Shown: positions 1-64,000 of the stretch, one piece after another | How positions within the stretch are numbered: position 1 is the stretch's first letter | Layout: every line of letters starts with the position of its first letter | Notes under the pieces: generated by a model | Seen by the model: the letters and a program-made list of their open reading frames with translations, nothing else | What the model was told of the DNA's origin: nothing | The model's database searches: none | NCBI GenBank assembly: GCA_902780585.1 | Contig: CACZGA010000002.1 | Span: 126-64,125 of the forward strand | Source: an uncultured Erysipelotrichaceae bacterium | Lineage (GTDB): Bacteria > Bacillota_I > Bacilli_A > RF39 > UBA660 | Length of the DNA stretch: 64,000 bases | Direction: 5' to 3' | Program-made: the position numbers and the translations under genes

Positions 1-582
1 ACCAAATAATTTTAATTCAACTTCAACATTACCTTTTTCTAATAAACTAGTATCAGCAAGCCAAACTCTAAGTCTATAATTATCATCACCAGATTTAGAT
101 TTCTTAACTGAAGTTAAAATCATACTGCCTAGAGGGGCCCCTAACTCACTTTTTGACTTTAGCCCTTCAAAAGCCTTTGGTTCAAAAACAGCTGTATAAG
201 TTCCACTTTTTTCTTGCTCCAAATAAACTTTTAAATCAGCATTAGTAATAGTAGTTTTGCTAGAAACTATAACTAAAGCAAGCTCATAATCAATAACAGT
301 AGCATTATCCAATTCTGTACAAACAGAAAAATCTAAATATTCTCCATCTTTTAAACTACTTTTCGCAATTGTATCAGTAGTTGGAATAATATTTTCCAAA
401 TATAATCCCGAAGTATTACCAGTATAATTTAAAACTAGATTCCCACCATTTTCTTCATTCTCCATTACTTCTCCTTTTCTATTTGAGAAAGCAATAAAGC
501 CCACAATTACAATAACCAATAATAAACAGCATACCCCTATAGAAACAAGCCAAAAAGAACCAGAAATTTTATTTTTCTCCAT
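1..582 (-). CDS. hypothetical membrane-anchored protein (C-terminus lies beyond window start)
   Basis: Own minus-strand translation. ATG at 582-580 follows a GGTGAT SD. MEKNKISGSFWLVSIGVCCLLLVIVIVGF.. gives one N-terminal TM helix. Frame stays open to base 1, so it is absent from the ORF track. C-terminal half resembles neighbour 592-1182. Confidence 0.6.
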   Translation of the reverse strand, partial: MEKNKISGSFWLVSIGVCCLLLVIVIVGFIAFSNRKGEVMENEENGGNLVLNYTGNTSGLYLENIIPTTDTIAKSSLKDGEYLDFSVCTELDNATVIDYELALVIVSSKTTITNADLKVYLEQEKSGTYTAVFEPKAFEGLKSKSELGAPLGSMILTSVKKSKSGDDNYRLRVWLADTSLLEKGNVEVELKLFG

Positions 583-591
583 CAGAATCAC

Positions 592-1182
592 CTACTTTGC
601 ACGTACATCAATATCTATTTTAAAAGCTTCCGTATCATTTGAAATTCTATAATTATCAGATAACCACATATGTACTTTTATAGTTTCAGAATCATTCCCA
701 GCCAAAACCCCCGTATATAGCACTTTCTTTGTAGTATTACTATTATAATTTGGAAAAGAATGAAAAACAGGAACTGTATTTAAATCAAAACCATTTAAGG
801 GACTATTATCTTCATTAGTTAAATATATTTTTATATAATTATCACTAATTTGCTTATTATCAGTAGGTAACCTAGTACCAAGCACTTCATATTTTACCTT
901 TTTATTAGTAATATTTTTAACTGATAACTCTAAATATCCTTGAACTCCGTCTTCAGTACCTTCTCCATTAAATTTCTTTCCTAAAGCATCCGCAACCGGT
1001 AACTTATTCTCTATTTCAATAATATCTACATCATCATATTTTATAAATAATTGATCTTTAGCAGGAATAGAAGAATTATTATTTTTACGATAATTACTAT
1101 AAATCAAGACAAAAAAAACTACAATCAAAGTAATAGAAATTAAAACTAGCTTATTTGCTCTTTTTGATTGTAAATGCATCAT
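592..1182 (-). CDS. hypothetical membrane-anchored protein
   Basis: 196-aa ORF. N-terminal TM helix (LVLISITLIVVFFVLIY) then a soluble domain. Shares blocks with ORF 1-582 (KVHMWLSD vs LRVWLAD; YLELSV vs YLDFSV). No family recognised. Confidence 0.65.
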   Translation of the reverse strand: MMHLQSKRANKLVLISITLIVVFFVLIYSNYRKNNNSSIPAKDQLFIKYDDVDIIEIENKLPVADALGKKFNGEGTEDGVQGYLELSVKNITNKKVKYEVLGTRLPTDNKQISDNYIKIYLTNEDNSPLNGFDLNTVPVFHSFPNYNSNTTKKVLYTGVLAGNDSETIKVHMWLSDNYRISNDTEAFKIDIDVRAK

Positions 1183-1223
1183 ATTTCCTCCAACCCTTTA
1201 TTATCTTTAAGATACCATATTTT

Positions 1224-1976
1224 CTATTTCAAGTCAAACAAACAAACCGCATTTTTACTAGTAATAGAATCAACTTCATTAACAGAAACACCAAGTATTT
1301 CCGCAATCCTATTCGCAATAATTGGAATATACTTAGAAGAATTCACACTTCCTCTAAATGGCGTAGGTGTTAAGTATGGAGCATCCGTTTCTAAAATAAT
1401 AGAATCAAGACCAATATTTTCTACCACTTTATATAAATTACTATTTTTAAATGTTACTACTCCACCTATCCCAATCTTATAACCCATAGAAATATAAATT
1501 TTAGCAGTTTCAATACTACCACTAAAACAATGGATATCACCTATAACATTAGGATATTGCTTTAAAATTGCAATAGTATCCTCCGTAGCATCTCTACTAT
1601 GTATAACTACAGGCAAGTGGTACTTTTCAGCCAAAACCATTTGTTTGTGGAACAATTTTTTCTGTAGTTCAGCATTTTCCTTACCATAGTGATAATCTAA
1701 CCCTATCTCACCAATTCCTACAACATCATTATTCCGGATTTGCTCTTCTAATAAATCAAAATCACTATCAGTTATTAAATCAGCCTCACTTGGATGATAA
1801 CCAATAGTAATATAAACATTAGGATATTTAGAAGATATTTCTAATGATTCAACAATAGAATCCTTTGTACAGCCAGAAATAATAATTTTTTCAACACCAC
1901 TATTAATAGCTTCATTAATAATTAAATCTATATCATCATAATCTTCCCTAGATATATGGCAATGTGTATCAATCAT
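1224..1976 (-). CDS. tatD: TatD-family metal-dependent hydrolase/DNase (YabD-like)
   Basis: Motifs MIDTHCHI, GEIGLDYHY, VVIHSRDA, ILETDAPYL. Start moved from ORF-track 2045 to ATG 1976 (GAGGGTGA SD just upstream), which removes the overlap with metG. Confidence 0.88.
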   Translation of the reverse strand: MIDTHCHISREDYDDIDLIINEAINSGVEKIIISGCTKDSIVESLEISSKYPNVYITIGYHPSEADLITDSDFDLLEEQIRNNDVVGIGEIGLDYHYGKENAELQKKLFHKQMVLAEKYHLPVVIHSRDATEDTIAILKQYPNVIGDIHCFSGSIETAKIYISMGYKIGIGGVVTFKNSNLYKVVENIGLDSIILETDAPYLTPTPFRGSVNSSKYIPIIANRIAEILGVSVNEVDSITSKNAVCLFDLK

Positions 1977-2025
1977 ATAATCACCCTCAAAAAAAGTATA
2001 CCACAAAAAAGAATAAGATTTACTC

Positions 2026-3552
2026 TTATTCTTTTGGTACTTCAATTCTCATAAACAAAGGAGTAGGTTTTCCTAACTCATAATGATTAGAAGAACTATA
2101 TACAAAATCCTTACAACTTGTATTTATTTGTTTTAACATTGATTCACTAGTATCAGGCAAGAATGCCTCTAAAAATACAGCACTTACTCTAATAGCTTCT
2201 AATAAATGATATAGAACAGTCTCTAATCTATCTTTTAAAGACTCATCTTTTGCTAAAATCCAAGGAGTAGTATCATCAATATACTTATTACTAGCTCTTA
2301 GTAAGTTAAATATTTCTGAAATAGCATCACTAATTTGTAATGAATCCATCTTTTCAGTAACTTTCTTTTCTAAATCATTAATATTTTGCAAAAACTCTTT
2401 ATCTACTTCATCAGTAACATTTTTATCCTGAATATGCCCTTCAAAATACTTATTACCCATAGAAATAGTTCTTTGAACTAAATTACCTAAAACATTAGCT
2501 AAATCCCCATTAATTCTCTCAATTAATAAATCTCTAGTAAATACTCCATCACTTGCAAATGGTATCTCATGTAAGAAATAATAACGAACAGCATCTACAC
2601 CAAATTCTTCTACCAAATCATCAGCATAAATTACATTACCACGAGATTTACTCATCTTACCATCACTCATAATTAACCAAGGATGACCAAACACTTGTTT
2701 AGGAAGAGGTACATCCAAACTCATTAAAAAGCAAGGCCAATAAATTGTATGAAAACGAATAATGTCTTTACCAATTAAATGCAAGTCACATGGCCATCTA
2801 TAAGCAAACTCCTCTGAAGAATTACCTACATCATAACCTATATTAGTAATATAGTTAGTTAATGCATCAAGCCAAACATATACAACATGCTTTTCATCAA
2901 AATCAACTGGAATTCCCCACTTAAATGAAGTACGAGAAACACATAAATCTTGTAACCCTGGCTTAATAAAATTATTAATCATTTCATTTTTACGTGAAAC
3001 TGGTTGAATAAAATCAGGATGAGACTCAATATATTCCTCTAACTTATCTTGATATTTACTTAGTTTAAAGAAATAAGCCTCTTCACATTTTTCTTCAACA
3101 TCTCTTCCACAGTCAGGACACTTACCATCAACTAACTGAGAATCAGTCCAGAATGATTCACAAGGAGTACAATATGAACCTTTATATTCACCTTTATAAA
3201 TATCTCCTTTATCATACATATATTTAAAAATATGTTGTACAACCTCTTCATGTTTTTTATCAGTAGTACGAACAAAGCGATCATAGCTTGTATTCATAAT
3301 ATCCCAAATACGTTTAATTTCAGCAGCTTTTTCATCAACAAACTCTTGTGGATTAACTCCCGCTTCTTTTGCCTTTAACTCAATTTTCTCCCCATGTTCA
3401 TCAGTACCAGTTTGAAAATAAACGTCATAACCCATCATACGTTTAAATCTCGCAATAGCATCAGCTAAGACAATCTCATAAGTATTTCCTATATGTGGTT
3501 TCCCTGAAGTATATGCTATAGCAGTAGAAATATAATATTTTTTCTTTTCCAT
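2026..3552 (-). CDS. metG: methionine--tRNA ligase (short form, no C-terminal tRNA-binding domain)
   Basis: 508 aa. Class-I motifs KPHIGNTYE (HIGH-type) and KMSKS, plus a CPDCG zinc knuckle. T-box leader lies upstream. Confidence 0.95.
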   Translation of the reverse strand: MEKKKYYISTAIAYTSGKPHIGNTYEIVLADAIARFKRMMGYDVYFQTGTDEHGEKIELKAKEAGVNPQEFVDEKAAEIKRIWDIMNTSYDRFVRTTDKKHEEVVQHIFKYMYDKGDIYKGEYKGSYCTPCESFWTDSQLVDGKCPDCGRDVEEKCEEAYFFKLSKYQDKLEEYIESHPDFIQPVSRKNEMINNFIKPGLQDLCVSRTSFKWGIPVDFDEKHVVYVWLDALTNYITNIGYDVGNSSEEFAYRWPCDLHLIGKDIIRFHTIYWPCFLMSLDVPLPKQVFGHPWLIMSDGKMSKSRGNVIYADDLVEEFGVDAVRYYFLHEIPFASDGVFTRDLLIERINGDLANVLGNLVQRTISMGNKYFEGHIQDKNVTDEVDKEFLQNINDLEKKVTEKMDSLQISDAISEIFNLLRASNKYIDDTTPWILAKDESLKDRLETVLYHLLEAIRVSAVFLEAFLPDTSESMLKQINTSCKDFVYSSSNHYELGKPTPLFMRIEVPKE

Positions 3553-3555
3553 TTA

Positions 3556-3793
3556 ATCATCTCCCCAAAAAAAATTATTATAAACATAAGGACGAACAAT
3601 CGCGGTACCACCTTATTTTATAATAATTAATATTATACACTCAAATAGTTAACGCCTATATACGTTTATACCTACATATCGATATAAAAGTTCAGAAGCC
3701 ATACAGAATAAATTGTTTATACTTCCTTTCACCTAACGAAGTTCTCTAATAATAAACGACATCATTCCGCTCTTCATCACAACATTTAAATAC
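3556..3793 (-). promoter_or_regulatory. T-box leader (tRNA-sensing riboswitch) of metG
   Basis: Minus strand reads AAGGTGGTACCGCG (plus 3601-3614), matching the T-box core GGUGGUACCGCG. A hairpin and a U8 tract follow, ahead of the metG SD. Upstream there are AGAGA and GGTGAAAG stem-I-like elements and a candidate AUG specifier (..CUGUAUGGC..). A TTGCAT-17-TATTAT promoter sits at 3828-3800. Confidence 0.75.
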
Positions 3794-3830
3794 CAACCTA
3801 TAATAACATAATAAAATAAAATATGCAATA

Positions 3831-4484
3831 TTAATCAAAATCATTTAATAATCTAGAATTCTTCAAAGTAAATAAATACCTATCTCCTTGTTCTTTTACA
3901 CTATTCATCAAAGTAGTATCCTTTACCAAAAACTTAATATCAAATGAATCCATTACTTGTTTTAAATACTGTTTCTTTAAAAACTTAGTAATTTCCTCTA
4001 TAAAAGAATCAACATTATTATTATCAGCATTAGTAGAAATAATCTTATTAATATCTTTCAATAATTTATTATCAATAGATAAAACAACCTGTTCTTTTAA
4101 TGATTTCTTTATTTTTTTATTTAAAGAATTAAAATCTTTTTTATAAAAAACTATAGTATCATCATCCTTAAATTTATCTACAATATCTGAAAAATAATCT
4201 ATTCTCATCTTCTTTATTTTTTCACAGCAAGTAACAATATTCTTTCTATAACTATCAAGCATATTATCTAACTTACTAGCATCTAAAACAAACTTATACT
4301 TTTTAGCAAAACTAATCATTTTATTCTTAACAATATCCATTGAATCTAATGGAGGCTTACTAAATAAAGGAATTAAATCATCATTTACTAAAGCATTAGT
4401 ATTATTTTGAATTGTCTCAATAAGAGCTTTTTTATAATTATTTACATGTTGATTTTTAATATCTAATAAAGTTTTTTCATCCAT
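3831..4484 (-). CDS. hypothetical protein (Lys/Asp/Asn-rich, predicted helical)
   Basis: 217-aa ORF, co-oriented between mfd and the metG leader. No family recognised. Confidence 0.6.
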   Translation of the reverse strand: MDEKTLLDIKNQHVNNYKKALIETIQNNTNALVNDDLIPLFSKPPLDSMDIVKNKMISFAKKYKFVLDASKLDNMLDSYRKNIVTCCEKIKKMRIDYFSDIVDKFKDDDTIVFYKKDFNSLNKKIKKSLKEQVVLSIDNKLLKDINKIISTNADNNNVDSFIEEITKFLKKQYLKQVMDSFDIKFLVKDTTLMNSVKEQGDRYLFTLKNSRLLNDFD

Positions 4485-4528
4485 AATAACTATCTCCTAG
4501 TATCCTAAATGTAACAATCTAAAGTGCT

Positions 4529-7500
4529 TTAGTCAATAGACTTTCCAAATTTTGTATCAATTTTATCCAATAAATCTACTAAATAAAATATAGGATGTTT
4601 CTCTAATTTAATTATGTCTAAGACAATAACTAAATTAGTCCCTCTACTAATAAACCTAAACATATTAGAAACTTGAAAAGCATCCATAAATAATTCTTCG
4701 GTATCCATTTTTTCCACAACCTCCGCAGGGAAAACCAACTCAATAGAATTTCTATTTTGATGAACATTAGATAATTTTAAGCGACTAACTAATTTTTCAA
4801 ACCATTCTTCGTACATATAAATAGTCATATCTTCATTTATCTTACCAAACCTATCTTCTAATTCCTGCTTAACAGCTAAGAAACTTTCTTTATTATCAAT
4901 ACTATTAATTAATTTATGAATTTCTATCTTTAAGTCATCTTCACTTACATAACTATCTTCAATGTGTGTAGATACATTAATAACTGGTTTAGCATTAGAC
5001 TCTTCATCATTATCTTCAGCTTCTTTAACTTCCTTACCTTGAAGCCTAATAACCTCTTCTTCCAATATCTTTAAATATAAGTCAATACCAACACTATCAA
5101 TAAAACCAGCTTGCTCACTACCAAGTAAATCACCTGCTCCACGGATAGATAAATCTCTAGTCGCAATAGAAAAACCACTACCTAATTCAGTAAACTCCTT
5201 AATAACATTTAATCTCTTGATAGCCGTCTCAGTAAGGTTTTTAAAAGGTTGATACATTAAATAAGCATAAGCAAACTTATCACTTCTACCAACTCTTCCT
5301 CTAATCTGATACAACTGACTAAGCCCAAATCTATCCGCATCCATAATAATTAAAGTATTAACATTAGGAATATCAATACCAGTTTCAATAATTGTAGTAC
5401 ATATTAATATATCAAAACGATAATTAATAAAATCATAAATAGTTTTTTCAAGATCACTTTTATTAAGTTGACCATGAGCAATTCCAATACGAGCTGATGG
5501 AATTAAAGATTGGATTTTAGCTGAAAATTCATTAATAGATTGAACTCTATTATATAAGATATAGACTTGACCACTTCTAGATAACTCCTTATAAATAGCA
5601 TCTCTTAATATTTGTTTATTTTCTTCCACAACATAAGTTTGAATAGGATAACGATTAACTGGCGGAGTTTCAATTAAAGATAAACTTCTAATACCAACTA
5701 AAGACATCTGTAATGTACGAGGAATTGGAGTTGCGGTTAAAGTAAGTACATCTACATTAGTTTTATATTGTTTAATTTTTTCTTTATGAGAAACACCAAA
5801 TCTCTGTTCTTCATCAACAATTAACAAACCCAAATCTTTTACTTTAACATCATCACTTAAAAGACGATGTGTACCAATAACCATATCAATAGTACCATCC
5901 TTCAAACCAGAAAGAATCCTATTAACTTCTTTAGGGGAAGTAAAACGATTAAGTATACCAATATTAACAGGAAAATTTTTAAATCTTTCCAAAGCGTTTT
6001 CATAATGCTGATTAGATAAAATAGTAGTAGGACATAAAAATAATACTTGTTTAGAATCTAAAATTGCTTTAAAAGCCGCTACAAAAGCCACTTCTGTTTT
6101 ACCAAAACCAACATCACCACATAGTAGCCTATCCATAGGTGTAGGAGATTCCATATCTACTTTAATCTGTGAAATAGCTCTTTTTTGATCAACTGTTAAA
6201 TCATAAGGAAAATCATTTTCAAAATCAATACTTAAATCACAATCTTTAGAAAAAGCAAATCCTTTTTTCATTTCACGTTCAGCATATAAACGAATCAATT
6301 GATTAGCCATATCGGTAACTTTAGTACGAACTCTAGCTTTAGTCTTTTGCCATTCCACTCCACCAAGCTTATTAATTTTAGGCGCAACACCCTCTCTACC
6401 AGAATATTTACTTAACAAATCTATTTTTTCCACAGGAACATAAATCTTATCAGTTCCTTGATATAAAACCTCTAAATAATCTTTTTCTACTCCACTAGTA
6501 GAAAGAGTCTTAATACCATTATAAACACCAATACCATGAACATTATGTACTACATAATCACCAACTTCTAATTTATTAACATCATGTAATGAAGTAGCAT
6601 ACTTATATTTAGTACCATATGATTTCTTTTTAATTTGATTTTTAAACAATTCATTTGCTGTTAAAACAACATAGTTTGAATAAATAAATCCTTGATTTAA
6701 ATCTCCCTCAACAATATTAACTTTATTAAGTAAAATATTAGAAAAAGTAGTTTCCACAACACCCATATTTAAATTTTTTAAAAGACTACGAATATGGTGT
6801 TTTTTAACCACAATAATAATAATTTTACCATTTCGAATTTGAGTATTAATAAAATTATTAATTTTTTCAACATCTTCATAAAAAGGTGTTATAGATTTAA
6901 CATTTAAATCTACCATGGAAGAAACAAAATCAAAATGAGTCATATTAGAAAAAGAAAAATAATACATTGGATAAAGAACATTTAATTCATTAAAATCAAA
7001 CATATAATTTTTATCAAAAGAAACATCTTTCTCTTCTCTATAAGTAAGAACCTCATTCATTATATTTACATAACTAAGTTTTAACTGATCATAATCTTTA
7101 AAAAAAGTAATAACATTTCCCATATAATCAGTAATATTAGATACACTCTCATATAAAGGTAAATATTTTTGTTTACCATAATGTTCTTCACTAACATCTT
7201 TATTTGTCAAAAATTCAAAAAAAGGTTTTATACAAATAGATTGAACAGTTGAAATAGATTTCTGAGTATCAGAATCAAAATAACGAATAGATTCTATTTC
7301 ATCATCAAAAAACTCAATACGTATAGGATTATCCTCATCAATAGGAAATATATCAACAACAAACCCACGTACCCCAAACTCTCCAGTTTTATTAACATAA
7401 GTATCTCGATAATAACCAGAAGATACTAATAAACTTACTAACTTGGAAGGCGCAATAGTGTCCCCAACATTTAATTTTAGAATAAACTTTTCATAATCAA

Positions 7501-7855
7501 CACGTTTAGGCAAAAATCTTAAATACCCCATTAAATTAGTAATAACAATTTTTTTATTATTTAAAACTAATTGATTCAAAGTTTCTAATCGCGTAATCAT
7601 CAAATCTGGTGACATTGCTAAAGCCTCACTAGTAAGAAAATCATCCATAGGAAACAATAAAACATCAGAATTATAATTAGCCAAAGAATTATATAACATA
7701 TTAGCTTCATACAAAGAATTAACAACAACTAATATATTATTAGAAGTAGAAAGATATAAATGATTTAAAGACAAACAAAAAAATTCATCGGTTAAATTAT
7801 ATATACCCATGTCTTTCTTTGGTTTTAAATCAATTAAATCTTTAAAAAAATTCAT
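4529..7855 (-). CDS. mfd: transcription-repair coupling factor
   Basis: 1108 aa. Walker A GDVGFGKTEVA, DEEQRFG box, superfamily-2 translocase C-terminal half. pth-mfd synteny. Confidence 0.96.
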   Translation of the reverse strand: MNFFKDLIDLKPKKDMGIYNLTDEFFCLSLNHLYLSTSNNILVVVNSLYEANMLYNSLANYNSDVLLFPMDDFLTSEALAMSPDLMITRLETLNQLVLNNKKIVITNLMGYLRFLPKRVDYEKFILKLNVGDTIAPSKLVSLLVSSGYYRDTYVNKTGEFGVRGFVVDIFPIDEDNPIRIEFFDDEIESIRYFDSDTQKSISTVQSICIKPFFEFLTNKDVSEEHYGKQKYLPLYESVSNITDYMGNVITFFKDYDQLKLSYVNIMNEVLTYREEKDVSFDKNYMFDFNELNVLYPMYYFSFSNMTHFDFVSSMVDLNVKSITPFYEDVEKINNFINTQIRNGKIIIIVVKKHHIRSLLKNLNMGVVETTFSNILLNKVNIVEGDLNQGFIYSNYVVLTANELFKNQIKKKSYGTKYKYATSLHDVNKLEVGDYVVHNVHGIGVYNGIKTLSTSGVEKDYLEVLYQGTDKIYVPVEKIDLLSKYSGREGVAPKINKLGGVEWQKTKARVRTKVTDMANQLIRLYAEREMKKGFAFSKDCDLSIDFENDFPYDLTVDQKRAISQIKVDMESPTPMDRLLCGDVGFGKTEVAFVAAFKAILDSKQVLFLCPTTILSNQHYENALERFKNFPVNIGILNRFTSPKEVNRILSGLKDGTIDMVIGTHRLLSDDVKVKDLGLLIVDEEQRFGVSHKEKIKQYKTNVDVLTLTATPIPRTLQMSLVGIRSLSLIETPPVNRYPIQTYVVEENKQILRDAIYKELSRSGQVYILYNRVQSINEFSAKIQSLIPSARIGIAHGQLNKSDLEKTIYDFINYRFDILICTTIIETGIDIPNVNTLIIMDADRFGLSQLYQIRGRVGRSDKFAYAYLMYQPFKNLTETAIKRLNVIKEFTELGSGFSIATRDLSIRGAGDLLGSEQAGFIDSVGIDLYLKILEEEVIRLQGKEVKEAEDNDEESNAKPVINVSTHIEDSYVSEDDLKIEIHKLINSIDNKESFLAVKQELEDRFGKINEDMTIYMYEEWFEKLVSRLKLSNVHQNRNSIELVFPAEVVEKMDTEELFMDAFQVSNMFRFISRGTNLVIVLDIIKLEKHPIFYLVDLLDKIDTKFGKSID

Positions 7856-7859
7856 AATA

Positions 7860-8429
7860 TCACCTATTCTTCCGATTATATTTGCTCATAAGATCAGAAA
7901 AAGGAAGAATAAAATAATCATCCAATACAGCAGATATAGTATCATACAAAGAATTTAAAGTATCTAATTCAGTCTTAGAAAAATTACCTAAAACATAATC
8001 TTTTGTATCAATATCATTATTCTTAGAAATCCCAACTTTTAATCTCTTGTAATTTGAAGAATGTAAATGTTCTTCTATGCTTTTTAAACCATTATGTCCC
8101 CCACTAGAACCATTAGCTTTTAATTTAAAAACACCTATATTTAAATCTAAATCATCAGAAATAATTAATATATCATCTATACTAATCTGATAATAATCAA
8201 CAATCTTACGAACAGAAATACCACTAAGATTCATAAAAGTAGTAGGTTTTAAGAAAATAACTTTATCATTATTAATATCAGTAATCAAATACTCTCCATC
8301 AAACTTCTTAGACCATTTTAAATCAATTTTTTTCTTGTTTAAATAATAATCAACAACGTTAAATCCAATATTATGGCGTGTATTATGATACTCTTTACCA
8401 GGATTTCCCAATCCAACAACTAATTTCAT
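7860..8429 (-). CDS. pth: peptidyl-tRNA hydrolase
   Basis: MKLVVGLGNPGKEYHNTRHNIGF signature; 189 aa. Confidence 0.95.
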   Translation of the reverse strand: MKLVVGLGNPGKEYHNTRHNIGFNVVDYYLNKKKIDLKWSKKFDGEYLITDINNDKVIFLKPTTFMNLSGISVRKIVDYYQISIDDILIISDDLDLNIGVFKLKANGSSGGHNGLKSIEEHLHSSNYKRLKVGISKNNDIDTKDYVLGNFSKTELDTLNSLYDTISAVLDDYFILPFSDLMSKYNRKNR

Positions 8430-8433
8430 ACTC

Positions 8434-9273
8434 TCACTTCCTTTTATGATACTCTTGATAAATAACAGACTTAGCTACATTTCTTTCTTTAGCAACTATT
8501 TTTATGGCCTCTTTTTCACTAATACCATCGTCTAAATAAACTTTTACATGTTCAAGAACATCAAGATTACTATAATCAACAACCTCTTTATTCCCTTCTA
8601 TAACAATCACAAACTCTCCCTTTAATGAATCAACAAGAGGAATAATATTTTCTATACTATCACGAATAATCTCTTCATGTATCTTTGATAATTCTCGACA
8701 TAAAGAGATATTACGATTACCAAAAACATCTAGCATACTAATTAAAGTACTTTTTAATCTATGAACTGATTCATAAAAAATCAAAGTATAAGGAAAAGCT
8801 TTTAATTTTTTTAATTCTTCAATTTGTTTGCTACCCCGATTATGTAAAAATCCATAGAATAAAAAGGGTGAAGGTTCTAAACCAGAAACCGTTAAAGCCG
8901 GTACAAAAGCTGTCGCACCTGGTAATGAAACAACAGAATAACCATTTTCAATTAAATGTCTAGAAACAAAAAATCCAGGATCACTTATAATAGGGGTCCC
9001 TTGATCAGTAACTAAACCAACATTTTTACCTTCTTTTAAATAACTAATAACTGTATCAGCAATTTTATTTTCATTATACTCATGACAACTAACCAACTTA
9101 GTATGAATATCATAATTTGCAAGTAAAATACCCGTATTTCTAGTATCCTCACAAAGTAAAATATCTACCATTTTTAAACAATTTAATGAGCGAATTGTAA
9201 TATCTTCTAAATTACCAATAGGCGTAGGTATCAAATATAAACAAGGCTTGCCATCATAACTTTTTTGTATCAC
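8434..9273 (-). CDS. rsmI: 16S rRNA (cytidine1402-2'-O)-methyltransferase
   Basis: LYLIPTPIGNLEDIT, CEDTR, ISDPG and IFYES motifs of the RsmI/YabC tetrapyrrole-methylase fold. Confidence 0.9.
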   Translation of the reverse strand: MIQKSYDGKPCLYLIPTPIGNLEDITIRSLNCLKMVDILLCEDTRNTGILLANYDIHTKLVSCHEYNENKIADTVISYLKEGKNVGLVTDQGTPIISDPGFFVSRHLIENGYSVVSLPGATAFVPALTVSGLEPSPFLFYGFLHNRGSKQIEELKKLKAFPYTLIFYESVHRLKSTLISMLDVFGNRNISLCRELSKIHEEIIRDSIENIIPLVDSLKGEFVIVIEGNKEVVDYSNLDVLEHVKVYLDDGISEKEAIKIVAKERNVAKSVIYQEYHKRK

Positions 9274-9998
9274 ATTATTACCTCCCTCTGTAACCTATCA
9301 TATTCAGCAGTCATTTTACCATCTAATTCATACTGAATTAGTGGCTTATCAACAATTAAACCTGGTTTACCACACTTTTGAGCTTCAATATACACCAAAA
9401 AAGAAGGTTTTTCAACAGTTTCATGTACAAATTTAATTCTTTTAACCTCGAGATTATACTTTTTAAGTATTTGAATAATTTCAATTAATCGTTCACTTCT
9501 ATGAACAAGACAAAAATTACCATTATCTTTCAAAATCTTTTTTGCACAATCACATAATTCATCTAAATTTAAATATAACTCATGCCTAGCAATAGTTTTT
9601 TCGTCATTTTTATTAAAGGTAGATAACTCCTGAACCTTAAAATAAGGTGGATTACACAATAACAAATCAAATTCATTTAAATGATTTCTTGAAAAATTTT
9701 TAACATCATCACAAACTATAGAAATCCGATCTTCCAAATGATTATACTTAATAGATTTTGTTGCTAAAGAAGCAATTTTTTCTTGTATTTCCACTCCAAC
9801 AATATCTTTATTACACCTTCTAGAAATAATAATTGGAACTACACCATTACCAGTACAAAAATCTACAATTCTTTTATCTCTTAAACGAATTGTAGAATAA
9901 TTAGCCAATATAATACTATCTAAAGAAAAAGAAAAATAATCAGAATTTTGATATATTTTTAAATCTTTATAACCCAAAACATCATCTAATCTTTCCAT
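9270..9998 (-). CDS. SAM-dependent N6-adenine methyltransferase, YabB/TrmN6-like (tRNA m6A37 type)
   Basis: Motif I DFCTGNG and motif IV CNPPYF. Sits upstream of rsmI, as Bacillus yabB does. Confidence 0.75.
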   Translation of the reverse strand: MERLDDVLGYKDLKIYQNSDYFSFSLDSIILANYSTIRLRDKRIVDFCTGNGVVPIIISRRCNKDIVGVEIQEKIASLATKSIKYNHLEDRISIVCDDVKNFSRNHLNEFDLLLCNPPYFKVQELSTFNKNDEKTIARHELYLNLDELCDCAKKILKDNGNFCLVHRSERLIEIIQILKKYNLEVKRIKFVHETVEKPSFLVYIEAQKCGKPGLIVDKPLIQYELDGKMTAEYDRLQREVIM

Positions 9999-10786
9999 TA
10001 TTTTTCATCCTTTGAAAACGTCACAATACCTTTTTCCTTTAAATCAACAGAATAAGTTTTCTTAAATATATCAACAGAAACAACTTTACCCATTCCCATT
10101 GAAGTATCAGCAACCAATCCAATTTTAGGTAAATCTTTTTTTAATTCAGTATAAGTATCATTTTCATAACCTAAACAACATAACAATCTACCACAAATAC
10201 CATTAATTTTAGAAGGATTAAGTGCCAACATCTGATTCTTAGCCATATTAATAGAAACACTATTAAAATCTGTTAAGAACGAATTACAACACAAAAATAA
10301 TCCACAAGGTCCTAATCCACCAATTTTTTTGGCTTTATCACGTACTCCAACTTGTCTAAGTTCAATTCTAGTTTTATATTTAGAAGCTAATTTTTTAGCT
10401 AATTCTCTAAAATCCACTCTATCTTCCGCTAAAAATGAAAAAACTAATTGTGAACGATCAAAATAGTAATATGCATCTACAAAATTCATATTCAAATTTA
10501 ATGAAGAACTTATTTTTTTAGCATCAGCTAAAGCTTTTTCAGCAATAATATTATTATCTTTTAATGTTTTATTGTCCTCTTTATTTACTAAACGTAAAAC
10601 TTTAAATAAAGGCATAGCTAGATTCTTATTATTTTCTTGATATTTTTCTTTTCGTACAGAACCAACCAATAAACCATTATCTGTCTCAAAAACAACATTA
10701 TCCCCAACCTTTAAATCAATATCTCCTGGAGATAAATAATATAAATTTTTAGTAACTTCAGAACTAACAACAACAACATCCACCAT
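9998..10786 (-). CDS. ricT: PSP1-domain protein RicT/YaaT
   Basis: Cys-rich PSP1 C-terminal blocks GLGPCGLFLCCNSFL and CGRLLCCLGYE. Start moved to ATG 10786 (GGGAGG SD); the ORF-track start 10828 would overlap holB. Confidence 0.85.
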   Translation of the reverse strand: MVDVVVVSSEVTKNLYYLSPGDIDLKVGDNVVFETDNGLLVGSVRKEKYQENNKNLAMPLFKVLRLVNKEDNKTLKDNNIIAEKALADAKKISSSLNLNMNFVDAYYYFDRSQLVFSFLAEDRVDFRELAKKLASKYKTRIELRQVGVRDKAKKIGGLGPCGLFLCCNSFLTDFNSVSINMAKNQMLALNPSKINGICGRLLCCLGYENDTYTELKKDLPKIGLVADTSMGMGKVVSVDIFKKTYSVDLKEKGIVTFSKDEK

Positions 10787-10790
10787 GTTA

Positions 10791-11642
10791 TTAACCTCCC
10801 ATAATAAGTCTTGAAAACAAAGAATCAAGCCATAATTTATAATTTACATTATAATCTAACTTAGGTAACTCTTCTTCAAAGATAGATAAATAAGAAATAG
10901 TTTTATTGATATCAATCTTATTTAAAATCACTAATAATTCATCTGGAATAGATTGATTTTTTAAATAATAACAATCTAAATATTTAATAAAAACATTTTC
11001 AATTAAACGAAAAATATCTACTGCAGAACTTTTATCAATTAACACATTTTCAATAAGATAATTGTATTTAATAAACAAATCCTTCGGTGCAACAAAACAT
11101 TTTAATAACTCCATAAAATTATCACTTAATTCAATATTAAAAGTATCTTTTTTAAGTGATAAAACCTGACAACGAGATAAAATAGTTTCCAAAACATGAT
11201 AACGGCTATCAGTAAGAAGAATTGCAATTATATTATCCTCAGGTTCTTCCAAAAACTTCAATATAGTATTTGCTGAAGCCGGATTAAGCTTTTCGGCATT
11301 TTTAATTAAGTATACTCTTTTAGTATTAGATAAAGATTTATTACTAAATTCTTTTTGTAAATCTAACAACTGGCCTTTCTTTATATTATTACCATCTGGT
11401 TCAACCACAAATAAATCAGAACAACTTCCACTATCTATTAAATTATTAATAGAGGAGTGTATATTATTTAAATCTTCATAGATACAATCATTAAATATCA
11501 TTTTAATAAAAGAATAAACTAAAGCTAAATCTTCATCATAATTATTAATTTCAATCAAATAAGAATGAGATAATTTATGATTAGAAATAACTTTATTAAT
11601 ATATTGAATATAATTTTGAACAATTAAAGAAACCTGATTCAT
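10791..11642 (-). CDS. holB: DNA polymerase III subunit delta-prime
   Basis: LSHSYLIE, LKFLEEPE and ILSRCQV clamp-loader motifs. Start moved to ATG 11642 (GAGGTG SD). Confidence 0.85.
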   Translation of the reverse strand: MNQVSLIVQNYIQYINKVISNHKLSHSYLIEINNYDEDLALVYSFIKMIFNDCIYEDLNNIHSSINNLIDSGSCSDLFVVEPDGNNIKKGQLLDLQKEFSNKSLSNTKRVYLIKNAEKLNPASANTILKFLEEPEDNIIAILLTDSRYHVLETILSRCQVLSLKKDTFNIELSDNFMELLKCFVAPKDLFIKYNYLIENVLIDKSSAVDIFRLIENVFIKYLDCYYLKNQSIPDELLVILNKIDINKTISYLSIFEEELPKLDYNVNYKLWLDSLFSRLIMGG

Positions 11643-11661
11643 AAACACCTCACAACGAAAA

Positions 11662-12258
11662 TTACTCAACTTCTGTACGATCAAGTAGAGCTCTTTCCAA
11701 AGTTAAAGAATCAACAAACTCCATATCAACTCCTATAGGAACTCCACTAGCTAATCTAGTAATTTTAATATTTAAGTCCCCTAATATTCTTTTAATATAA
11801 AGAGCAGTTGTGTCTCCTTCTATTCCAGATTTAAAAGCTAAAATAATTTCTTCAATATCTTCTTCTTGTATTCTACTAATTAAAGAACCTAACCCAATAT
11901 CTTCAGGATTTATACCATCAAGAGGAGATATTAATCCATCTAAAACATGATATTTACCATTAAATTTACCTAATTTTTCAAACAAAAACACATTTTTACT
12001 ATCTTCAAAAACGCACAAAGAATGATGATCTCTACTTGTATCAGAACAAATGTTGCAAAGATTCAAATCAGTTAAAGTATTACATTTAGGGCACTTGTGG
12101 ATAGAATTAACAACATTTTTCAAACTATTAGAAAACATATCAACTTGTTCTTCATCCAACTCAAGAACAGAAAAAGCAAATCTTTCAGCCGATTTTTCTC
12201 CTATACCGGGTAAATATTTAAAAGATTCTATTAATTGTTTTAAACTATCAGGATACAT
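11662..12258 (-). CDS. recR: recombination protein RecR
   Basis: C4 zinc finger CPKCNTLTDLNLCNIC plus a Toprim domain; 198 aa. Confidence 0.95.
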   Translation of the reverse strand: MYPDSLKQLIESFKYLPGIGEKSAERFAFSVLELDEEQVDMFSNSLKNVVNSIHKCPKCNTLTDLNLCNICSDTSRDHHSLCVFEDSKNVFLFEKLGKFNGKYHVLDGLISPLDGINPEDIGLGSLISRIQEEDIEEIILAFKSGIEGDTTALYIKRILGDLNIKITRLASGVPIGVDMEFVDSLTLERALLDRTEVE

Positions 12259-12263
12259 ATATA

Positions 12264-12557
12264 TTAAAACAATCCAGGAATATTATATTTACCTAGTTTT
12301 TGTTCATAAGCCTCATCAATCTTCTTATTTGCTTGACCAACAGCAACAACAATCATATCTTGTAAAGCTTCTATATCATCCTTATCTAAAGAATCAGCAT
12401 CAATCTTAATACTAGAAAGAGATTTATCTCCCATCATAGTAACAGTAACCATAGAACTTTGTCCTGTAAATTCAGTATTTTCAATCTCACTCTTACTTTT
12501 TAACATATCCTTTTGCATAGCTTGCGCTTGCTTAAGCATAGCTTGCATATTTTGCAT
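12264..12557 (-). CDS. ybaB: YbaB/EbfC-family nucleoid-associated protein
   Basis: 97 aa. MLKQAQAMQKDM N-terminus. dnaX-ybaB-recR synteny. Confidence 0.9.
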   Translation of the reverse strand: MQNMQAMLKQAQAMQKDMLKSKSEIENTEFTGQSSMVTVTMMGDKSLSSIKIDADSLDKDDIEALQDMIVVAVGQANKKIDEAYEQKLGKYNIPGLF

Positions 12558-12568
12558 AAAATCACTCC

Positions 12569-14293
12569 TTATTCTATTTCTACAATATCTCCAAATAAAT
12601 CTATTGCACTACTAGCTATTATATCATCTTTATCAGATTCTTCAAATATAACTTCTGGTTCAGGAATAAAATTATATTTAATACCATTTTTTAAGTTAGA
12701 AATATATTCATTTTTAAGAGAATTCCATTCATCATCAGAAATAATAGCAATTTTCTTAGAAGAACCAGTAATTTTTGAATAAACTTCCATCATTTTATCT
12801 AATATAGAAAGATTTTGTTTAACAATAGCAGTAGAATCATAACTTAAAATCATACTATCAGCACTAACAACCCTAAGATTAGAATCTAATAAAGCACAAA
12901 CAATATAACCAATCTGTTGATCAAAGGTAAAATCTTTAAGTAAATCAAATAATTTAGCCTCATCCTTCAATAAATTCTTATCCGCAAAAGCTAAAGTATT
13001 ATTAACACGAGCCTTAATAATTTCATCTATATTAATGATATTAGAAAAAGAACTTAAAGTATTAACAGAAGAATCATTATCAACAATATCATCATTAAAA
13101 ACATCTTCATCACTAATTTTATCAGATGTTACAACAATAGAAGTATCAGATTTATCTATTTTATCATTATCTACAGAAGAATTCTCTACTATTTCTTCTT
13201 CATTAATAGAATTAGTAGTATTAATAGAACTATCAGCAATAGAAATATTATTAACTAAAACATTATCATTAATAAACTTTAAAATAAATAATTCAATAGA
13301 AATAATTGTATTTGAACTCTTTTTTATATCGAACATATTTTCGTTAACCACATTAGCAAAATTTTCAATTAAACTAACAGAATAATTAATATTATTCTTG
13401 TTTAAATAATAATCCACAAGTAAATTTCTCGTATAAATTAATAATTGATTCATAATTTGAATTAAATTTTTACCATTATAGTCAAACTTATGAAGTAAAG
13501 TTAAAAAATCAGATATATTACCAGTTAATATATAATCTAATAATTTAGATAAATCTGAATTAGAAACAACACCATTAATTTCATAGAAATCATCTAAAGT
13601 AATTTTTCCATTAGAAAAAGAATATAACTTATCAAGTAAACCTAAAGCATCTCTCATACCACCATCAGAAATATCAGCAATATTAGATAATACTTCAGGA
13701 TCAATATCAATTTTTTCATTTTTACAAACATAGTCTAATCTATCAAATAAGAAAGAAGAATTAAATTTTTGAAAAGAAAATGTCTGACATCTTGAAATAA
13801 TAGTCTCAGGTATTTTTTGAGGATCAGTAGTTGCTAGAATAAAAACTGCATGTTCAGGAGGTTCTTCAAGAGTCTTTAATAAAGCATTAAAAGCCCCTAT
13901 AGAAAGCATATGAACCTCATCAATAATATATACTTTATATTTTAGTTCAGTAGGAACTAACGATATCTTATTTCTAAGTTCTCTAATTTCATCAACACCA
14001 TTATTTGATGCCGCATCAATTTCTAAGATATCCATACATTCTTTAGAAAAAGAATATAAACAAGCCGAGCATTTTCCACAAGCACACCCATCCTTAGGAT
14101 CTAAACAATTTATATTTCTCGCAAAAATTTTAGATATAGTAGTTTTACCAGTACCACGTGGACCAATAAATAAATATGCGTGAGAAAAAGAATGATGAAT
14201 AATCGAATTTTTTAATGTTTTAACTATACTACTTTGACCAACGACAGAATCAAAATCCATAGGTCTATATTTACGATATAAAGCTTGATACAT
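12569..14293 (-). CDS. dnaX: DNA polymerase III subunits gamma/tau
   Basis: Walker A GPRGTGKTT, IIDEVHML, SRCQTF, and a Cys4 zinc module (CACGKCSAC); 574 aa. Confidence 0.95.
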   Translation of the reverse strand: MYQALYRKYRPMDFDSVVGQSSIVKTLKNSIIHHSFSHAYLFIGPRGTGKTTISKIFARNINCLDPKDGCACGKCSACLYSFSKECMDILEIDAASNNGVDEIRELRNKISLVPTELKYKVYIIDEVHMLSIGAFNALLKTLEEPPEHAVFILATTDPQKIPETIISRCQTFSFQKFNSSFLFDRLDYVCKNEKIDIDPEVLSNIADISDGGMRDALGLLDKLYSFSNGKITLDDFYEINGVVSNSDLSKLLDYILTGNISDFLTLLHKFDYNGKNLIQIMNQLLIYTRNLLVDYYLNKNNINYSVSLIENFANVVNENMFDIKKSSNTIISIELFILKFINDNVLVNNISIADSSINTTNSINEEEIVENSSVDNDKIDKSDTSIVVTSDKISDEDVFNDDIVDNDSSVNTLSSFSNIINIDEIIKARVNNTLAFADKNLLKDEAKLFDLLKDFTFDQQIGYIVCALLDSNLRVVSADSMILSYDSTAIVKQNLSILDKMMEVYSKITGSSKKIAIISDDEWNSLKNEYISNLKNGIKYNFIPEPEVIFEESDKDDIIASSAIDLFGDIVEIE

Positions 14294-14331
14294 AATAAAA
14301 CCTCCACAAATATTATAACAAAAAAAAAGAA

Positions 14332-14781
14332 TTATTTCATTCTTTGTATTTTAAAAAAAGAACTTAATAACTTTTTTGATTTATCCACAGCTAAATTAGT
14401 ATATAATTTAACCTCAGGATTAATATTATCACCTTTAAATATTGATTCAATAATAGATAAATTATTATCATCAGAATTAGATAAAGCAGAATAAACAGTT
14501 TTAATTCTAGATTGTTTAATAGCACTAGCACACATTGAACACGGATCTAAAGTAACATACAATTCACAACCATCCAATCTCCAATTATTAAGTTTTCTTT
14601 CAGCTTTCTTAATAGCAATAATTTCAGCATGATCTAAAACAGAGTTAGAAGACTCTTTTTTATTATAACCAGTAGAAATAATTACATTATCTTTCACAAT
14701 AACTGCCCCAATTGGGACTTCATTAAGAGAAAAAGCTTTTTCAGCACATTTAAATGCATATTCAAAATATTTATTATCCAT
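14332..14781 (-). CDS. tadA: tRNA-specific adenosine deaminase
   Basis: Cytidine-deaminase fold motifs HAEIIAI and PCSMCASAI. Start set at ATG 14781 (AGGTGA SD) rather than ORF-track GTG 14790. Confidence 0.9.
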   Translation of the reverse strand: MDNKYFEYAFKCAEKAFSLNEVPIGAVIVKDNVIISTGYNKKESSNSVLDHAEIIAIKKAERKLNNWRLDGCELYVTLDPCSMCASAIKQSRIKTVYSALSNSDDNNLSIIESIFKGDNINPEVKLYTNLAVDKSKKLLSSFFKIQRMK

Positions 14782-14796
14782 AATATTCACCTAAAT

Positions 14797-14878
14797 AAAA
14801 AGTGCACATGAAAGGAGGACTTTAAGGCTGCTATTTTCCAATCCTGACCTGTTTCAGCCACTTTCATTGCACGAGATT
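14797..14878 (-). ncRNA. ffs: signal recognition particle RNA, small (4.5S-like, no Alu domain)
   Basis: Minus strand reads GUGCAAUGAAAGUGGCUGAAACAGGUCAGGAUUGGAAAAUAGCAGCCUUAAAGUCCUCCUUUCAUGUGCAC followed by a U5 tract. CAGGUCAGG..GGAA..AGCAGCC matches the conserved helix-8 motif of E. coli 4.5S RNA (CAGGUCAGGUCCGGAAGGAAGCAGCC). The two ends pair. Confidence 0.7.
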
Positions 14879-14972
14879 ATTTTATTATAAAAAAAAAGAA
14901 AAGTAAACAATTATTACTATAAAACAGTTAGATTATATATTAATATACTGAAAAAAATTAAATTCTTATCTA

Positions 14973-14988
14973 TGTTTCACGTGAAACA
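14973..14988. promoter_or_regulatory. parS-like site 1
   Basis: TGTTTCACGTGAAACA, a perfect 16-bp palindrome that fits the ParB/Spo0J parS consensus TGTTNCACGTGAAACA. Confidence 0.75.
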
Positions 14989-15012
14989 TTACACTTCTAC
15001 TTCTATTCAAAT

Positions 15013-15028
15013 TATTTCCCGGGAAATA
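15013..15028. promoter_or_regulatory. NBS-like (Noc-binding-site) palindrome 1
   Basis: TATTTCCCGGGAAATA. The core ATTTCCCGGGAAAT equals the published B. subtilis Noc-binding-site consensus. Confidence 0.7.
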
Positions 15029-15046
15029 TTTTAATAATTCTACCTA

Positions 15047-15062
15047 TGTTCCACGTGAAACA
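15047..15062. promoter_or_regulatory. parS-like site 2
   Basis: TGTTCCACGTGAAACA, identical to the canonical B. subtilis parS. Confidence 0.75.
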
Positions 15063-15086
15063 TTGTGTTTCAACTTCTATTCAGAT

Positions 15087-15102
15087 TATTTCCCGGGAAA
15101 TA
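15087..15102. promoter_or_regulatory. NBS-like palindrome 2
   Basis: TATTTCCCGGGAAATA, exact. Confidence 0.7.
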
Positions 15103-15121
15103 TTTTTAGTACTTCTACCTA

Positions 15122-15137
15122 TGTTTCACGTGTAACA
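15122..15137. promoter_or_regulatory. parS-like site 3 (degenerate)
   Basis: TGTTTCACGTGTAACA, one mismatch to consensus (GAAACA to GTAACA). Confidence 0.5.
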
Positions 15138-15161
15138 TTGTGTTTCTACTTCTATTCAGAT

Positions 15162-15177
15162 TATTTCCCGGGAAATA
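15162..15177. promoter_or_regulatory. NBS-like palindrome 3
   Basis: TATTTCCCGGGAAATA, exact. Confidence 0.7.
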
Positions 15178-15196
15178 TTTTTAGTACTTTTACCTA

Positions 15197-15212
15197 TGTT
15201 CCACGTGAAACA
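15197..15212. promoter_or_regulatory. parS-like site 4
   Basis: TGTTCCACGTGAAACA. Confidence 0.75.
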
Positions 15213-15236
15213 TTGTGCTTCTACTTCTATTTAGAT

Positions 15237-15252
15237 TATTTTCCGGGAAATA
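15237..15252. promoter_or_regulatory. NBS-like palindrome 4 (degenerate)
   Basis: TATTTTCCGGGAAATA, one C-to-T change in the left half-site. Confidence 0.5.
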
Positions 15253-15271
15253 TATTTAGTACTTTTACCTA

Positions 15272-15287
15272 TGTTTCACGTGAAACA
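15272..15287. promoter_or_regulatory. parS-like site 5
   Basis: TGTTTCACGTGAAACA. Confidence 0.75.
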
Positions 15288-15311
15288 TTGTACTTCTACT
15301 TCTATTCAGAT

Positions 15312-15327
15312 TATTTCCCGGGAAATA
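15312..15327. promoter_or_regulatory. NBS-like palindrome 5
   Basis: TATTTCCCGGGAAATA, exact. Confidence 0.7.
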
Positions 15328-15345
15328 TTTTAGTACTTCTACCTA

Positions 15346-15361
15346 TGTTCCACGTGAAACA
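15346..15361. promoter_or_regulatory. parS-like site 6
   Basis: TGTTCCACGTGAAACA. Confidence 0.75.
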
Positions 15362-15385
15362 TTATACTTCTACTTTTATTCAGAT

Positions 15386-15401
15386 TATTTTCCGGGAAAT
15401 A
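15386..15401. promoter_or_regulatory. NBS-like palindrome 6 (degenerate)
   Basis: TATTTTCCGGGAAATA, one C-to-T change. Confidence 0.5.
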
Positions 15402-15420
15402 TTTTTTGTACTTCTACCTA

Positions 15421-15436
15421 TGTTTCACGTGAAACA
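15421..15436. promoter_or_regulatory. parS-like site 7
   Basis: TGTTTCACGTGAAACA. Confidence 0.75.
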
Positions 15437-15460
15437 TTATACTTCTACTTCTATTTAGAT

Positions 15461-15476
15461 TATTTCCCGGGAAATA
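15461..15476. promoter_or_regulatory. NBS-like palindrome 7
   Basis: TATTTCCCGGGAAATA, exact. Confidence 0.7.
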
Positions 15477-15495
15477 TTTTTAGTACTTCTACCTA

Positions 15496-15511
15496 TGTTC
15501 CACGTGAAACA
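15496..15511. promoter_or_regulatory. parS-like site 8
   Basis: TGTTCCACGTGAAACA. Confidence 0.75.
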
Positions 15512-15535
15512 TTATATTTCTACTTCTATTTAGAT

Positions 15536-15551
15536 TATTTCCCGGGAAATA
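15536..15551. promoter_or_regulatory. NBS-like palindrome 8
   Basis: TATTTCCCGGGAAATA, exact. Confidence 0.7.
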
Positions 15552-15570
15552 TTTTTAGTACTTCTACCTA

Positions 15571-15586
15571 TGTTCCACGTGAAACA
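15571..15586. promoter_or_regulatory. parS-like site 9
   Basis: TGTTCCACGTGAAACA. Confidence 0.75.
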
Positions 15587-15610
15587 TTGTATTTCAACTT
15601 CTATTTAGAT

Positions 15611-15626
15611 TATTTCCCGGGAAATA
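15611..15626. promoter_or_regulatory. NBS-like palindrome 9
   Basis: TATTTCCCGGGAAATA, exact. The array ends just after it. Confidence 0.7.
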
Positions 15627-15703
15627 TTTACAACAACTTAATTATATTCAAATAAAGTATTAATAAACATTAAAAACTTTTTTCCACATAGCAATTAACC
15701 AAT

Positions 15704-15728
15704 AAAAAACAGATACTAAATGTATCTG
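15704..15728 (-). terminator. rho-independent terminator after gyrA
   Basis: Minus strand reads CAGATAC-AUUUA-GUAUCUG followed by U6, 9 nt after the gyrA stop. Confidence 0.7.
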
Positions 15729-15736
15729 CTATAAAA

Positions 15737-18202
15737 TTATTCAACTGTATTTTCAACAGGCTCTTCATCAATAAATTCAGAATTTTCATCATCATTATAA
15801 ACGAGTGCAACAGTAGAGACTTTTTGATTATCTTTTAAATTAATTAATCTTACACCCTGTGTAGCACGTTTTAAAGTAGAAACTTGATCTAATGGAAGTT
15901 TAATAATAATACCACTATTAGTAATTATTAATAAATTTAAAGGAGCATTAGGTTCATGACATTTTAATGAAGTCATCATACCATTCTTCTCAGTAACGTT
16001 TAAAGCTTTAACACCTTTACTACCACGATGAGTAAGTCTATATTCATCAATTAAAGTTTGTTTACCATAACCATTTTCAGTAACAATTAATACGTGATGA
16101 CCACTTTCCACAACCTCTGCACCAACAACAACTGCATCACCAAGGTCCATTCCTTTAACTCCAGAACTACTTCGACCCATAGATCTAACTTCATCTTCAT
16201 TAAAACGAACTAATCTACCATTACTTGCACCAATAACAATTTCATTTTTTCCACAAGTGCTTTTTACGCTTATTAATTCATCATTTTCTTTAAGAACAAT
16301 AGCAATTTTACCACTCTTTCTTATATTATCAAATTCTTCAATAGGAGTTCTCTTAACAATACCTTTCTTAGTAGCAAACATTAAATATTTACTATTTTCA
16401 TCATTTTGACGAATACTAACTATCGAACTAATGTTCTCGTCTTTTTCAAGTGGTAATAAATTAATAATTGGTAAACCTTTAGACTGTCTAGAAAATTCTG
16501 GAACTTCATAACCCTTCATTCTATATACTCTACCCTTATTAGAGAAGAATAAAATATAATCATGGGTACTCATTGAAATTAAATGTTCTACAAAATCTTC
16601 CTCATTAGTAGACATTCCCTTTATACCAACACCACCACGGTTCTGAGTCTTATAAGTATCAGTTCTCAATCTCTTAATATAACCATTTCTAGTTAAATTA
16701 ATAATAATGTCTTCTTCTGGAATTAAAGATTCATCTTCAATATATTCAATAGCTGTCATATCAATATTAGTACGTCTCTCATCACCATATTTTTGCTTAA
16801 TTTCAAGTAATTCATTCTTAATTACTTCTAAAATCTTTTCATCACTAGCTAAAATAGCCTTTAATTCAGCAATTGTCTTTAATAAATCACTTAATTCACT
16901 CTCTATTTTTTCTCTTTCTAAACCAGTTAAACGGCGAAGTCTCATTTCTAGAATAGCATTAGCTTGAATTTCAGTTAATTTAAAGCCATTCATTAAACCG
17001 TTTTTTGCTTCCTCATCAGATTGAGAACCACGAATTACTTTAATAACCGCATCAATATGATCTAAAGCTATTTTTAATCCCTCTAAAATGTGAACTCTTT
17101 TTTCCGCAACGTCTAAATCAAATCTAGTACGACGAATAATAACTTCTTTTTGATAATCAATATACTTAACAATAATATCTTTTAATCCTAATGTTTTAGG
17201 AACACCTTGATCTAACATTAAGAATATGATTCCATAAGTAGTTTGAAATTGTGTATGCTTATATAGTTTATTTAAAACAACTTGAGCATTAGCGTCCTTT
17301 TTTAAAGTAATAGTTATTTTAATTCCATCTTTTAAATCAGAATGATAATCAGCTATACCCTCAATTACTTTATTATGAACTAATTCAGCTACTTTATTCT
17401 TTAATTCCAAAGTATTAACACCATATGGAACTTCATCAATAATTATATATTGTTTTCCATTTTCTTCTTCAATAGTAGCCCTACTACGTACTGTAATTGA
17501 ACCTCTACCAGTTTCATAAGCCTTACGAATACCACTATTTCCTAGAATAATAGCACCTGTAGGAAAATCAGGCCCTTTAATATATTGCATTAATTCATCA
17601 AGTTCAATATCAGGCTTATCAATATAAGCTACACAACCATCAATAACTTCACCTAAATTATGTGGAGGTATATTAGTAGCCATACCAACAGCAATTCCTG
17701 TTGTACCATTAACTAAAATATTAGGAAATCTTGAAGGTAAAACCTCTGGCTCTCGTTCACTCTCATCAAAGTTAGGTATAAAATTAACCGTATCCTTATT
17801 GATATTTCTTAATAATTCAAGAGACATCTTAGAAAGCCTAGACTCAGTATAACGCATTGCTGCTGCACCATAACCTTCAATATTACCAAAATTACCATGA
17901 CCATCTACTAACATATAACGGTAAGAAAAGTCCTGAGCCATTCTTACCATAGCCTCATAAATAGAAGAATCACCATGAGGGTGATATTTACCCATAACAT
18001 CTCCAACAATTCTAGCACTCTTTTTATGAGGTTTATCTGGAGTATAACCAGATTCATACATAGAGTATAAAATACGTCTGTGTACAGGCTTTAAACCATC
18101 TCTAAGGTCAGGAAGTGCTCTAGCAACAATAACACTCATAGAATACTCTAAAAATGAGTCCTGAACTTCTTTTACTATATTATTTTTTTCTAATCTATCC
18201 AT
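15737..18202 (-). CDS. gyrA: DNA gyrase subunit A
   Basis: 821 aa. AAMRYTE active-site Tyr region and a C-terminal beta-pinwheel. gyrB-gyrA synteny. Confidence 0.97.
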
Positions 18203-18213
18203 TTAAAACCCTC

Positions 18214-20142
18214 CTAAATATCCAAATTTTCAACATAAGTAGCATTGGTTTCAATAAATTCACGACGAGGTTCTACCTCTTCACCCATTAATTTAGAAAA
18301 AACTTCATCCGCTGCCATAGCATCATCTACTGTAATCTGACGTAATATTCTAGACTTAATATCCATTGTAGTTTCACATAATTCTTCAGCATCCATTTCT
18401 CCTAAACCTTTCATACGAGTAATCTCATACTTAGTATTTTGGGATAAACCAGCTAAATATTCATCTCTTTCTTCTTCATTTAAAACATATTTTATTGTTT
18501 TACCATGTTTAATACAAAATAATGGAGGTTGAGCAGCATATACATGACCAGCCTCAACAATAGGTCTGAAAAAACGATAAAACAATGTTAATAGAAGGAC
18601 TCTAATATGACTACCATCAACATCAGCATCAGTCATGATAATTATTTTATGATATCTTAACTTAGATAAATCAAATTCTTCCCCTATTCCTGTACCAAAA
18701 GCAGTAATTATAGTACGAATTTCTTCATTACCTAAAGCTCTGTCTAATCTAGCTTTTTCAACATTCAATATTTTTCCTCTTAAAGGAAGAATTGCCTGTG
18801 TCATAGAATCTCTTCCTTTAATAGCAGATCCTCCAGCAGAATCCCCCTCGACTAAGAATATTTCTGAAATAGTCGCATCTTTACTCTTACAATCAGAAAG
18901 TTTTCCATAGAAATTAGTAACATCTAGGTCTCCCTTACGTCTAGTAAGCTCTCTAGCCTTTTTAGCCGCAACTCTAGCCCTACTAGCTGTCATTGATTTA
19001 TCAACAATAACTCTAGCTTGATCAGGATTTTCAAGTAAAAATCTTTCAAAAGACTCAGAAAATATTTTATCCGCAATACCACGAACCTCACTATTTCCTA
19101 GTTTTGTCTTTGTTTGTCCCTCAAATTGAGGATTAGGATGTTTAACAGAAATAATCATAGTAAGACCTTCTCTTACATCCTCACCAGTTAAAGAATCATC
19201 TTTTTCTTTTAATAAGTTATTATTTGTCGCATATTTATTAAGGATTCTAGTTAACGCTCTTCTTACTCCATCCTCATGAGTACCACCTTCAGGAGTAGTA
19301 ATATTATTAACAAAAGAATAAATACTCTCATTATAGGTTTCATTATATTGAAGAGCAACTTCTACTTTAATATCCTTTTCTTCACCCTCAACATCTACGA
19401 TAGTTTCATGTATAGGAGTTTTGCTCTTATTAAGCATTTCAACATATTCAACAAGACCACCCTCATAATGAAATGAATCTTTCTTATCAGCTTCTCTTTC
19501 ATCAAATAAGGATATTCTTAATCCTTTATTTAAAAATGCAAGTTCTTTTAAACGATTCTTTAAAATATCGTAATCATATACGGTAGTTTCTGTAAAAATA
19601 TCATCATCTGGTAAAAAATGAACACTAGTACCTGTTCTTTCTTTATCACATTTATCAATTATTTTTAATTCATCATCAGGATGTCCACCATGACTAAAAC
19701 GTTGATAATAAACATTGCCATTTTTATAAACCTTAACTTCAAGCCAATCACTTAAAGCATTAACAACACTAGCTCCAACACCATGTAGTCCTCCAGATAC
19801 TTTATATCCTCCACCACCAAATTTTCCACCAGCATGTAATACTGTATAAACAGTTTCCACAGTACTTTTACCAGTTTTAGGGTGAATATCTACAGGAATT
19901 CCTCTACCATCATCCTTAACAATAATACTATTATCCTTACAAATAGTTACCTCAATATGTTTACAATATCCAGCTAAAGCTTCATCAATAGCATTATCAA
20001 CAATTTCCCAAACTAAGTGATGTAGACCTCTAGAACTAGTAGTACCTATATACATACCAGGTCTTTTTCTAACAGCCTCTAATCCCTCTAATACTTGAAT
20101 TGCTGAAGAATCATATTTATTTAATACTTTTTCCTCTTCCAT
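18214..20142 (-). CDS. gyrB: DNA gyrase subunit B
   Basis: 642 aa. GHKL ATPase [15 protein letters not shown], Toprim [26 protein letters not shown]. Confidence 0.97.
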
Positions 20143-20150
20143 TTTATTAC

Positions 20151-21263
20151 CTACTTTCTATCAATATTGCCATTTTTCACATGAAAAACATAAGCATTTT
20201 CAATATATTTCTTTTGTATATTCTTTAAATCTGTAGTAGTAATAATACTTTGTATTCCATTACTACTAATTTTCTTTAATAATTGATTTCTCTTTTTAAT
20301 ATCAAATTCACTAAATATATCATCTAATAATAGTACAGGTGAAGTACCACAATACTGATTAAATATAGGAATTTCAGATAATTTAAATGATAAAATTGCT
20401 AATCTTTGTTGTCCCTGAGATCCATAGTATTTTAAATCATAATTATTATATTCAAAATAGAAATCATCACGATGTGGTCCATATAAAGTCATACCATAGT
20501 TAAGTTCTTTCATATAATTCTTTTTAAATAAATGTTTTAATCTTTTTCTAAGAGATTCATAATCATACTGTTCAATATCAATATTAGGAACATATTTAAC
20601 TACAATCCCTTTATCTTTGGATATATCAAAATAATTAGAATCAATATTTTCATTAATCATTTCAATATATTCATGTCTTTTTTGATAAATAAAAATAGCT
20701 TTTTCTATTAATTTATCAGTAATAATATCCAAATAACTCTTATCTGCAATATTATTATTAAATAAAACCTTTAAATACTCATTTCTTATTTTAAGTAATT
20801 TATTATATTCATTATAGTTATGTAAATATTCCTTAGATATTTGTGACAATTGAATATTAAGTAAATTTCTCCTCACTGAAGGAGATCCTTTAACAATCTC
20901 TAAATCATCAGGAGTAAATACAATGATATTTAAATAAGATATATAATCAGCTACTTTTCTTATTTCAGTTTTATTAACAAATAATTTTTTATTGTCTTCA
21001 GTAAGTTCTATTTCCAATTTTGAAATAATTTTATCTTTTTTTACCGAACCATTAAGTTTGCACTTTTTCTTATTAAATTGAATAACATTAGGATTAACAC
21101 CTATTCTATGTGATTTTGTAAGTGCCAAAAAAGTTATTCCTTCTAATATATTAGTCTTTCCTTGTGCATTATCCCCCACAAATATATTCATACCATCTCG
21201 AAATGAAATAGAAACATTCGAATAATTTCTGAAACCAACCAAAGAAATTTTACTAATTATCAT
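20151..21263 (-). CDS. recF: DNA replication/repair protein RecF
   Basis: Walker [15 protein letters not shown] and Walker [12 protein letters not shown]; 370 aa. Confidence 0.93.
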
Positions 21264-21331
21264 TTTAACCCGTTTAAAAGACTCATATAATCACCTATCC
21301 CCTAACACAGTATCTCTATACACACAAACCT

Positions 21332-21340
21332 ATTATACCA
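21332..21340 (-). promoter_or_regulatory. extended -10 promoter element for recF-gyrBA
   Basis: Minus strand reads TGGTATAAT (TGnTATAAT), 68 nt upstream of the recF ATG and downstream of the comK-like terminator hairpin. Confidence 0.5.
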
Positions 21341-21357
21341 CAAATGGCCCTAAAAAG

Positions 21358-21388
21358 CACAAAAAAATAGTTAAAATTAACTATTTTT
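21358..21388 (-). terminator. hairpin plus U-tract overlapping the comK-like stop codon
   Basis: Minus strand reads AAAAAUAGUUAA-UUUU-AACUAU followed by U6-7. AT-rich 7-bp stem, so only moderate confidence. Confidence 0.5.
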
Positions 21389-21823
21389 ATGATTTCTCAG
21401 AATCAAATCTAACCTAGATGCTCTAGATAATTGATTTTCCATAGTACGATAAGAACAATTAACTATAATTTCTCTATTATTATCAAAAATAACCTTAGTA
21501 TTATCATATTCTACTCTTTCAATTTTCTTTACTCTTTTTAAAGAAATCCATACACAATCATCAGCTAAAGGCGATGTTGTAGGAAAAACAATTAAATTAT
21601 TCTCATCCTCAACTACAATAGGTACTTTATATTCAGCCCCTAAAATATCTCTAGCTCCATTTTTCCTTCCTTCATAAGTACTACCAAAGTACTTACAACT
21701 ATCCTCCATAATTTTAAAAGGTCTTTCTGAAATAATATAATTTGTTTCATCTTCATATACTATACTAGAATCTCCTTCATTAGGTACAATTGCTAAAGTA
21801 CCCCTACTAATTTCATAATTCAT
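21377..21823 (-). CDS. comK: ComK-family competence transcription factor homologue (short, 148 aa)
   Basis: Aligns by eye along B. subtilis ComK. YEISRGTLAIVPNE matches YEVNGATIAVLPEE. SCKYFGSTYEGRKNG matches SCRFFGSSYAGRKAG. KVPIVVE..LIVFPTTSP..CVWIS matches KPPIMVD..FLFPTLSS..CGWIS. SYRTMENQ matches SYNSFENQ. Strong GGGGGA SD. Confidence 0.8.
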   Translation of the reverse strand: MNYEISRGTLAIVPNEGDSSIVYEDETNYIISERPFKIMEDSCKYFGSTYEGRKNGARDILGAEYKVPIVVEDENNLIVFPTTSPLADDCVWISLKRVKKIERVEYDNTKVIFDNNREIIVNCSYRTMENQLSRASRLDLILRNHKNS

Positions 21824-21880
21824 ATTAATCCCCCTCTGAAAGCTATATACAGGCTTTCACCTAATTTATAACACACTACT

Positions 21881-21910
21881 TTGTCGAAATTTGTCGAATT
21901 ATGTCGAATA
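21881..21910. promoter_or_regulatory. three direct 10-bp-phased repeats (TGTCGAA core) over the -35 region of the comK-like gene
   Basis: TTGTCGAAAT / TTGTCGAATT / ATGTCGAATA, with cores at 21882, 21892 and 21902. Candidate extended -10 (minus strand TGTTATAAA) at 21873-21865. Confidence 0.55.
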
Positions 21911-21923
21911 ATAAATTTTATCC

Positions 21924-21951
21924 ACAAAAAAAGTGAATAACTATTCACTTT
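21924..21951 (-). terminator. rho-independent terminator after dnaN
   Basis: Minus strand reads AGUGAAUA-GU-UAUUCACU followed by U7, starting 3 nt after the dnaN stop. Confidence 0.75.
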
Positions 21952-21953
21952 AA

Positions 21954-23081
21954 TTAATAAGTTCTTATTGGTAAAACTAATTGAGTTAAACTATCATCTT
22001 CACTAGATTTAATCAATATAGGCTTAATTTCTCCCACAAAATGAAGATCAATCATCTCCGTAGAAAAACTCTTTAAAGCCTCCATCATATACTTAGCACT
22101 AAATGAAATCTTTATATCTTCACTATTATTCTTTTGAATAGCCATTTTTTCCTCAACTCTACCTATTTCAGCAGAACTACTCTTTAATATTAATGTATTA
22201 CCACTAGTTTCTAATGTAACAATATTCTTTTCTTTATCACTAGTTAAAATACTAACACGATCAATTACATTATATAAATCATTTAAGTTAGTACTAATAA
22301 CCATCATTGAATCCTCAGGTAATAAATTAGAAGTATTAGGATAAGTACCATTAATTAATCTAGATTCAAACTTTAAATTTCCAGTCTTAAATAATATTTT
22401 ATTACTAAAGACATGTAATTCAACAATCTCCTCATCACTACCTAATATTTTAGTAAACTCTAATAAATTATGACTAGGAATAACTATATTATAGTTTTCT
22501 TCACTAGATTTATCTAAATGAATAACTTTTCTAGCTAAACGATAAGAATCTGTAGAATTACATTCTAATATATCCCCTACTATATTAAAGTTAATACCTG
22601 TTAATACTGGTTTACTTTCTTCATTAGAAGAAGCAAAGGCTGTTTGATAAACAATATTTTTTAAAGTACCAGCTGTAACATCAATCTTCTTTTTACTTTC
22701 TTCTAAACCAATATTAGGATATTCACTCTCACTAATACCATTTAAATTAAACTCACTATTATCAGTATAAATAAGTATTTTTAAATCATCTATAACTTCT
22801 ATATTAATAAACTCTTCAGGTAATTTACGAACTATATCTAATATATACTTACCTTGAATAATAATACTACCTTCATTCTCTATTTTAAAATCTTCATCAT
22901 TAGTAGCTTCTATAGTAGTTTGAATAGTAATATCATTATCACTAGCTGTTAATACTAATTTCTTTTTCTTTAATTCAAATTTAACTCCTGCTAAAACTGG
23001 GATTAAGTTCTTAGTAGATATAGCTTTTGATACTTTACTTAAAGCATCTAATAATAATTCTTTCTTTATTGAAAATTTCAT
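21954..23081 (-). CDS. dnaN: DNA polymerase III subunit beta (sliding clamp)
   Basis: 375 aa. Three-domain clamp pattern. N-terminus MKFSIKKELLLDALSKVSKAIS, C-terminus LVLPIRTY. dnaA-dnaN synteny. Confidence 0.95.
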   Translation of the reverse strand: MKFSIKKELLLDALSKVSKAISTKNLIPVLAGVKFELKKKKLVLTASDNDITIQTTIEATNDEDFKIENEGSIIIQGKYILDIVRKLPEEFINIEVIDDLKILIYTDNSEFNLNGISESEYPNIGLEESKKKIDVTAGTLKNIVYQTAFASSNEESKPVLTGINFNIVGDILECNSTDSYRLARKVIHLDKSSEENYNIVIPSHNLLEFTKILGSDEEIVELHVFSNKILFKTGNLKFESRLINGTYPNTSNLLPEDSMMVISTNLNDLYNVIDRVSILTSDKEKNIVTLETSGNTLILKSSSAEIGRVEEKMAIQKNNSEDIKISFSAKYMMEALKSFSTEMIDLHFVGEIKPILIKSSEDDSLTQLVLPIRTY

Positions 23082-23214
23082 TTATAATTCCTTCTTTCTT
23101 TTATATATATTTCTATTATTACTGTGGAAAAAGTTAATATTTAGCATTTTCCCTTTAAAATCAATATATTTTTACCACTTTTCTTGTGGAAAAAATCTTT
23201 AAAATCTCCTATTT
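23082..23214. other. oriC part 2 (dnaA-dnaN spacer): two DnaA boxes plus an AT-rich candidate unwinding element
   Basis: TGTGGAAAA at 23123-23131 and 23185-23193 (TTTTCCACA on the gene strand, one mismatch to TTATCCACA). An adjacent 20-bp tract at 23101-23120 is 19/20 A/T. The gene strand reads box-G-TAA-TAA-TAG (DnaA-trio-like). Confidence 0.6.
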
Positions 23215-24597
23215 TTAAACAACCCCTATATCTTTTTTTAATTTTTCTACTATATTTGCTAAATCTTTATTAGTTTTAATTTCATTTTCTATCTTTTCAA
23301 CTGAATGCATTACCGTAGAATGATCTTTTCCCCCAAATTCTGTTCCTATCTTTGGAAAAGATTCTGAAGTCATTGCCCTACACAAGTACATAGCAATTTG
23401 TCTAGGAAAGGAAATATTAGAACTTCTCTTTTTGCTCCGAATATCCTCCATTGATATTTGAAAGTATTCAGAAACAATCTTTTGTATTCTTTGAATATCG
23501 TTCTTTTCCCCTATTCCTTTACTTATAAAGTCTTTTAGGGCTTCAATAGCTAAATCTAAAGTTATAGCTTCTCCTCCCATTATAGCAGAATAAGCAAGTA
23601 ATCTAGTAACCGATCCTTCTAATTGCCTTACATCTGGTCCTATATTAGATGCTATATATTCAATAACATCATCAGGTATATCCTGTTCAAAATTACCTGC
23701 AATAATCTTTTTCTTTAATATTTCAGTTTTTAAAGCATATTCTGGTGGATAAATATTAACTGTTAGTCCCCAAGTAAATCTAGTTCTAAGCCTATCTTCC
23801 AGTAGTTTTAAATCAGTTGGGGATCGGTCTGATGATATAATTATTTGCTTACTATCATTATATAAATTGTTAAAGGTGTGGAAAAATTCTTCTTGGCTTT
23901 TTCCAGCTCCTCCTAAAAACTGTATATCATCAATTAATAAGACATCTATGTTTCTATACTTATTTTTAAAGAAGTCTATATAGTTAAAATTAGTACCACT
24001 ATCATCTTTTCTATTAGCTTTAACAAAATCTTGTCGAAACTGTTCACTTGTAACATAGAGTACTCTTTTATTAGTATTTTCAACAATATAATTACCAATA
24101 GCATGCATTAAATGCGTCTTCCCTAACCCACTATTTCCATATAGGAATAAAGGATTATACATGTGTCCTGGATTTTCAGCAACACTTAATGCCGCCGCAT
24201 GAGCAAATTTATTACTATTACCAACAATAAAATTATCAAATAAATACTTAGGATTCAAATTATTATTAACATTTTCATTTTCTTTAAATCCTATATTTTC
24301 ATTAGTAGAAGTTTTTACTTCTTGTTTTTTCTTTTCTTCCTCTTCAACAATTTCTTCATTTAGTAATAGTATTAATTCATAAGAAGTATTAGTAATTTCT
24401 TGTAATTTTGAAATAATTAATTCTGAATAATTATCAATTAAATGTTTTTTATGTATTTGCATCGGTACTATAATATAAGCTTTCTCATTCTCAAACTTAT
24501 ATAACTTAGTATCTTGAAACCATGTAATATAAGAGATAGATGATAAATCATTTTTTATTTGCTCTAATACTTTTGACCATACAATGTCATAATTCAT
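23215..24597 (-). CDS. dnaA: chromosomal replication initiator protein DnaA
   Basis: AAA+ GNSGLGKTHLMHAIG, LLIDDIQFL, and C-terminal DNA-binding domain GGKDHSTVMHS. Start set at ATG 24597 (GGGGAGATGG SD) instead of ORF-track TTG 24615. Confidence 0.96.
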   Translation of the reverse strand: MNYDIVWSKVLEQIKNDLSSISYITWFQDTKLYKFENEKAYIIVPMQIHKKHLIDNYSELIISKLQEITNTSYELILLLNEEIVEEEEKKKQEVKTSTNENIGFKENENVNNNLNPKYLFDNFIVGNSNKFAHAAALSVAENPGHMYNPLFLYGNSGLGKTHLMHAIGNYIVENTNKRVLYVTSEQFRQDFVKANRKDDSGTNFNYIDFFKNKYRNIDVLLIDDIQFLGGAGKSQEEFFHTFNNLYNDSKQIIISSDRSPTDLKLLEDRLRTRFTWGLTVNIYPPEYALKTEILKKKIIAGNFEQDIPDDVIEYIASNIGPDVRQLEGSVTRLLAYSAIMGGEAITLDLAIEALKDFISKGIGEKNDIQRIQKIVSEYFQISMEDIRSKKRSSNISFPRQIAMYLCRAMTSESFPKIGTEFGGKDHSTVMHSVEKIENEIKTNKDLANIVEKLKKDIGVV

Positions 24598-24615
24598 GCA
24601 ACCATCTCCCCACAA

Positions 24616-24930
24616 GATTCATTTAATAAAAATTATTCTACACGAGTTCACTCAAAAAAGGAACTCTTTTCTTCATAATTTTTTTTTATAAAGAATAAGC
24701 CCCATTTTCCACAAAATATTCTACCTAAAAAGAGGAAAAAAATATAGTAAAAATAACAAATAATATTATAAACATCTAATCCACAATATTATCCACATCA
24801 TAATTTCTTTTAAATATATAATAATAATGAGTTTTCCACATTTTCCACAGATTTTTGTTAACATACATACTAATTAATAATCAACAGACCTGTGGAAATT
24901 GTTAATAAAAATAGAAATCTTAAGTTTTCA
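24616..24930. other. oriC part 1 (dnaA-upstream DnaA-box cluster)
   Basis: Boxes: TTTTCCACA 24705-24713, TAATCCACA 24777-24785, TTATCCACA (perfect) 24789-24797, abutting TTTTCCACA at 24832-24840 and 24841-24849, and inverted TGTGGAAAT at 24891-24899. The strand switch of all flanking genes occurs here. Confidence 0.8.
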
Positions 24931-24960
24931 TTGACAAAATAACAATATTATTATTATAAT
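24931..24960 (+). promoter_or_regulatory. sigma-A-type promoter of rpmH
   Basis: TTGACA (24931-24936), 18-bp spacer, TATAAT (24955-24960). GGAGGTGG SD before ATG 24991. Confidence 0.6.
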
Positions 24961-24990
24961 AATGTAGATTTATGTCTGGAGGTGGAACGA

Positions 24991-25113
24991 ATGAAAAGAA
25001 CATATCAACCAAACAATAGAAAAAAAGCAAAAAGATTAGGCTTTTTTGCTCGTAAGAAAACTAATGTATTGAATCGTCGTCGTCGTAAAGGACGTAAAAG
25101 TCTTTGTAAATAA
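24991..25113 (+). CDS. rpmH: 50S ribosomal protein L34
   Basis: Own translation: [40 protein letters not shown] (40 aa). Too short for the ORF track. Classic MKRT.QP..RKR N-terminus, upstream of rnpA. Confidence 0.9.
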
Positions 25114-25116
25114 AAC

Positions 25117-25140
25117 ACCGCTGCTAAACAGTGGTTTTTT
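25117..25140 (+). terminator. hairpin plus U6 between rpmH and rnpA (terminator/attenuator)
   Basis: ACCGCUG-CUAAA-CAGUGGU (7 bp including one G-U pair) followed by UUUUU. Confidence 0.45.
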
Positions 25141-25159
25141 ACTATAAGGGAATGGTAGT

Positions 25160-25510
25160 ATGAGAAAACTATATATTGTAAAAACTAATAAAGATTTTGA
25201 AAATATTATAATAAATGGAACCTGTCTAAAAAATAGGTATTATATAATTCATCATATACCTAATAATCTTCCATATGATCGTTTTGGAATATCTGTTAGT
25301 AAGAAGTTAGGTAATTCTGTTTTTCGTAATAATTATAAGAGAAAAATAAGATCCATTATAGATAATTATAAAAAACACTATAATAATAAAGAAGATTATA
25401 TTATAATATTAAGGAAAGAAGCAATTAATAAACCTTACGACTTACTTGAAAAAGAAATGTTTTCTTTATTAAATGAAAAGAAGAAAGGAACAAACGATGA
25501 AAAAGAATAA
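25160..25510 (+). CDS. rnpA: ribonuclease P protein component
   Basis: 116 aa, basic. RFGISVSKKLGNSVFRNNYKRKIR motif. rpmH-rnpA-yidC synteny. Confidence 0.9.
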   Translation: MRKLYIVKTNKDFENIIINGTCLKNRYYIIHHIPNNLPYDRFGISVSKKLGNSVFRNNYKRKIRSIIDNYKKHYNNKEDYIIILRKEAINKPYDLLEKEMFSLLNEKKKGTNDEKE

Positions 25511-26426
25511 AATTAAATTAGTAATAATACTTGTTTTATTATTACTAACAACAGGTTGTGCTAAAGCTCTAACCGATAGTAATAATAAAGCTGTAAAAAA
25601 TGAAAAAACTGGGCAAACATTAATGTCTAATATATTATGTAAGCCAACAAACCCAGATACTACAAAGATTTATGAAGAATATAAAGTTGATCTTAGTAAA
25701 CTACCAGAATGTTCAAAATTTAAAGTTACTTCTGGAAAATATGAAGGTCTATGGAATACATTTTTTGTAAAACCATTAGCCTTTGTCTTATTAAAACTAG
25801 GACAACTAGTAAATAATTATGGTTTATCTGTTATTATTATAAGTTTATTAATAAGATTTGTAGCCTACCCTATTACTAAAAAAACAGCTCTTCAATCAGA
25901 ATTGATGAAAAAAGCTCAACCTGAATTAAATAGAATTCAAAAAAAATATGAAAACAAAAAAGATACTGACTCTATGATGAAACAAAATCAAGAAATGATG
26001 GCTGTATACCAAAAATATAAAATAAACCCTATGTCAGGTTGCTTATTTGCTTTCATACAATTACCTATCTTTATTGCTTTCTTTGAAGCTGTACAAAGAA
26101 CTCCAGTAATATTTGAAGATAAGTTTTTGGGATTACAATTAGGAACTACTCCATCAGTTGGAATTACAAGCCCTACTCTTTATGCTTATTTATTATTAAT
26201 GATATTAATCGCTGGAACTACATTCTTCTCATTTAAGATGAATTCAACTGGTAATATGGAAGATCCTACTATGAAAATGATGCCAACTATGATGTCAATA
26301 ATGATAGTAGTAACTGCCCTATTCATGCCAACAGGCTTAGGAATATATTGGGTTACTTCTAACATATTTACTATAATTCAAAATACACTAGTGAAAAGGA
26401 GTAAAGAAATAAATGGAAAAGCATAG
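25497..26426 (+). CDS. yidC: membrane protein insertase YidC/SpoIIIJ (lipoprotein type)
   Basis: Signal peptide with lipobox LLTTGC. YidC/Oxa1 core (NPMSGCLFAFIQLPIFIAFF, GLGIYWVTSN). Start set at ATG 25497 (AAGGAA SD). Confidence 0.9.
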   Translation: MKKNKIKLVIILVLLLLTTGCAKALTDSNNKAVKNEKTGQTLMSNILCKPTNPDTTKIYEEYKVDLSKLPECSKFKVTSGKYEGLWNTFFVKPLAFVLLKLGQLVNNYGLSVIIISLLIRFVAYPITKKTALQSELMKKAQPELNRIQKKYENKKDTDSMMKQNQEMMAVYQKYKINPMSGCLFAFIQLPIFIAFFEAVQRTPVIFEDKFLGLQLGTTPSVGITSPTLYAYLLLMILIAGTTFFSFKMNSTGNMEDPTMKMMPTMMSIMIVVTALFMPTGLGIYWVTSNIFTIIQNTLVKRSKEINGKA

Positions 26427-27027
26427 ATACATTGGAAAAACAAAAGAAGAAGCAATTAATAATGCTAAAGAAGAATTACAAGAGGTTGAAGAAAATCTTT
26501 TTATCAAAGAATTAGAAACTACTAAAGGTGGCTTATTTAAAAGCAAAAAAGTAGAAATTGAAGTAATTGAAAAAAGAGAAGTAGTAAAAGATATTAAAGA
26601 GTACTTAATTAAATTATTAAAAAACATGGGATACTCAGTAAATATTGAAGTAAAAAATAAAGAAGAAGTACCTAAATATATAATATTTTCAGATAATGAT
26701 GCTCTTTTAATAGGAAAGAATGGTAAGAATTTAAAAGCTCTATCAACAGTAGTAAGCCAATATCTAAATACTGAATTAGGTAGAAATTATAAATTTGTTA
26801 TTGATGTTAATGAATACAAAGAAAAAAGAGAACATTCCTTAGAAAGATTAGCTAAGAGAGTTGCTCGTGAGGTTGCTACTACTAAAATAGAAGTAAAATT
26901 AGATTCAATGAATTCATATGAAAGAAGAATAATACACAACGTTTTAACAAACAACAAGAAAGTATATACAGAAAGTGAAGGCGAAGAACCAAATCGTTGT
27001 GTAGTAATTAAACCAAAGGAAGATTAA
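26413..27027 (+). CDS. jag: RNA-binding protein Jag/KhpB (Jag-N, KH, R3H)
   Basis: 204 aa. R3H block SMNSYERRIIHNVL. Follows yidC. Confidence 0.88.
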   Translation: MEKHRYIGKTKEEAINNAKEELQEVEENLFIKELETTKGGLFKSKKVEIEVIEKREVVKDIKEYLIKLLKNMGYSVNIEVKNKEEVPKYIIFSDNDALLIGKNGKNLKALSTVVSQYLNTELGRNYKFVIDVNEYKEKREHSLERLAKRVAREVATTKIEVKLDSMNSYERRIIHNVLTNNKKVYTESEGEEPNRCVVIKPKED

Positions 27028-27069
27028 TATCTTCTTTTTTTGTTATATAATAAGTAAGGAGTGATAAAA

Positions 27070-27489
27070 ATGAATAGAATTATTATTAGTTTAGGTAGTT
27101 ATTTAGAAGGATTATTGAATATGGCCTCCTCTCTTTCAAAAAATATAGGTCCATCATATATAAAGGTAGATTGCTATTTAAAAGAAGATTTTAAAGAACA
27201 ACTATCAAAATATTACAAAGTACCAATAGATAAAATAAATCTCCTAAAAACAAATGAAACATTAGAATCTGCCCTATCTAATTGGTTTGGTAATGAAAAC
27301 AAAATAATTGAATCAATCACCTACTGGTTTAATTTAAAGGTAAAAGGTGCTAAAGTTATATATTATTCAGAAGAAGAACTAAAAAGTATATTAGATAATA
27401 AACAAATGGACTTTTATTGTTTAGACGACCTATTCTTTGTAGAATCTAAAGAATATATATTTGTCTTTCAATTAGGTAATAACGAATAA
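27070..27489 (+). CDS. hypothetical protein
   Basis: 139 aa from ATG 27070 (AAGGAG SD 8 nt upstream; the ORF track starts at GTG 27061). No family recognised. Sits between jag and mnmE. Confidence 0.55.
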   Translation: MNRIIISLGSYLEGLLNMASSLSKNIGPSYIKVDCYLKEDFKEQLSKYYKVPIDKINLLKTNETLESALSNWFGNENKIIESITYWFNLKVKGAKVIYYSEEELKSILDNKQMDFYCLDDLFFVESKEYIFVFQLGNNE

Positions 27490-27631
27490 TTTTACACTTT
27501 TTACAGTAATAATAAAAACAAAAATAATAATAATAAAACTATAAATGTTATTATTATAATAATATGGAGTAATGTGTAGAAAAACTGATTATCTTATGTT
27601 ATAATATGATAGTTAAAAAAGGAGGGATACT

Positions 27632-28993
27632 ATGAATGATACAATTTGTGCCATTGCAACAGCCCAAGGAATAGGTGCTATCGCAATTGTAAGAGTAAGT
27701 GGAACTGAAGCTATAGATATAGTAAATAAGATATTTAAAGGTAAAGACTTATCAAAAGTAGAATCACATACTATTAATTATGGTCGTATTGTAGATCAAG
27801 AAGAAGTAATAGATGAAGTCCTTGTGTCAGTCATGAAAGCTCCTAAAACTTTTACTACAGAAGATGTTGTAGAAATTAATACTCATGGAGGTATTGCACC
27901 TACCAATAGAGTCCTACAATTATTATTAGAAAGCGGTTGTAGACTAGCTGAGCCTGGAGAATTTACCAAAAGAGCTTTCTTAAATGGTAGAATAGACTTG
28001 CTCGAAGCAGAAGCAGTTATGGATATGATAGACGCTAAGACTGATACGCAAAGAAAGATGGCTGCTAATCAAATAGATGGAAAAACATCATCATTAATTA
28101 ATGATTTAAGAAGTGATATGGTTCAAATAATATCAAATATCAACGTAAACATTGATTACCCAGAATATGATGATGTTGAAATAATTACCCAAGATGTCTT
28201 AATACCTAAAATATTAAAATTAAAAGACAAATTAAGAAAAATATTAAGAGAATCTAAAAATGGAAAAATAATAAAAGATGGTATAAAAACAGCTATAATA
28301 GGTAAGCCTAATGTAGGTAAAAGTTCTCTATTAAATGCTCTTCTTCAAGAAGATAAAGCTATTGTTACTAATATAGCCGGAACAACCAGAGATATAGTAG
28401 AAGGACAAATAGTAATAAATGGCATTGTTTTAAATATGATTGATACAGCTGGAATAAGAGAAACAGAAGATGTTATTGAAGCACTAGGCGTAGAAAAAAG
28501 TATTAAAATGATGGAAGACTCTGATTTAGTATTTTTTATGTTAAATAATAACGAAGAACTATCAGATGATTTAAAAACACTACTGAAAAAGGTAAAAGGA
28601 AAAAACTATCTGATATTAATTAATAAAGTAGATTTAGATTCTAAATTAAACAGAGATGAATTAGAAGTTGATTCAAATAGGATTATAGAAATGTCTATTA
28701 CTGAGAACAAAGGAATAGAAGAATTAAAAGAAAGAATAATAGAATTATTTAATTTAAACGAAATAGAAACAAATGACCCAACATACTTAAGTAATTCAAG
28801 AAGTATCAGTATTATAAAGAAATGTTTAAAGAAAGTAGAAGAAGTAGAAAAAGCTGTAGAAGAAAACATGCCAATTGATATGATTGAATTAGATATTAAA
28901 TATATATGGGAAGAATTAGGTAAAATAAATGGTTCTACTTATGAAGAAGAATTGTTAGATGAAATGTTTAAAAGATTTTGTCTTGGAAAATAA
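27632..28993 (+). CDS. mnmE: tRNA modification GTPase MnmE
   Basis: G1 GKPNVGKSSLLNALL, G3 DTAGIRET, C-terminal FCLGK; 453 aa. Confidence 0.95.
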   Translation: MNDTICAIATAQGIGAIAIVRVSGTEAIDIVNKIFKGKDLSKVESHTINYGRIVDQEEVIDEVLVSVMKAPKTFTTEDVVEINTHGGIAPTNRVLQLLLESGCRLAEPGEFTKRAFLNGRIDLLEAEAVMDMIDAKTDTQRKMAANQIDGKTSSLINDLRSDMVQIISNINVNIDYPEYDDVEIITQDVLIPKILKLKDKLRKILRESKNGKIIKDGIKTAIIGKPNVGKSSLLNALLQEDKAIVTNIAGTTRDIVEGQIVINGIVLNMIDTAGIRETEDVIEALGVEKSIKMMEDSDLVFFMLNNNEELSDDLKTLLKKVKGKNYLILINKVDLDSKLNRDELEVDSNRIIEMSITENKGIEELKERIIELFNLNEIETNDPTYLSNSRSISIIKKCLKKVEEVEKAVEENMPIDMIELDIKYIWEELGKINGSTYEEELLDEMFKRFCLGK

Positions 28994-29006
28994 AGATGGT
29001 GATAAA

Positions 29007-30875
29007 ATGTATGAAATTATTGTAGTAGGTGGAGGACATGCTGGATGTGAAGCAGCATATGCATCTTCAAGAAAAGGACACAAAACACTTTTAATAACAA
29101 GTAATTTAAAAAATATAGCTGATATGCCTTGTAACCCCCATATTGGTGGAAGCGCAAAAGGTATTGTAGTACGTGAAATCGATGCCTTAGGTGGAATTAT
29201 GGGAAAAGTTGCTGATAAGACACATCTTCAGATAAAAATGCTAAATAGTGCCAAAGGGCCAGCTGTACAATCTTTAAGAGCTCAAGGCGATAAAATAGCT
29301 TATCCCAAAGAAATGTTAAAAACTCTTCAAGCACAACCACAACTAGAAATAAAAGAGGGCATGGTAGAAGACTTAATAGTTGAAGACAACGTGGTAAAAG
29401 GAATAATCTTAGAAAATGGTGAAAAAATAGAATCAAAAATAGTAATACTAACAACAGGTACCTATTTAAAAGCTGATATTTTAGTAGGATCAACCCGTAC
29501 CAGACAAGGACCACATGGTGAAAAACCATCTCTTCATTTAAGTGATAAACTAAAAGAATATGGCTTTGAAATAAAAAGATTAAAGACTGGAACTCCTCAA
29601 AGAATAGATAGAAAAACAATAGATTTTTCAAAAACAAGAGTAGAACCGGGAGACAATAAGTATTTAACATTTAGCTTTGACTTAGAACCACAATATAAAA
29701 TAGAAGACCAAATACCATGTCATTTAACTTATACAACCGCAGAAACCCATAGAATTATTAGAGAGAACTTAAATAAATCATCAATGTATGGAGCACTAGA
29801 CGATATAGAAGGAATAGGTCCAAGATACTGTCCATCTATAGAGGATAAAGTAGTGAGATTTTCTGATAAAGAAAGACATCAATTATTCATAGAACCAGAA
29901 AGTAGATATTACGATGATATGTATTTACAAGGCTTTTCAACATCTATGCCAAAAGAAGTACAAGAAAAAATGGTTCATTCACTACCAGGTTTTGAAAATG
30001 CTAAAATATTAAAATACGGTTATGCTATAGAATATGATGCAATTTATCCAACACAATTAAAAAATTCCTTAGAAACTAAAGTTTTAGAAAACTTATTTAC
30101 TGCCGGTCAAATTAATGGAACAAGTGGGTATGAAGAAGCTGCTTGCCAAGGACTAATGGCCGGAATAAATGCCAGTCTAAAACTAGAAGGAAAAGATCCA
30201 ATAGTATTAAAAAGAAATGAAGCTTATATTGGTGTATTAATAGATGATTTAATAACAAAAGGAATAAGAGATCCATATAGATTACTAACTAGTAGAGCAG
30301 AGTTTAGATTATTACTTCGTAGTGATAATGCTGATCAAAGATTAAGAAGAATAGGGTATGAAGTAGGCCTTATAGATGAAGAACAATTATCACGTCTAGA
30401 TCAAAAAGAAAAAGCTATTAAAAAATGTCTAGAATGGTGCCGAGAACAAAAACTAAAAGTAACTAAAGAGGTTAAAGAAATATTTGAAAAAGAAAACTTT
30501 TCAATCCCAACAGCAACCCTTTCATTTGAACAATTATTATCTAGACCAGAAATAACAATTAGTTTTCTTGAACAATTTCAAACTTTCCCATACCAACCAG
30601 AAATAAAAGAACAAGTTGAAATATATTTAAAGTACAAAGGATATATTGAAAAGTCATATAAAGAAGCTGAAAAATTAATAAAATTAGAGAAAAAACAAAT
30701 ACCTGAAGATATAGACTATGATAAAGTTAGTAATATTGCCTCAGAAGCAAGGCAAAAATTAAAAGAAGTAAGACCAACAACAATAGCTCAAGCAATACGT
30801 ATCAGTGGTGTAAACCCTTCAGATATCTCAATACTTTCTGTATACCTAAAAAAGGAGTATGGCAAAGATGAATAA
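29007..30875 (+). CDS. mnmG: tRNA uridine 5-carboxymethylaminomethyl modification enzyme MnmG
   Basis: FAD motif VVGGGHAGCEAA. 622 aa from ATG 29007 (GGTGA SD). The ORF-track start 28959 overlaps mnmE. Confidence 0.95.
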   Translation: MYEIIVVGGGHAGCEAAYASSRKGHKTLLITSNLKNIADMPCNPHIGGSAKGIVVREIDALGGIMGKVADKTHLQIKMLNSAKGPAVQSLRAQGDKIAYPKEMLKTLQAQPQLEIKEGMVEDLIVEDNVVKGIILENGEKIESKIVILTTGTYLKADILVGSTRTRQGPHGEKPSLHLSDKLKEYGFEIKRLKTGTPQRIDRKTIDFSKTRVEPGDNKYLTFSFDLEPQYKIEDQIPCHLTYTTAETHRIIRENLNKSSMYGALDDIEGIGPRYCPSIEDKVVRFSDKERHQLFIEPESRYYDDMYLQGFSTSMPKEVQEKMVHSLPGFENAKILKYGYAIEYDAIYPTQLKNSLETKVLENLFTAGQINGTSGYEEAACQGLMAGINASLKLEGKDPIVLKRNEAYIGVLIDDLITKGIRDPYRLLTSRAEFRLLLRSDNADQRLRRIGYEVGLIDEEQLSRLDQKEKAIKKCLEWCREQKLKVTKEVKEIFEKENFSIPTATLSFEQLLSRPEITISFLEQFQTFPYQPEIKEQVEIYLKYKGYIEKSYKEAEKLIKLEKKQIPEDIDYDKVSNIASEARQKLKEVRPTTIAQAIRISGVNPSDISILSVYLKKEYGKDE

Positions 30876-31503
30876 AGAAGAGTTTTTAGAAGAACTAGCA
30901 AAAATAGGTATAAAACCCACTGAAGAGCAATTGTCTCAATTAGATAAGTTCTATCATCTTATGTTAGAATGGAACGAAAAAATCAATTTAACTAGAATCA
31001 CAGCGGAAAAAGAAGTATATTTAAAACACTTTTACGATAGTCTTACTTTAAATAAAGTAGTAGATTTAAAAAATGTAAATACTCTATGTGATATAGGAAC
31101 AGGGGCAGGCTTCCCAGGCGTAGTATTAAAAATAGTATTTCCAAATCTTAGAATAACTCTTATAGATTCTCTTCTAAAAAGAGTAAATTACTTAAATGAA
31201 ATAATAAAAGAGTTAAAACTTCAAGATATAGAAGCAATTCATTCTAGGGGTGAAGATTATAAAGGAGAATTTGATGTAGTATCATCCCGTGCCGTTGCAA
31301 ACATAGAAAAACTAGTAGATTACACTATGCATTTAGTTTCAAAAAACGGTGTATTTGTTGCTATGAAAGGTAATATTGATAAGGAATTAACGGAATCAGT
31401 AGCAAAAAAACTAAATAAAAAATATAGGATAATAAAAATAGAAAAATTTACTCTTCCCGTAGAAAATAGTGAAAGAAGCTTAGTTGTAATAAAGAAAGCA
31501 TGA
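30868..31503 (+). CDS. rsmG: 16S rRNA (guanine527-N7)-methyltransferase
   Basis: SAM motif DIGTGAGFPG. Start ATG 30868 lies 10 nt after AGGAG. The alternative in-frame ATG 30859 is only 1 nt after the SD. Confidence 0.9.
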   Translation: MNKEEFLEELAKIGIKPTEEQLSQLDKFYHLMLEWNEKINLTRITAEKEVYLKHFYDSLTLNKVVDLKNVNTLCDIGTGAGFPGVVLKIVFPNLRITLIDSLLKRVNYLNEIIKELKLQDIEAIHSRGEDYKGEFDVVSSRAVANIEKLVDYTMHLVSKNGVFVAMKGNIDKELTESVAKKLNKKYRIIKIEKFTLPVENSERSLVVIKKA

Positions 31504-31534
31504 TAATTATCATGTTTTTTTCACCAAAAACAAG

Positions 31535-31563
31535 TTGAAAGATATTAAAAAATACTTTATAAT
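31535..31563 (+). promoter_or_regulatory. sigma-A-type promoter of the noc-like gene
   Basis: TTGAAA (31535-31540), 17-bp spacer, TATAAT (31558-31563). Confidence 0.6.
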
Positions 31564-31604
31564 GTTAACATAGGAAACTAAAGAGAATAAAGTGAGGGAT
31601 TGTT

Positions 31605-32915
31605 ATGTACCCAGACGAGAAAGACGAAGTTGTACAATTATACTTGGATGATATAATTCCTAATAGATTTCAACCACGTGAAATATTTGATGAAAAAGCA
31701 TTAAAAGAACTCGCTGTATCAATTAAAGAACATGGTGTTATACAACCTATTATAGTAAGAAAAGTAAATGAAAAATATGAAATAATTGCTGGAGAAAGAA
31801 GATATAAAGCCTCAGCTCTAGCAGGACTTACAAAAATTCCAGCAATAATTAGAGACTTAGATGATAAAGAAAGTTCAAAAGTAGCATTACTTGAGAACTT
31901 ACAAAGAAAGAACTTAAACCCAATTGAAGAAGCTAGAACATTCCAAAAGATACTTGAACTTGATGAAATGACACAAGAAGATTTAGCTAAAACAATGGGA
32001 AAAAGTCAATCTGCAATTGCTAATAAAATACGTTTGTTATCACTACCTGATGAAATTCAAAGTGCTTTACTAAAAGAAGAAATATCAGAAAGACACGCTA
32101 GAACACTATTAAATCTACCAAATGCCGAAAAGCAAAAAGAAATGCTACAAAGAGTAATTAATGAAAAAATGAGTGTCAGAGCTTTAGAAAATGAAATTAA
32201 AATGATGCAACCAGTAGAAACAAGAAATGAAATAGCCTCAAGTGATTTCGTAAATAGTAATCCACTAATGCCAACTGCAGAATTACCAAAAGACACCTCA
32301 GATTATGGAAAGGTTACAATAGCCCCACCAAAAGGAGAAGATCAATCTATGCCTCATAAATTTATTAATTATGGAGAATTAGAAGAAGATGCTGATGACG
32401 GAGGAACAACATTCGATATGCCACCATCAGTAACATCAATAGATATTGATAAAATGAAAGAAACAACCACAGATATCAATAAAGTCCCTGCTAAAGGAGC
32501 AGATTTAGATAGTTTATTGAATTTAGGTAATCCAACATCTTCAATTCCAACTAATCAATTTATTACTCCAGCAGAAAAGATAGTTAAAACAGATTTAGGA
32601 GAAGATAGAATAGATAATTCAGATTATTTTAAAATGCCTGATTACAATACAGGTAATAATGAATCTCAAATGATTAATTCGGTATCTAACAACATGTTCT
32701 TATCAAGCCCACCACCAAAAGAAGAATTACCAAAAACAGAACTTGCGCCACTTAAATCATTTGAGGCAGAACCTACAACTTATACATTAGAGCAAGCAAC
32801 AAATAAAATGAGAGAGCTTATTAAAGATTTAAAAGAACATGGTGTTGAAATAAATGCTGATGAGATGGATTTTGATACATCATACCAAATAATAATTAAA
32901 ATTGATAAAAAGTAG
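31605..32915 (+). CDS. noc: Noc-like ParB-family protein (nucleoid-occlusion-protein homologue with long internal low-complexity insertion)
   Basis: 436 aa. ParB N-domain (IIPNRFQPRE, HGVIQPIIVR, AGERRYKAS). HTH region GKSQSAIANKIRLL..ISERHARTLL matches B. subtilis Noc (GKGQSTIANKLRLL..ITERHARAL) rather than Spo0J. C-terminal ..EMDFDTSYQIIIKIDKK resembles the Noc C-terminus (..EEFEEYIQLTIRIPK). rsmG-noc-parA-parB synteny. Confidence 0.75.
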   Translation: MYPDEKDEVVQLYLDDIIPNRFQPREIFDEKALKELAVSIKEHGVIQPIIVRKVNEKYEIIAGERRYKASALAGLTKIPAIIRDLDDKESSKVALLENLQRKNLNPIEEARTFQKILELDEMTQEDLAKTMGKSQSAIANKIRLLSLPDEIQSALLKEEISERHARTLLNLPNAEKQKEMLQRVINEKMSVRALENEIKMMQPVETRNEIASSDFVNSNPLMPTAELPKDTSDYGKVTIAPPKGEDQSMPHKFINYGELEEDADDGGTTFDMPPSVTSIDIDKMKETTTDINKVPAKGADLDSLLNLGNPTSSIPTNQFITPAEKIVKTDLGEDRIDNSDYFKMPDYNTGNNESQMINSVSNNMFLSSPPPKEELPKTELAPLKSFEAEPTTYTLEQATNKMRELIKDLKEHGVEINADEMDFDTSYQIIIKIDKK

Positions 32916-32932
32916 AGAAATCTACTTTTTTT
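32911..32932 (+). terminator. rho-independent terminator after noc
   Basis: AGUAGA-GAAA-UCUACU followed by U7. The stem overlaps the TAG stop. Confidence 0.6.
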
Positions 32933-33001
32933 ATGAAAATCATTTAAAAAAAAAGCAATGTTTGGTACAATATAAAAGTAATATGGAAAATGGGTGATTA
33001 G

Positions 33002-33790
33002 ATGGGAAAGGCAATATCATTAGTAAATCAAAAAGGCGGAGTAGGAAAAACGACTAGTAGCATTAATCTTTCAGCATCCTTAGCTGTATTAGGTAAAAAA
33101 GTACTACTAATTGACCTAGATCCTCAAGGAAATACCACAACAGGAGTAGGTATTAATAAGGGGGAAATAGAAAGAAGTATATATGATGTGCTAATAGGTG
33201 AATGTAAAATAACAGAAGCTATAATCAAGACAAGATATAAAAACTTATATGTTATTCCCGCTACCATTAATTTAGCAGGATTAGAGTATGAACTTATAGA
33301 AAAGAGTAATAATGATACTAGTTTTAAAAAAGGCGAACAATTAAAAATTAGTTTAATGGATATAAAAGATAGTTTTGACTATATCATTTTAGATTGTCCA
33401 CCTTCTTTATCATTAATAACAACAAATGCCTTAGCGGCATCTAATTCAGTAATAATTCCAGTACAATGCGAATTCTTTGCTCTAGAAGGAATTACTCAAT
33501 TATTAAAAACAATAATGCTTTCTCAAAAAACATTAAATCCTACTCTAGATATTGAAGGCGTTTTATTAACAATGCTAGATTCTAGAACTAATTTAGGCTT
33601 TGAAGTAGTAGAAGATATAAGAAAGTTCTTTAAAGAAAAAGTATATAATACAATAATTCCAAGATTAGTAAGATTAACAGAAGCTCCATCTCATGGAGAA
33701 CCAATTATAGCTTATGATCCAAAAAGTAGAGGATCAGAAGCCTATTTAAACCTAGCAAAGGAAGTGATTGAAAGAAATGGAAAACAATAA
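33002..33790 (+). CDS. parA: chromosome-partitioning ATPase ParA/Soj
   Basis: Deviant Walker A NQKGGVGKTTSS, DLDPQGN, ILDCPPSL; 262 aa. Confidence 0.95.
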   Translation: MGKAISLVNQKGGVGKTTSSINLSASLAVLGKKVLLIDLDPQGNTTTGVGINKGEIERSIYDVLIGECKITEAIIKTRYKNLYVIPATINLAGLEYELIEKSNNDTSFKKGEQLKISLMDIKDSFDYIILDCPPSLSLITTNALAASNSVIIPVQCEFFALEGITQLLKTIMLSQKTLNPTLDIEGVLLTMLDSRTNLGFEVVEDIRKFFKEKVYNTIIPRLVRLTEAPSHGEPIIAYDPKSRGSEAYLNLAKEVIERNGKQ

Positions 33791-34682
33791 TACCACAGAA
33801 AGTGGAATACCTAAAAGAAGAGCTTTAGGTAGAGGCCTAGAAGAATTATTTAACAGTGAAGTCTTAGATTACAACACTGTAGAAGAAAAAATAGTAAGTG
33901 ATTCAACAAAAGATGAAGTTACTATGGTTAAATTAAATGAATTAAGAAGCAATCCATACCAACCAAGAAAAGTTTTTGATGAACAAGCTCTAGAAGAATT
34001 AGCAAGTTCAATCAAAGAACATGGTGTAATTCAACCCATAATTGTAAAAAAATCTATCAAAGGCTATGAAATAATAGCTGGTGAAAGAAGAGCTAAAGCC
34101 TCACAATTAGCAGGTTTAGAAGAAATCCCAGCCATTATCAGAGATTTTAATGATACTCAAATGATGGAAATAGCCTTACTTGAAAATCTACAAAGAGAAA
34201 ATTTAAGTGCTATTGAAGAAGCTAATGCTTATAAAAAATTGCAAGAAACTTTATCTCTAACCCAAGAAGATTTAGCTAAAAGACTAGGTAAAAGTAGAAG
34301 CCATATCACAAATATGTTAGGTTTGTTAACACTACCTCAAGATATTCAAGAAGAAGTAAACAACAAAAACATCTCAATGGGACATGCTAGAGTACTTAGC
34401 AAATTAGATGATATAGCTCAACAAGAAAAACTAGCTAAAAAAGTAATTGAAGATGGTATAAGCGTTAGAAAATTAGAAGAATTAAGCCAAGAAAAAGAAA
34501 TTATAAAAACTAATCCTCAAAGAAATAAAACTCCAAATGAATATAGTTATTTACAAGAAGAATTAAGTGAAAAATTAGGTACAAAAGTAGTAATAAAGAA
34601 AAATAAGATAGAAATAAATTTTGTAAATACAAATGATTTAAATAGATTATTAGACTATATGAATATTGGAGTTGGAAAATAA
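33777..34682 (+). CDS. parB: chromosome-partitioning protein ParB/Spo0J
   Basis: GLEELF box, NPYQPRKVFD, HGVIQPIIVK, AGERRAKAS. HTH GKSRSHITNMLGLL..ISMGHARVL is ParB-type (KSR, GHxR). Start ATG 33777; the ORF track begins at TTG 33768. Confidence 0.92.
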   Translation: MENNNTTESGIPKRRALGRGLEELFNSEVLDYNTVEEKIVSDSTKDEVTMVKLNELRSNPYQPRKVFDEQALEELASSIKEHGVIQPIIVKKSIKGYEIIAGERRAKASQLAGLEEIPAIIRDFNDTQMMEIALLENLQRENLSAIEEANAYKKLQETLSLTQEDLAKRLGKSRSHITNMLGLLTLPQDIQEEVNNKNISMGHARVLSKLDDIAQQEKLAKKVIEDGISVRKLEELSQEKEIIKTNPQRNKTPNEYSYLQEELSEKLGTKVVIKKNKIEINFVNTNDLNRLLDYMNIGVGK

Positions 34683-34683
34683 T

Positions 34684-35496
34684 ATGAAAATAGATTTTGC
34701 TGGATCAACAATAGATTTAAAATTAATAGTATTACCTATTATATATATAGTAATAGGAGTGGTAATATTTAGTATTGTTAAAAATATAATTACTAAAGCT
34801 ATTAATAAAAAAGGTTTAAAAATAACCCAAAAACAAAGAGTGCAAACTCTAAGTACTATGATTGTTAATGTAATTAAGTATTTAATTGTAGTCTTTGTAG
34901 CTTTAGCAATACTTTCAATATATGGTATTAATGTAAAATCTATTATGGCAGGCTTAGGTATAGGAACAGCAATAATTGGTTTAGCTTTTCAAGACTTGGC
35001 TAAAGACTTAATAGCCGGATTCTCTATCATAACAGAAGGAGAATATGAAATAGGTGATACCATAGAAATAGATGGCTTTATGGGAGAAGTAATATTCATA
35101 GGACTTAGAACAACTAGAATAAGAAATGTTAAGGGAGCAACTAAAATAGTTGCTAACCACTATATGGATAATATAATAAATTATAGTTTAAATAACTCCC
35201 TAGCTATTGTAGATGTTTCAATTGCATATGAGTGCGATGAAGATAAAATAGATGAAGCTTTCCAACATTTATGTAAAAAATGGAATGGAAAATTAGAATT
35301 TGCCACTAAAGATATTGAAATATGGGGAGTAAATGATTTAGCTGATTCTGGAGTAGTCTATCGTATAGCTGTAGAAACAAAACCAATGAAACAATTTGTA
35401 ACAGAAAGATTCTTAAGAAAAGAAATAAAAAAGTGTCTTGATGCTGCTGGTATTAAGATACCATATACTCAAATCGAGGTGCATAATGGAAAATAA
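34684..35496 (+). CDS. mechanosensitive ion channel family protein (MscS-like)
   Basis: Three TM helices followed by GLAFQDLAKDLIAGFSII..GDTIEIDGFMGEVIFIGLRTTRIRN. Start ATG 34684. Confidence 0.85.
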   Translation: MKIDFAGSTIDLKLIVLPIIYIVIGVVIFSIVKNIITKAINKKGLKITQKQRVQTLSTMIVNVIKYLIVVFVALAILSIYGINVKSIMAGLGIGTAIIGLAFQDLAKDLIAGFSIITEGEYEIGDTIEIDGFMGEVIFIGLRTTRIRNVKGATKIVANHYMDNIINYSLNNSLAIVDVSIAYECDEDKIDEAFQHLCKKWNGKLEFATKDIEIWGVNDLADSGVVYRIAVETKPMKQFVTERFLRKEIKKCLDAAGIKIPYTQIEVHNGK

Positions 35497-35671
35497 AGAT
35501 TATAAATTAGGATCAATTGTTATAATGAAAAAACAACATCCTTGTGGAACAAACGAGTGGGAAATAGTACGTTTAGGGGCAGATATAAAAATAAAGTGTT
35601 TAAACTGTGGAAGAACAGTACTTATTCCAAGAATTGATTTTAATAAAAAACTAAAAAAAGTTAAGGAATAG
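35486..35671 (+). CDS. DUF951-family small protein (YyzM-like)
   Basis: 61 aa from ATG 35486 (GAGGTG SD). KKQHPCGTNEWEIVRLGADIKIKCLNCGR pattern. Confidence 0.75.
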   Translation: MENKDYKLGSIVIMKKQHPCGTNEWEIVRLGADIKIKCLNCGRTVLIPRIDFNKKLKKVKE

Positions 35672-35683
35672 AAGGGAAACAAT

Positions 35684-37279
35684 ATGATAAACAAACCAAA
35701 ATTAAAATTAAAGAAATTTTATTTCCATCCTATAACTATATTTATATTACTTTCATTTTTTGTAGTAATACTAAGTGGAATACTAAGTGCTTTTCAAGCC
35801 CAAGCAACTTATAATACTGTAAATGTAAACACAAATGATTTAGAACCAACGCTAATAGCTGTTGAAAACTTATTTTCATTTGACGGAATTAAATTCTTTA
35901 TAAGTAATGCTGCCAAGAACTTCTTATCATTTGGACCATTAGGAATGTTACTTATGTCCCTAATTGGAATTACCATAGCTGAAGGTACGGGTTTTATTGA
36001 AACAGTAACAAGAAGATGGCTAAGTAAGTTATCTAAATCAGGACTAACTTTCTTATTTATCTTCATAGCAACAATATCTTCTTTAATTAATGAAGTGGGA
36101 TATGCAATATTAATTCCACTCGCTGCTTTAGTATTCTTTATGAATAAAAGAAACCCTATATTAGGTATTATTGCTGCGTACTGTGGTGTAGCTTTTAGTT
36201 ATGGAGTATCAATCTTTGTTGGTTCTATGGAAGTGTCATTGATGGGATATACAAAAAAAGCTGCCATGCTAATTGATGAAAATACCCATATTGCTTTAAC
36301 ATCGAACTTAATATTTATCATAATATCAACCATAATAGTATCTATAGTAGGAACTATTATTATTGAAAAAGTAATTGCTCCAAAAATAGGAAAATATAAA
36401 AAAGAAGATGATTTTTCTAAAACAGAACAATACAAAATAGTAAATTTAGAAGAAGAAGAACAAAGAGAAATTGAAAGAGAAAAATACGAAAAAAGAGGTT
36501 TAAAATTTGCTTTAGTTGCCGCAATTATTATATTGATTATATTCGTATATTCTTTAATACCAAATCTACCTTGTTCAGGAATGCTTCTAGATATGACTGA
36601 AAAAACATATGTTAAACAATTATTTGGAGATAATGCATACTTCCAAGATGGCTTTACTTTCCTAGTATCACTTATCTTTATTTTATCTGGTGTAGCTTAT
36701 GGTATTGGAAGTAAATCTATAAAAAATGATAAAGAAATAATTGAAAATGCTAGTAAAAAATTTGCAAACTTAGGTAGCGTTTTCATGTTAATATTTGTTG
36801 TAAGTCAATTTATTGCCTTATTTAGAAAAAGTAATATTGGAATGGTAGCATCAGCTTGGCTAGCCAACCTTTTAGGACTACTATCATTAAATGGTATTGC
36901 CTTAATTGTAGTAGCTGTATTATTTATTGCCCTATCCAACTTACTATTAACTTCAACCGCAAGCAAGTGGATGATCTTTTCTCCCGTTGTAGTGCCAATG
37001 TTTATGCAATCAAATATCTCTCCACAATTTGCTCAAATAATAATGCGTGTAGGAGATTCAATTACTAAAGGTTATACACCATTACTTGCGTCATTTGTAA
37101 TTTATTTAGGTTATTTAAATATATATAACTTACAAAAAGATAAACCATACTCAATTCATAAGTCATTAGAACTTATAACGCCATACTTTTTAATAATGGC
37201 TATTACATGGGTATTAATTTTAATAGGTTGGTATATAATAGGTCTTCCAATAGGGCCAGGAGTTTATACTACATTATAA
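35684..37279 (+). CDS. AbgT-family transporter (p-aminobenzoyl-glutamate/antimetabolite efflux family)
   Basis: 531 aa, polytopic. N-terminal FHPITIFILL..., FGPLGMLLMSLIGITIAEGTGF pattern typical of AbgT/YdaH. Confidence 0.65.
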   Translation: MINKPKLKLKKFYFHPITIFILLSFFVVILSGILSAFQAQATYNTVNVNTNDLEPTLIAVENLFSFDGIKFFISNAAKNFLSFGPLGMLLMSLIGITIAEGTGFIETVTRRWLSKLSKSGLTFLFIFIATISSLINEVGYAILIPLAALVFFMNKRNPILGIIAAYCGVAFSYGVSIFVGSMEVSLMGYTKKAAMLIDENTHIALTSNLIFIIISTIIVSIVGTIIIEKVIAPKIGKYKKEDDFSKTEQYKIVNLEEEEQREIEREKYEKRGLKFALVAAIIILIIFVYSLIPNLPCSGMLLDMTEKTYVKQLFGDNAYFQDGFTFLVSLIFILSGVAYGIGSKSIKNDKEIIENASKKFANLGSVFMLIFVVSQFIALFRKSNIGMVASAWLANLLGLLSLNGIALIVVAVLFIALSNLLLTSTASKWMIFSPVVVPMFMQSNISPQFAQIIMRVGDSITKGYTPLLASFVIYLGYLNIYNLQKDKPYSIHKSLELITPYFLIMAITWVLILIGWYIIGLPIGPGVYTTL

Positions 37280-37306
37280 AAAGTATTTCATTGAAATACT
37301 TTTTTT
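37278..37306. terminator. bidirectional terminator between abgT-like and AraC-like genes
   Basis: AAAAAGUAUUU-CAUUG-AAAUACUUUUUUU, with A- and T-tracts on both sides. The flanking genes converge. Confidence 0.65.
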
Positions 37307-37769
37307 ATTTAAATATAGATAATTTAATAACACTATCCTTACTAGGAATATTTCTCCTGTAAGCTTCAACCTTCTTAAAAAATAATTCTAAAAATATAAC
37401 ATTCTTTTGTATTAAATAGTATGTATCCTCATCAATCGAAGGATCATAATTTAAATATAATCTATATATAGTAGGAGATACCCCAATTAATTTATGAAAC
37501 ATCTCTGAATAGTATTCTTGAGAATAAAAGCCATAACACAAAGAAACATTTAATATTGAAACAGAATCCCTTAAAATATCTAAAGAACTAAATATACGTT
37601 TATAATTCATGTAATCAATTATAGTTGTTCCTATTTCTTTTTTAAATAATCTCATAAGATAGTCTTTATTAAAATGAAAGGTATTAGACAGCTCGTTAAT
37701 AGTAACTTTTCGAAATAGATTTAAATCTAAATAATCTAATATATTTAAAACCAAAGGATTAGAAAACAT
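37305..37769 (-). CDS. AraC/XylS-family HTH protein (DNA-binding domain only, 154 aa)
   Basis: Two HTH units: VTINELSNTFHFNKDYLMRLFKKEIG and ILNVSLCYGFYSQEYYSEMFHKLIGVSPTIYR. No sensor domain. Confidence 0.75.
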   Translation of the reverse strand: MFSNPLVLNILDYLDLNLFRKVTINELSNTFHFNKDYLMRLFKKEIGTTIIDYMNYKRIFSSLDILRDSVSILNVSLCYGFYSQEYYSEMFHKLIGVSPTIYRLYLNYDPSIDEDTYYLIQKNVIFLELFFKKVEAYRRNIPSKDSVIKLSIFK

Positions 37770-37863
37770 ATTACCACCAATTTAATAATAACATAAAAAG
37801 TCGTTATTGTTTAAACGAAATATAAAAATGCATGGTTTAATAGAAAACGAAAGGAGGGGAAAT

Positions 37864-39216
37864 ATGAATAATTCAAGTTGGATATCTGAAAGAGAATACA
37901 AAAAATCATTAACAGAAGTAGATGTAACAAAAAAAGTAGAAAAATCTGGTATACCAATTCTTTCATCAGGTAATAAAATCTACATTGATGATCAAGAAAG
38001 ACATAATTTGGTAATAGGATCTACCGGTAGTGGAAAAACGCAAACAATTATTCTTCCGACATTAAAACTATCTATGAATGCTGAAGAATCATTCTTAGTA
38101 AATGATCCACAAGGAGAATTGTATGGAAAAGTAGCAAATTATCTAAAAGAAAAAGATTATAACATAATTGTCTTGGATTTTGAAAATCCCTTACTAGGTA
38201 ATAATTGGAATCCTTTAACACATCCATATAATGTGTATAAAAATGGGGATTACGATATAGCTTTAGAATTAATTGAAGAATTAGGATATTACATATTCAT
38301 GAGTCAAGATTACAAAGCTATTGACCCATTCTGGATTAATTCTACCATTAATTACTTTACTGGCTTAGTTCTACATCTATTCGAATCTGCTAAAGAAGAA
38401 GAGATAAATCTTTCTAGTGTTGGTGCCTTAGCCAACCAATTACAATCAAAAGAAACAAGTGAAAAGTTTCTAGAAAAATTACCAAAAAATAGTGCAATTT
38501 ATTTAAAAATGGTAGGTGTATTAAAAGCTCCATCTGAAACAAAAGGTAGTATTTTATCAGTTTTCAACCAAAAAATTGAAAGATACCTATCAAGAAAGAA
38601 TCTCTCAAGCATGTTAGCAAAATCTGATTTTGAAATGAAAGATCTACTAACCAAGAAAACAGCTATCTTTGTGGTTAGTGGGATGTCTTCATTTGGAAAT
38701 AATTTAATTCCATTATTAACTAATCAAATTGTTAATGCTGCTATTATTTATGGTAAAAACAAAAAAAGATTAAATATCTTACTAGACGAATTTGATTCGA
38801 TGATACCAATAAAAGATTTTTCAGGAATTCTAAATAGAAGTAGAGGTTTAAACATAAGATTTACAGTAGTTATTCAAAGTTATGCTCACTTATTAAATAT
38901 GTATTCTAAAGAAGAACTAGAAATATTAAAGATGTGTTTCGGTAATATTATTTACTTACTATCAGAAGATAAATATACCTTAGAAGAAATATCTGAGCGC
39001 TGTGGAACCCATATAGTAAATGATAGAGAAGAGCCTCTAATAAGTATGGCCGAACTAAAGACTTTAAAGGTATTTGAAGCAATTGTTTTAACTACAAGAA
39101 TGTTGCCTTTAAAAACTAAATTATTACCTGATTATAAAATAAATTGGGGTTATGAAATAGAAAAAGCCGATATTCCAGAAAGAAAAAATGAAGAAGTTCA
39201 TATCTACGAATTTTAA
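37864..39216 (+). CDS. VirD4/TraG-like (type IV coupling protein family) P-loop ATPase, soluble, no TM anchor
   Basis: Walker A HNLVIGSTGSGKTQTIILP. Walker B/TraG-D_C-like block LNILLDEFDSMIPIKDFSGILNRSRGLNIRFTVVIQSYAHL. Start ATG 37864 (AGGAGG SD). No hydrophobic N-terminus. Confidence 0.7.
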   Translation: MNNSSWISEREYKKSLTEVDVTKKVEKSGIPILSSGNKIYIDDQERHNLVIGSTGSGKTQTIILPTLKLSMNAEESFLVNDPQGELYGKVANYLKEKDYNIIVLDFENPLLGNNWNPLTHPYNVYKNGDYDIALELIEELGYYIFMSQDYKAIDPFWINSTINYFTGLVLHLFESAKEEEINLSSVGALANQLQSKETSEKFLEKLPKNSAIYLKMVGVLKAPSETKGSILSVFNQKIERYLSRKNLSSMLAKSDFEMKDLLTKKTAIFVVSGMSSFGNNLIPLLTNQIVNAAIIYGKNKKRLNILLDEFDSMIPIKDFSGILNRSRGLNIRFTVVIQSYAHLLNMYSKEELEILKMCFGNIIYLLSEDKYTLEEISERCGTHIVNDREEPLISMAELKTLKVFEAIVLTTRMLPLKTKLLPDYKINWGYEIEKADIPERKNEEVHIYEF

Positions 39217-39243
39217 AAAGAATGCCATTTGGTATTCTTTTAT
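39215..39243 (+). terminator. rho-independent terminator after the T4CP-like gene
   Basis: AAAAAGAAUGCC-AUUU-GGUAUUCUUUU (one G-U pair). Confidence 0.6.
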
Positions 39244-39284
39244 TATGAAAAAATGATATAATAAAGCATGAAAAGAGGGATATT

Positions 39285-40385
39285 ATGAGTTTAACAGCAG
39301 GAATAGTAGGACTTCCAAACGTCGGAAAGTCTACACTTTTTAATGCAATTACCAATCAAAAAATATTAGCTGAAAATTATCCATTTGCCACAATTGAACC
39401 AAATGTTGGAGTAGTAACTGTACCAGATGAAAGAATGGATGTTTTGAAAGAAATGTACAACCCAACCCGCTTTATCCCAACAGCTTATGAATTTACTGAT
39501 ATTGCTGGATTAGTAAAAGGCGCTAGTAAAGGAGAAGGTTTAGGAAACAAATTCTTATCTCACATAAGAGAAGTAGATGCCATTGTAGAGGTAGTAAGAT
39601 GTTTTGATGATGGTAAAATTATTCATGTAGAAGGTAATATAGATCCAATAAGGGATATAGAAACAATTAATTTAGAGTTAGCTATAGCGGATTTAGATGT
39701 TATAAATTCTCGTTTAGAAAGAGTATCAAAAAAAGCTAGAACAACAAAAAATAAAGATGATGAGTTAGAATACACAGTCTTAGAAAAATGCCAAAAAGCC
39801 CTAGAAGAAAATAAACCTATTAGACAATTAGACTTATCAGAAGAAGAAAAAAAGGTAATAAAGTCTTATAGTTTTTTAACTGAAAAACCAATTATCTATC
39901 TAGCAAATATTAAAGAAAGTGAATTAGACAACCCAGATAATGAATATGTAAAAGTAGTTAAAGAATATGCTTCAAAAGAAAATGCTAGAGTAGTAAGTCT
40001 ATGTGCTAAAGTAGAAGAAGAATTAAGTGAACTATCACCAGAAGATAAAAAAGAAATGCTAGAAGGCTTAGGACTAGATGGAAGTGGCTTAGATAAATTA
40101 ATTAAAGCAACTTATGACATATTAGGCTTAGCAACTTATTTCACTGTTGGAAAAGATGAAGTAAGAGCCTGGACCTTTAGAAAAGGTATGAACGCTAAAC
40201 AATGTGCTGGAATTATTCACACAGATTTTGAAAAAGGCTTTATTAGAGCCGAGGTAATGTCCTATGAAGATTTAATAGAATGTGGCTCTGAATTAAAAGT
40301 TAAAGAAGCCGGTAAAGCTAGACTAGAAGGAAAAGACTACTTAATGCAAGACGGAGACATCTGCCATTTCAGATTTAATATATAA
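39285..40385 (+). CDS. ychF: redox-regulated ribosome-binding ATPase YchF
   Basis: GIVGLPNVGKSTLFNAIT, TGS-like C-terminus, ends ..DGDICHFRFNI; 366 aa. Confidence 0.95.
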   Translation: MSLTAGIVGLPNVGKSTLFNAITNQKILAENYPFATIEPNVGVVTVPDERMDVLKEMYNPTRFIPTAYEFTDIAGLVKGASKGEGLGNKFLSHIREVDAIVEVVRCFDDGKIIHVEGNIDPIRDIETINLELAIADLDVINSRLERVSKKARTTKNKDDELEYTVLEKCQKALEENKPIRQLDLSEEEKKVIKSYSFLTEKPIIYLANIKESELDNPDNEYVKVVKEYASKENARVVSLCAKVEEELSELSPEDKKEMLEGLGLDGSGLDKLIKATYDILGLATYFTVGKDEVRAWTFRKGMNAKQCAGIIHTDFEKGFIRAEVMSYEDLIECGSELKVKEAGKARLEGKDYLMQDGDICHFRFNI

Positions 40386-40416
40386 AAAAAGAATCATTTT
40401 AATTGATTCTTTTTGT

Positions 40417-41163
40417 TTATCTTTCAGTAACTTTATATCCCTCAGCGTACCTAGCAACACTGTTTTCATAAGCTTCGTCATATGAAGCATAGCCATATAC
40501 AAAAGTAGATTGATCATCAGTAAGGAAATATTGAGGGGCTTCTGCTTTAGCATTACCAAGAGAAGACACAACATTCTTCTCAATATTCTCATAAATTACA
40601 GGAAAATATACAATCTTACGATCTTCTTGATGGAAGAAATCTTTATAGGTTGCTTTTAAAATTAAAATAACATAATTATGTTTTTCTGTGTAAAGAACAT
40701 AAAGCTTTTCTCTATTAATATCACCATCAATACTAAAACTGTGGTTTCCATCAATTACTCCTTCAGCTACTTGAGACATTTCAGCCTTTGCAAAGCTATC
40801 AATTAAATCCATATCAGTATTTGATATCTCGCTAGCATCAGTTAATAAATTTTCTTTATCAACAAATTCGTCATGAAATTTTTCATATATAGATAAATTA
40901 TCAGGTTTAGTCTTTTTAAAACTACCGAATATAACTGCAAAAATAATAATTGCCACTACAAATATAAATATAGCAGGTATTAAGAAAAACATTTTAAATG
41001 GCTTTCTCATTGCATCATAAACTAATATAAATTTATCTAGATTATCAGTGTCTCTTTCAATTTCAAAAGTTCTTTTACAATATTGGCATGCACAACTTTT
41101 GTCATTTTCATTAAAAGATAAACTTGCTCCACAATTTGGACATTTTTTTTCAATTAATTTCAT
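40417..41163 (-). CDS. hypothetical zinc-ribbon membrane protein
   Basis: N-terminal CPNCG..CQYC zinc ribbon, one TM helix (FFLIPAIFIFVVAIIIFAVIF), and an about 160-aa extracytoplasmic domain. No family recognised. Confidence 0.65.
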   Translation of the reverse strand: MKLIEKKCPNCGASLSFNENDKSCACQYCKRTFEIERDTDNLDKFILVYDAMRKPFKMFFLIPAIFIFVVAIIIFAVIFGSFKKTKPDNLSIYEKFHDEFVDKENLLTDASEISNTDMDLIDSFAKAEMSQVAEGVIDGNHSFSIDGDINREKLYVLYTEKHNYVILILKATYKDFFHQEDRKIVYFPVIYENIEKNVVSSLGNAKAEAPQYFLTDDQSTFVYGYASYDEAYENSVARYAEGYKVTER

Positions 41164-41238
41164 AGTATCACCCTAACATGACTATATCACAAAAAATAAA
41201 AAAAGAAAAGAAATAACCTAGACAATCACCAATAATTT

Positions 41239-41315
41239 TGTTATAATACCTTCGAGTATTTTGAATACTCCTTGCTATCAAGAGATAGCCATAAGTCCAA
41301 AAGGAGGTGCTGTAA
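41239..41315 (+). promoter_or_regulatory. rpsF promoter (TGtTATAAT 41239-41247) and structured 5' leader
   Basis: Two perfect hairpins: GAGUAUU-UUG-AAUACUC (41254-41270) and GCUAUC-AAGA-GAUAGC (41274-41289), ahead of the AAGGAGGUG SD. Possible S6:S18 autoregulatory leader. Confidence 0.4.
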
Positions 41316-41603
41316 ATGAATAAATACGAAATGATGTTCATTGTTAGACCAGATATGGAAGAAGCTGAAATCAAAAAGACAGCTGATAATATGAAAAAGG
41401 TTCTAACAGATGCTAAGGCTAAAATTGTTGAAGAAAAAGCAATGGGACAAAGAGAATTAGCATATGAAATTAGAAAGTTCAATACTGGATACTATTACTT
41501 ATTTATTGTTGAAACAACTAAAGAAGTTGAACAAGAATTTAATCGTGTTGCTAGAATTAACGAAAATATAATTCGTCATATAATAGTAAAAGTAGAAGAA
41601 TAA
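41316..41603 (+). CDS. rpsF: 30S ribosomal protein S6
   Basis: MNKYEMMFIVRPDMEE.. signature; 95 aa. rpsF-ssb-rpsR operon. Confidence 0.95.
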   Translation: MNKYEMMFIVRPDMEEAEIKKTADNMKKVLTDAKAKIVEEKAMGQRELAYEIRKFNTGYYYLFIVETTKEVEQEFNRVARINENIIRHIIVKVEE

Positions 41604-41613
41604 GAGGTAAGTT

Positions 41614-42093
41614 ATGAATAAAGTTTTTTTAATAGGAAGATTAACAAGAGATCCAGAATTGAGATATACAGGAAATAATACTCCTGTCGCAACATTCTCA
41701 TTAGCGGTAAATAGAAACTTCTCAAACCAACAAGGAGAAAGAGAAGCTGATTTTATTAATATAGTTGTATGGAGAAAACAAGCTGAAAATGTTAAAAATT
41801 ATTTAACACAAGGTAGCCAAGTAGCTATAGATGGTAGAATCCAAACAAGAAGCTATGATGACAACAATGGCCAAAAAAGATATGTAACAGAAGTTGTTGC
41901 TGATAACGTTGAATTTCTAGGATCTAAAAATTCCTCAAATAATTCTAATACCGGAACTGCTTCAAATGATGCAGGACCAAGTCCATATGATTTTGGAAAT
42001 GCTCCAGAACCAAAAGGGACAGACGTAGACAGTAATCCATTTGCTGATTTCGGTTCAAGTATCGAAATAAGTGACGATGAATTACCATTCTAA
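41614..42093 (+). CDS. ssb: single-stranded DNA-binding protein
   Basis: OB-fold [19 protein letters not shown] and acidic tip DDELPF; 159 aa. Confidence 0.95.
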
Positions 42094-42113
42094 TAAATAA
42101 AGGAGGAAAAAGC

Positions 42114-42329
42114 ATGGGAGAATTCACACGTAAAAAGAAAAAAGTGTGTATGATGTGTACTGGAAAAACTGTTGATTATAAAGATCCAGAAACACTAAAA
42201 AGATATACAAATGAAAAAGGTAAAATAGTACCTAGAAGAGTTACAGGAAATTGTGCTAAACACCAAAGATATATTGCTAGAGAAATAAAGAGAGCACGTG
42301 CTATTGCCTTAATGCCATATTCAAGATAA
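42114..42329 (+). CDS. rpsR: 30S ribosomal protein S18
   Basis: 71 aa; [29 protein letters not shown]. Confidence 0.95.
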
Positions 42330-42352
42330 GAGAAAACTCTTATCTTTTTTTT
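42325..42352 (+). terminator. rho-independent terminator after rpsR
   Basis: GAUAAGAG-AAAA-CUCUUAUC (8-bp perfect stem) followed by U8. Confidence 0.8.
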
Positions 42353-42417
42353 CTTAACGTCAAGTAAAAATAAAAGTTGTCTAAAATATATCTATTGTAA
42401 AAAAGGTATGCTATAAT

Positions 42418-42628
42418 AAAAATGTCTAAAAGATATTGAGCTTTTGTTAAAACCGACTAAGTAACAATAAGGGAATTCGGAACTAGTCAACTGGTGTTGA
42501 ATGCCTATCATAGAATAGGAATCCTAAAAGTTGAGTATGAATACCCACCTAAAATAAGCGGGTTTTGCCGCTTCAATCTTTAGACATTTTTCTTTTGCAC
42601 TAAAAACGTATATTATACGTTTTTTATT
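42418..42628 (+). ncRNA. candidate structured small RNA (6S-RNA-like architecture; identity unconfirmed)
   Basis: Own extended -10 (TGCTATAAT, 42409-42417). The 5' arm AAUGUCUAAAAGAUAUUGAGC (42421-) pairs with the 3' arm GCUUCAAUCUUUAGACAUU (-42598), closing an about 150-nt interior that holds internal hairpins (CCUAU-CAUAGA-AUAGG, AGCGG-GUUUUG-CCGCU). A U-tract follows, then a second hairpin AAAAACGUA-UAUUA-UACGUUUUU (42602-42624). No ORF. Confidence 0.45.
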
Positions 42629-42706
42629 TGTGATATAAAGCCTCGTTTTATTAGACAAAAACATGAAAATAATATATAATAAAGTTGGAACTTTATAGGA
42701 GGAACT

Positions 42707-43693
42707 ATGAGTATAATTAAAGAAAGAAGAAAAATAAACAAAGCTCTTCGTAAAGCGAAGACAGTATTCTTAATGGCTCACAGAGATTTAGATTTAGATG
42801 CCCTAGGTAGTTCAATTGGGATGAATTTGATTTTAAAGAGAAAAAAGAAAAAATGCTTTATAATCATAGACGATAAAATCCATGAACCAGGGGTAGAAAA
42901 AGTTCTAAGAGAATTAGAGGGTTGCATCAATATCATCAAATCTGAACAAATAGAAGAAAAGATGAACAAAAATAATAATAAAAACCTATTAATAATATTA
43001 GATACTAATAAATCAGAACTAGTACAAAGCCAAGAGGCTCTAAAAAAATTCGATAAAAAAATAGTAATTGATCATCATGATGTAGGGAAAACAACTATAA
43101 AAGACGCTACTTTAATAATAGATAATAAAGTATCTAGTGCTTGTGAAATGATAGCTAGCTTAATAGAACACTATGACGTAGAAATAGACTCTTACTATGC
43201 TACGATACTATTATCGGGAATTGTTTTAGATACCAACAACTTTACTTTAAATACAACATCAGAAACATTCTATATGTCTTATTACTTAACATCTTTAGGA
43301 GCAAGTGCTAAAAAAGTTCAATACTTATTAAAACAAGATTTACAAGAATATACAGAAAGGCAAAAACTAATGTCATCTATTGAAACTATAGATGGTAATA
43401 TTGCCTTTACTAAAGCCACACCACATACCAAATATAGAAGAGAAGATCTTGCTAAAGTAGCAGACACTTTATTATTTTTTAATAATATTGAAGCCTCTTT
43501 TGTAATTGGAAAAATAGGTAAAGATACTATAGGTTTAAGTGCTAGAAGTTTAGGAAATTATAATATTGGTAAAATATTAGAAAAATTAGGTGGTGGAGGA
43601 GATACCTTCAATGGTGCCGCTAAATTTGAAAAGACGACCATAAGTAAAGTAGAACAAGAATTAAAAAAACTAATAAAAGAAGAAGGAGAATAA
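42707..43693 (+). CDS. DHH/DHHA1-family phosphoesterase (stand-alone GdpP-like catalytic module)
   Basis: 328 aa. Motifs AHRDLDLDALGS, VIDHHD (DHH), GGGGDTFNGAA (DHHA1). Occupies the gdpP/yybT slot directly upstream of rplI-dnaB, but has no TM, PAS or GGDEF region. Confidence 0.8.
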   Translation: MSIIKERRKINKALRKAKTVFLMAHRDLDLDALGSSIGMNLILKRKKKKCFIIIDDKIHEPGVEKVLRELEGCINIIKSEQIEEKMNKNNNKNLLIILDTNKSELVQSQEALKKFDKKIVIDHHDVGKTTIKDATLIIDNKVSSACEMIASLIEHYDVEIDSYYATILLSGIVLDTNNFTLNTTSETFYMSYYLTSLGASAKKVQYLLKQDLQEYTERQKLMSSIETIDGNIAFTKATPHTKYRREDLAKVADTLLFFNNIEASFVIGKIGKDTIGLSARSLGNYNIGKILEKLGGGGDTFNGAAKFEKTTISKVEQELKKLIKEEGE

Positions 43694-43694
43694 C

Positions 43695-44135
43695 ATGGAA
43701 GTAATTTTTATCAAGGATTTAAAAAACCAAGGTAAAAAGGGGCAAATAAAAGAAGTAAAAGATGGTTATGCTGAAAACTTCTTAATAAAGAATGGTTATG
43801 CAGTAAAAAAGACCAAAGAAAATCTTTCTAAATTAAATCATGAAATAGCTAAAAAAGAAAAAGAAACAGAAGAAAAGACGGCAGAAGCTACAAAAGTAAA
43901 AGAAACCCTATCACAACTTGTATTAGAATTTAAAGTAAAAACAGGTGAAGGTGACAAAGTATTTGGTAGTATAAGTCAAAAACAAATCAAAGAAGAATTA
44001 GAAAAAAAGGGCTATAAGATTGATAAAAATCAGATTGATATAACAAATCCTATTTCATCATTAGGATTCCATAATGTAGAAATTAATCTATTTAATGATA
44101 TAACTGCGACTATTAAGGTGCATGTTATAAAATAG
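43695..44135 (+). CDS. rplI: 50S ribosomal protein L9
   Basis: MEVIFIKDLKNQGKKGQIKEVKDGYAENFL signature; 146 aa. Confidence 0.95.
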   Translation: MEVIFIKDLKNQGKKGQIKEVKDGYAENFLIKNGYAVKKTKENLSKLNHEIAKKEKETEEKTAEATKVKETLSQLVLEFKVKTGEGDKVFGSISQKQIKEELEKKGYKIDKNQIDITNPISSLGFHNVEINLFNDITATIKVHVIK

Positions 44136-44145
44136 AGGTGATTGT

Positions 44146-45507
44146 ATGCCAACAAGAGTTTTACCTAATAATATAGAAGCCGAGGAGTCAGTTTTAGGAG
44201 CATGTTTCTTATCAAAATATGCCCTTCAAAAAGCTGCGGAAAACCTTTCGGAAGAAGCTTTCTATAGTGAAAAGAATAGCAAAATTTTTGCAACAATGTT
44301 AGCTTTATTAGAAGAAAAAACACCAATTGATATCACAACAGTAACTAGTTATTTAAAAAAGAAAAATGAATTATCAGAAGTAGGTGGAGTAGAATACTTA
44401 ACTGAAGTATTAAATTATGTTCCTACAGCTGGCAATATAGACTATTATATACAGAGTGTTGAAGAGGCTGCAATTTTAAGAAACTTAATTCAAACAGCTG
44501 AAGAAATAGCTCAAGAAGGCTATAATCCTGATGAATCTGTAAATGAAATATTAGATAATTCTGAAAAGAAAATATTAGGAATAGTAAAAAATCGTAAGTC
44601 TAGTGAATTTAGAACAATAAAAGATATTCTAGCTAAAACACAATCTGACTTAGAAAGATTATCTGAAAACAAAGGTGAAATTACTGGTCTTGCAACGGGC
44701 TGGTATGACTTTGATAGGCTTACTACAGGGCTACATCCTAATGAATTTATAATAATTGCAGCTAGACCAGCTATGGGTAAAACTGCTTTTGCCTTAAATC
44801 TAGCTACACATGTTGCTATGACGCAAGATAAATCTGTTGCACTATTTAACTTAGAGATGAGTGCTGAGCAATTAGCCCAACGTATTTTATCATCCCTAGG
44901 CCAAATAGATGGATTTAAACTAAGAACAGGTAACCTAATTAATCAAGATTGGAAAAGAATAAATGAAGCTGTATCCCAACTTGCTAATACAAACTTAGTA
45001 ATGGATGATACCCCTGGTATTACTATAGGTGAAATAAGAGCTAAATGTCGTAGAATTGCTAGTAGTGAAAAAGGTTTAGCCCTAATTGTAATTGACTACT
45101 TACAATTAATTTCAGGTGGTAAAAACTATGGTGCTAATCGTCAGCAAGAAGTATCAGACATTTCTCGTAGCTTAAAGACCCTAGCTATGGAATTAGGGGT
45201 ACCAGTAATTGCTTTATCCCAATTATCCAGAGGTGTTGAGGCTCGTGAAGATAAAAGACCGCTAATGAGTGACTTAAGAGAGTCTGGATCTATTGAACAA
45301 GATGCCGATATAGTAGCGTTCTTATATCGTGATGATTACTATAATAAAGAAGCCAGAACAGAAGATAATACTAGTATCAGCGAATTAATTATAGGAAAAC
45401 ATCGTAATGGACCTACAGCAACTATAGAATTACTATTTAAAAAGAACACTTCAACATTTGTTAATATAAGAAAAGAAAAGAATAAGGAGGGACCTCCTAG
45501 TGAGTAA
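44146..45507 (+). CDS. dnaB: replicative DNA helicase
   Basis: PNNIEAEESVLGA N-terminus, Walker A ARPAMGKTAFALN, IVIDYLQLI, RecA-like C-terminal domain; 453 aa. Confidence 0.96.
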   Translation: MPTRVLPNNIEAEESVLGACFLSKYALQKAAENLSEEAFYSEKNSKIFATMLALLEEKTPIDITTVTSYLKKKNELSEVGGVEYLTEVLNYVPTAGNIDYYIQSVEEAAILRNLIQTAEEIAQEGYNPDESVNEILDNSEKKILGIVKNRKSSEFRTIKDILAKTQSDLERLSENKGEITGLATGWYDFDRLTTGLHPNEFIIIAARPAMGKTAFALNLATHVAMTQDKSVALFNLEMSAEQLAQRILSSLGQIDGFKLRTGNLINQDWKRINEAVSQLANTNLVMDDTPGITIGEIRAKCRRIASSEKGLALIVIDYLQLISGGKNYGANRQQEVSDISRSLKTLAMELGVPVIALSQLSRGVEAREDKRPLMSDLRESGSIEQDADIVAFLYRDDYYNKEARTEDNTSISELIIGKHRNGPTATIELLFKKNTSTFVNIRKEKNKEGPPSE

Positions 45508-46993
45508 AAGAAAAGAATTATTGATTATTTTATTGATTCTTATTGTACCCGTAGTAACAGGTTTCACTAAAGCAAACTCATCTCCTAAAACAGTATATAG
45601 AGTATACTTAAAAGGACAGTCTTTGGGAACAATTGAATCAAAAAAATCCTTTGAAAACTACATTGACAAAAAACAAGAAGAAATAAAGAAAAAGTACAAT
45701 GTAAAAAAAGTATACGCTCCAGTAGATTTAGATATTGTTAAAGAGATTACTTTTGAAGGTACTATAAAATCAAATGAAGAAATATATAATGAAATAAAGG
45801 ATATATCACCATTTACTATTAATGGTTATACTATAAAAATTAAAGGTTTAGATTCAAAAGACAGTGAAGGAAAAACAATTAAGGGAACTACTCAAAAAAT
45901 ATATGTCCTTGAAAAATCAACATTTACAACTGCTGTTGAAAAAACAGCTAAATCATTTATAACGCAAGAAGCCTATGAAGCTTATGCTAATGATACCCAA
46001 AAAGAAATAGTAGATACTGGAACTATAATTGAAAATATCTACATAAAAAATAAAATAACAATAAAGAAAGATAAAATACCCGTAGATAAAACAATCTATA
46101 CAACCGAAGAAGACTTAAGTAAATACTTGCTTTTTGGAACAACCGAAGCCCAAGCAACGTATACAATACAAGACGGAGACACAATACCCGATGTAGCATT
46201 TAATAATAAGATATCAATAGAAGAATTCTTAATTGCTAATCCAAATCTACAAGGGGAAAACAGTTTATTATCTCCTGGACAAATTGTTACGCTAGGAATA
46301 TTAAAACCTCAGATAAGCGTTGTAGAAGAAGATCATGTTGTTAAAGACGAAGAACAAAACTATGCAACAAAGACGGAAGAAGATCCTAATCAATATACAA
46401 ATTATTCAGTAGTTAAACAAGCTGGAATGAAAGGTTTAAATCGCGTTACTCAGAAAATTCAAAAAGTCAATGGCGAAACAGTATCTCTAGTAGGTATTTC
46501 TCAAGAAGTATTAAAAGAACCTGTAGAAGAAATTGTTGTTAAGGGTACTAAAAAACGTGAATCTAGTTGGAGTGGAGGATATGGTGATTTAATTGTCACT
46601 AAAGGTATGTTTGGTTGGCCAGCAACCTGTTCAACAATATCTAGTCCTTTTGGTTGGCGTTGGGGTGCACTACACGATGGAACAGATATTGCTGGATGTG
46701 GATATGGTTCAAATATATTTGCTGCTGAATCAGGTGAAGTATACACCGTATCATATAAGTACGATAATGGACAATACATTGTAATTAAACATGATAATGG
46801 ATACTATACTATGTACGCTCATTTGTGTAGTGGCTGTACATATGTAAAAGTAGGAGATAGGGTACAGAGAGGACAACCAATTGGTGGTATGGGACAAACT
46901 GGATACGCAACAGGAGTTCACTTACATTTTTCTATTTGGACAGGCCCACCTTATTATGGTGGAAGAGCTCTAAACCCAATGAGTTTCTATTAA
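45500..46993 (+). CDS. secreted/membrane-anchored M23-family peptidoglycan metalloendopeptidase with LysM and G5-like domains
   Basis: N-terminal TM/signal. LysM (YTIQDGDTIPDVAFNNKISIEEFLIANP). G5-like (VVKQAGMKGLNRVTQKIQKVNGE). M23 (HDGTDIAG..., GYATGVHLHFSI). GTG start 45500 after a GGAGGGA SD, overlapping the dnaB stop. Confidence 0.85.
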   Translation: MSKRKELLIILLILIVPVVTGFTKANSSPKTVYRVYLKGQSLGTIESKKSFENYIDKKQEEIKKKYNVKKVYAPVDLDIVKEITFEGTIKSNEEIYNEIKDISPFTINGYTIKIKGLDSKDSEGKTIKGTTQKIYVLEKSTFTTAVEKTAKSFITQEAYEAYANDTQKEIVDTGTIIENIYIKNKITIKKDKIPVDKTIYTTEEDLSKYLLFGTTEAQATYTIQDGDTIPDVAFNNKISIEEFLIANPNLQGENSLLSPGQIVTLGILKPQISVVEEDHVVKDEEQNYATKTEEDPNQYTNYSVVKQAGMKGLNRVTQKIQKVNGETVSLVGISQEVLKEPVEEIVVKGTKKRESSWSGGYGDLIVTKGMFGWPATCSTISSPFGWRWGALHDGTDIAGCGYGSNIFAAESGEVYTVSYKYDNGQYIVIKHDNGYYTMYAHLCSGCTYVKVGDRVQRGQPIGGMGQTGYATGVHLHFSIWTGPPYYGGRALNPMSFY

Positions 46994-46994
46994 A

Positions 46995-47750
46995 ATGAAA
47001 GTAAAAACAATAGCTAGTGGTTCAAAAGCAAACTGCACAATTGTGTTATGTGAAGATACAAATCTAATAATAGATATGGGAATTTCTTACTTAACTTTAA
47101 AAAAAAGTTTAGAAGAAAATTCCCTTTCTTTTCAAGATTTTTCAGGGATTCTTATAACACACTGTCACACGGACCATATTAAAGGACTAGCTTCCTTGAT
47201 AAAAAAGACAAACCTAAATGTCTATATACCAGAAGCAATGTATGATAGTTTAAAAGAATACGTACCTTATCCAAAATGTATATTTGTAGACGATGAGTTT
47301 ACTATAAATGATGTAAAAATAGAATTATTACATACTTCTCATGATGCCCCTTCATCAGTAGGATATGTTATAGAACACAATAATAAAAGCCTAGTATATG
47401 TTACTGATACAGGTTATATAAATAGAAAAGTACTTGCTAAAATGGTAGGAAAAGATGCCTACATAATAGAAAGCAACCATGACGAAATAATGCTAATGGA
47501 TGGACCTTATCCAAGGTATTTAAAAGAAAGAATAATTAGTGATAAAGGCCACTTATCTAACAATACCACAGCTTCTTACTTAAAAAAGATAGTAGGAAAA
47601 AATACAAAAAATATTATTCTTGCCCACCTAAGTGAAACAAATAATACCCCCGATAAGGCTATTGAAGCAATTGAACAAGTAGGCCTAGACAAAAATATAA
47701 ACATAATTATAGCCTACCAACGAGAAGAGAGCCCTATGATAGAAATATAG
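46995..47750 (+). CDS. MBL-fold metallo-hydrolase (YycJ/WalJ-like)
   Basis: ITHCHTDHIKG motif; 251 aa. Confidence 0.85.
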   Translation: MKVKTIASGSKANCTIVLCEDTNLIIDMGISYLTLKKSLEENSLSFQDFSGILITHCHTDHIKGLASLIKKTNLNVYIPEAMYDSLKEYVPYPKCIFVDDEFTINDVKIELLHTSHDAPSSVGYVIEHNNKSLVYVTDTGYINRKVLAKMVGKDAYIIESNHDEIMLMDGPYPRYLKERIISDKGHLSNNTTASYLKKIVGKNTKNIILAHLSETNNTPDKAIEAIEQVGLDKNINIIIAYQREESPMIEI

Positions 47751-47766
47751 TAAAGAAGGAATATTA

Positions 47767-48222
47767 ATGATAAAAATTATAGGTGTAGGAACTATAAAAG
47801 AACAATATTTAAAAGAAGCCATTAATGAATATGTAAAAAGACTAAAAAAATTTACAACAATAGAAATAATAGAAGTAAAAGACGAAGGCTTTGTTGAAAA
47901 AGAAAAAGCTATGAGTCTAGAAGAAGCAAAAATATTAAAACATATTCATGAAAAAGACTATATAATTACTCTAGAAATAGAAGGAAAAGAACTAGATTCA
48001 GTTGAGTTTGCTAATAAAATAGATAAAATCCAACAAGAACATAGTAATATTACCTTTATAATTGGTGGTAGTTATGGTTTATCAAATAATATAAAAGCTA
48101 AAGCTAATTTTAGTCTATCGTTTTCTAAAATGACTTTTCCCCACCAATTATTTAGAGTACTTCTTCTAGAACAAATATATAGAGCCTTTAAAATTAATAA
48201 TAATGAAAGTTATCATAAGTAG
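47767..48222 (+). CDS. rlmH: 23S rRNA (pseudouridine1915-N3)-methyltransferase
   Basis: 151 aa SPOUT fold; FIIGGSYGLS and TFPHQLFRVLLLEQIYRA. Confidence 0.9.
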   Translation: MIKIIGVGTIKEQYLKEAINEYVKRLKKFTTIEIIEVKDEGFVEKEKAMSLEEAKILKHIHEKDYIITLEIEGKELDSVEFANKIDKIQQEHSNITFIIGGSYGLSNNIKAKANFSLSFSKMTFPHQLFRVLLLEQIYRAFKINNNESYHK

Positions 48223-48230
48223 GTGAATTT

Positions 48231-48893
48231 ATGATTGGAAATCTATGGGATCAATATTTAGAACAAGAATATAAAAAAGAATACTTTCAAAAGCTAATGG
48301 ATTTTGTCAAAGAAGAATATAAACACAAAACGATTTATCCAAAACAAAATGAAGTCTTTAATGCTTTTAGATATACAGATTATTCTAATGTAAAAGTAGT
48401 TATCTTGGGTCAAGACCCTTATCATGGTCCAAATCAAGCCGAAGGCTTATCATTTTCCGTAAAGAATGAAGTGTTAAAACCACCGTCATTACAAAACATT
48501 TTTAAGGAACTAGAAAGTGATTTAGGAATACCATTTCCAGAACATAACTCTCTAAAACCCTGGGCTAAACAAGGAGTACTTCTTCTAAATGCTGTCTTAA
48601 CTGTCGAAGAACATAAGCCTACATCTCATAAAAATCAAGGCTGGGAAGAGTTTACTGATCAAGTAATAAAGATATTAAATGACAGAGATACACCTACAGT
48701 ATTTATTCTCTGGGGATCATATGCTAGAAGTAAAAAAGCTTTTATTACAAATAAAAAACATCTAGTTATAGAATCAGCTCATCCTTCACCTTTTTCCGCA
48801 AGAAATGGCTTTTTTGGTAGTAAACCCTTTTCTAAAACAAATGAATTTTTAAAAAAGAATAATATAAAAGAAATAGATTGGAGAATAGAATGA
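48231..48893 (+). CDS. ung: uracil-DNA glycosylase
   Basis: GQDPYHGPNQAEGLSFSV and HPSPFSA motifs; 220 aa. Its TGA stop overlaps the next ATG. Confidence 0.95.
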   Translation: MIGNLWDQYLEQEYKKEYFQKLMDFVKEEYKHKTIYPKQNEVFNAFRYTDYSNVKVVILGQDPYHGPNQAEGLSFSVKNEVLKPPSLQNIFKELESDLGIPFPEHNSLKPWAKQGVLLLNAVLTVEEHKPTSHKNQGWEEFTDQVIKILNDRDTPTVFILWGSYARSKKAFITNKKHLVIESAHPSPFSARNGFFGSKPFSKTNEFLKKNNIKEIDWRIE

Positions 48894-49633
48894 AAAATAA
48901 ATTAATGAATGGCTATATAACTTTTTGTATATACGCTTTAATAGGGTGGATTTATGAAGTACTATGGCTTTGGTTTGTTGTACCACCAAGACAATTTGAA
49001 AATAGAGGAGTGTTATTTGGCCCATTTCTCCCAATATATGGTTTTGGAATGCTAATACTATTGTTTTGCCTAAAAACGTTTATGGCTAAAAAACACGAAC
49101 TACAAAATCCTTTATATATGGGTATATCAACCTCTGTATTAACAACATTTTTCTATACATCATTCATAGAATATACAACCCCCAGAATACATAATATCTT
49201 AGAATATTTGAAAAGTTATGGAATAGGCTTATTAATTGCTAATATAGTAGTGTTCGTAATTGTATATCTAGTTGTAAACAAAACAAAAAATGAAAAACTA
49301 AAGAAATTTGATACAACTATTATTTTAATATTCATACTTGTTTGGTTAATTACCACAACAATAGAATTCATTTCTCACTTCGTAATAGATAACTATTTCC
49401 ATAAAATATTATGGGATTATACCAAAGACTTCTTAAATATAAATGGAAGAGTAACCTGGGATGCATCTAGGAACTTTGCTCTTGGAGGAACATTATTACT
49501 ATTTGGTGTACAACCTAAAATTAATAATTTCTTAAATAGCACCAAAGAAAAAAATAAAATCTTAATAACTCTTATAATTGGAATACCAATGTTACTAGAT
49601 TTTATTTTTCATACATTTTTAAAATTAATTTAA
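48890..49633 (+). CDS. polytopic membrane protein (resembles the 'putative ABC-transporter type IV'/CmpB family)
   Basis: 247 aa from ATG 48890 (ATGA overlap with ung). About 6 TM helices. N-terminal FCIYALIGWIYEVLW pattern. Confidence 0.6.
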   Translation: MKNKLMNGYITFCIYALIGWIYEVLWLWFVVPPRQFENRGVLFGPFLPIYGFGMLILLFCLKTFMAKKHELQNPLYMGISTSVLTTFFYTSFIEYTTPRIHNILEYLKSYGIGLLIANIVVFVIVYLVVNKTKNEKLKKFDTTIILIFILVWLITTTIEFISHFVIDNYFHKILWDYTKDFLNINGRVTWDASRNFALGGTLLLFGVQPKINNFLNSTKEKNKILITLIIGIPMLLDFIFHTFLKLI

Positions 49634-49659
49634 TCCACAAAAACTGTGGATTATTTTTT

Positions 49660-49661
<2 letters not shown>
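49631..49661. terminator. bidirectional terminator between convergent membrane-protein gene and pta
   Basis: AUCCACA-AAAAC-UGUGGAU followed by a U-rich tract. Confidence 0.6.
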
Positions 49662-50649
<988 letters not shown>

Positions 50650-50656
50650 TCACCCT

Positions 50657-51187
50657 CTATTTTTCATTTAATATTTCAAACATTTCCCTTTTTTCATTAT
50701 TATAAAACTCTTTTTTACGATATCTCTTTATAAAAGCAACTATCTTTGATGGAAATGAAGCTACTAATTTATTAAAATCAACAACCGTATCATTATAAAA
50801 CTTAATCGCACCCATTATATCTTCTTCATTATCATTAAACTCTTCTAAAATTTTATTTAAAGGCTTACTCTTCAATAACTTTTCATTTTCATCTAATATT
50901 TTATATAACTCATTAGACGCTTTCTTAAGTAAAGAATGTGCCACAAAATTATTCGCATCAACAGGAATAATATCTAATTCAGGTAATAATTCTTCGTTTT
51001 TCAATTCCTTAGTAATTATAGGTTTAGCTCTATTCAATAAATCCTCTTTCTTTTGTAAATACAAAGAAATATCCTCCTCGGCCTTATCTATTTTAATAAT
51101 TGCTAACTGAAATTTATTATGTATAATAACAAATATAAATAATAAAAACGATACTACCACAATAATTCCTATAATAATCTCTACCAT
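50657..51187 (-). CDS. LemA-family membrane protein
   Basis: N-terminal TM helix. C-terminal AIKFYNDTVVDFNKLVASFPSKIVA matches the LemA YN..V..YN..I..FP pattern. Confidence 0.65.
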   Translation of the reverse strand: MVEIIIGIIVVVSFLLFIFVIIHNKFQLAIIKIDKAEEDISLYLQKKEDLLNRAKPIITKELKNEELLPELDIIPVDANNFVAHSLLKKASNELYKILDENEKLLKSKPLNKILEEFNDNEEDIMGAIKFYNDTVVDFNKLVASFPSKIVAFIKRYRKKEFYNNEKREMFEILNEK

Positions 51188-51310
51188 ATTATACCCTCCA
51201 TACTATATAGATTATAACAAATTAGAATGTTGAATACAATAAATAATATAATTGTATATATTAATAAAGTTATGATATAATCTACTCATGAATTTTAAGT
51301 GGGTGGTACT

Positions 51311-51649
51311 ATGCCTAGAATAGAGATAAAAGCTACTATTATAAATAGTGAAGAAACTAAAGAATTAAAAACAAAAGCTATTCTACAAGATGAAATAATA
51401 AAATATAAAGAAGATGATACCTTAGTTTCAATAGATTTAGAAAGACATATCTTAACAAGAGATAATAATAATTATAAATTGCTTTATAATTTTGATGAAA
51501 ATAAAGGTAGTATAAATCTAAAAGAAAATAATCAAATAGTAGAAATACCAATAGTAACAAAGAATATAGAAAGAAAGAATAATGATATTAAAATAGAATA
51601 TGCAGTAGAAAATGATATATTTAAATATCAAGTAGAGGAAAAAAAATGA
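51311..51649 (+). CDS. DUF1934-family protein (YwiB-like)
   Basis: 112 aa from ATG 51311. Beta-rich. Its stop overlaps the argS start, as with Bacillus ywiB-argS. Confidence 0.6.
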   Translation: MPRIEIKATIINSEETKELKTKAILQDEIIKYKEDDTLVSIDLERHILTRDNNNYKLLYNFDENKGSINLKENNQIVEIPIVTKNIERKNNDIKIEYAVENDIFKYQVEEKK

Positions 51650-53394
51650 GTATATTAAAAGAATTAGAATTAGATATCAAAAAAATACTAAAACAAGCTG
51701 GTTATGAAGTAGAACGTTTAGCCATGGAAGAATCAAATCGTAAAGATTTAGGAGAATATCAATTAAATGATGCCATGCAATTAGCTAAAACTTATCATGA
51801 TAACCCTAGAAATATTGCTGAAAAAATAAAGGGCGAACTAGAAAAAGATTCACGCTTTACAAATATAAATATTGCTGGGCCAGGCTTTATAAATTTCAGT
51901 TTATCAAACGAATATATAGTAGAAATACTAAATCGTATGAATCAAGATATATTTAACAATATAGATAAGAAAGCTCCTAAAAAGATAGTAATAGACTATG
52001 GAGGAGCAAATGTTGCTAAAGCCTTACACGTAGGACATTTAAGAAGTGCTAATATTGGTGAAGCTCTAAAAAGATTAGCTAATCTATTAGGCTGCAAAGC
52101 CATAGGAGATGCTCATTTAGGAGACTTTGGTAGACCACTAGGATTAGTTATAAAAGAAATAAAAGAAGAATATCCTGATTTAGCTTATTTTGATCCAAAT
52201 TATGAAGGAGACTATAGTGAAATAGAACTTCCTATCACAAATGAAGATTTAGAAAGAATTTATCCTTTAGCATCCAACAAATCAAAAGAAGATGAAGCTT
52301 ATCTAGAAGATGCTAGAGATATAACTATGAAATTCCAATCTAAAGAAAAAGGCTATTACGAATTATGGAAGAAAATAGTAGATATATCAAAAAAAGATAT
52401 CAAAAAAATATATGATTCATTAAATACAAACTTCGAAATATGGAATGGTGAATCAGATGAAATGGAATTCTTTGCTGAATTATATAAAATATATGAAGAA
52501 AAAGGACTAATTACTGAAAGTGAAGGTGCTAAAGTAATAGATGTATCAAAAGAAGATGATAATGCACCTATGCCACCATTAATGATGGTAAAAACTAATG
52601 GTACTATGTCATATGACTCTACTGATTTAGCCGCTATTTTAGAAAGAAAAGTAAACTTTAATCCAGATGAAATATGGTATGTAGTAGATGGAAGACAATC
52701 ACTTCATTTTGAACAAGTATTCCGTGCTGCACGTAAAGCAAAACTAGTAGATGATAATGTAGAATTAATTCATATAGGTTTTGGTACTATGAATGGTAAA
52801 GATGGCAAACCATTTAAAACAAGAGATGGTGGAGTAATGTCTCTTGAAAATTTAATAGAATTAGTAAATATAGAAACATATAAAAGAATAAATAATGAAA
52901 GCATTTCAGAAGAAGAAAAACAAGAAATATCCAAAGTAGTAGGAATGGCTGCTTTAAAATATGCTGACTTATTACCATTTAGAGGAACAGACTATATTTT
53001 TGAAACTGAAAAATTTGCCGACTTAGAAGGAAAAACAGGTCCATACTTATTATATTCAACAATACGTATGAAATCACTTCTAAAGAAAGCAAATGCTAAA
53101 GAGAAAAACACAATAATAAAACTAAAAGGCCAAGTAGAAAAAGATATAGCTTTAACCCTATTAAATCTACCAACTATATTAAATAAATCATATGAAACAA
53201 AATCTTTAAATGATATAGCAGAATACTTATATAAATTAACATCTCTTTATAATAAATTTTATCAAGATAATAGAGTTTTAGCAGAAGAAGATAATGAATT
53301 AAAAATATCTTGGTTAGCTTTAACAGAGTTAGTTTATAAGGTAAATACCTTACTATTGGATACTTTAGGAATAATTGTTCCTGATAAAATGTAA
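51646..53394 (+). CDS. argS: arginine--tRNA ligase
   Basis: 582 aa. Class-I HVGH motif (AKALHVGHLRSANIGE), DALR anticodon-binding C-terminus, terminal Met. Confidence 0.9.
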   Translation: MSILKELELDIKKILKQAGYEVERLAMEESNRKDLGEYQLNDAMQLAKTYHDNPRNIAEKIKGELEKDSRFTNINIAGPGFINFSLSNEYIVEILNRMNQDIFNNIDKKAPKKIVIDYGGANVAKALHVGHLRSANIGEALKRLANLLGCKAIGDAHLGDFGRPLGLVIKEIKEEYPDLAYFDPNYEGDYSEIELPITNEDLERIYPLASNKSKEDEAYLEDARDITMKFQSKEKGYYELWKKIVDISKKDIKKIYDSLNTNFEIWNGESDEMEFFAELYKIYEEKGLITESEGAKVIDVSKEDDNAPMPPLMMVKTNGTMSYDSTDLAAILERKVNFNPDEIWYVVDGRQSLHFEQVFRAARKAKLVDDNVELIHIGFGTMNGKDGKPFKTRDGGVMSLENLIELVNIETYKRINNESISEEEKQEISKVVGMAALKYADLLPFRGTDYIFETEKFADLEGKTGPYLLYSTIRMKSLLKKANAKEKNTIIKLKGQVEKDIALTLLNLPTILNKSYETKSLNDIAEYLYKLTSLYNKFYQDNRVLAEEDNELKISWLALTELVYKVNTLLLDTLGIIVPDKM

Positions 53395-53505
53395 AAAAAG
53401 TGTTGCGTATAGTAAAGATATATGTTATAAATTTATTGGTTTGTTTTTAAACCACTAAATAAAAGAAAAAAACAAAATAATTATAAATACATAGGAGGAC
53501 GCCAA

Positions 53506-53946
53506 ATGAGTCTCAAAACAATGAAGAAAGATGAATTAGAATTGCTATCAAACAAGGATATAGCATTCATGATTTTATCAGAAGGAAAAAGAAAGTTAAA
53601 TACTGCTGATTTATTTAGAAAAATAATGAAGCTACTAGATTTACCAGAAAGTGCTTTTGAAAAGAAAATAGCAGATTTTTATACTGCCCTAGCAACAGAT
53701 AAAAGATTTATTCTACTAGATAATGGTAAATGGGATTTAAGAAGCAATCATACATCAGATAAAATAATAAAAGTATCAGATGAAGACGAAGAAGATGAAG
53801 ATACGTCTGAAGAAGAAAAACAAGAAGAAGAAATAGAAGAAGATAATTTTGATGATACTGAAGATGAAGAATATGATGAAGACACTAACGAAGAACTAAA
53901 AGATCTAGTAGTAATCGATGAAGATGAGTTAGAACTAGAAGAATAA
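53506..53946 (+). CDS. rpoE: DNA-directed RNA polymerase subunit delta
   Basis: HARE-HTH-like N-domain (FYTALATDKRFILLDNGKWDLR) plus an about 55-aa Asp/Glu tail. Confidence 0.88.
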   Translation: MSLKTMKKDELELLSNKDIAFMILSEGKRKLNTADLFRKIMKLLDLPESAFEKKIADFYTALATDKRFILLDNGKWDLRSNHTSDKIIKVSDEDEEDEDTSEEEKQEEEIEEDNFDDTEDEEYDEDTNEELKDLVVIDEDELELEE

Positions 53947-54037
53947 AAGAAATGGATAGAATCTCTATCTTTTTTTTATGTATAATTTCAATAAGTATGA
54001 TATAATAGGACTGAATTACGAAAGAATAGGTGATAAT

Positions 54038-55102
54038 ATGATAGAAAGATTAGAAGCAACATTAGAAAAATATAATCAATTACAAGAAGAATTAACAAAA
54101 CCCGAAGTATTATCTGATATAAAAAAAACCAAGGCTTACTCTAAAGAAATAGCCGAATTAGAAGATATAGTAACTTGCTACAAAAAATATAAAAAAGTAT
54201 TAGAAGATATAGAAAATACTAAAGAAATGGTAAAAGACCCAGAATTAGGAGAAATGGCTAAAGAGGAATTAAAAAACCTAGAAGAAGAAAAAATAGCCTT
54301 AGACTCAGAATTAGAAGTATTATTGATTCCTAAAGATCCTAACGATAGTAAGAATGTTATCATGGAAATAAGAGGGGCAGCAGGTGGAGATGAAGCTAAT
54401 ATCTTTGCTGGGGATTTATTTAGAATGTATACCAGATACGCAGAAAAACAGGGCTTCTCTTATCAAGTATATAACTCTATTGATGGTACAGCTGGAGGCT
54501 TTAGTCAAATAGAATTAATAATAAAGGGAAATGGAGCCTACTCTAAATTAAAATATGAAAGTGGTTCCCATAGAGTTCAAAGAGTACCTGTTACAGAATC
54601 AAATGGTAGACTACAAACTTCAACAGCTACAGTATTAGTAATGCCAGAAGCTGATGAAGATGTAGAATTAGAAATAAACCCTAATGATTTAAGAATTGAT
54701 ATTTATCGTTCTAGCGGTTGTGGTGGCCAAGGTGTAAATACAACTGATTCTGCTGTTAGAATTACACACCTTCCAACCGGTGTAGTAGTAACTTGTCAAA
54801 ACGAAAGAAGTCAAATTCAAAATAAAGAACAAGCTATGAAAGTCTTAAAATCAAGATTATATGAGCTACAAGAACAAGAAAAAGCTGAAAAAGAAGGAAA
54901 TGAAAGACGTAGTAAAATCGGTACTGGAGATAGAGCTGAAAAAATTAGAACTTATAACTACCCTCAAAACCGAGTAACTGATCACAGAATTGGCTTTACT
55001 ACTAATAATCTAGATCGTATTATGGATGGAGCGCTAGATGATATTATAGATGCTTTAATTCAAGAAGATCAAAAAAGAAAACTACAAGGCGAGACAGAAT
55101 AA
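54038..55102 (+). CDS. prfA: peptide chain release factor 1
   Basis: RVQRVPVTES (PxT anticodon-like motif) and SGCGGQGVNTTDSAVRITH (GGQ). Start ATG 54038 (AGGTGA SD). Confidence 0.95.
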   Translation: MIERLEATLEKYNQLQEELTKPEVLSDIKKTKAYSKEIAELEDIVTCYKKYKKVLEDIENTKEMVKDPELGEMAKEELKNLEEEKIALDSELEVLLIPKDPNDSKNVIMEIRGAAGGDEANIFAGDLFRMYTRYAEKQGFSYQVYNSIDGTAGGFSQIELIIKGNGAYSKLKYESGSHRVQRVPVTESNGRLQTSTATVLVMPEADEDVELEINPNDLRIDIYRSSGCGGQGVNTTDSAVRITHLPTGVVVTCQNERSQIQNKEQAMKVLKSRLYELQEQEKAEKEGNERRSKIGTGDRAEKIRTYNYPQNRVTDHRIGFTTNNLDRIMDGALDDIIDALIQEDQKRKLQGETE

Positions 55103-55103
55103 T

Positions 55104-55928
55104 ATGACAATAGAAGAACTCTTAATATATGGTAAAAGTCATTGCCATAAAGATCACGCCAAAATATTACTCGCAGAATTACTAAACAAAAATCCCTTAG
55201 AACTATTAAATTGTCTTGCTGAAAATGTTCCCCAAGAAAAAACAGAAATATATAAAGAAGAAATACAAGCTTTAAAAGAAGGAAAACCTCTACAATATGT
55301 TCTAAAACAAGTAAACTTCTATGGTAATAAATTCTATATTGACGAAAGAGTTTTAATACCCAGATTTGAAACAGAAGAATTAGTAGAAAATACCATAAGC
55401 TTTATTAATCAGTATTTTAATAATCCCATAGATATTATTGATTTAGGTTGTGGAAGTGGGGTAATAGGGTTAACTCTTGAAAAAAAAGTTTCCACAAGTT
55501 CTGTGGATTTAATAGATATTTCTAAAGAAGTCTTAGAAGTAACAAAAATTAATAAAGAAAACTTAAGTTCAAAAGCAAATATTATAGAAAGCGATTTCTT
55601 TAAAGAAATAAACAAAACATATGACGTAATTATTTCAAATCCTCCTTATATAGCAACCAAAGAAGAAATAGAGGACATTGTAAAAGATAATGAACCACAT
55701 ACAGCTCTGTATGCCGGCGAAAAAGGCTTAGACTGCTATGAAAAGATTATTAGGGATTTAAATAATCATATGAAAGATAAATGCTTAGTAGCTTTTGAAA
55801 TAGGTATGAATCAAGCTGCTAGTATTATTAATATAATAAATAATTATCTCCAAGATGTTAAAATAATAGTAAAAAAAGATTTATCAGACAAAGATAGAAT
55901 GCTATTTATATTAAAAAATCTAGGATAA
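55104..55928 (+). CDS. prmC: release factor glutamine methyltransferase
   Basis: DLGCGSG motif I and SNPPYI motif IV. Follows prfA. Confidence 0.92.
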   Translation: MTIEELLIYGKSHCHKDHAKILLAELLNKNPLELLNCLAENVPQEKTEIYKEEIQALKEGKPLQYVLKQVNFYGNKFYIDERVLIPRFETEELVENTISFINQYFNNPIDIIDLGCGSGVIGLTLEKKVSTSSVDLIDISKEVLEVTKINKENLSSKANIIESDFFKEINKTYDVIISNPPYIATKEEIEDIVKDNEPHTALYAGEKGLDCYEKIIRDLNNHMKDKCLVAFEIGMNQAASIINIINNYLQDVKIIVKKDLSDKDRMLFILKNLG

Positions 55929-56083
55929 AAGCTCACAAACAAAGTGAGTTTTAATATGAAAATATCACCAGCGACACAAAAAAAAGAACTTATAATAATA
56001 TTGATATAACACAAATGATAATTTAAAAAGAAAATACAACTAAAACTATTTACAATAAAATATATGTAATTTAAAGGAATAAG

Positions 56084-56112
56084 TTGACAAATACCTAGTA
56101 ATTTCTTATGAT
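56084..56112 (+). promoter_or_regulatory. sigma-A-type promoter of murA
   Basis: TTGACA (56084-56089), 17-bp spacer, TATGAT (56107-56112). Confidence 0.55.
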
Positions 56113-56175
56113 TAAGTTGGGAAGTAAGAATTAAATTAATAAATAAAATATATATATATTTCAGGAGGAAATAAA

Positions 56176-57432
56176 ATGAAAGTAATAGAAATTGAAGGTG
56201 GCAGAAAATTATCTGGTTCAATTAGAGTAAGTGGTTCAAAAAACGCAACGCTAGCTTTAATACCAGCTGCTATCTTAACAGATGAAGAAGCAACAATTTG
56301 TAATATCCCAGAGATTACAGATACAGATGCACTATGCGACATACTTGCAGACTTAAACGTAAAAGTAAATCGTTCAACAGAAAGTATGGTAATTAATCCT
56401 AAAGATATGAAGAATGTAGTAATTGCTGAAGAACATTCAAATAAATTAAGAGCTTCATATTATTTTATGGGAGCATTATTAGGAAGATATAATAAAGCAG
56501 AAATGTATTTTCCAGGAGGTTGCTCAATAGGTGCAAGACCAATTGATCAACATTTAAAAGGCTTTGAAGCACTAGGTGCCAAAATCACAAATGAAGGAAA
56601 TAAATATATCCTTGAAGCCAAAGAACTAAAAGGTGCAAATATTTATTTAGATGTTGTTTCTGTAGGAGCAACTATAAACATTATTTTAGCAGCTGTTCGT
56701 GCTAAAGGAATTACTACAATTGAAAATGCTGCTAAAGAACCAGAAATAGTATGTGTATCCACATTCTTAAACAACATGGGAGCAAAAATTACTGGAGCAG
56801 GAACTTCAACTATTAAAATTGAAGGTGTAGATCACTTACATAAATGTTTTTATGAAGTAGTACCAGATAGAATAGAAGCTGCAACTTATATTGTAATAGG
56901 AGCTTTATGTGGAGATAATCTAAAAGTTGATAATGTAATACCAGAACATATAGATGCAATGCTATCAAAGCTTGAAGAAGTTGGAGTAGAAACAGAAGTA
57001 GGAGTAGATTACGTAACAGTTTTAAATACTAATAAAGAACTAAAAGGGACAAAGATTAAAACAGCTGTATATCCAGGCTTCGTTACTGATATGCAACAAC
57101 CATTTACAGTATTACTAACTCAAGTAAATGGTAAATCAACTGTAACAGAAACAATATTTGAAAATAGATTTAAACATGTACAATATCTAAATGCCTTAGG
57201 AGCTAACATAACAGTAGAAAACCAAACCGCTACTATTATTGGGCCAACTAAATTAAAAGGTACAGAAGTAGCCGCAACAGACTTAAGAGCTGGAGCTGCT
57301 ATGGTTGCCGCAGGTTTAATAGCAGAAGGAAAAACTACTATTACTAATGCCGAACATATTTTAAGAGGCTATGAACAAATAGTAGAAAAACTAACATCTG
57401 TAGGTGCCAAGATAAAAATACTAGAAGTATAA
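56176..57432 (+). CDS. murA: UDP-N-acetylglucosamine 1-carboxyvinyltransferase
   Basis: SGSKNATLALIPAA and active-site PGGCSIGARPIDQH; 418 aa. Confidence 0.95.
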   Translation: MKVIEIEGGRKLSGSIRVSGSKNATLALIPAAILTDEEATICNIPEITDTDALCDILADLNVKVNRSTESMVINPKDMKNVVIAEEHSNKLRASYYFMGALLGRYNKAEMYFPGGCSIGARPIDQHLKGFEALGAKITNEGNKYILEAKELKGANIYLDVVSVGATINIILAAVRAKGITTIENAAKEPEIVCVSTFLNNMGAKITGAGTSTIKIEGVDHLHKCFYEVVPDRIEAATYIVIGALCGDNLKVDNVIPEHIDAMLSKLEEVGVETEVGVDYVTVLNTNKELKGTKIKTAVYPGFVTDMQQPFTVLLTQVNGKSTVTETIFENRFKHVQYLNALGANITVENQTATIIGPTKLKGTEVAATDLRAGAAMVAAGLIAEGKTTITNAEHILRGYEQIVEKLTSVGAKIKILEV

Positions 57433-57481
57433 TTATAAAATTATATTTCTTTTTGTCTAAAAGCAAATAATAAAAAAACAC

Positions 57482-57510
57482 TTGAAAAATAATAAATAAT
57501 TTGATATATT
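57482..57510 (+). promoter_or_regulatory. sigma-A-type promoter of rpmE
   Basis: TTGAAA (57482-57487), 17-bp spacer, TGaTATATT extended -10 (57502-57510). The leader holds an AUGACAA-AUAUU-UUGUCAU hairpin. Confidence 0.55.
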
Positions 57511-57566
57511 AAGTACGCATTGAATTACTATGACAAATATTTTGTCATGGCGGAAGGAGAGATAAT

Positions 57567-57782
57567 ATGAAAAAGGATATTCATCCAGAAATAAAGGACT
57601 GTACAGTTACATGTGCTTGTGGTAATACTTTTACTTGCAAATCAACAAAATCAGAAATAAATGTTGAAATTTGTTCAGAATGTCATCCATTCTATACAGG
57701 AAAACAAAGTAGAGCTTCTCGTGCAGGTAGAGTAGACAAGTTCAATAAAAAATACGGTTTTACAAATAAAGAAGCAGAATAA
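57567..57782 (+). CDS. rpmE: 50S ribosomal protein L31 (Zn-ribbon type)
   Basis: MKKDIHPE.., with CxC..CxxC cysteines (CACG...[11 protein letters not shown]); 71 aa. Confidence 0.95.
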
Positions 57783-57845
57783 AGTAGATTTATCTACTTT
57801 TTTTTATTCCCTATGATATACTTATAGTATTAGGGGGAAAACAAT

Positions 57846-58529
57846 ATGGGAAAACCAGACAGATTTTTAGACCTCCCTACAGGGGAAGAAAATGATCCGA
57901 GAAAAGATAAATACCTAAGTCTTCCAACAAGTGATTATTATACCTTTAAATCAGATGAAGAAGCAGAGGCTTTTTATAAATTGACTTTACCTGAAATAGA
58001 AAAAATAAAAGATTACCGACTTGTAGAACAATACAAATGGGAATTAGAACAACTAAAAACAGATCTAATAGCCAAAGGAGTAATAGAATTACTATATGGA
58101 GAGTCAATCGAAACGATATTTTCAGCAATTGAAAAATCTCAAGAACAAGAAAGAGATAATTATAGCTATTCTTTTTTCCCAAACCATATAGTTACTATAC
58201 ATAGACCAACAAGAGAAAGTAAAACGAAAAAAACTTGTTGTTGCTATTTCTGCGCCTGTATTATAAGATCGGGCTCTCCCAAAATAACTTGGAGACCACT
58301 ATTAATAGATCATGATACAAAAGAAGCATATATACTAAATCATGAAATAATTGTTTGCCCGGAATGTAGTTCTAATTTACCAACAAACATTAGTGAATTA
58401 GAAACACTAAACGATAATATGTTAGGTGAAAGTTTTTATAACAATGGAGTGATTGATATTCAATATGACCATTTAGCAGGAATTACAGGTGGTGAATTAT
58501 ACCCTAAAAGATTAGAAAGGAAGAGGTAA
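57846..58529 (+). CDS. hypothetical Cys-rich protein
   Basis: 227 aa. Acidic helical N-half. The C-half has KKTCCCYFCACII ... IVCPECSS (putative zinc site). No family recognised. Confidence 0.6.
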   Translation: MGKPDRFLDLPTGEENDPRKDKYLSLPTSDYYTFKSDEEAEAFYKLTLPEIEKIKDYRLVEQYKWELEQLKTDLIAKGVIELLYGESIETIFSAIEKSQEQERDNYSYSFFPNHIVTIHRPTRESKTKKTCCCYFCACIIRSGSPKITWRPLLIDHDTKEAYILNHEIIVCPECSSNLPTNISELETLNDNMLGESFYNNGVIDIQYDHLAGITGGELYPKRLERKR

Positions 58530-58530
58530 T

Positions 58531-58983
58531 ATGCGTATAGCCCTAGCAAGCGATCATAGAGGATTTGCTTTAAAAGAAGAATTAAAAATAAAATTACAAG
58601 AACAAGGCCAAGAAATAATAGATTGTGGAGCCTTTAATGATGCCCCTTCTGACCATATGGATTATGCCTTCAAATTAGGGGATAAGATAGTAAAAAAAGA
58701 AGCAGACTATGGAGTTGCTATATGTGGTACCGGAATAGGTATGAGCATTGCCTGCAATAAAATGAAAGGTATTCGTTGTGCTAAAGTAGATAGTAACAAT
58801 GATGTTATTAAAACTAGATTAGATAATGATTCAAATGTAATGTCATTTGGTCAAGATATTCCTTTAGAAACAGCTTTAGAATGGGTTAACCTATTCATTA
58901 ATACCCCTAAATCTATGGAAGCAAGATTTGTAAGAAGAAGAAATAAATTAAAACAATACGAGGCGAAACATTATGACAAGTAA
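58531..58983 (+). CDS. rpiB: ribose-5-phosphate isomerase B
   Basis: MRIALASDHRGF and ICGTGIGMSIACNK motifs; 150 aa. Confidence 0.93.
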   Translation: MRIALASDHRGFALKEELKIKLQEQGQEIIDCGAFNDAPSDHMDYAFKLGDKIVKKEADYGVAICGTGIGMSIACNKMKGIRCAKVDSNNDVIKTRLDNDSNVMSFGQDIPLETALEWVNLFINTPKSMEARFVRRRNKLKQYEAKHYDK

Positions 58984-59170
58984 ATTTTTATTATATGTAG
59001 TAAATACAATATTAGTAATATGGGCAATGGATTCTATTAATATTAATGGTATCTTTAAAAAAAATAGAATCTTACAAGCCAGAGTATTTTACTTTTTATT
59101 AGGTCTAAGTCTAATATATTTAGTAACTAATTTTATCTGGGATTTATATAGTTCTATAAAAATTATATAA
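58973..59170 (+). CDS. small two-TM membrane protein (DUF1146/YwzB-like)
   Basis: 65 aa. Two hydrophobic helices flank GIFKKNRILQARVFY. Overlaps the rpiB stop by 11 nt. Confidence 0.55.
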   Translation: MTSKFLLYVVNTILVIWAMDSININGIFKKNRILQARVFYFLLGLSLIYLVTNFIWDLYSSIKII

Positions 59171-59246
59171 ATCCTTCTTTTTTTTTGAAAAAAACATATA
59201 TTTTATAATAATTATGGTAAAATAATGAATGGGAGGAATGAGACAT

Positions 59247-60242
59247 ATGCTAGCAAGAGATATTGGAATTGATTTAGGAACAGCAAATGTATTAATTTTT
59301 ATTAAAGGAAGAGGAATTGTACTAAATGAGCCTAGCATAGTCGTCATTGATACTGAAACAAAAAAAGTAATTGCTGTAGGAGAAGAAGCTAAAGAAATGT
59401 TAGGCAGAACCCCTGAAAAAATAAAGGCTATAAAACCAATGAAAGATGGGGTAATTGCTGACTTTGAATTAACAGAAATAATGTTAAATGAATTTATAAA
59501 AAAAGCCAAAGCTAGAAAAGTAATTACTAAACCAAGAATATTAATATGCTGTCCTACAAATATTACCCCTGTTGAAAAGAATGCTATTAGAGAAGCTGCT
59601 GAAAGAACAGGTGCTAGGAAAGTATATATAGAAGAAGAACCTAAAGTTGCTGCTATAGGTGCTGGTATGGATATATCAAAAGCAACTGGTAACATGGTAT
59701 TAGATATTGGAGGAGGAACAACAGATATAGCTGTTTTATCAATGAACGATATTGTATCTTCAAAGTCCATAAAAATAGCCGGTAACCAATTAGACCAAGA
59801 TATTATTAGTTATATAAGAAGCAAATATAAACTATTAATTGGTGAAAAAACAGCTGAAGAAATAAAAATAAATTTTGCTAATGTATATAAACCAAAAAAG
59901 ACAGAAAAACTAGAAATAAAAGGTAGAGACCTAATGACAGGACTACCTAAAGCAATTGAAATTACTCAAAATGAAACAAAAGAAGCAATGGATGATAGTA
60001 TTAATCGTATGATAAAGGCCTGTAAAAGTGTCCTAGAACTAACACCACCAGAATTATCCGCAGATATTGTGGAAAAAGGTGTAATTCTAACAGGAGGAGG
60101 ATCTTTATTAAGAGGTTTATTAGAACGATTAGAAAATGAACTAACAATACCAGTATTAATAGCAGAAACACCCTTAACTTGTGTAGCCGAAGGCTGTGGA
60201 ATATTATTAGAAAATAGAAAGCAATTAGAACAAAACCAATAA
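59247..60242 (+). CDS. mreB: rod shape-determining actin homologue MreB/Mbl
   Basis: DIGIDLGTANV, KPMKDGVIADF, VLDIGGGTTDIAV, ILTGGGSLLRGL. Start ATG 59247 (GGGAGGAA SD). Confidence 0.95.
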   Translation: MLARDIGIDLGTANVLIFIKGRGIVLNEPSIVVIDTETKKVIAVGEEAKEMLGRTPEKIKAIKPMKDGVIADFELTEIMLNEFIKKAKARKVITKPRILICCPTNITPVEKNAIREAAERTGARKVYIEEEPKVAAIGAGMDISKATGNMVLDIGGGTTDIAVLSMNDIVSSKSIKIAGNQLDQDIISYIRSKYKLLIGEKTAEEIKINFANVYKPKKTEKLEIKGRDLMTGLPKAIEITQNETKEAMDDSINRMIKACKSVLELTPPELSADIVEKGVILTGGGSLLRGLLERLENELTIPVLIAETPLTCVAEGCGILLENRKQLEQNQ

Positions 60243-60298
60243 AATGGTTTTTTTCTTTGTATTTAATAACAGATTTGATATAATTTGATTAGAAAGAA

Positions 60299-61393
60299 GT
60301 GAAGCAAATGAAATTGCAATTGTTATCTGCTGTAAGAATAGTATTAGTAACATTTTTATTTTCGGCCGTATTCATGTTCCTAATGAGAAAATTAGCTACT
60401 CATATAGGGGCCGTAGATATACCTAGATCTGAAGAAGGAAATCGTCATATTCATAAAAAAATAACTCCTAAAATGGGAGGGTTAGGTATATTCTTAGCCT
60501 TCTTAATGGGCTATATGTTCTTTGGAGAGCAAAGTATTAGAATGAACTCTATCTTAATAGGAAGTTTTATAATAGTTCTTATTGGTATGTTTGATGATAT
60601 AAAACCAATAAAAAACAGCTATAGATTTTTAGTTCATATAGCCGCTGCCTCTGTAATTGTTTTTTACGGAGGAATATTATTAGATAATATATCAGCCTTT
60701 GGCTTTTCCTTAAACTTTGGAATTCTTTCTTACCCAATAACAATATTATTTATAGTAGCTTGTACTGATATTATTGATTTAATAGATGGACTAGATGGTT
60801 TAAGTGGTGGTATATGTAGTATTTTCTATTTAACTATCGCTATTATCGGTTTATATCAAGGAAGATTTGGAACACTTGTAATGACTTTAACATTAATAAT
60901 GCTAGGTTCAACCTTAGGTTTCTTACTACATAACTTTCACCCAGCTAAAATATTTGCCGGGGACTGTGTAACCTTTATGGGCTTTATAATTGGAGTTATA
61001 ACTCTACTAGAATTTAAAGGCCCAGCACTTATCTCCTTCTTTGTACCAGTAACTATTTTAGGAATACCAATATTAGATACCTTCTTTGCTATTATAAGAA
61101 GACTATTAAAAGGTCAACCACCCTTCCAAGCAGATAAAGGACATCTTCACCATCAACTATTAGGAATGAATTTTTCTCAAACAGTAACAGTACTAATTAT
61201 TTATGGAATCGATTTACTATTTGCCGCAGCTTCTATTTGTTTCACAATAATTGATCCTGTAATAGGAGAAATAATATATATAATTATCTTTATCATAGTA
61301 ATATGGTTTGTTCTACATACATCTATTATTTCTGAAAAAAACCCAAAATTTACTGATAAAATAAAAAGAAAATTAAGATTAAAAAAGAAATAG
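60299..61393 (+). CDS. glycosyltransferase family 4 (MraY-like) undecaprenyl-phosphate HexNAc-1-P transferase, TagO/WecA-like
   Basis: About 10 TM helices. KMGGLGIFLAF, DDIKPI, IDGLDGLSGG motifs. Start is ambiguous: GTG 60299 (ORF track) or ATG 60308, since the TATAAT at 60279-60284 leaves a very short leader. Confidence 0.85.
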   Translation: MKQMKLQLLSAVRIVLVTFLFSAVFMFLMRKLATHIGAVDIPRSEEGNRHIHKKITPKMGGLGIFLAFLMGYMFFGEQSIRMNSILIGSFIIVLIGMFDDIKPIKNSYRFLVHIAAASVIVFYGGILLDNISAFGFSLNFGILSYPITILFIVACTDIIDLIDGLDGLSGGICSIFYLTIAIIGLYQGRFGTLVMTLTLIMLGSTLGFLLHNFHPAKIFAGDCVTFMGFIIGVITLLEFKGPALISFFVPVTILGIPILDTFFAIIRRLLKGQPPFQADKGHLHHQLLGMNFSQTVTVLIIYGIDLLFAAASICFTIIDPVIGEIIYIIIFIIVIWFVLHTSIISEKNPKFTDKIKRKLRLKKK

Positions 61394-61418
61394 TCACTAT
61401 AAACATAGTGGCTTTTTT
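61392..61418 (+). terminator. rho-independent terminator after the tagO-like gene
   Basis: AGUCACUAU-AAAC-AUAGUGGCU followed by U6. Confidence 0.7.
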
Positions 61419-61459
61419 ATGGCAAATATGCTATACTAAAATTACAAGGAGGCGATAGT

Positions 61460-61993
61460 ATGGAAATTATAATTCATGGAGACAAAATTAAAGTAACTAA
61501 AGCTATGCGTGATTATATTGAAGAGAAGCTAGATAAATTAAATAAATATCTAGAAAATAGCGATACTGTTCGCGCAAACGTCATAGTAAAAGTTAAAGGA
61601 CATGAACAAACAGTTGAAATAACCATACCATTAAAATCATTTATTTTAAGATCGGAGGAAACAAAAGAAGACTTCTATGCTGCTGTTGATAAAGCAACTG
61701 ACGTATTAGAAAGACAAATACGTAAAAACAGAACAAAACTACAATCAAAGAAAGAAAAACAAAATATTGATTTCAATTTTGCTAATATAGAAGCTATAGA
61801 AGAAGAAAAAGAAGAGCATAAAATTGTTAAACGTAAACTAATAGAAGTAAAACCTATGACAGAAGAAGAAGCAATTCTTCAAATGGAATTATTAGGACAC
61901 GAATTTTATATGTTTAAAGATGCAGATACTGATAAGTATGCAGTAGTATATAGACGTAAAGATGAAAATTACGGAATTATAGAATCAGAGTAA
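61460..61993 (+). CDS. hpf: ribosome hibernation-promoting factor (long form)
   Basis: 177 aa. S30AE N-domain (ITIPLK..) plus a C-terminal dimerisation domain (KPMTEEEAILQMELLGHEFYMF). Confidence 0.92.
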   Translation: MEIIIHGDKIKVTKAMRDYIEEKLDKLNKYLENSDTVRANVIVKVKGHEQTVEITIPLKSFILRSEETKEDFYAAVDKATDVLERQIRKNRTKLQSKKEKQNIDFNFANIEAIEEEKEEHKIVKRKLIEVKPMTEEEAILQMELLGHEFYMFKDADTDKYAVVYRRKDENYGIIESE

Positions 61994-61997
61994 AAAG

Positions 61998-62034
61998 AAA
62001 AAACGAGAAAACCTTTAAATTCTCGTTTTTTTTT
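61998..62034 (+). terminator. rho-independent terminator after hpf
   Basis: AACGAGAA-loop-UUCUCGUU followed by U8. Confidence 0.75.
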
Positions 62035-62065
62035 GATAAAATAAATACTTGAAGGAGAAATGGAC

Positions 62066-64000
62066 ATGAGTATATTAAAAAAGATGTTTGATCATGAATA
62101 TAAAGAATTAAGAAGATTCCGTGGTATTGCTGATAAAGTAATGGCTTTGGAAGAAGAATATTCAAATCTAACAGACACAGAATTACAAGATAAAACCGAG
62201 CAATTTAAAGATAGATTAAGAGAAGGAGAAACCCTAGATGATATCTTAGTAGAAGCTTTTGCTACTGCCAGAGAAGCCTCTTTCCGTGTCATTGGTGAAA
62301 GACACTTCTATGTTCAAATTCTAGGTGCTTTGGCAATTCATTATGGAAATATTGCTGAAATGAAAACTGGTGAAGGTAAAACATTAACTGCTGTATTACC
62401 AGCATATTTAAATGCTCTTACTGGTGATGGAGTTCATATTATAACCGTTAATGAATACTTAGTAACCCGTGATGCTGAATGGATGGGTGGAATTCTAAGA
62501 TTCTTAGGTTTATCAGTTGCTGCCAATATAAGAAGCATGTCATCTAAAGAAAAACAAGACGCATATAATTGTGATATTTTATATTCTACAAATAGTGAAA
62601 TAGGTTTTGATTATCTAAGAGATAACATGGTTGTAAAAAAAGAAGAAAGAGTTCAAAGAAAACTTAATTTTGCTATTATCGATGAGGTTGATTCAATCTT
62701 AATTGATGAAGCTAGAACACCATTAATTATTTCTGGTGGTGAAATGACTAATGCTAATTTATATATTCAAGCAGACCAATACGCCAAAAGTCTAAAGGCA
62801 GAAAAAGACTATATTTTTGACGAAAAAACAAGAAGCGTTAATCTAACAGAAGAAGGGTCTGATAAAGCCGAAAAAGCGTTTCATATAGACAATTTATATG
62901 ATATAGAAAATGCAACTTTACTTCATTTTATTAATCAAGCTCTACGTGCTAACTATTCAATGAAAAGAGATATTGACTATGTTGTACAAGATAACGAAAT
63001 AGTAATAGTAGACCAATTCACAGGACGTTTGATGAAAGGAAGAGCTTATTCAGATGGCTTACACCAAGCAATAGAAGCCAAAGAGGGCGTAAACATCAAT
63101 CAAGAAACTAAAACTCTTGCGACAATTACTATTCAGAATTTATTCCGTATGTATAAAAAACTAGCTGGTATGACTGGTACTGCTAAAACAGAAGAAGAAG
63201 AATTTAGAAATATTTATAACATGTACGTAATAGAAATACCAACCAACAAGGAAGTAATAAGAATAGATGCTCCAGACTTAGTATATGCAACAAAAGAGGC
63301 TAAATATAAGGCTATAATTGAGTTTGTTAAAGAAAAATACCAAGAAGGACAACCTGTATTAATAGGTACAATTGCTATCGAAACAAGTGAGTTGATAAGT
63401 AGTTTATTAAAACAAGCTCATATACCACACGAAGTATTAAATGCTAAGAATCATGAAAGAGAAGCTGAAATAATCTCTAAAATTGGTTTAAATAAATCTG
63501 TAACTATTGCTACAAATATGGCTGGTCGTGGTACAGATATTAAATTATCAGATGAAATAAGAGCTTTAGGTGGACTATGTGTTGTAGGTACTGAAAGACA
63601 TGAATCTCGTCGTATAGATAATCAGTTACGTGGACGTTCTGGTCGTCAAGGAGACCCAGGATATACCCAATTCTTTGTATCGATGAAAGATGATCTAATG
63701 GTAAGATTTGGTTCTGATAGAATTGGTACAATGATGGAAAATATGGGTTTAGGAGACCAAGCAATCCGCAGTAAAGCCTTCACCAAATCAGTAGGAACAG
63801 CCCAAAAAAGAGTTGAAGGAAACAACTTTGATATTCGTAAAAACTTACTACAATATGATGACGTAATGAATAATCAAAGAGAAATAATCTATGATAAAAG
63901 AAACAAAATACTAGATAATGAATCAATTCATGAAATGGTATTAACTACCTTTAGACATCATATAGAAGACTTAGTAAAATCTCATATTGCCCCAGAAGGA
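62066..64000 (+). CDS. secA: preprotein translocase ATPase SecA (N-terminal 645 codons; continues past window end)
   Basis: Own translation from ATG 62066 (GAAGGAG SD 8 nt upstream): [18 protein letters not shown]..., [53 protein letters not shown]. No stop before base 64000, so it is absent from the ORF track. Confidence 0.95.

Follow-up and report, generated by a model that had tools for sequence, protein, structure and literature searches.

What is the function of a noncoding stretch close to the chromosomal origin in which the predicted sites of two different ParB-family proteins alternate within one repeat unit? ParB and Noc are a textbook duplicated pair of DNA-binding CTP switches with diverged specificities and separate chromosomal sites. 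In the window (the whole stretch of DNA that was analyzed, 64 kb), parS palindromes and Noc-binding-site (NBS) palindromes occur together in a tandem array.

Structure and surroundings of the array

Tandem Repeats Finder (TRF) placed the array at positions 14970 to 15629, with 8.8 copies of a 75-bp period and 92% matches; two of the units are 74 bp long. Every unit contains one parS palindrome and one NBS palindrome, and both coincide with the published consensus. The 16-bp parS consensus, TGTTNCACGTGAAACA, is exact in eight of the nine sites, copy 3 having one mismatch, and the NBS core, ATTTCCCGGGAAAT, is exact in seven of nine, the remaining two reading ATTTTCCGGGAAAT with one mismatch each. 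From center to center, each parS is followed by its NBS at 40 bp and each NBS by the next parS at 34 to 35 bp. Judged by their sequence, these palindromes are putative nucleation sites, at which ParB and a relative of Noc would bind. The array and the individual sites, the latter all from the motif scan, are as follows.

14970 to 15629, no strand: tandem array, 8.8 x 75 bp (TRF, sequence, unit comparison)
14973 to 14988: parS 1, TGTTTCACGTGAAACA
15014 to 15027: NBS core 1, ATTTCCCGGGAAAT
15047 to 15062: parS 2, TGTTCCACGTGAAACA
15088 to 15101: NBS core 2, exact
15122 to 15137: parS 3, TGTTTCACGTGTAACA, one mismatch on the + strand
15163 to 15176: NBS core 3, exact
15197 to 15212: parS 4
15238 to 15251: NBS core 4, ATTTTCCGGGAAAT, one mismatch
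15272 to 15287: parS 5
15313 to 15326: NBS core 5, exact
15346 to 15361: parS 6
15387 to 15400: NBS core 6, ATTTTCCGGGAAAT, one mismatch
15421 to 15436: parS 7
15462 to 15475: NBS core 7, exact
15496 to 15511: parS 8
15537 to 15550: NBS core 8, exact
15571 to 15586: parS 9
15612 to 15625: NBS core 9, exact

Neither palindrome was found in the remaining 63 kb of the window when up to two mismatches were allowed, and the motif scan of the 64-kb window revealed no parS inside parB. The chance expectation in 64 kb, determined from shuffled sequences, was a mean of 0.08 parS and 0.21 NBS matches. A 131-aa ORF within the array (15063 to 15458) is a repeat artefact and not a gene. Since a DnaA-box scan found no DnaA boxes in the array units, a function of the array as a datA-like DnaA sink was dropped.

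The following features surround the array.

14332 to 14790, - strand: tadA (profile search)
14789 to 14883, - strand: small SRP RNA, ffs (Rfam RF00169, 56.8 bits)
14907 to 14879, - strand: promoter-like hexamers of the SRP RNA, one array boundary (sequence)
15708 to 15730, - strand: intrinsic-terminator-like hairpin of gyrA, the other array boundary (sequence)
15737 to 18202, - strand: gyrA (NCBIfam NF004043, 1157 bits)
23215 to 24615: dnaA ORF (ORF list)
24705 to 24849, no strand: DnaA-box cluster (oriC), upstream of dnaA (DnaA-box scan)

Inspection of the sequence revealed no promoter-like sites inside the array. The distance from the array to the DnaA-box cluster is 9.1 kb, which makes it origin-proximal. 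The initial annotation had described nine tandem parS/NBS units between the gyrA terminator and the SRP-RNA-tadA promoter, about 9 kb from oriC. The array, the site counts, the mismatches and the spacings were reproduced exactly, hairpin and hexamers were found at the two boundaries, and the distance to the origin agreed as well.

Reality of the repeat and variation in copy number

The figure of nine units depends on a single short-read assembly. The species is represented by a further assembly, from another sample, which contains the array with ~98% nucleotide identity, and the GyrA proteins are identical. There, the array has six units with point variants that differ from those of the nine-unit array. 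Since the independent assembly has six units, the repeat is real and its copy number is variable; the array is not an assembly artefact.

Predicted readers of the two palindromes

The genes of the predicted readers lie 16 to 19 kb from the array.

31605 to 32915, + strand: long Noc-like ParB paralogue, 436 aa, predicted NBS reader (profile, structure and alignment searches)
33002 to 33790, + strand: parA, soj-type ATPase (profile search)
33768 to 34682 (start at 33777 according to gene callers), + strand: parB, spo0J-type, predicted parS reader (profile search, structure matches)

The order rsmG-noc-parA-parB is the ancestral gene order, and it is also conserved in the long-Noc homologue records of the bulk metagenome deposit GCA_016648615.1. 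A Noc-type and a ParB-type paralogue plus ParA had been claimed for the window before; all three were found, the two ParB-family proteins with the specificity residues expected for each.

ParB has the specificity residues R173 and G201 (numbering of Jalal 2020, PMC7383237) within the local motifs GKSRSH...SMGH, and both residues are absolutely conserved in ParB (PMC7383237). It further contains an N-terminal LGRGL motif and a ParB_C domain, and its best structure match was Spo0J (6SDK) with 214 bits, versus 167 bits for Noc. The CTP-pocket motifs GERR and ENLQR are kept in both ParB and the Noc relative.

The Noc relative consists of a ParB_N domain and a helix-turn-helix (HTH) with Q135, K141 and R163, which correspond to Q173, K179 and R201 (Jalal 2020 positions, PMC7383237) and do not vary among 42 homologues; at position 184, these homologues have S, T or A and not K. 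Q173 reads A1 and R201 reads C6, given a K at position 179 or 184, and one K suffices (PMC7383237). The predicted NBS-type specificity residues thus match the experimental code exactly. The best structure match was Noc (7NFU) with 210 bits, versus 179 bits for Spo0J. The NCBIfam Noc model TIGR04285 matched with 290.1 bits over model positions 1 to 200, which is under the 315-bit cut-off, and the C-terminal ~40 aa are of the Noc type, with a separate match to positions 217 to 255 (E value of 3.5e-4).

An N-terminal amphipathic membrane-targeting helix is absent in the Noc relative and in all 42 aligned homologues. The alignment with Noc begins at residue 4, paired with residue 23 of Noc, a stop codon in the same frame is present 4 codons upstream of the start codon, and all 42 aligned homologues have an identical start with the common N terminus MYPDxKDE. 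The helix is required for nucleoid occlusion, and Noc without it is impaired (PMC8429893). The Noc relative has a linker of ~185 residues (residues ~205 to 390) that is predicted to be disordered (AlphaFold2 pLDDT of <50) and contains the conserved short motifs FVNxNPLxPTAELP, YGKVTIAPPEGE, KFINYGE, ADLDSLLNLGNP, FITPAEKIVKTD and SDYFKxPD. Pfam and NCBIfam scans found no known domain in the linker, and no hydrophobic or amphipathic membrane segment stood out in the AlphaFold2 model. Because the membrane helix was lost and the ~185-residue linker was gained, classical nucleoid occlusion is not the likeliest job of this protein, which has probably been repurposed. That segregation and nucleoid occlusion compete, one of two outcomes considered in the initial annotation, is therefore unlikely as framed, the Noc relative being without the helix and below the Noc cut-off (290 versus 315 bits).

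Mixed parS/NBS clusters in related genomes

In a scan of species-representative genomes, adjacent parS and NBS turned up in uncultured gut Bacilli, in at least 119 genomes at the species level; the loci were chosen by the presence of one parS-NBS pair, and the number is a count of loci and not a prevalence within the clade. A gyrA, tadA or dnaX homologue was present at 116 of these loci, which is the same gyrA-tadA-dnaX neighborhood. In the intergenic DNA from gyrA to dnaX of the relatives, parS occurred at 3.4 per kb and NBS at 2.0 per kb, compared to 0.004 and 0.062 per kb, respectively, in the DNA flanking it. The latter value amounts to ~1 NBS per 16 kb, some of them within dnaX, and these stray sites suggest that the paralogue may, in analogy to Noc, act genome-wide as well.

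Between species, the palindromes are invariant while the spacers are unrelated. Tandem periods lie between 61 and 120 bp, copy numbers between 1 and 13 units, and gaps between sites go down to 9 to 25 bp. The cluster is located in the gyrA-ffs spacer or in the tadA-dnaX spacer, depending on the subclade, and its occurrence in differing spacers points to selection on chromosomal position rather than on a single promoter. In 64 nontandem clusters, we counted 227 parS/NBS alternations, whereas 183.7 ± 7.7 were expected by random order (0 of 5,000 permutations), and NBS-NBS adjacency was depleted (17 observed versus 38.5 expected). The parS-NBS distances peaked near 24, 36 and 47 to 48 bp, with a best period of 11 bp. 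This period was reached in 0 of 2,000 null draws at 80% clustering (102 clusters) but in 294 of 2,000 with harsher phylogenetic clustering (39 single-linkage clusters), which is not significant. Since significance was lost on the 39 clusters, helical phasing of the distances is only suggestive.

Searches of plasmid, phage and viral collections gave no match to the array or to the paired parS/NBS pattern, and an origin of the array from a mobile element was therefore rejected. In the literature searched, no description of a natural parS-plus-NBS array was found; papers with both sequences use them as probes. This agrees with the earlier statement that a chromosome coamplifying parS and NBS within one repeat unit is not known to have been described, and, within that search, the mixed array is an undescribed variant on the known ParB-parS and Noc-NBS themes. 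That such an interleaved array might be both described and common in the clade had been named as a ground for doubt: common it is, with at least 119 loci, but a description was not found in that search. Nor is the array a singular oddity, given these loci and the shared neighborhood of 116 of them.

Possible functions of the mixed array

We favor, with a probability of roughly 0.6, a reading of the array as a composite, centromere-like platform near the origin, on which two paralogous CTP clamps of the ParB family would be loaded. Canonical ParB would nucleate at the nine parS and act in segregation of the origin region together with ParA and, by analogy, SMC. The NBS in between, likewise nine, would be where the clade-specific long Noc paralogue nucleates; this protein appears to keep the DNA specificity, the CTP-binding N-domain and the C-terminal domain of Noc. 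More probably than in classical nucleoid occlusion, it would serve to bring a partner or a property to the ParB-bound origin region, candidate roles being anchoring, coupling to division or replication, and the shaping or insulation of the ParB complex. The 1:1 ratio of the two sites and their short, possibly helically phased, spacing would be maintained by tandem duplication and homogenization of the parS-plus-NBS module. Protein binding, clamp loading, spreading, mutual interference and the downstream function are what we infer from the sites, their distribution and the protein features. Points against this reading are the S, T or A in place of K at position 184, the NBS that relatives have outside the cluster, and the phasing signal that does not survive harsher clustering.

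A more specific version is advanced tentatively, and the odds are somewhat against it. According to this version, uncultured gut Bacilli with small genomes, a large clade, would have a two-protein centromere, in which ParB and a helix-less, linker-bearing Noc are coloaded 1:1 from a shared unit in a preferred helical register and form a mixed CTP-clamp body at the origin. Genome-wide occlusion would have given way to an origin-specific role in this Noc lineage, with the linker motifs recruiting partners for anchoring or for division/replication coupling. If true, it would provide the first natural example in which two paralogous CTP switches engage in direct cooperation or cross talk on a single DNA element.

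Alternatively, the Noc paralogue or its clamps on the NBS could act as roadblocks or insulators that limit the sliding of ParB clamps and confine ParB to a compact block. The essential gyrBA, SRP RNA, tadA and dnaX would then be shielded from ParB spreading, and the NBS would serve the organization of ParB and not a separate Noc function. Strict alternation of the sites with depleted NBS-NBS adjacency, gaps as short as 9 to 25 bp, and the terminator and promoter of essential genes that hem in the array would all fit, and it is established that tightly bound proteins block ParB sliding. However, insulation would be needed at the edges only and not in each unit, CTP-bound clamps quit the nucleation site and would thus occupy it transiently, and the conserved motifs of the 185-residue linker would be left unexplained. 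We consider insulation unlikely as the function of the NBS.

Somewhat less probable still is classical nucleoid occlusion, by which a functional Noc would tether DNA to the membrane via an element that is not N-terminal, for example a linker motif, and the array would be a very strong NBS hot spot sharing its spacer with a parS cluster by chance. The NBS-type specificity residues, the Noc-type C-terminal domain, the gene at the noc position and the NBS dispersed in relatives at ~1 per 16 kb are in line with this. It is at odds with the absence of the required N-terminal amphipathic helix (PMC8429893) in all 42 aligned homologues, the score under the NCBIfam Noc cut-off and the model without a standout hydrophobic or amphipathic membrane segment; moreover, non-random pairing with parS would not be expected.

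KorB is a ParB-family protein that silences nearby genes. By comparison, both proteins might act on an operator array as KorB-like repressors or silencers of SRP RNA/tadA/dnaX or gyrBA. The SRP-RNA promoter does adjoin the array, and ParB-family proteins are able to silence neighboring genes, a further example being P. aeruginosa ParB (PMC5521831). Yet the cluster sits in differing spacers among subclades, the array has no promoter-like site within it, copy number varies from 1 to 13, and nine operators per promoter would be excessive, which makes an operator function very improbable. The same very low odds apply to an unrelated DNA-binding protein reading the NBS-like palindrome and to a neutral minisatellite or assembly artefact carrying these palindromes: binding to the array is predicted from sequence, short-read assemblies may mis-size repeats and unit numbers differ between the two assemblies (9 versus 6), but the palindromes are invariant in >100 species while spacers turn over, the point variants in the two independent assemblies are distinct, the specificity residues match exactly, and copies occur neither elsewhere in the window nor in the plasmid, phage and viral collections.

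Comparison with known systems

With the chromosomal ParABS systems (Spo0J/ParB of B. subtilis, ParB-parS of Caulobacter), the locus shares the 16-bp parS consensus, the origin-proximal position, residues R173/G201 and the GERR/ENLQR CTP motifs of ParB, the LGRGL motif for contact with ParA, the ParB_C dimerization domain and the adjacent parA. The parS sites of model species stand singly, often within genes, and are scattered over tens to hundreds of kilobases. Here, in contrast, nine parS lie head to tail in 660 bp of noncoding DNA, each paired with the site of another protein. Clusters of many parS near oriC are also present in Myxococcus, Corynebacterium and Streptomyces; those span 15 to 200 kb, are not tandem and are without sites of a second paralogue.

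The Noc-NBS systems of B. subtilis and S. aureus have in common with the locus the exact NBS core, the gene at the noc position between rsmG and parA, the Q/K/R specificity residues, the CTP motifs and the C-terminal 40 aa matching the end of the Noc model. Unlike in those systems, NBS in the window and in the loci of relatives are concentrated by parS near the origin and not only scattered. The predicted reader also differs: the membrane helix (PMC8429893) is absent, a linker of ~185 aa with conserved motifs is inserted, and the score is below the Noc cut-off.

Iterated plasmid centromeres (F sopC, P1 and P7 parS, R1 parC) likewise have head-to-tail repeats with a binding palindrome and variable copy numbers; F sopC consists of 12 x 43 bp. 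They differ from the array, which lies in a chromosomal oriC context with its par genes 16 kb away, has two palindromes per unit and resembles none of the plasmid, phage or viral records searched. A second sequence-specific protein with sites concentrated near oriC is also found in RacA-ram (B. subtilis sporulation) and RicO-ricS (S. aureus), which are plausible functional analogues of the long Noc paralogue. RacA and RicO, however, belong to families unrelated to it, and no repeat unit combines their sites with parS. RicO-ricS is reported to work alongside ParB/SMC on origin positioning, and RicO uses a C-terminal amphipathic helix (bioRxiv 10.64898/2026.03.06.710092); no anchoring element emerged at the present locus.

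Significance

The predicted loading sites of ParB and Noc are reunited here, alternating every 25 to 50 bp, and this arrangement is retained in >100 species. The parS/NBS cluster beside gyrA-ffs-tadA-dnaX is a practical marker of the origin region in metagenome-assembled genomes of a poorly known gut clade. Although the organisms are uncultured, the components are short enough for immediate reconstitution in vitro. If both proteins bind as predicted, the locus would be a ready system to ask whether paralogous clamps block, pass or cooperate on DNA, how the size of a partition complex is set, and what a protein of the Noc lineage does after losing membrane binding.

The array in the origin region

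The window, with a G+C content of 28.5%, represents the origin region of a Bacillota chromosome. On the minus strand, the order is dnaA, dnaN, a ComK-family gene, recF, gyrB, gyrA, the array, a small SRP RNA, tadA, dnaX, ybaB, and recR; on the plus strand, it is rnpA to mnmG, rsmG, a 436-aa ParB-family gene, parA, and parB. The mapped features are as follows.

3585-3789 (-), T-box leader, above the Rfam gathering score
14789-14883 (-), small SRP RNA
14970-15629, tandem array, head-to-tail, 8.8 copies of a 75-bp unit, 92% matches
15730-15708, terminator-like hairpin after gyrA, one border of the array
15737-18202 (-), gyrA
23215-24615 (-), dnaA
24705-24849, cluster of five DnaA boxes
31605-32915 (+), 436-aa ParB-family gene
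42420-42590 (+), 6S RNA, above the Rfam gathering score
57528-57559 (+), L31 ribosomal-protein leader, above the Rfam gathering score

Since the DnaA boxes cluster where they do, the array lies 9.1 kb from oriC. Each unit carries one 16-bp parS palindrome (n = 9); eight of the nine match TGTTNCACGTGAAACA in full, and copy 3 departs from it at a single base. Every unit also carries TATTTCCCGGGAAATA, centered 40 bp beyond the parS center, the 14-bp core of which is the published Noc-binding site (NBS); seven of the nine cores are exact and two read ATTTTCCGGGAAAT. Variation between units is found mainly in the spacer right after parS and at the fifth, degenerate position of the parS palindrome itself. 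All numbers given for the array in the initial annotation were confirmed. Neither motif was found elsewhere in the 64-kb window with up to two mismatches, and dinucleotide shuffles gave an expectation of 0.08 parS and 0.21 NBS matches. A 131-aa ORF (15063-15458, +) lying entirely within the array was rejected as a by-product of the repeat.

A contig from a different sample, with an identical GyrA and ~98% nucleotide identity to the window, also has the array, with six units and point differences of its own; among these are degenerate copies of the NBS on the side of tadA. Thus, the repeat was not invented by assembly; either its copy number differs between strains or it is underassembled in one of the two assemblies.

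Two further observations concern the neighboring genes. The ComK-family gene (21377-21823, -; Pfam PF06338, E = 2e-44) lies between recF and dnaN in the core origin block, and a homologue occupies the equivalent position in 19 related loci. The parA and parB genes overlap (33768-33790) by ~14 to 23 nt, depending on whether parB starts at TTG 33768 or at the gene caller's 33777, which suggests translational coupling.

Mixed parS/NBS clusters in related genomes

Species-representative genomes were scanned for a parS half and an NBS half within 15 to 40 bp. The scan returned at least 119 loci with adjacent parS and NBS, a number that does not give prevalence within the clade, as the loci were chosen by holding one such pair. 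Mixed clusters are thus common, and the array, which the initial annotation had presented as without a known precedent, is no one-off. Almost all listed loci come from metagenome-assembled genomes of uncultured gut or rumen "Bacilli," "Erysipelotrichaceae," "Mollicutes/Tenericutes," or CAG "Clostridium." Among the matches listed, gyrA, tadA, or dnaX homologues adjoin the sites in 116 of 119 loci. As in the window, most clusters fill the gyrA-SRP/tadA spacer; in one subclade they fill the tadA-dnaX spacer, and in a few listed loci both. The intergenic DNA from gyrA to dnaX in these loci has 3.4 parS and 2.0 NBS per kb, versus 0.004 and 0.062 per kb elsewhere.

True tandem arrays are present in 33 listed loci, about 15 of them with one parS and one NBS per unit (periods of 72 to 120 bp, up to 13 units). 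The closest relative among the matches listed, whose GyrA is 93% identical, carries an 84-bp unit six times. Two metagenome contigs, L124 (2927-3379) and L125 (15-1228), carry denser arrays with a period of 61 bp and at least 8 to 10 units, in which the parS and NBS centers are alternately 25 and 36 bp apart. Both contigs have the window's spacer TACTTCTACCTATGTT; the remainder of each has no match to the window.

In 64 loci with non-tandem clusters, random permutation of site order gave 183.7 ± 7.7 expected parS/NBS alternations, whereas 227 were observed, a value reached in 0 of 5,000 permutations; NBS-NBS neighbors were rarer than expected (17 versus 38.5). Center distances of adjacent parS and NBS peak near 24, 36, and 47 to 48 bp, with a trough at 40 to 42 bp. 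The best period, 11 bp, lay above 2,000 of 2,000 null draws with loci collapsed to 102 clusters and was matched by 294 of 2,000, hence not significant, with loci collapsed to 39. Helical-type phasing is therefore suggestive.

NBS in this clade are conserved past 16 bp, as AATTATTTCCCGGGAAATAATT, and across all loci the flank positions are 70 to 80% conserved, beyond what A+T bias explains. NBS also recur within dnaX of 16 species, at ~0.32 and 0.64 to 0.73 of the matched span (for example, in the related loci L005, L012, L022, L024, L045, L048, L103, L117, and L119); the dnaX of the window has none.

The two ParB-family proteins

Among solved structures, the 304-aa ParB, the predicted parS reader, best matches Bacillus subtilis Spo0J (214 bits versus 167 for Noc). 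Its residues equivalent to Caulobacter R173 and G201 are R and G, and the protein has the motifs GERR, ENLQR, and, at the N terminus, LGRGL, together with a ParB_C domain. The 436-aa protein, the predicted NBS reader, best matches Geobacillus Noc (7NFU; 210 bits versus 179 for Spo0J); at positions 173, 179, 184, and 201, its residues are Q, K, S, and R. In NBS reading, adenine 1 is read by Q173 and cytosine 6 by R201, given a lysine at 179 or 184 (Jalal et al., PMC7383237). The residues Q135, K141, and R163, equal to 173, 179, and 201, are invariant among 42 aligned homologues (63 to 76% identity), and the protein's C-terminal 40 residues align with the final 40 positions of the Noc model in NCBIfam (E = 3.5e-4).

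However, the protein scores 290 bits against the Noc family, below the NCBIfam cutoff of 315, and because it starts 19 to 20 residues later than Noc, it lacks the N-terminal amphipathic membrane-targeting helix. Four codons before the start there is a stop in the same frame, and the beginning MYPDxKDE is common to all aligned homologues. Also unlike Noc, it has a linker of ~185 residues (~205 to 390), disordered in the AlphaFold2 model, with short motifs strongly conserved in the 42 homologues: FVNxNPLxPTAELP, YGKVTIAPPEGE, KFINYGE, ADLDSLLNLGNP, FITPAEKIVKTD, and SDYFKxPD. These matched no known domain and are likely partner-binding motifs. Public data hold at least 120 clusters of such long Noc-like proteins (417 to 533 aa).

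Interpretation

The most economical reading of the sequence is that the array would be a composite origin-proximal loading platform for two ParB-family proteins, with ParB loading at parS and the long Noc paralogue at NBS. Lying between the hairpin and promoter-like hexamers 5' of the SRP RNA, its other border, the array could instead be a roadblock or insulator. Classical nucleoid occlusion would have to work through another membrane element. An operator array is a further alternative; a search within the array found no promoter-like sites. Finally, the NBS might be read by a different binder, or the array might be a neutral minisatellite; across species the palindromes are invariant and the spacers unrelated, and therefore both binding sites appear to be under selection, with amplification and homogenization independent in each lineage.

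Taken singly, parS/ParB and NBS/Noc are known kinds. New are the coamplification of parS and NBS in one repeat unit, the mixed cluster conserved at a fixed locus, and the Noc form with a long linker in place of the helix. The initial annotation knew of no chromosome with both sites coamplified per unit, and a full-text literature search likewise found none, nor any description of natural interleaved parS/NBS sites; in the papers found with both sequences, these serve as probes. Plasmid, phage, and viral records yielded neither a similar array nor the paired pattern. Plausible functional analogues, each with a second binder specific for the origin, are RacA-ram and RicO-ricS.

Returning to the two-protein platform, the long paralogue might serve in anchoring, in coupling to division or replication, or in shaping or insulating the ParB complex. 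Because it has no membrane helix and a motif-rich disordered linker, and because the cluster stays at its place on the chromosome although the spacer that it fills differs, in our view the Noc lineage is probably no classical nucleoid-occlusion factor in this clade but has been turned to a role associated with the origin.

Follow-up and report, generated by a model that had tools for sequence, protein, structure and literature searches.

A large Noc subfamily with a short acidic N-terminus and a long acidic linker in uncultured gut and rumen Bacilli

Noc function is at present explained by a model built on an N-terminal amphipathic helix (amino acids 1–15) that targets the protein to the membrane, is highly conserved, and has been reported in all Noc homologues examined (PMC4331003). 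CTP binding was proposed to free this helix for membrane binding, and helices alpha1 and alpha2 of canonical Noc also contact a protein surface, that of the Noc N-domain (PMC8429893). On the DNA side, Q173, R201, and one lysine at either 179 or 184 (Caulobacter numbering) suffice for NBS specificity (PMC7383237). The Noc of Staphylococcus aureus, described as canonical, also controls the initiation of replication and thus provides a precedent for an origin-directed role beyond occlusion of the division site (PMC5540599). No account of a Noc lacking the N-terminal helix was found in the literature searched.

The window, that is, the whole stretch of 64,000 nucleotides analyzed here, encodes a protein of this group immediately upstream of two partition genes. 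The gene, the folded domains of its product, and the two neighbors are as follows:
31605–32915, forward strand: Noc-clade gene of the long-linker/short-N-terminus subfamily, 436 aa
31626–31904, forward strand: ParB/Noc N-terminal CTP-binding domain, residues 8–100 (PF02195, E = 1e-35; alignment to Noc structures; AlphaFold pLDDT 75–85)
31908–32207, forward strand: HTH DNA-binding domain, residues 102–201 (PF17762, E = 1.5e-33), with specificity residues Q135, K141, S146, and R163
32781–32912, forward strand: Noc-type C-terminal domain, residues 393–436, one helix and two strands (AlphaFold, profile searches)
33002–33790, forward strand: soj/parA, neighbor of noc
33768–34682, forward strand: spo0J/parB, which has kept the LGRGL ParA-binding motif and the parS-type residues

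The N-domain, the NBS-type HTH, and the C-terminal domain are shared with the canonical Noc proteins of B. subtilis and G. thermoleovorans (PDB 7nfu, 7ng0, 7ol9, and 6y93), and identity to canonical Noc amounts to 48–52% over 200 aa. The CTP-binding motifs are intact: Q47 (the Box I Q), GERR at 63–66, and ENLQR at 97–101 align with Q68, G86–R89, and N121 of B. subtilis Noc, and these residues are invariant across 60 homologues. Chromosomal ParB/Spo0J shares the fold and the CTP-clamp motifs, but the ParB encoded two genes downstream differs from the window Noc by its R/M/T/G specificity residues, its ParB_C domain, and its N-terminal LGRGL motif, which is absent from the window Noc. Searches of the PDB gave reciprocal best matches, the window Noc scoring 210 and 190 bits with Noc against 179 with Spo0J, and the window ParB 214 bits with Spo0J against 167 with Noc; the top Foldseek match of the window Noc was likewise Noc 7nfu (E = 4e-22). 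In a neighbor-joining tree (49 taxa, 200 columns, and 200 bootstraps, the canonical Nocs all being from Bacillaceae), 100% of the replicates separated Noc from ParB and 98% recovered the long-linker clade as monophyletic. The window Noc fell outside the ParB clade and has Q135/R163 rather than the parS-type R173/G201. As originally noted, the C-terminus is Noc-like: taken alone, these 44 aa match TIGR04285 only (profile positions 216–255, E = 3e-4), and an HMM of the window-type domain recovers 116 of 120 canonical Nocs; its role is presumed to be dimerization. Finally, the rsmG(gidB)-noc-soj-spo0J gene order, which is also that of canonical Noc, is found in the window and in 32 related genomes. 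Structure and fold matches, the tree split, the Q-K-S-R residues, the C-terminal domain, the synteny, and the presence of NBS sites (see below) together place the window protein in the Noc clade and argue against a second ParB, which agrees with its original identification as a Noc homologue. The full-length TIGR04285 score is 290 bits (241 for the neighboring ParB) and does not reach the curated Noc cut-off of 315 bits, even with the linker removed (299 bits). Members of the subfamily are annotated at source only as 'ParB/RepB/Spo0J family partition protein', and being below the Noc model cut-off and labeled as generic ParB they are missed by surveys of Noc distribution.

The probable loading sites of this protein form a compact array:
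14973–15625, no strand assigned: nine NBS strictly alternating with nine parS, with a period of about 75 bp (consensus search)

With up to one mismatch allowed, ATTTCCCGGGAAAT is matched nine times in the window, whereas 0.21 matches would be expected, and this NBS consensus is identical to that of canonical Noc. The array lies between the SRP RNA and gyrA, near oriC, 16 kb from noc and about 8 kb from dnaA. Clustering and interleaving with parS set these sites apart from those of canonical Noc, which are scattered, and no account of interleaved parS/NBS was found in the literature searched. The position of the array is conserved in relatives, in which isolated NBS are also present outside arrays. 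No noc was found inside the flanks examined at the metagenome array loci; the array is connected to the long-linker Noc on the strength of the window itself and of GyrA, TadA, and DnaX similarity. Three of the four NBS-type residues (Q173, K179, K184, and R201 in Caulobacter numbering) are matched in the window Noc, the exception being position 184, which is a serine here and a lysine in canonical Noc, and the pattern of the subfamily at these positions is QK(x)R. Because the Q/K/S/R combination fits the published rules (PMC7383237) and exact consensus NBS occur in the window, the protein very probably recognizes NBS, as had been anticipated.

What sets the protein apart is, in the first place, its N-terminus (MYPDEKDEVVQLYLDDIIPNRFQPRE), upstream of which lie the following signals:
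31593–31599, forward strand: in-frame TGA (31593–95) overlapping a GAGGGA ribosome-binding site (31594–99)
31535–31563, forward strand: near-consensus promoter-like TTGAAA-17-TATAAT (11/12 consensus positions; consensus match only)

The TGA stands four codons 5' of the ATG, and none of the three intervening codons (GGG, ATT, and GTT) is a start codon, so that the earlier statement that no longer N-terminus is possible holds; together with GAGGGA, a plausible ribosome-binding site, the TGA sets the N-terminus of the window Noc. A stop codon is found at most 17 codons 5' of the noc-like ORF in 32/32 related genomes, which rules out a wrongly assigned start or an error in the sequence. Read-through of the TGA under an alternative genetic code was also ruled out, as relatives have TAA or TAG upstream; housekeeping ORFs are intact with table 11. 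No amphipathic peptide was found in any open frame of the 100-nt upstream gap. Compared with the solved Noc structures, the window Noc starts about 21 residues late and lacks the alpha1 membrane helix, alpha2, and a loop: residue 23 of G. thermoleovorans Noc aligns with its residue 4, and residue 26 of B. subtilis Noc (283 aa, N-terminus MKHSFSRFFGIG) with its residue 5. Residues 2–11 have a mean hydrophobicity of 0.01 and a charge of −3. About 17 residues do precede the ParB N-domain, as first described, but only six of them are acidic, not the whole segment. The N-terminal helix is absent in 32/32 genomes and in all of the best 150 cluster representatives, and the combination of a short acidic N-terminus with a long linker recurs in these same 32 genomes and best 150 representatives and in about 230 closer homologues. 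The median number of residues before IPNRFQPR is 15 in the long-linker family versus 46 in canonical Noc, and the N-terminal net charge is −1.9 (residues 2–12) versus +1.9. The absence of the membrane-targeting helix, noted originally in the single protein, is thus conserved throughout the clade, and the alignments show a true, clade-wide loss of both this helix (alpha1) and alpha2, the regulatory one.

The second departure lies between the HTH and the C-terminal domain:
32208–32780, forward strand: acidic disordered linker, residues 202–392, net charge −18, in place of a basic linker of 13 aa in canonical Noc
32439–32480, forward strand: island IDIDKMKETTTDIN, residues 279–292, the most widespread linker island, with a short predicted helix
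32496–32540, forward strand: island GADLDSLLNLGNPTS, residues 298–312, subclade-specific
32616–32642, forward strand: island NSDYFKMPD, residues 338–346, recognized by its conservation

With 191 aa, the linker contrasts with that of canonical Noc, which comprises 13 aa (EQGKRKPKPRRKA), is basic (+5 to +6), and offers no counterpart to residues 202–392. This segment had been described as a low-complexity insertion of about 190 aa. The insertion itself and its biased composition (P/D/E/N/S/T make up 54% of the linker versus 34%) stand, but low complexity does not: the Shannon entropy of 3.93 bits equals that of the folded domains, a single 12-mer falls below a SEG-like threshold, and short islands are conserved. 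It is better described as an acidic, disordered linker in which short motifs are conserved. Disorder, for which a check had been suggested, is predicted in two family members, with an AlphaFold pLDDT mostly below 50 over the linker of the window Noc. The question of whether relatives share the insertion also has a clear answer, as a long linker is present in the 32/32 genomes and the roughly 230 closer homologues; it is acidic in 149/149 representatives, with a median length of 227 aa. Far from being peculiar to the window genome, the long linker defines a large subfamily. Regarding the islands, no matching Pfam or NCBIfam family was found, and GADLDSLLNLG, considered as a possible copy of the motif by which ParB binds ParA, showed no resemblance to it (P = 0.36).

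One further motif, termed KFF, emerged only from a family-wide scan of the linkers:
32355–32387, forward strand: motif copy 1, HKFINYGELEE, residues 251–261, conserved at 90% or more among close homologues (enrichment and PSSM tests)
32553–32585, forward strand: motif copy 2, the degenerate NQFITPAEKIV, residues 317–327 (FKFIT in relatives)

Family linkers contain one to three copies of this motif (consensus NKFFNFLEDEE; pattern [KR]-F-[FI]-N-[FY]-[LG]-E-[DE]-E), which was found in 111/120 close and 103/111 distant homologues versus 1.2–1.3 expected from shuffled linkers, always in the linker and never elsewhere in the protein. No copy was detectable in 97 of the 148 cluster representatives, and some members, for example P0240, have a short linker only and no motif. 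A linker profile for which 'FF' was the sole seed (consensus NNKFFNFLEDEE) had its best match in B. subtilis Noc at residue 5 (FSRFFGIGEKEQ; 15.0 bits versus 4.4 for the second), picking the canonical N-terminal FSRFFGLGEKE (P = 0.0015 versus shuffles; rank 4/272 by flank-only score), a likeness that extends over about nine residues and was noticed post hoc. The reverse test, in which a canonical N-terminal profile was run over the query, gave its best match at residue 250 but was not significant (P = 0.78) because this profile is made of near-identical Bacillaceae sequences. The hydrophobic moment and hydrophobicity of the motif are similar to those of the canonical helix. Its net charge is 0 to −1, in acidic surroundings, versus +2 for the canonical helix, which makes binding to anionic membranes doubtful; when the query linker was scanned by 11-mers in a HeliQuest-type analysis, no cationic amphipathic helix was retrieved. 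AlphaFold models of two family members, considered also for docking of the motif onto the N-domain, show neither a helix nor any confident structure at the motif (pLDDT about 42–50). Given a conserved linker motif that statistically resembles the canonical N-terminal one, membrane binding by another part of the protein, HKFINYGELEE, is a live possibility, and the anchor may have been relocated from the N-terminus into the linker.

We considered the following scenario, to which we give about an even chance: the protein would be a functional Noc-clade CTP clamp that lost its N-terminal module and exerts its effector activity through linker motifs, likely a relocated membrane peptide. It would load at the NBS alternating with parS beside oriC, close into a CTP clamp, and slide onto the flanking origin-proximal DNA alongside ParB. 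The linker motifs would then deliver the effector activity, the most likely effector being the repeated KFF motif, which would correspond to the canonical membrane-targeting/autoinhibitory peptide shifted from the N-terminus to the linker, and whose weak multivalent contacts would hold origin-proximal DNA at the membrane or else bind back onto the N-domain. RNase E provides a precedent for membrane targeting by a sequence within a disordered region (PMC4435900, PMC12594526), and RicO an example of an origin-proximal bridge between DNA and membrane through an amphipathic helix (bioRxiv 10.64898/2026.03.06.710092), although both proteins are unrelated to Noc and provide functional analogies only.

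Other readings of the linker were weighed against this scenario. The Noc might instead have given up tethering altogether, the polyanionic linker acting as a spacer, an entropic brush, or a condensate modulator at the parS/NBS centromere, in which case the role of the protein would lie in origin organization, segregation, or the control of replication and not in classical occlusion. We regard such a membrane-independent function as rather unlikely, even though much of what is described above is compatible with it, namely the family-wide lack of the N-terminal helix, a linker that is always acidic where the canonical one is basic, a motif that has no positive charge or predicted structure and is absent from many members, the conserved interleaving of NBS with parS beside oriC, and the replication-initiation role already known for S. 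aureus Noc (PMC5540599). A pure spacer, however, would not retain islands conserved at 90% or more; the KFF motif is about 100-fold more frequent than in shuffles and resembles the canonical membrane motif, and the isolated NBS outside arrays in relatives fit a chromosome-wide role. Somewhat further from our expectation is a linker whose islands (KFINYGE, IDxxKxKExTTDIN, DLDSLLNLG, and DYFKxPD) are docking sites for a partner, for which a divisome component, DnaA, SMC, or a membrane protein are candidates; division would then be inhibited, or the origin anchored, through this partner and not by direct lipid binding. SlmA, which ensures nucleoid occlusion in E. coli, is a functional analogue of this kind only: it binds DNA at specific sites and prevents division over it by contacting a protein, FtsZ, but has an unrelated TetR fold. 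Several distinct islands kept in the same order within a disordered region form the pattern usually expected of short linear motifs, their turnover between subclades is typical of partner-binding motifs, and alpha1 and alpha2 of canonical Noc bind a protein surface too (PMC8429893). On the other hand, the linker matches neither the ParA-binding motif of ParB nor any Pfam or NCBIfam family, and the neighborhood holds no conserved extra gene.

An artefact or a decaying gene, that is, a mis-called start, a sequencing error, or a degenerating ParB paralogue with a drifting middle, might account for a TIGR04285 score under the curated cut-off and for the variable stretch 367–392, which is poorly alignable. 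This explanation is extremely improbable and is already contradicted by the present results: this architecture recurs, preceded by a stop, in 32 independent genomes and is common to over 230 homologues as well as to 150 cluster representatives, the frame is intact, catalytic and DNA-binding residues do not vary, a promoter-like site and a ribosome-binding site precede the gene, and the linker islands are conserved. Returning to the relocated peptide, the scenario can be taken further by supposing that ParB and Noc share a composite parS/NBS centromere from which Noc attaches the origin either to the membrane or to a partner by its internal linker motifs, an extension that we consider unlikely.

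Taken together, these comparisons delineate a large and so far unrecognized Noc subfamily in uncultured gut and rumen Bacilli, its headless, long-linker design being common to hundreds of uncultured gut bacteria. This subfamily departs from the Noc model in three ways, in that the helix is missing, the charge of the linker is reversed, and a helix-like motif lies in the linker. It therefore offers a natural experiment on whether membrane tethering is essential for Noc function, on whether an anchor can act from an internal disordered position, and on how Noc functions when NBS are interleaved with parS at the origin. If the composite-centromere extension, unlikely as it is, were true, a membrane-targeting peptide would have been transposed from a terminus to an internal disordered region, and Noc would have been repurposed from a chromosome-wide inhibitor of division into an origin-anchoring or origin-organizing partner of ParB.

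The gene under study lies in a classical origin-region order, mnmE-mnmG-rsmG-[noc-like gene]-soj-spo0J-mscS-DUF951, and has the following features:

31535-63, upstream of the noc-like gene: near-consensus promoter TTGAAA-17-TATAAT
five bases 5' of the ORF start: plausible ribosome-binding site GAGGGA
31605..32915, + strand: Noc-clade ORF, 436 aa, N-terminus MYPDEKDEVVQLYLDDIIPNRFQPRE

In 32 related genomes, the order mnmG-rsmG-noc-parA-parB(-mscS)-DUF951 is largely kept where the loci cover these genes, and Soj/ParA is 72-92% identical to that of the window, far above ParB (60-79%) and the Noc variant (44-69%).

Public sources label the protein family only as 'ParB/RepB/Spo0J family partition protein', and the protein contains the Pfam domains ParB_N (residues 8-100) and HTH_ParB (residues 102-201). 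Its original identification as a Noc homologue, and not a ParB, is borne out by profile, structure, tree and specificity residues alike. The best NCBIfam match is the Noc model TIGR04285, with 290 bits, under the curated cut-off of 315, and an alignment covering only profile positions 1-200; the ParB encoded two genes downstream (33768-34682) scores 241 bits on the same model. In the PDB, the Nocs of Geobacillus thermoleovorans (210 bits) and Bacillus subtilis (190 bits) were the best matches and outscored B. subtilis Spo0J (179 bits), the opposite order to that of the window ParB (Spo0J 214 bits, Noc 167), and a Foldseek search with the AlphaFold model returned Noc 7nfu as top match (E=4e-22, 52% identity). 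A neighbor-joining tree (200 columns) compared long-linker proteins (n=23) with canonical Nocs (n=12) and ParBs (n=14), the last being that of the window plus 10 of related genomes and three of PDB entries. The group containing our protein fell on the Noc side of a Noc/ParB split recovered in 100% of 200 bootstraps, the canonical Nocs sampled being Bacillaceae only, and was itself monophyletic in 98%. At the four positions defining NBS/parS specificity, where Q and R switch the specificity and a single permissive Lys, at either 179 or 184, was reported to be enough (Jalal et al.; PMC7383237), the protein carries Q135, K141, S146, and R163, and the window ParB R, M, T, and G. Its residues for CTP binding (Q47, GERR 63-66, and ENLQR 97-101) are all intact and do not vary among homologs. 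The protein is thus a member of the Noc clade by descent. Because it lacks the N-terminal helix, a defining feature of Noc, and misses the TIGR04285 cut-off, it is set apart from canonical Noc as a variant.

The absence of this membrane-targeting helix, proposed from the reading frame, is upheld by alignment to Noc structures and is common to the relatives. An in-frame TGA indeed lies four codons 5' of the ATG (31593-95), none of the intervening codons GGG ATT GTT is a start codon, and the 100-nt gap that follows rsmG codes for no amphipathic peptide in any of its three frames. Residue 4 aligns with residue 23 of G. thermoleovorans Noc, and residue 5 with residue 26 of B. subtilis Noc (283 aa, N-terminus MKHSFSRFFGIGEKEQE); the missing residues correspond in the G. 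thermoleovorans structure to the membrane-targeting helix alpha1, the conserved, autoinhibitory alpha2, and an 8-residue loop (PMC8429893). In each of the 32 related genomes, a stop precedes the start by at most 17 codons and the first strand is preceded by 8-16 residues, acidic or polar; the 120 closest homologs begin with MYPDxKDEVV. Among cluster representatives (50% identity; best 150), nearly all are 335-720 aa long and nearly all have 13-17 residues ahead of IPNRFQPR, the few exceptions being fragments or likely mis-called starts. The net charge of residues 2-12 is -1.9 in the long-linker family vs +1.9 in 98 canonical Nocs. The N-terminal motif was described as extremely conserved, with a predicted amphipathic helix in all homologs examined (Adams et al.; PMC4331003), a generalization that this family contradicts. 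We found no paper on a Noc without the N-terminal helix.

Residues 202-392 stand in place of the 13-residue basic linker EQGKRKPKPRRKA of B. subtilis Noc. The segment of about 190 residues described originally is real, but its supposed low complexity is not (entropy 3.93 bits, one low-complexity 12-mer); its P/D/E/N/S/T composition is 54% vs 34% and its net charge -18. An AlphaFold2 model built from a 60-sequence alignment was confident for the N-domain, the HTH, and the C-terminal domain (helix 395-411, strands 416-422 and 427-433), with pLDDT mostly below 50 over 202-394 and a sole helix of five residues there (282-286); a distant family member, P0223, behaved in the same way. As for whether relatives share the insertion, the linker is net acidic in 149 of 149 representatives (median charge -27; median length 227 aa, range 34-471), whereas the linkers of canonical Noc have a median length of 13 aa and a median charge of +5. 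The C-terminal segment remains Noc-like, as first suggested, and its homology with the canonical Noc C-terminus is supported by three results: removing the linker let the protein align to the whole TIGR04285 profile (299 bits), the C-terminal domain by itself matched TIGR04285 only (E=3e-4), and an HMM of this domain recovered 116 of 120 canonical Nocs.

Within the linker, conserved islands (at least 90% conserved in close homologs and partly conserved at 44-69% identity), most of them subclade-specific, were the following:

FVNxNPLxPTAELPxDTSxYGKVTIAPP
KFINYGE
IDxxKxKExTTDIN
GADLDSLLNLG
QFITPAEKIVKTD
NSDYFKxPD

A search of the whole family for hydrophobic and basic segments yielded one motif that recurs, N-[KR]-F-[FI]-[NTQ]-[FPY]-[LG]-E-[DE]-E (KFF motif), often in two or three copies and essentially never outside the linker. 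Among distant members, 90 of 111 have its strict form, and among close members 111 of 120 have its relaxed form (0.1 and 1.3 expected, respectively, from shuffled linkers); no copy was detectable in 97 of 148 cluster representatives. The window protein has two copies:

residues 251-261: HKFINYGELEE
residues 317-327: NQFITPAEKIV, degenerate (FKFIT in relatives)

A profile seeded solely on 'FF' in linkers (consensus NNKFFNFLEDEE) found its best match along B. subtilis Noc at residue 5, FSRFFGIGEKEQ, which is the membrane-targeting motif and the start of alpha2 (15.0 bits vs 4.4 for the second-best site; P=0.0015 vs shuffles; rank 4 of 272 on flanks only). The reverse scan, of a canonical N-terminal profile over a long-linker protein, was not significant, and AlphaFold gave no structure at the motif. 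Copy 1 has a hydrophobic moment of 0.46, a hydrophobicity of 0.44, and a net charge of 0, against 0.43-0.46, 0.52-0.59, and +2 for the canonical helix. Short-linker members of the short-N-terminus family, P0240 (279 aa), P0170, and P0222, with acidic linkers of about 35-110 aa, have neither the canonical anchor nor its candidate replacement, the KFF motif.

The cognate sites lie some 8 kb from dnaA, in the interval between the SRP RNA and gyrA:

14789-14883, - strand: small SRP RNA (Rfam, above gathering score), directly flanking the array
14973-15625: parS/NBS array, nine parS (TGTTYCACGTGAAACA) and nine NBS (ATTTYCCGGGAAAT) in strict alternation, period about 75 bp

Nine sites of the window match ATTTCCCGGGAAAT, the NBS consensus exactly as in B. 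subtilis, at no more than one mismatch (0.2 expected), all nine inside 15014-15625; the nine parS are inside 14973-15586. A 131-aa ORF wholly within the repeats (15063-15458, +) is in all likelihood an artefact of these repeats, almost certainly no gene. A metagenome scan for parS within 15-35 bp of an NBS gave at least 120 loci; among the 120 listed, GyrA was 70-91% identical to that of the window in 81, and a tadA-like gene and dnaX lay beside the cluster in 82 and 78, respectively. Since the loci share these genes, the composite cluster, which sits at dnaX-tadA-[cluster]-gyrA in relatives (at least 80 metagenome contigs), is conserved at this position within the clade. Relatives have isolated NBS sites as well. 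We found no paper on interleaved parS/NBS sites.

Other features of the window were:

3585-3789, - strand: T-box leader (Rfam, above gathering score)
21377-21823, - strand: ComK-family gene (PF06338, E=3e-44), flanked by recF and dnaN within the core gene cluster of the replication origin
37305-37769, - strand: AraC-type regulator
37807-39216, + strand: TraG/VirD4-type type IV coupling protein
42420-42590, + strand: 6S RNA (Rfam, above gathering score)
45500-46993, + strand: M23 peptidase with G5 domain, downstream of dnaB
57528-57559, + strand: L31 ribosomal-protein leader (Rfam, above gathering score)

The coupling protein and the adjoining regulator are located between abgT and ychF, with no other conjugation genes visible nearby. 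Because the window encodes the M23/G5 peptidase, the host probably has a cell wall with peptidoglycan, despite its Mollicutes-like low G+C.

As judged from its sequence, the protein retains the parts of Noc for DNA binding, CTP binding, and dimerization, and has consensus NBS sites for loading; the N-terminal anchor is missing, and the acidic linker, predicted to be disordered, bears conserved motifs. On the template of the established ParB/Noc clamp mechanism (PMC8429893), it would nucleate at NBS sites and then bind CTP, upon which its N-domains would close and the clamp would slide onto adjacent DNA. Given the alternation of NBS and parS, ParB and Noc clamps would load side by side on the same origin-proximal DNA.

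Artefact or gene decay is excluded by these results. We prefer to read the KFF motif as the putative old membrane-targeting and autoinhibitory peptide, relocated to the linker, where it may provide a weak, multivalent contact with the membrane or with the N-domain; RNase E is a precedent for a membrane-targeting sequence within a disordered region (PMC4435900, PMC12594526). Alternatively, the protein may have a membrane-independent role at the origin: Staphylococcus aureus Noc already controls replication initiation (PMC5540599), and RicO exemplifies the dedicated tethers between origin and membrane that are in use among Firmicutes (bioRxiv 10.64898/2026.03.06.710092). The linker islands may also recruit a protein partner. 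What would surprise specialists is a large anchorless subfamily of Noc, the possible internal copy of its anchor, and the composite centromere.
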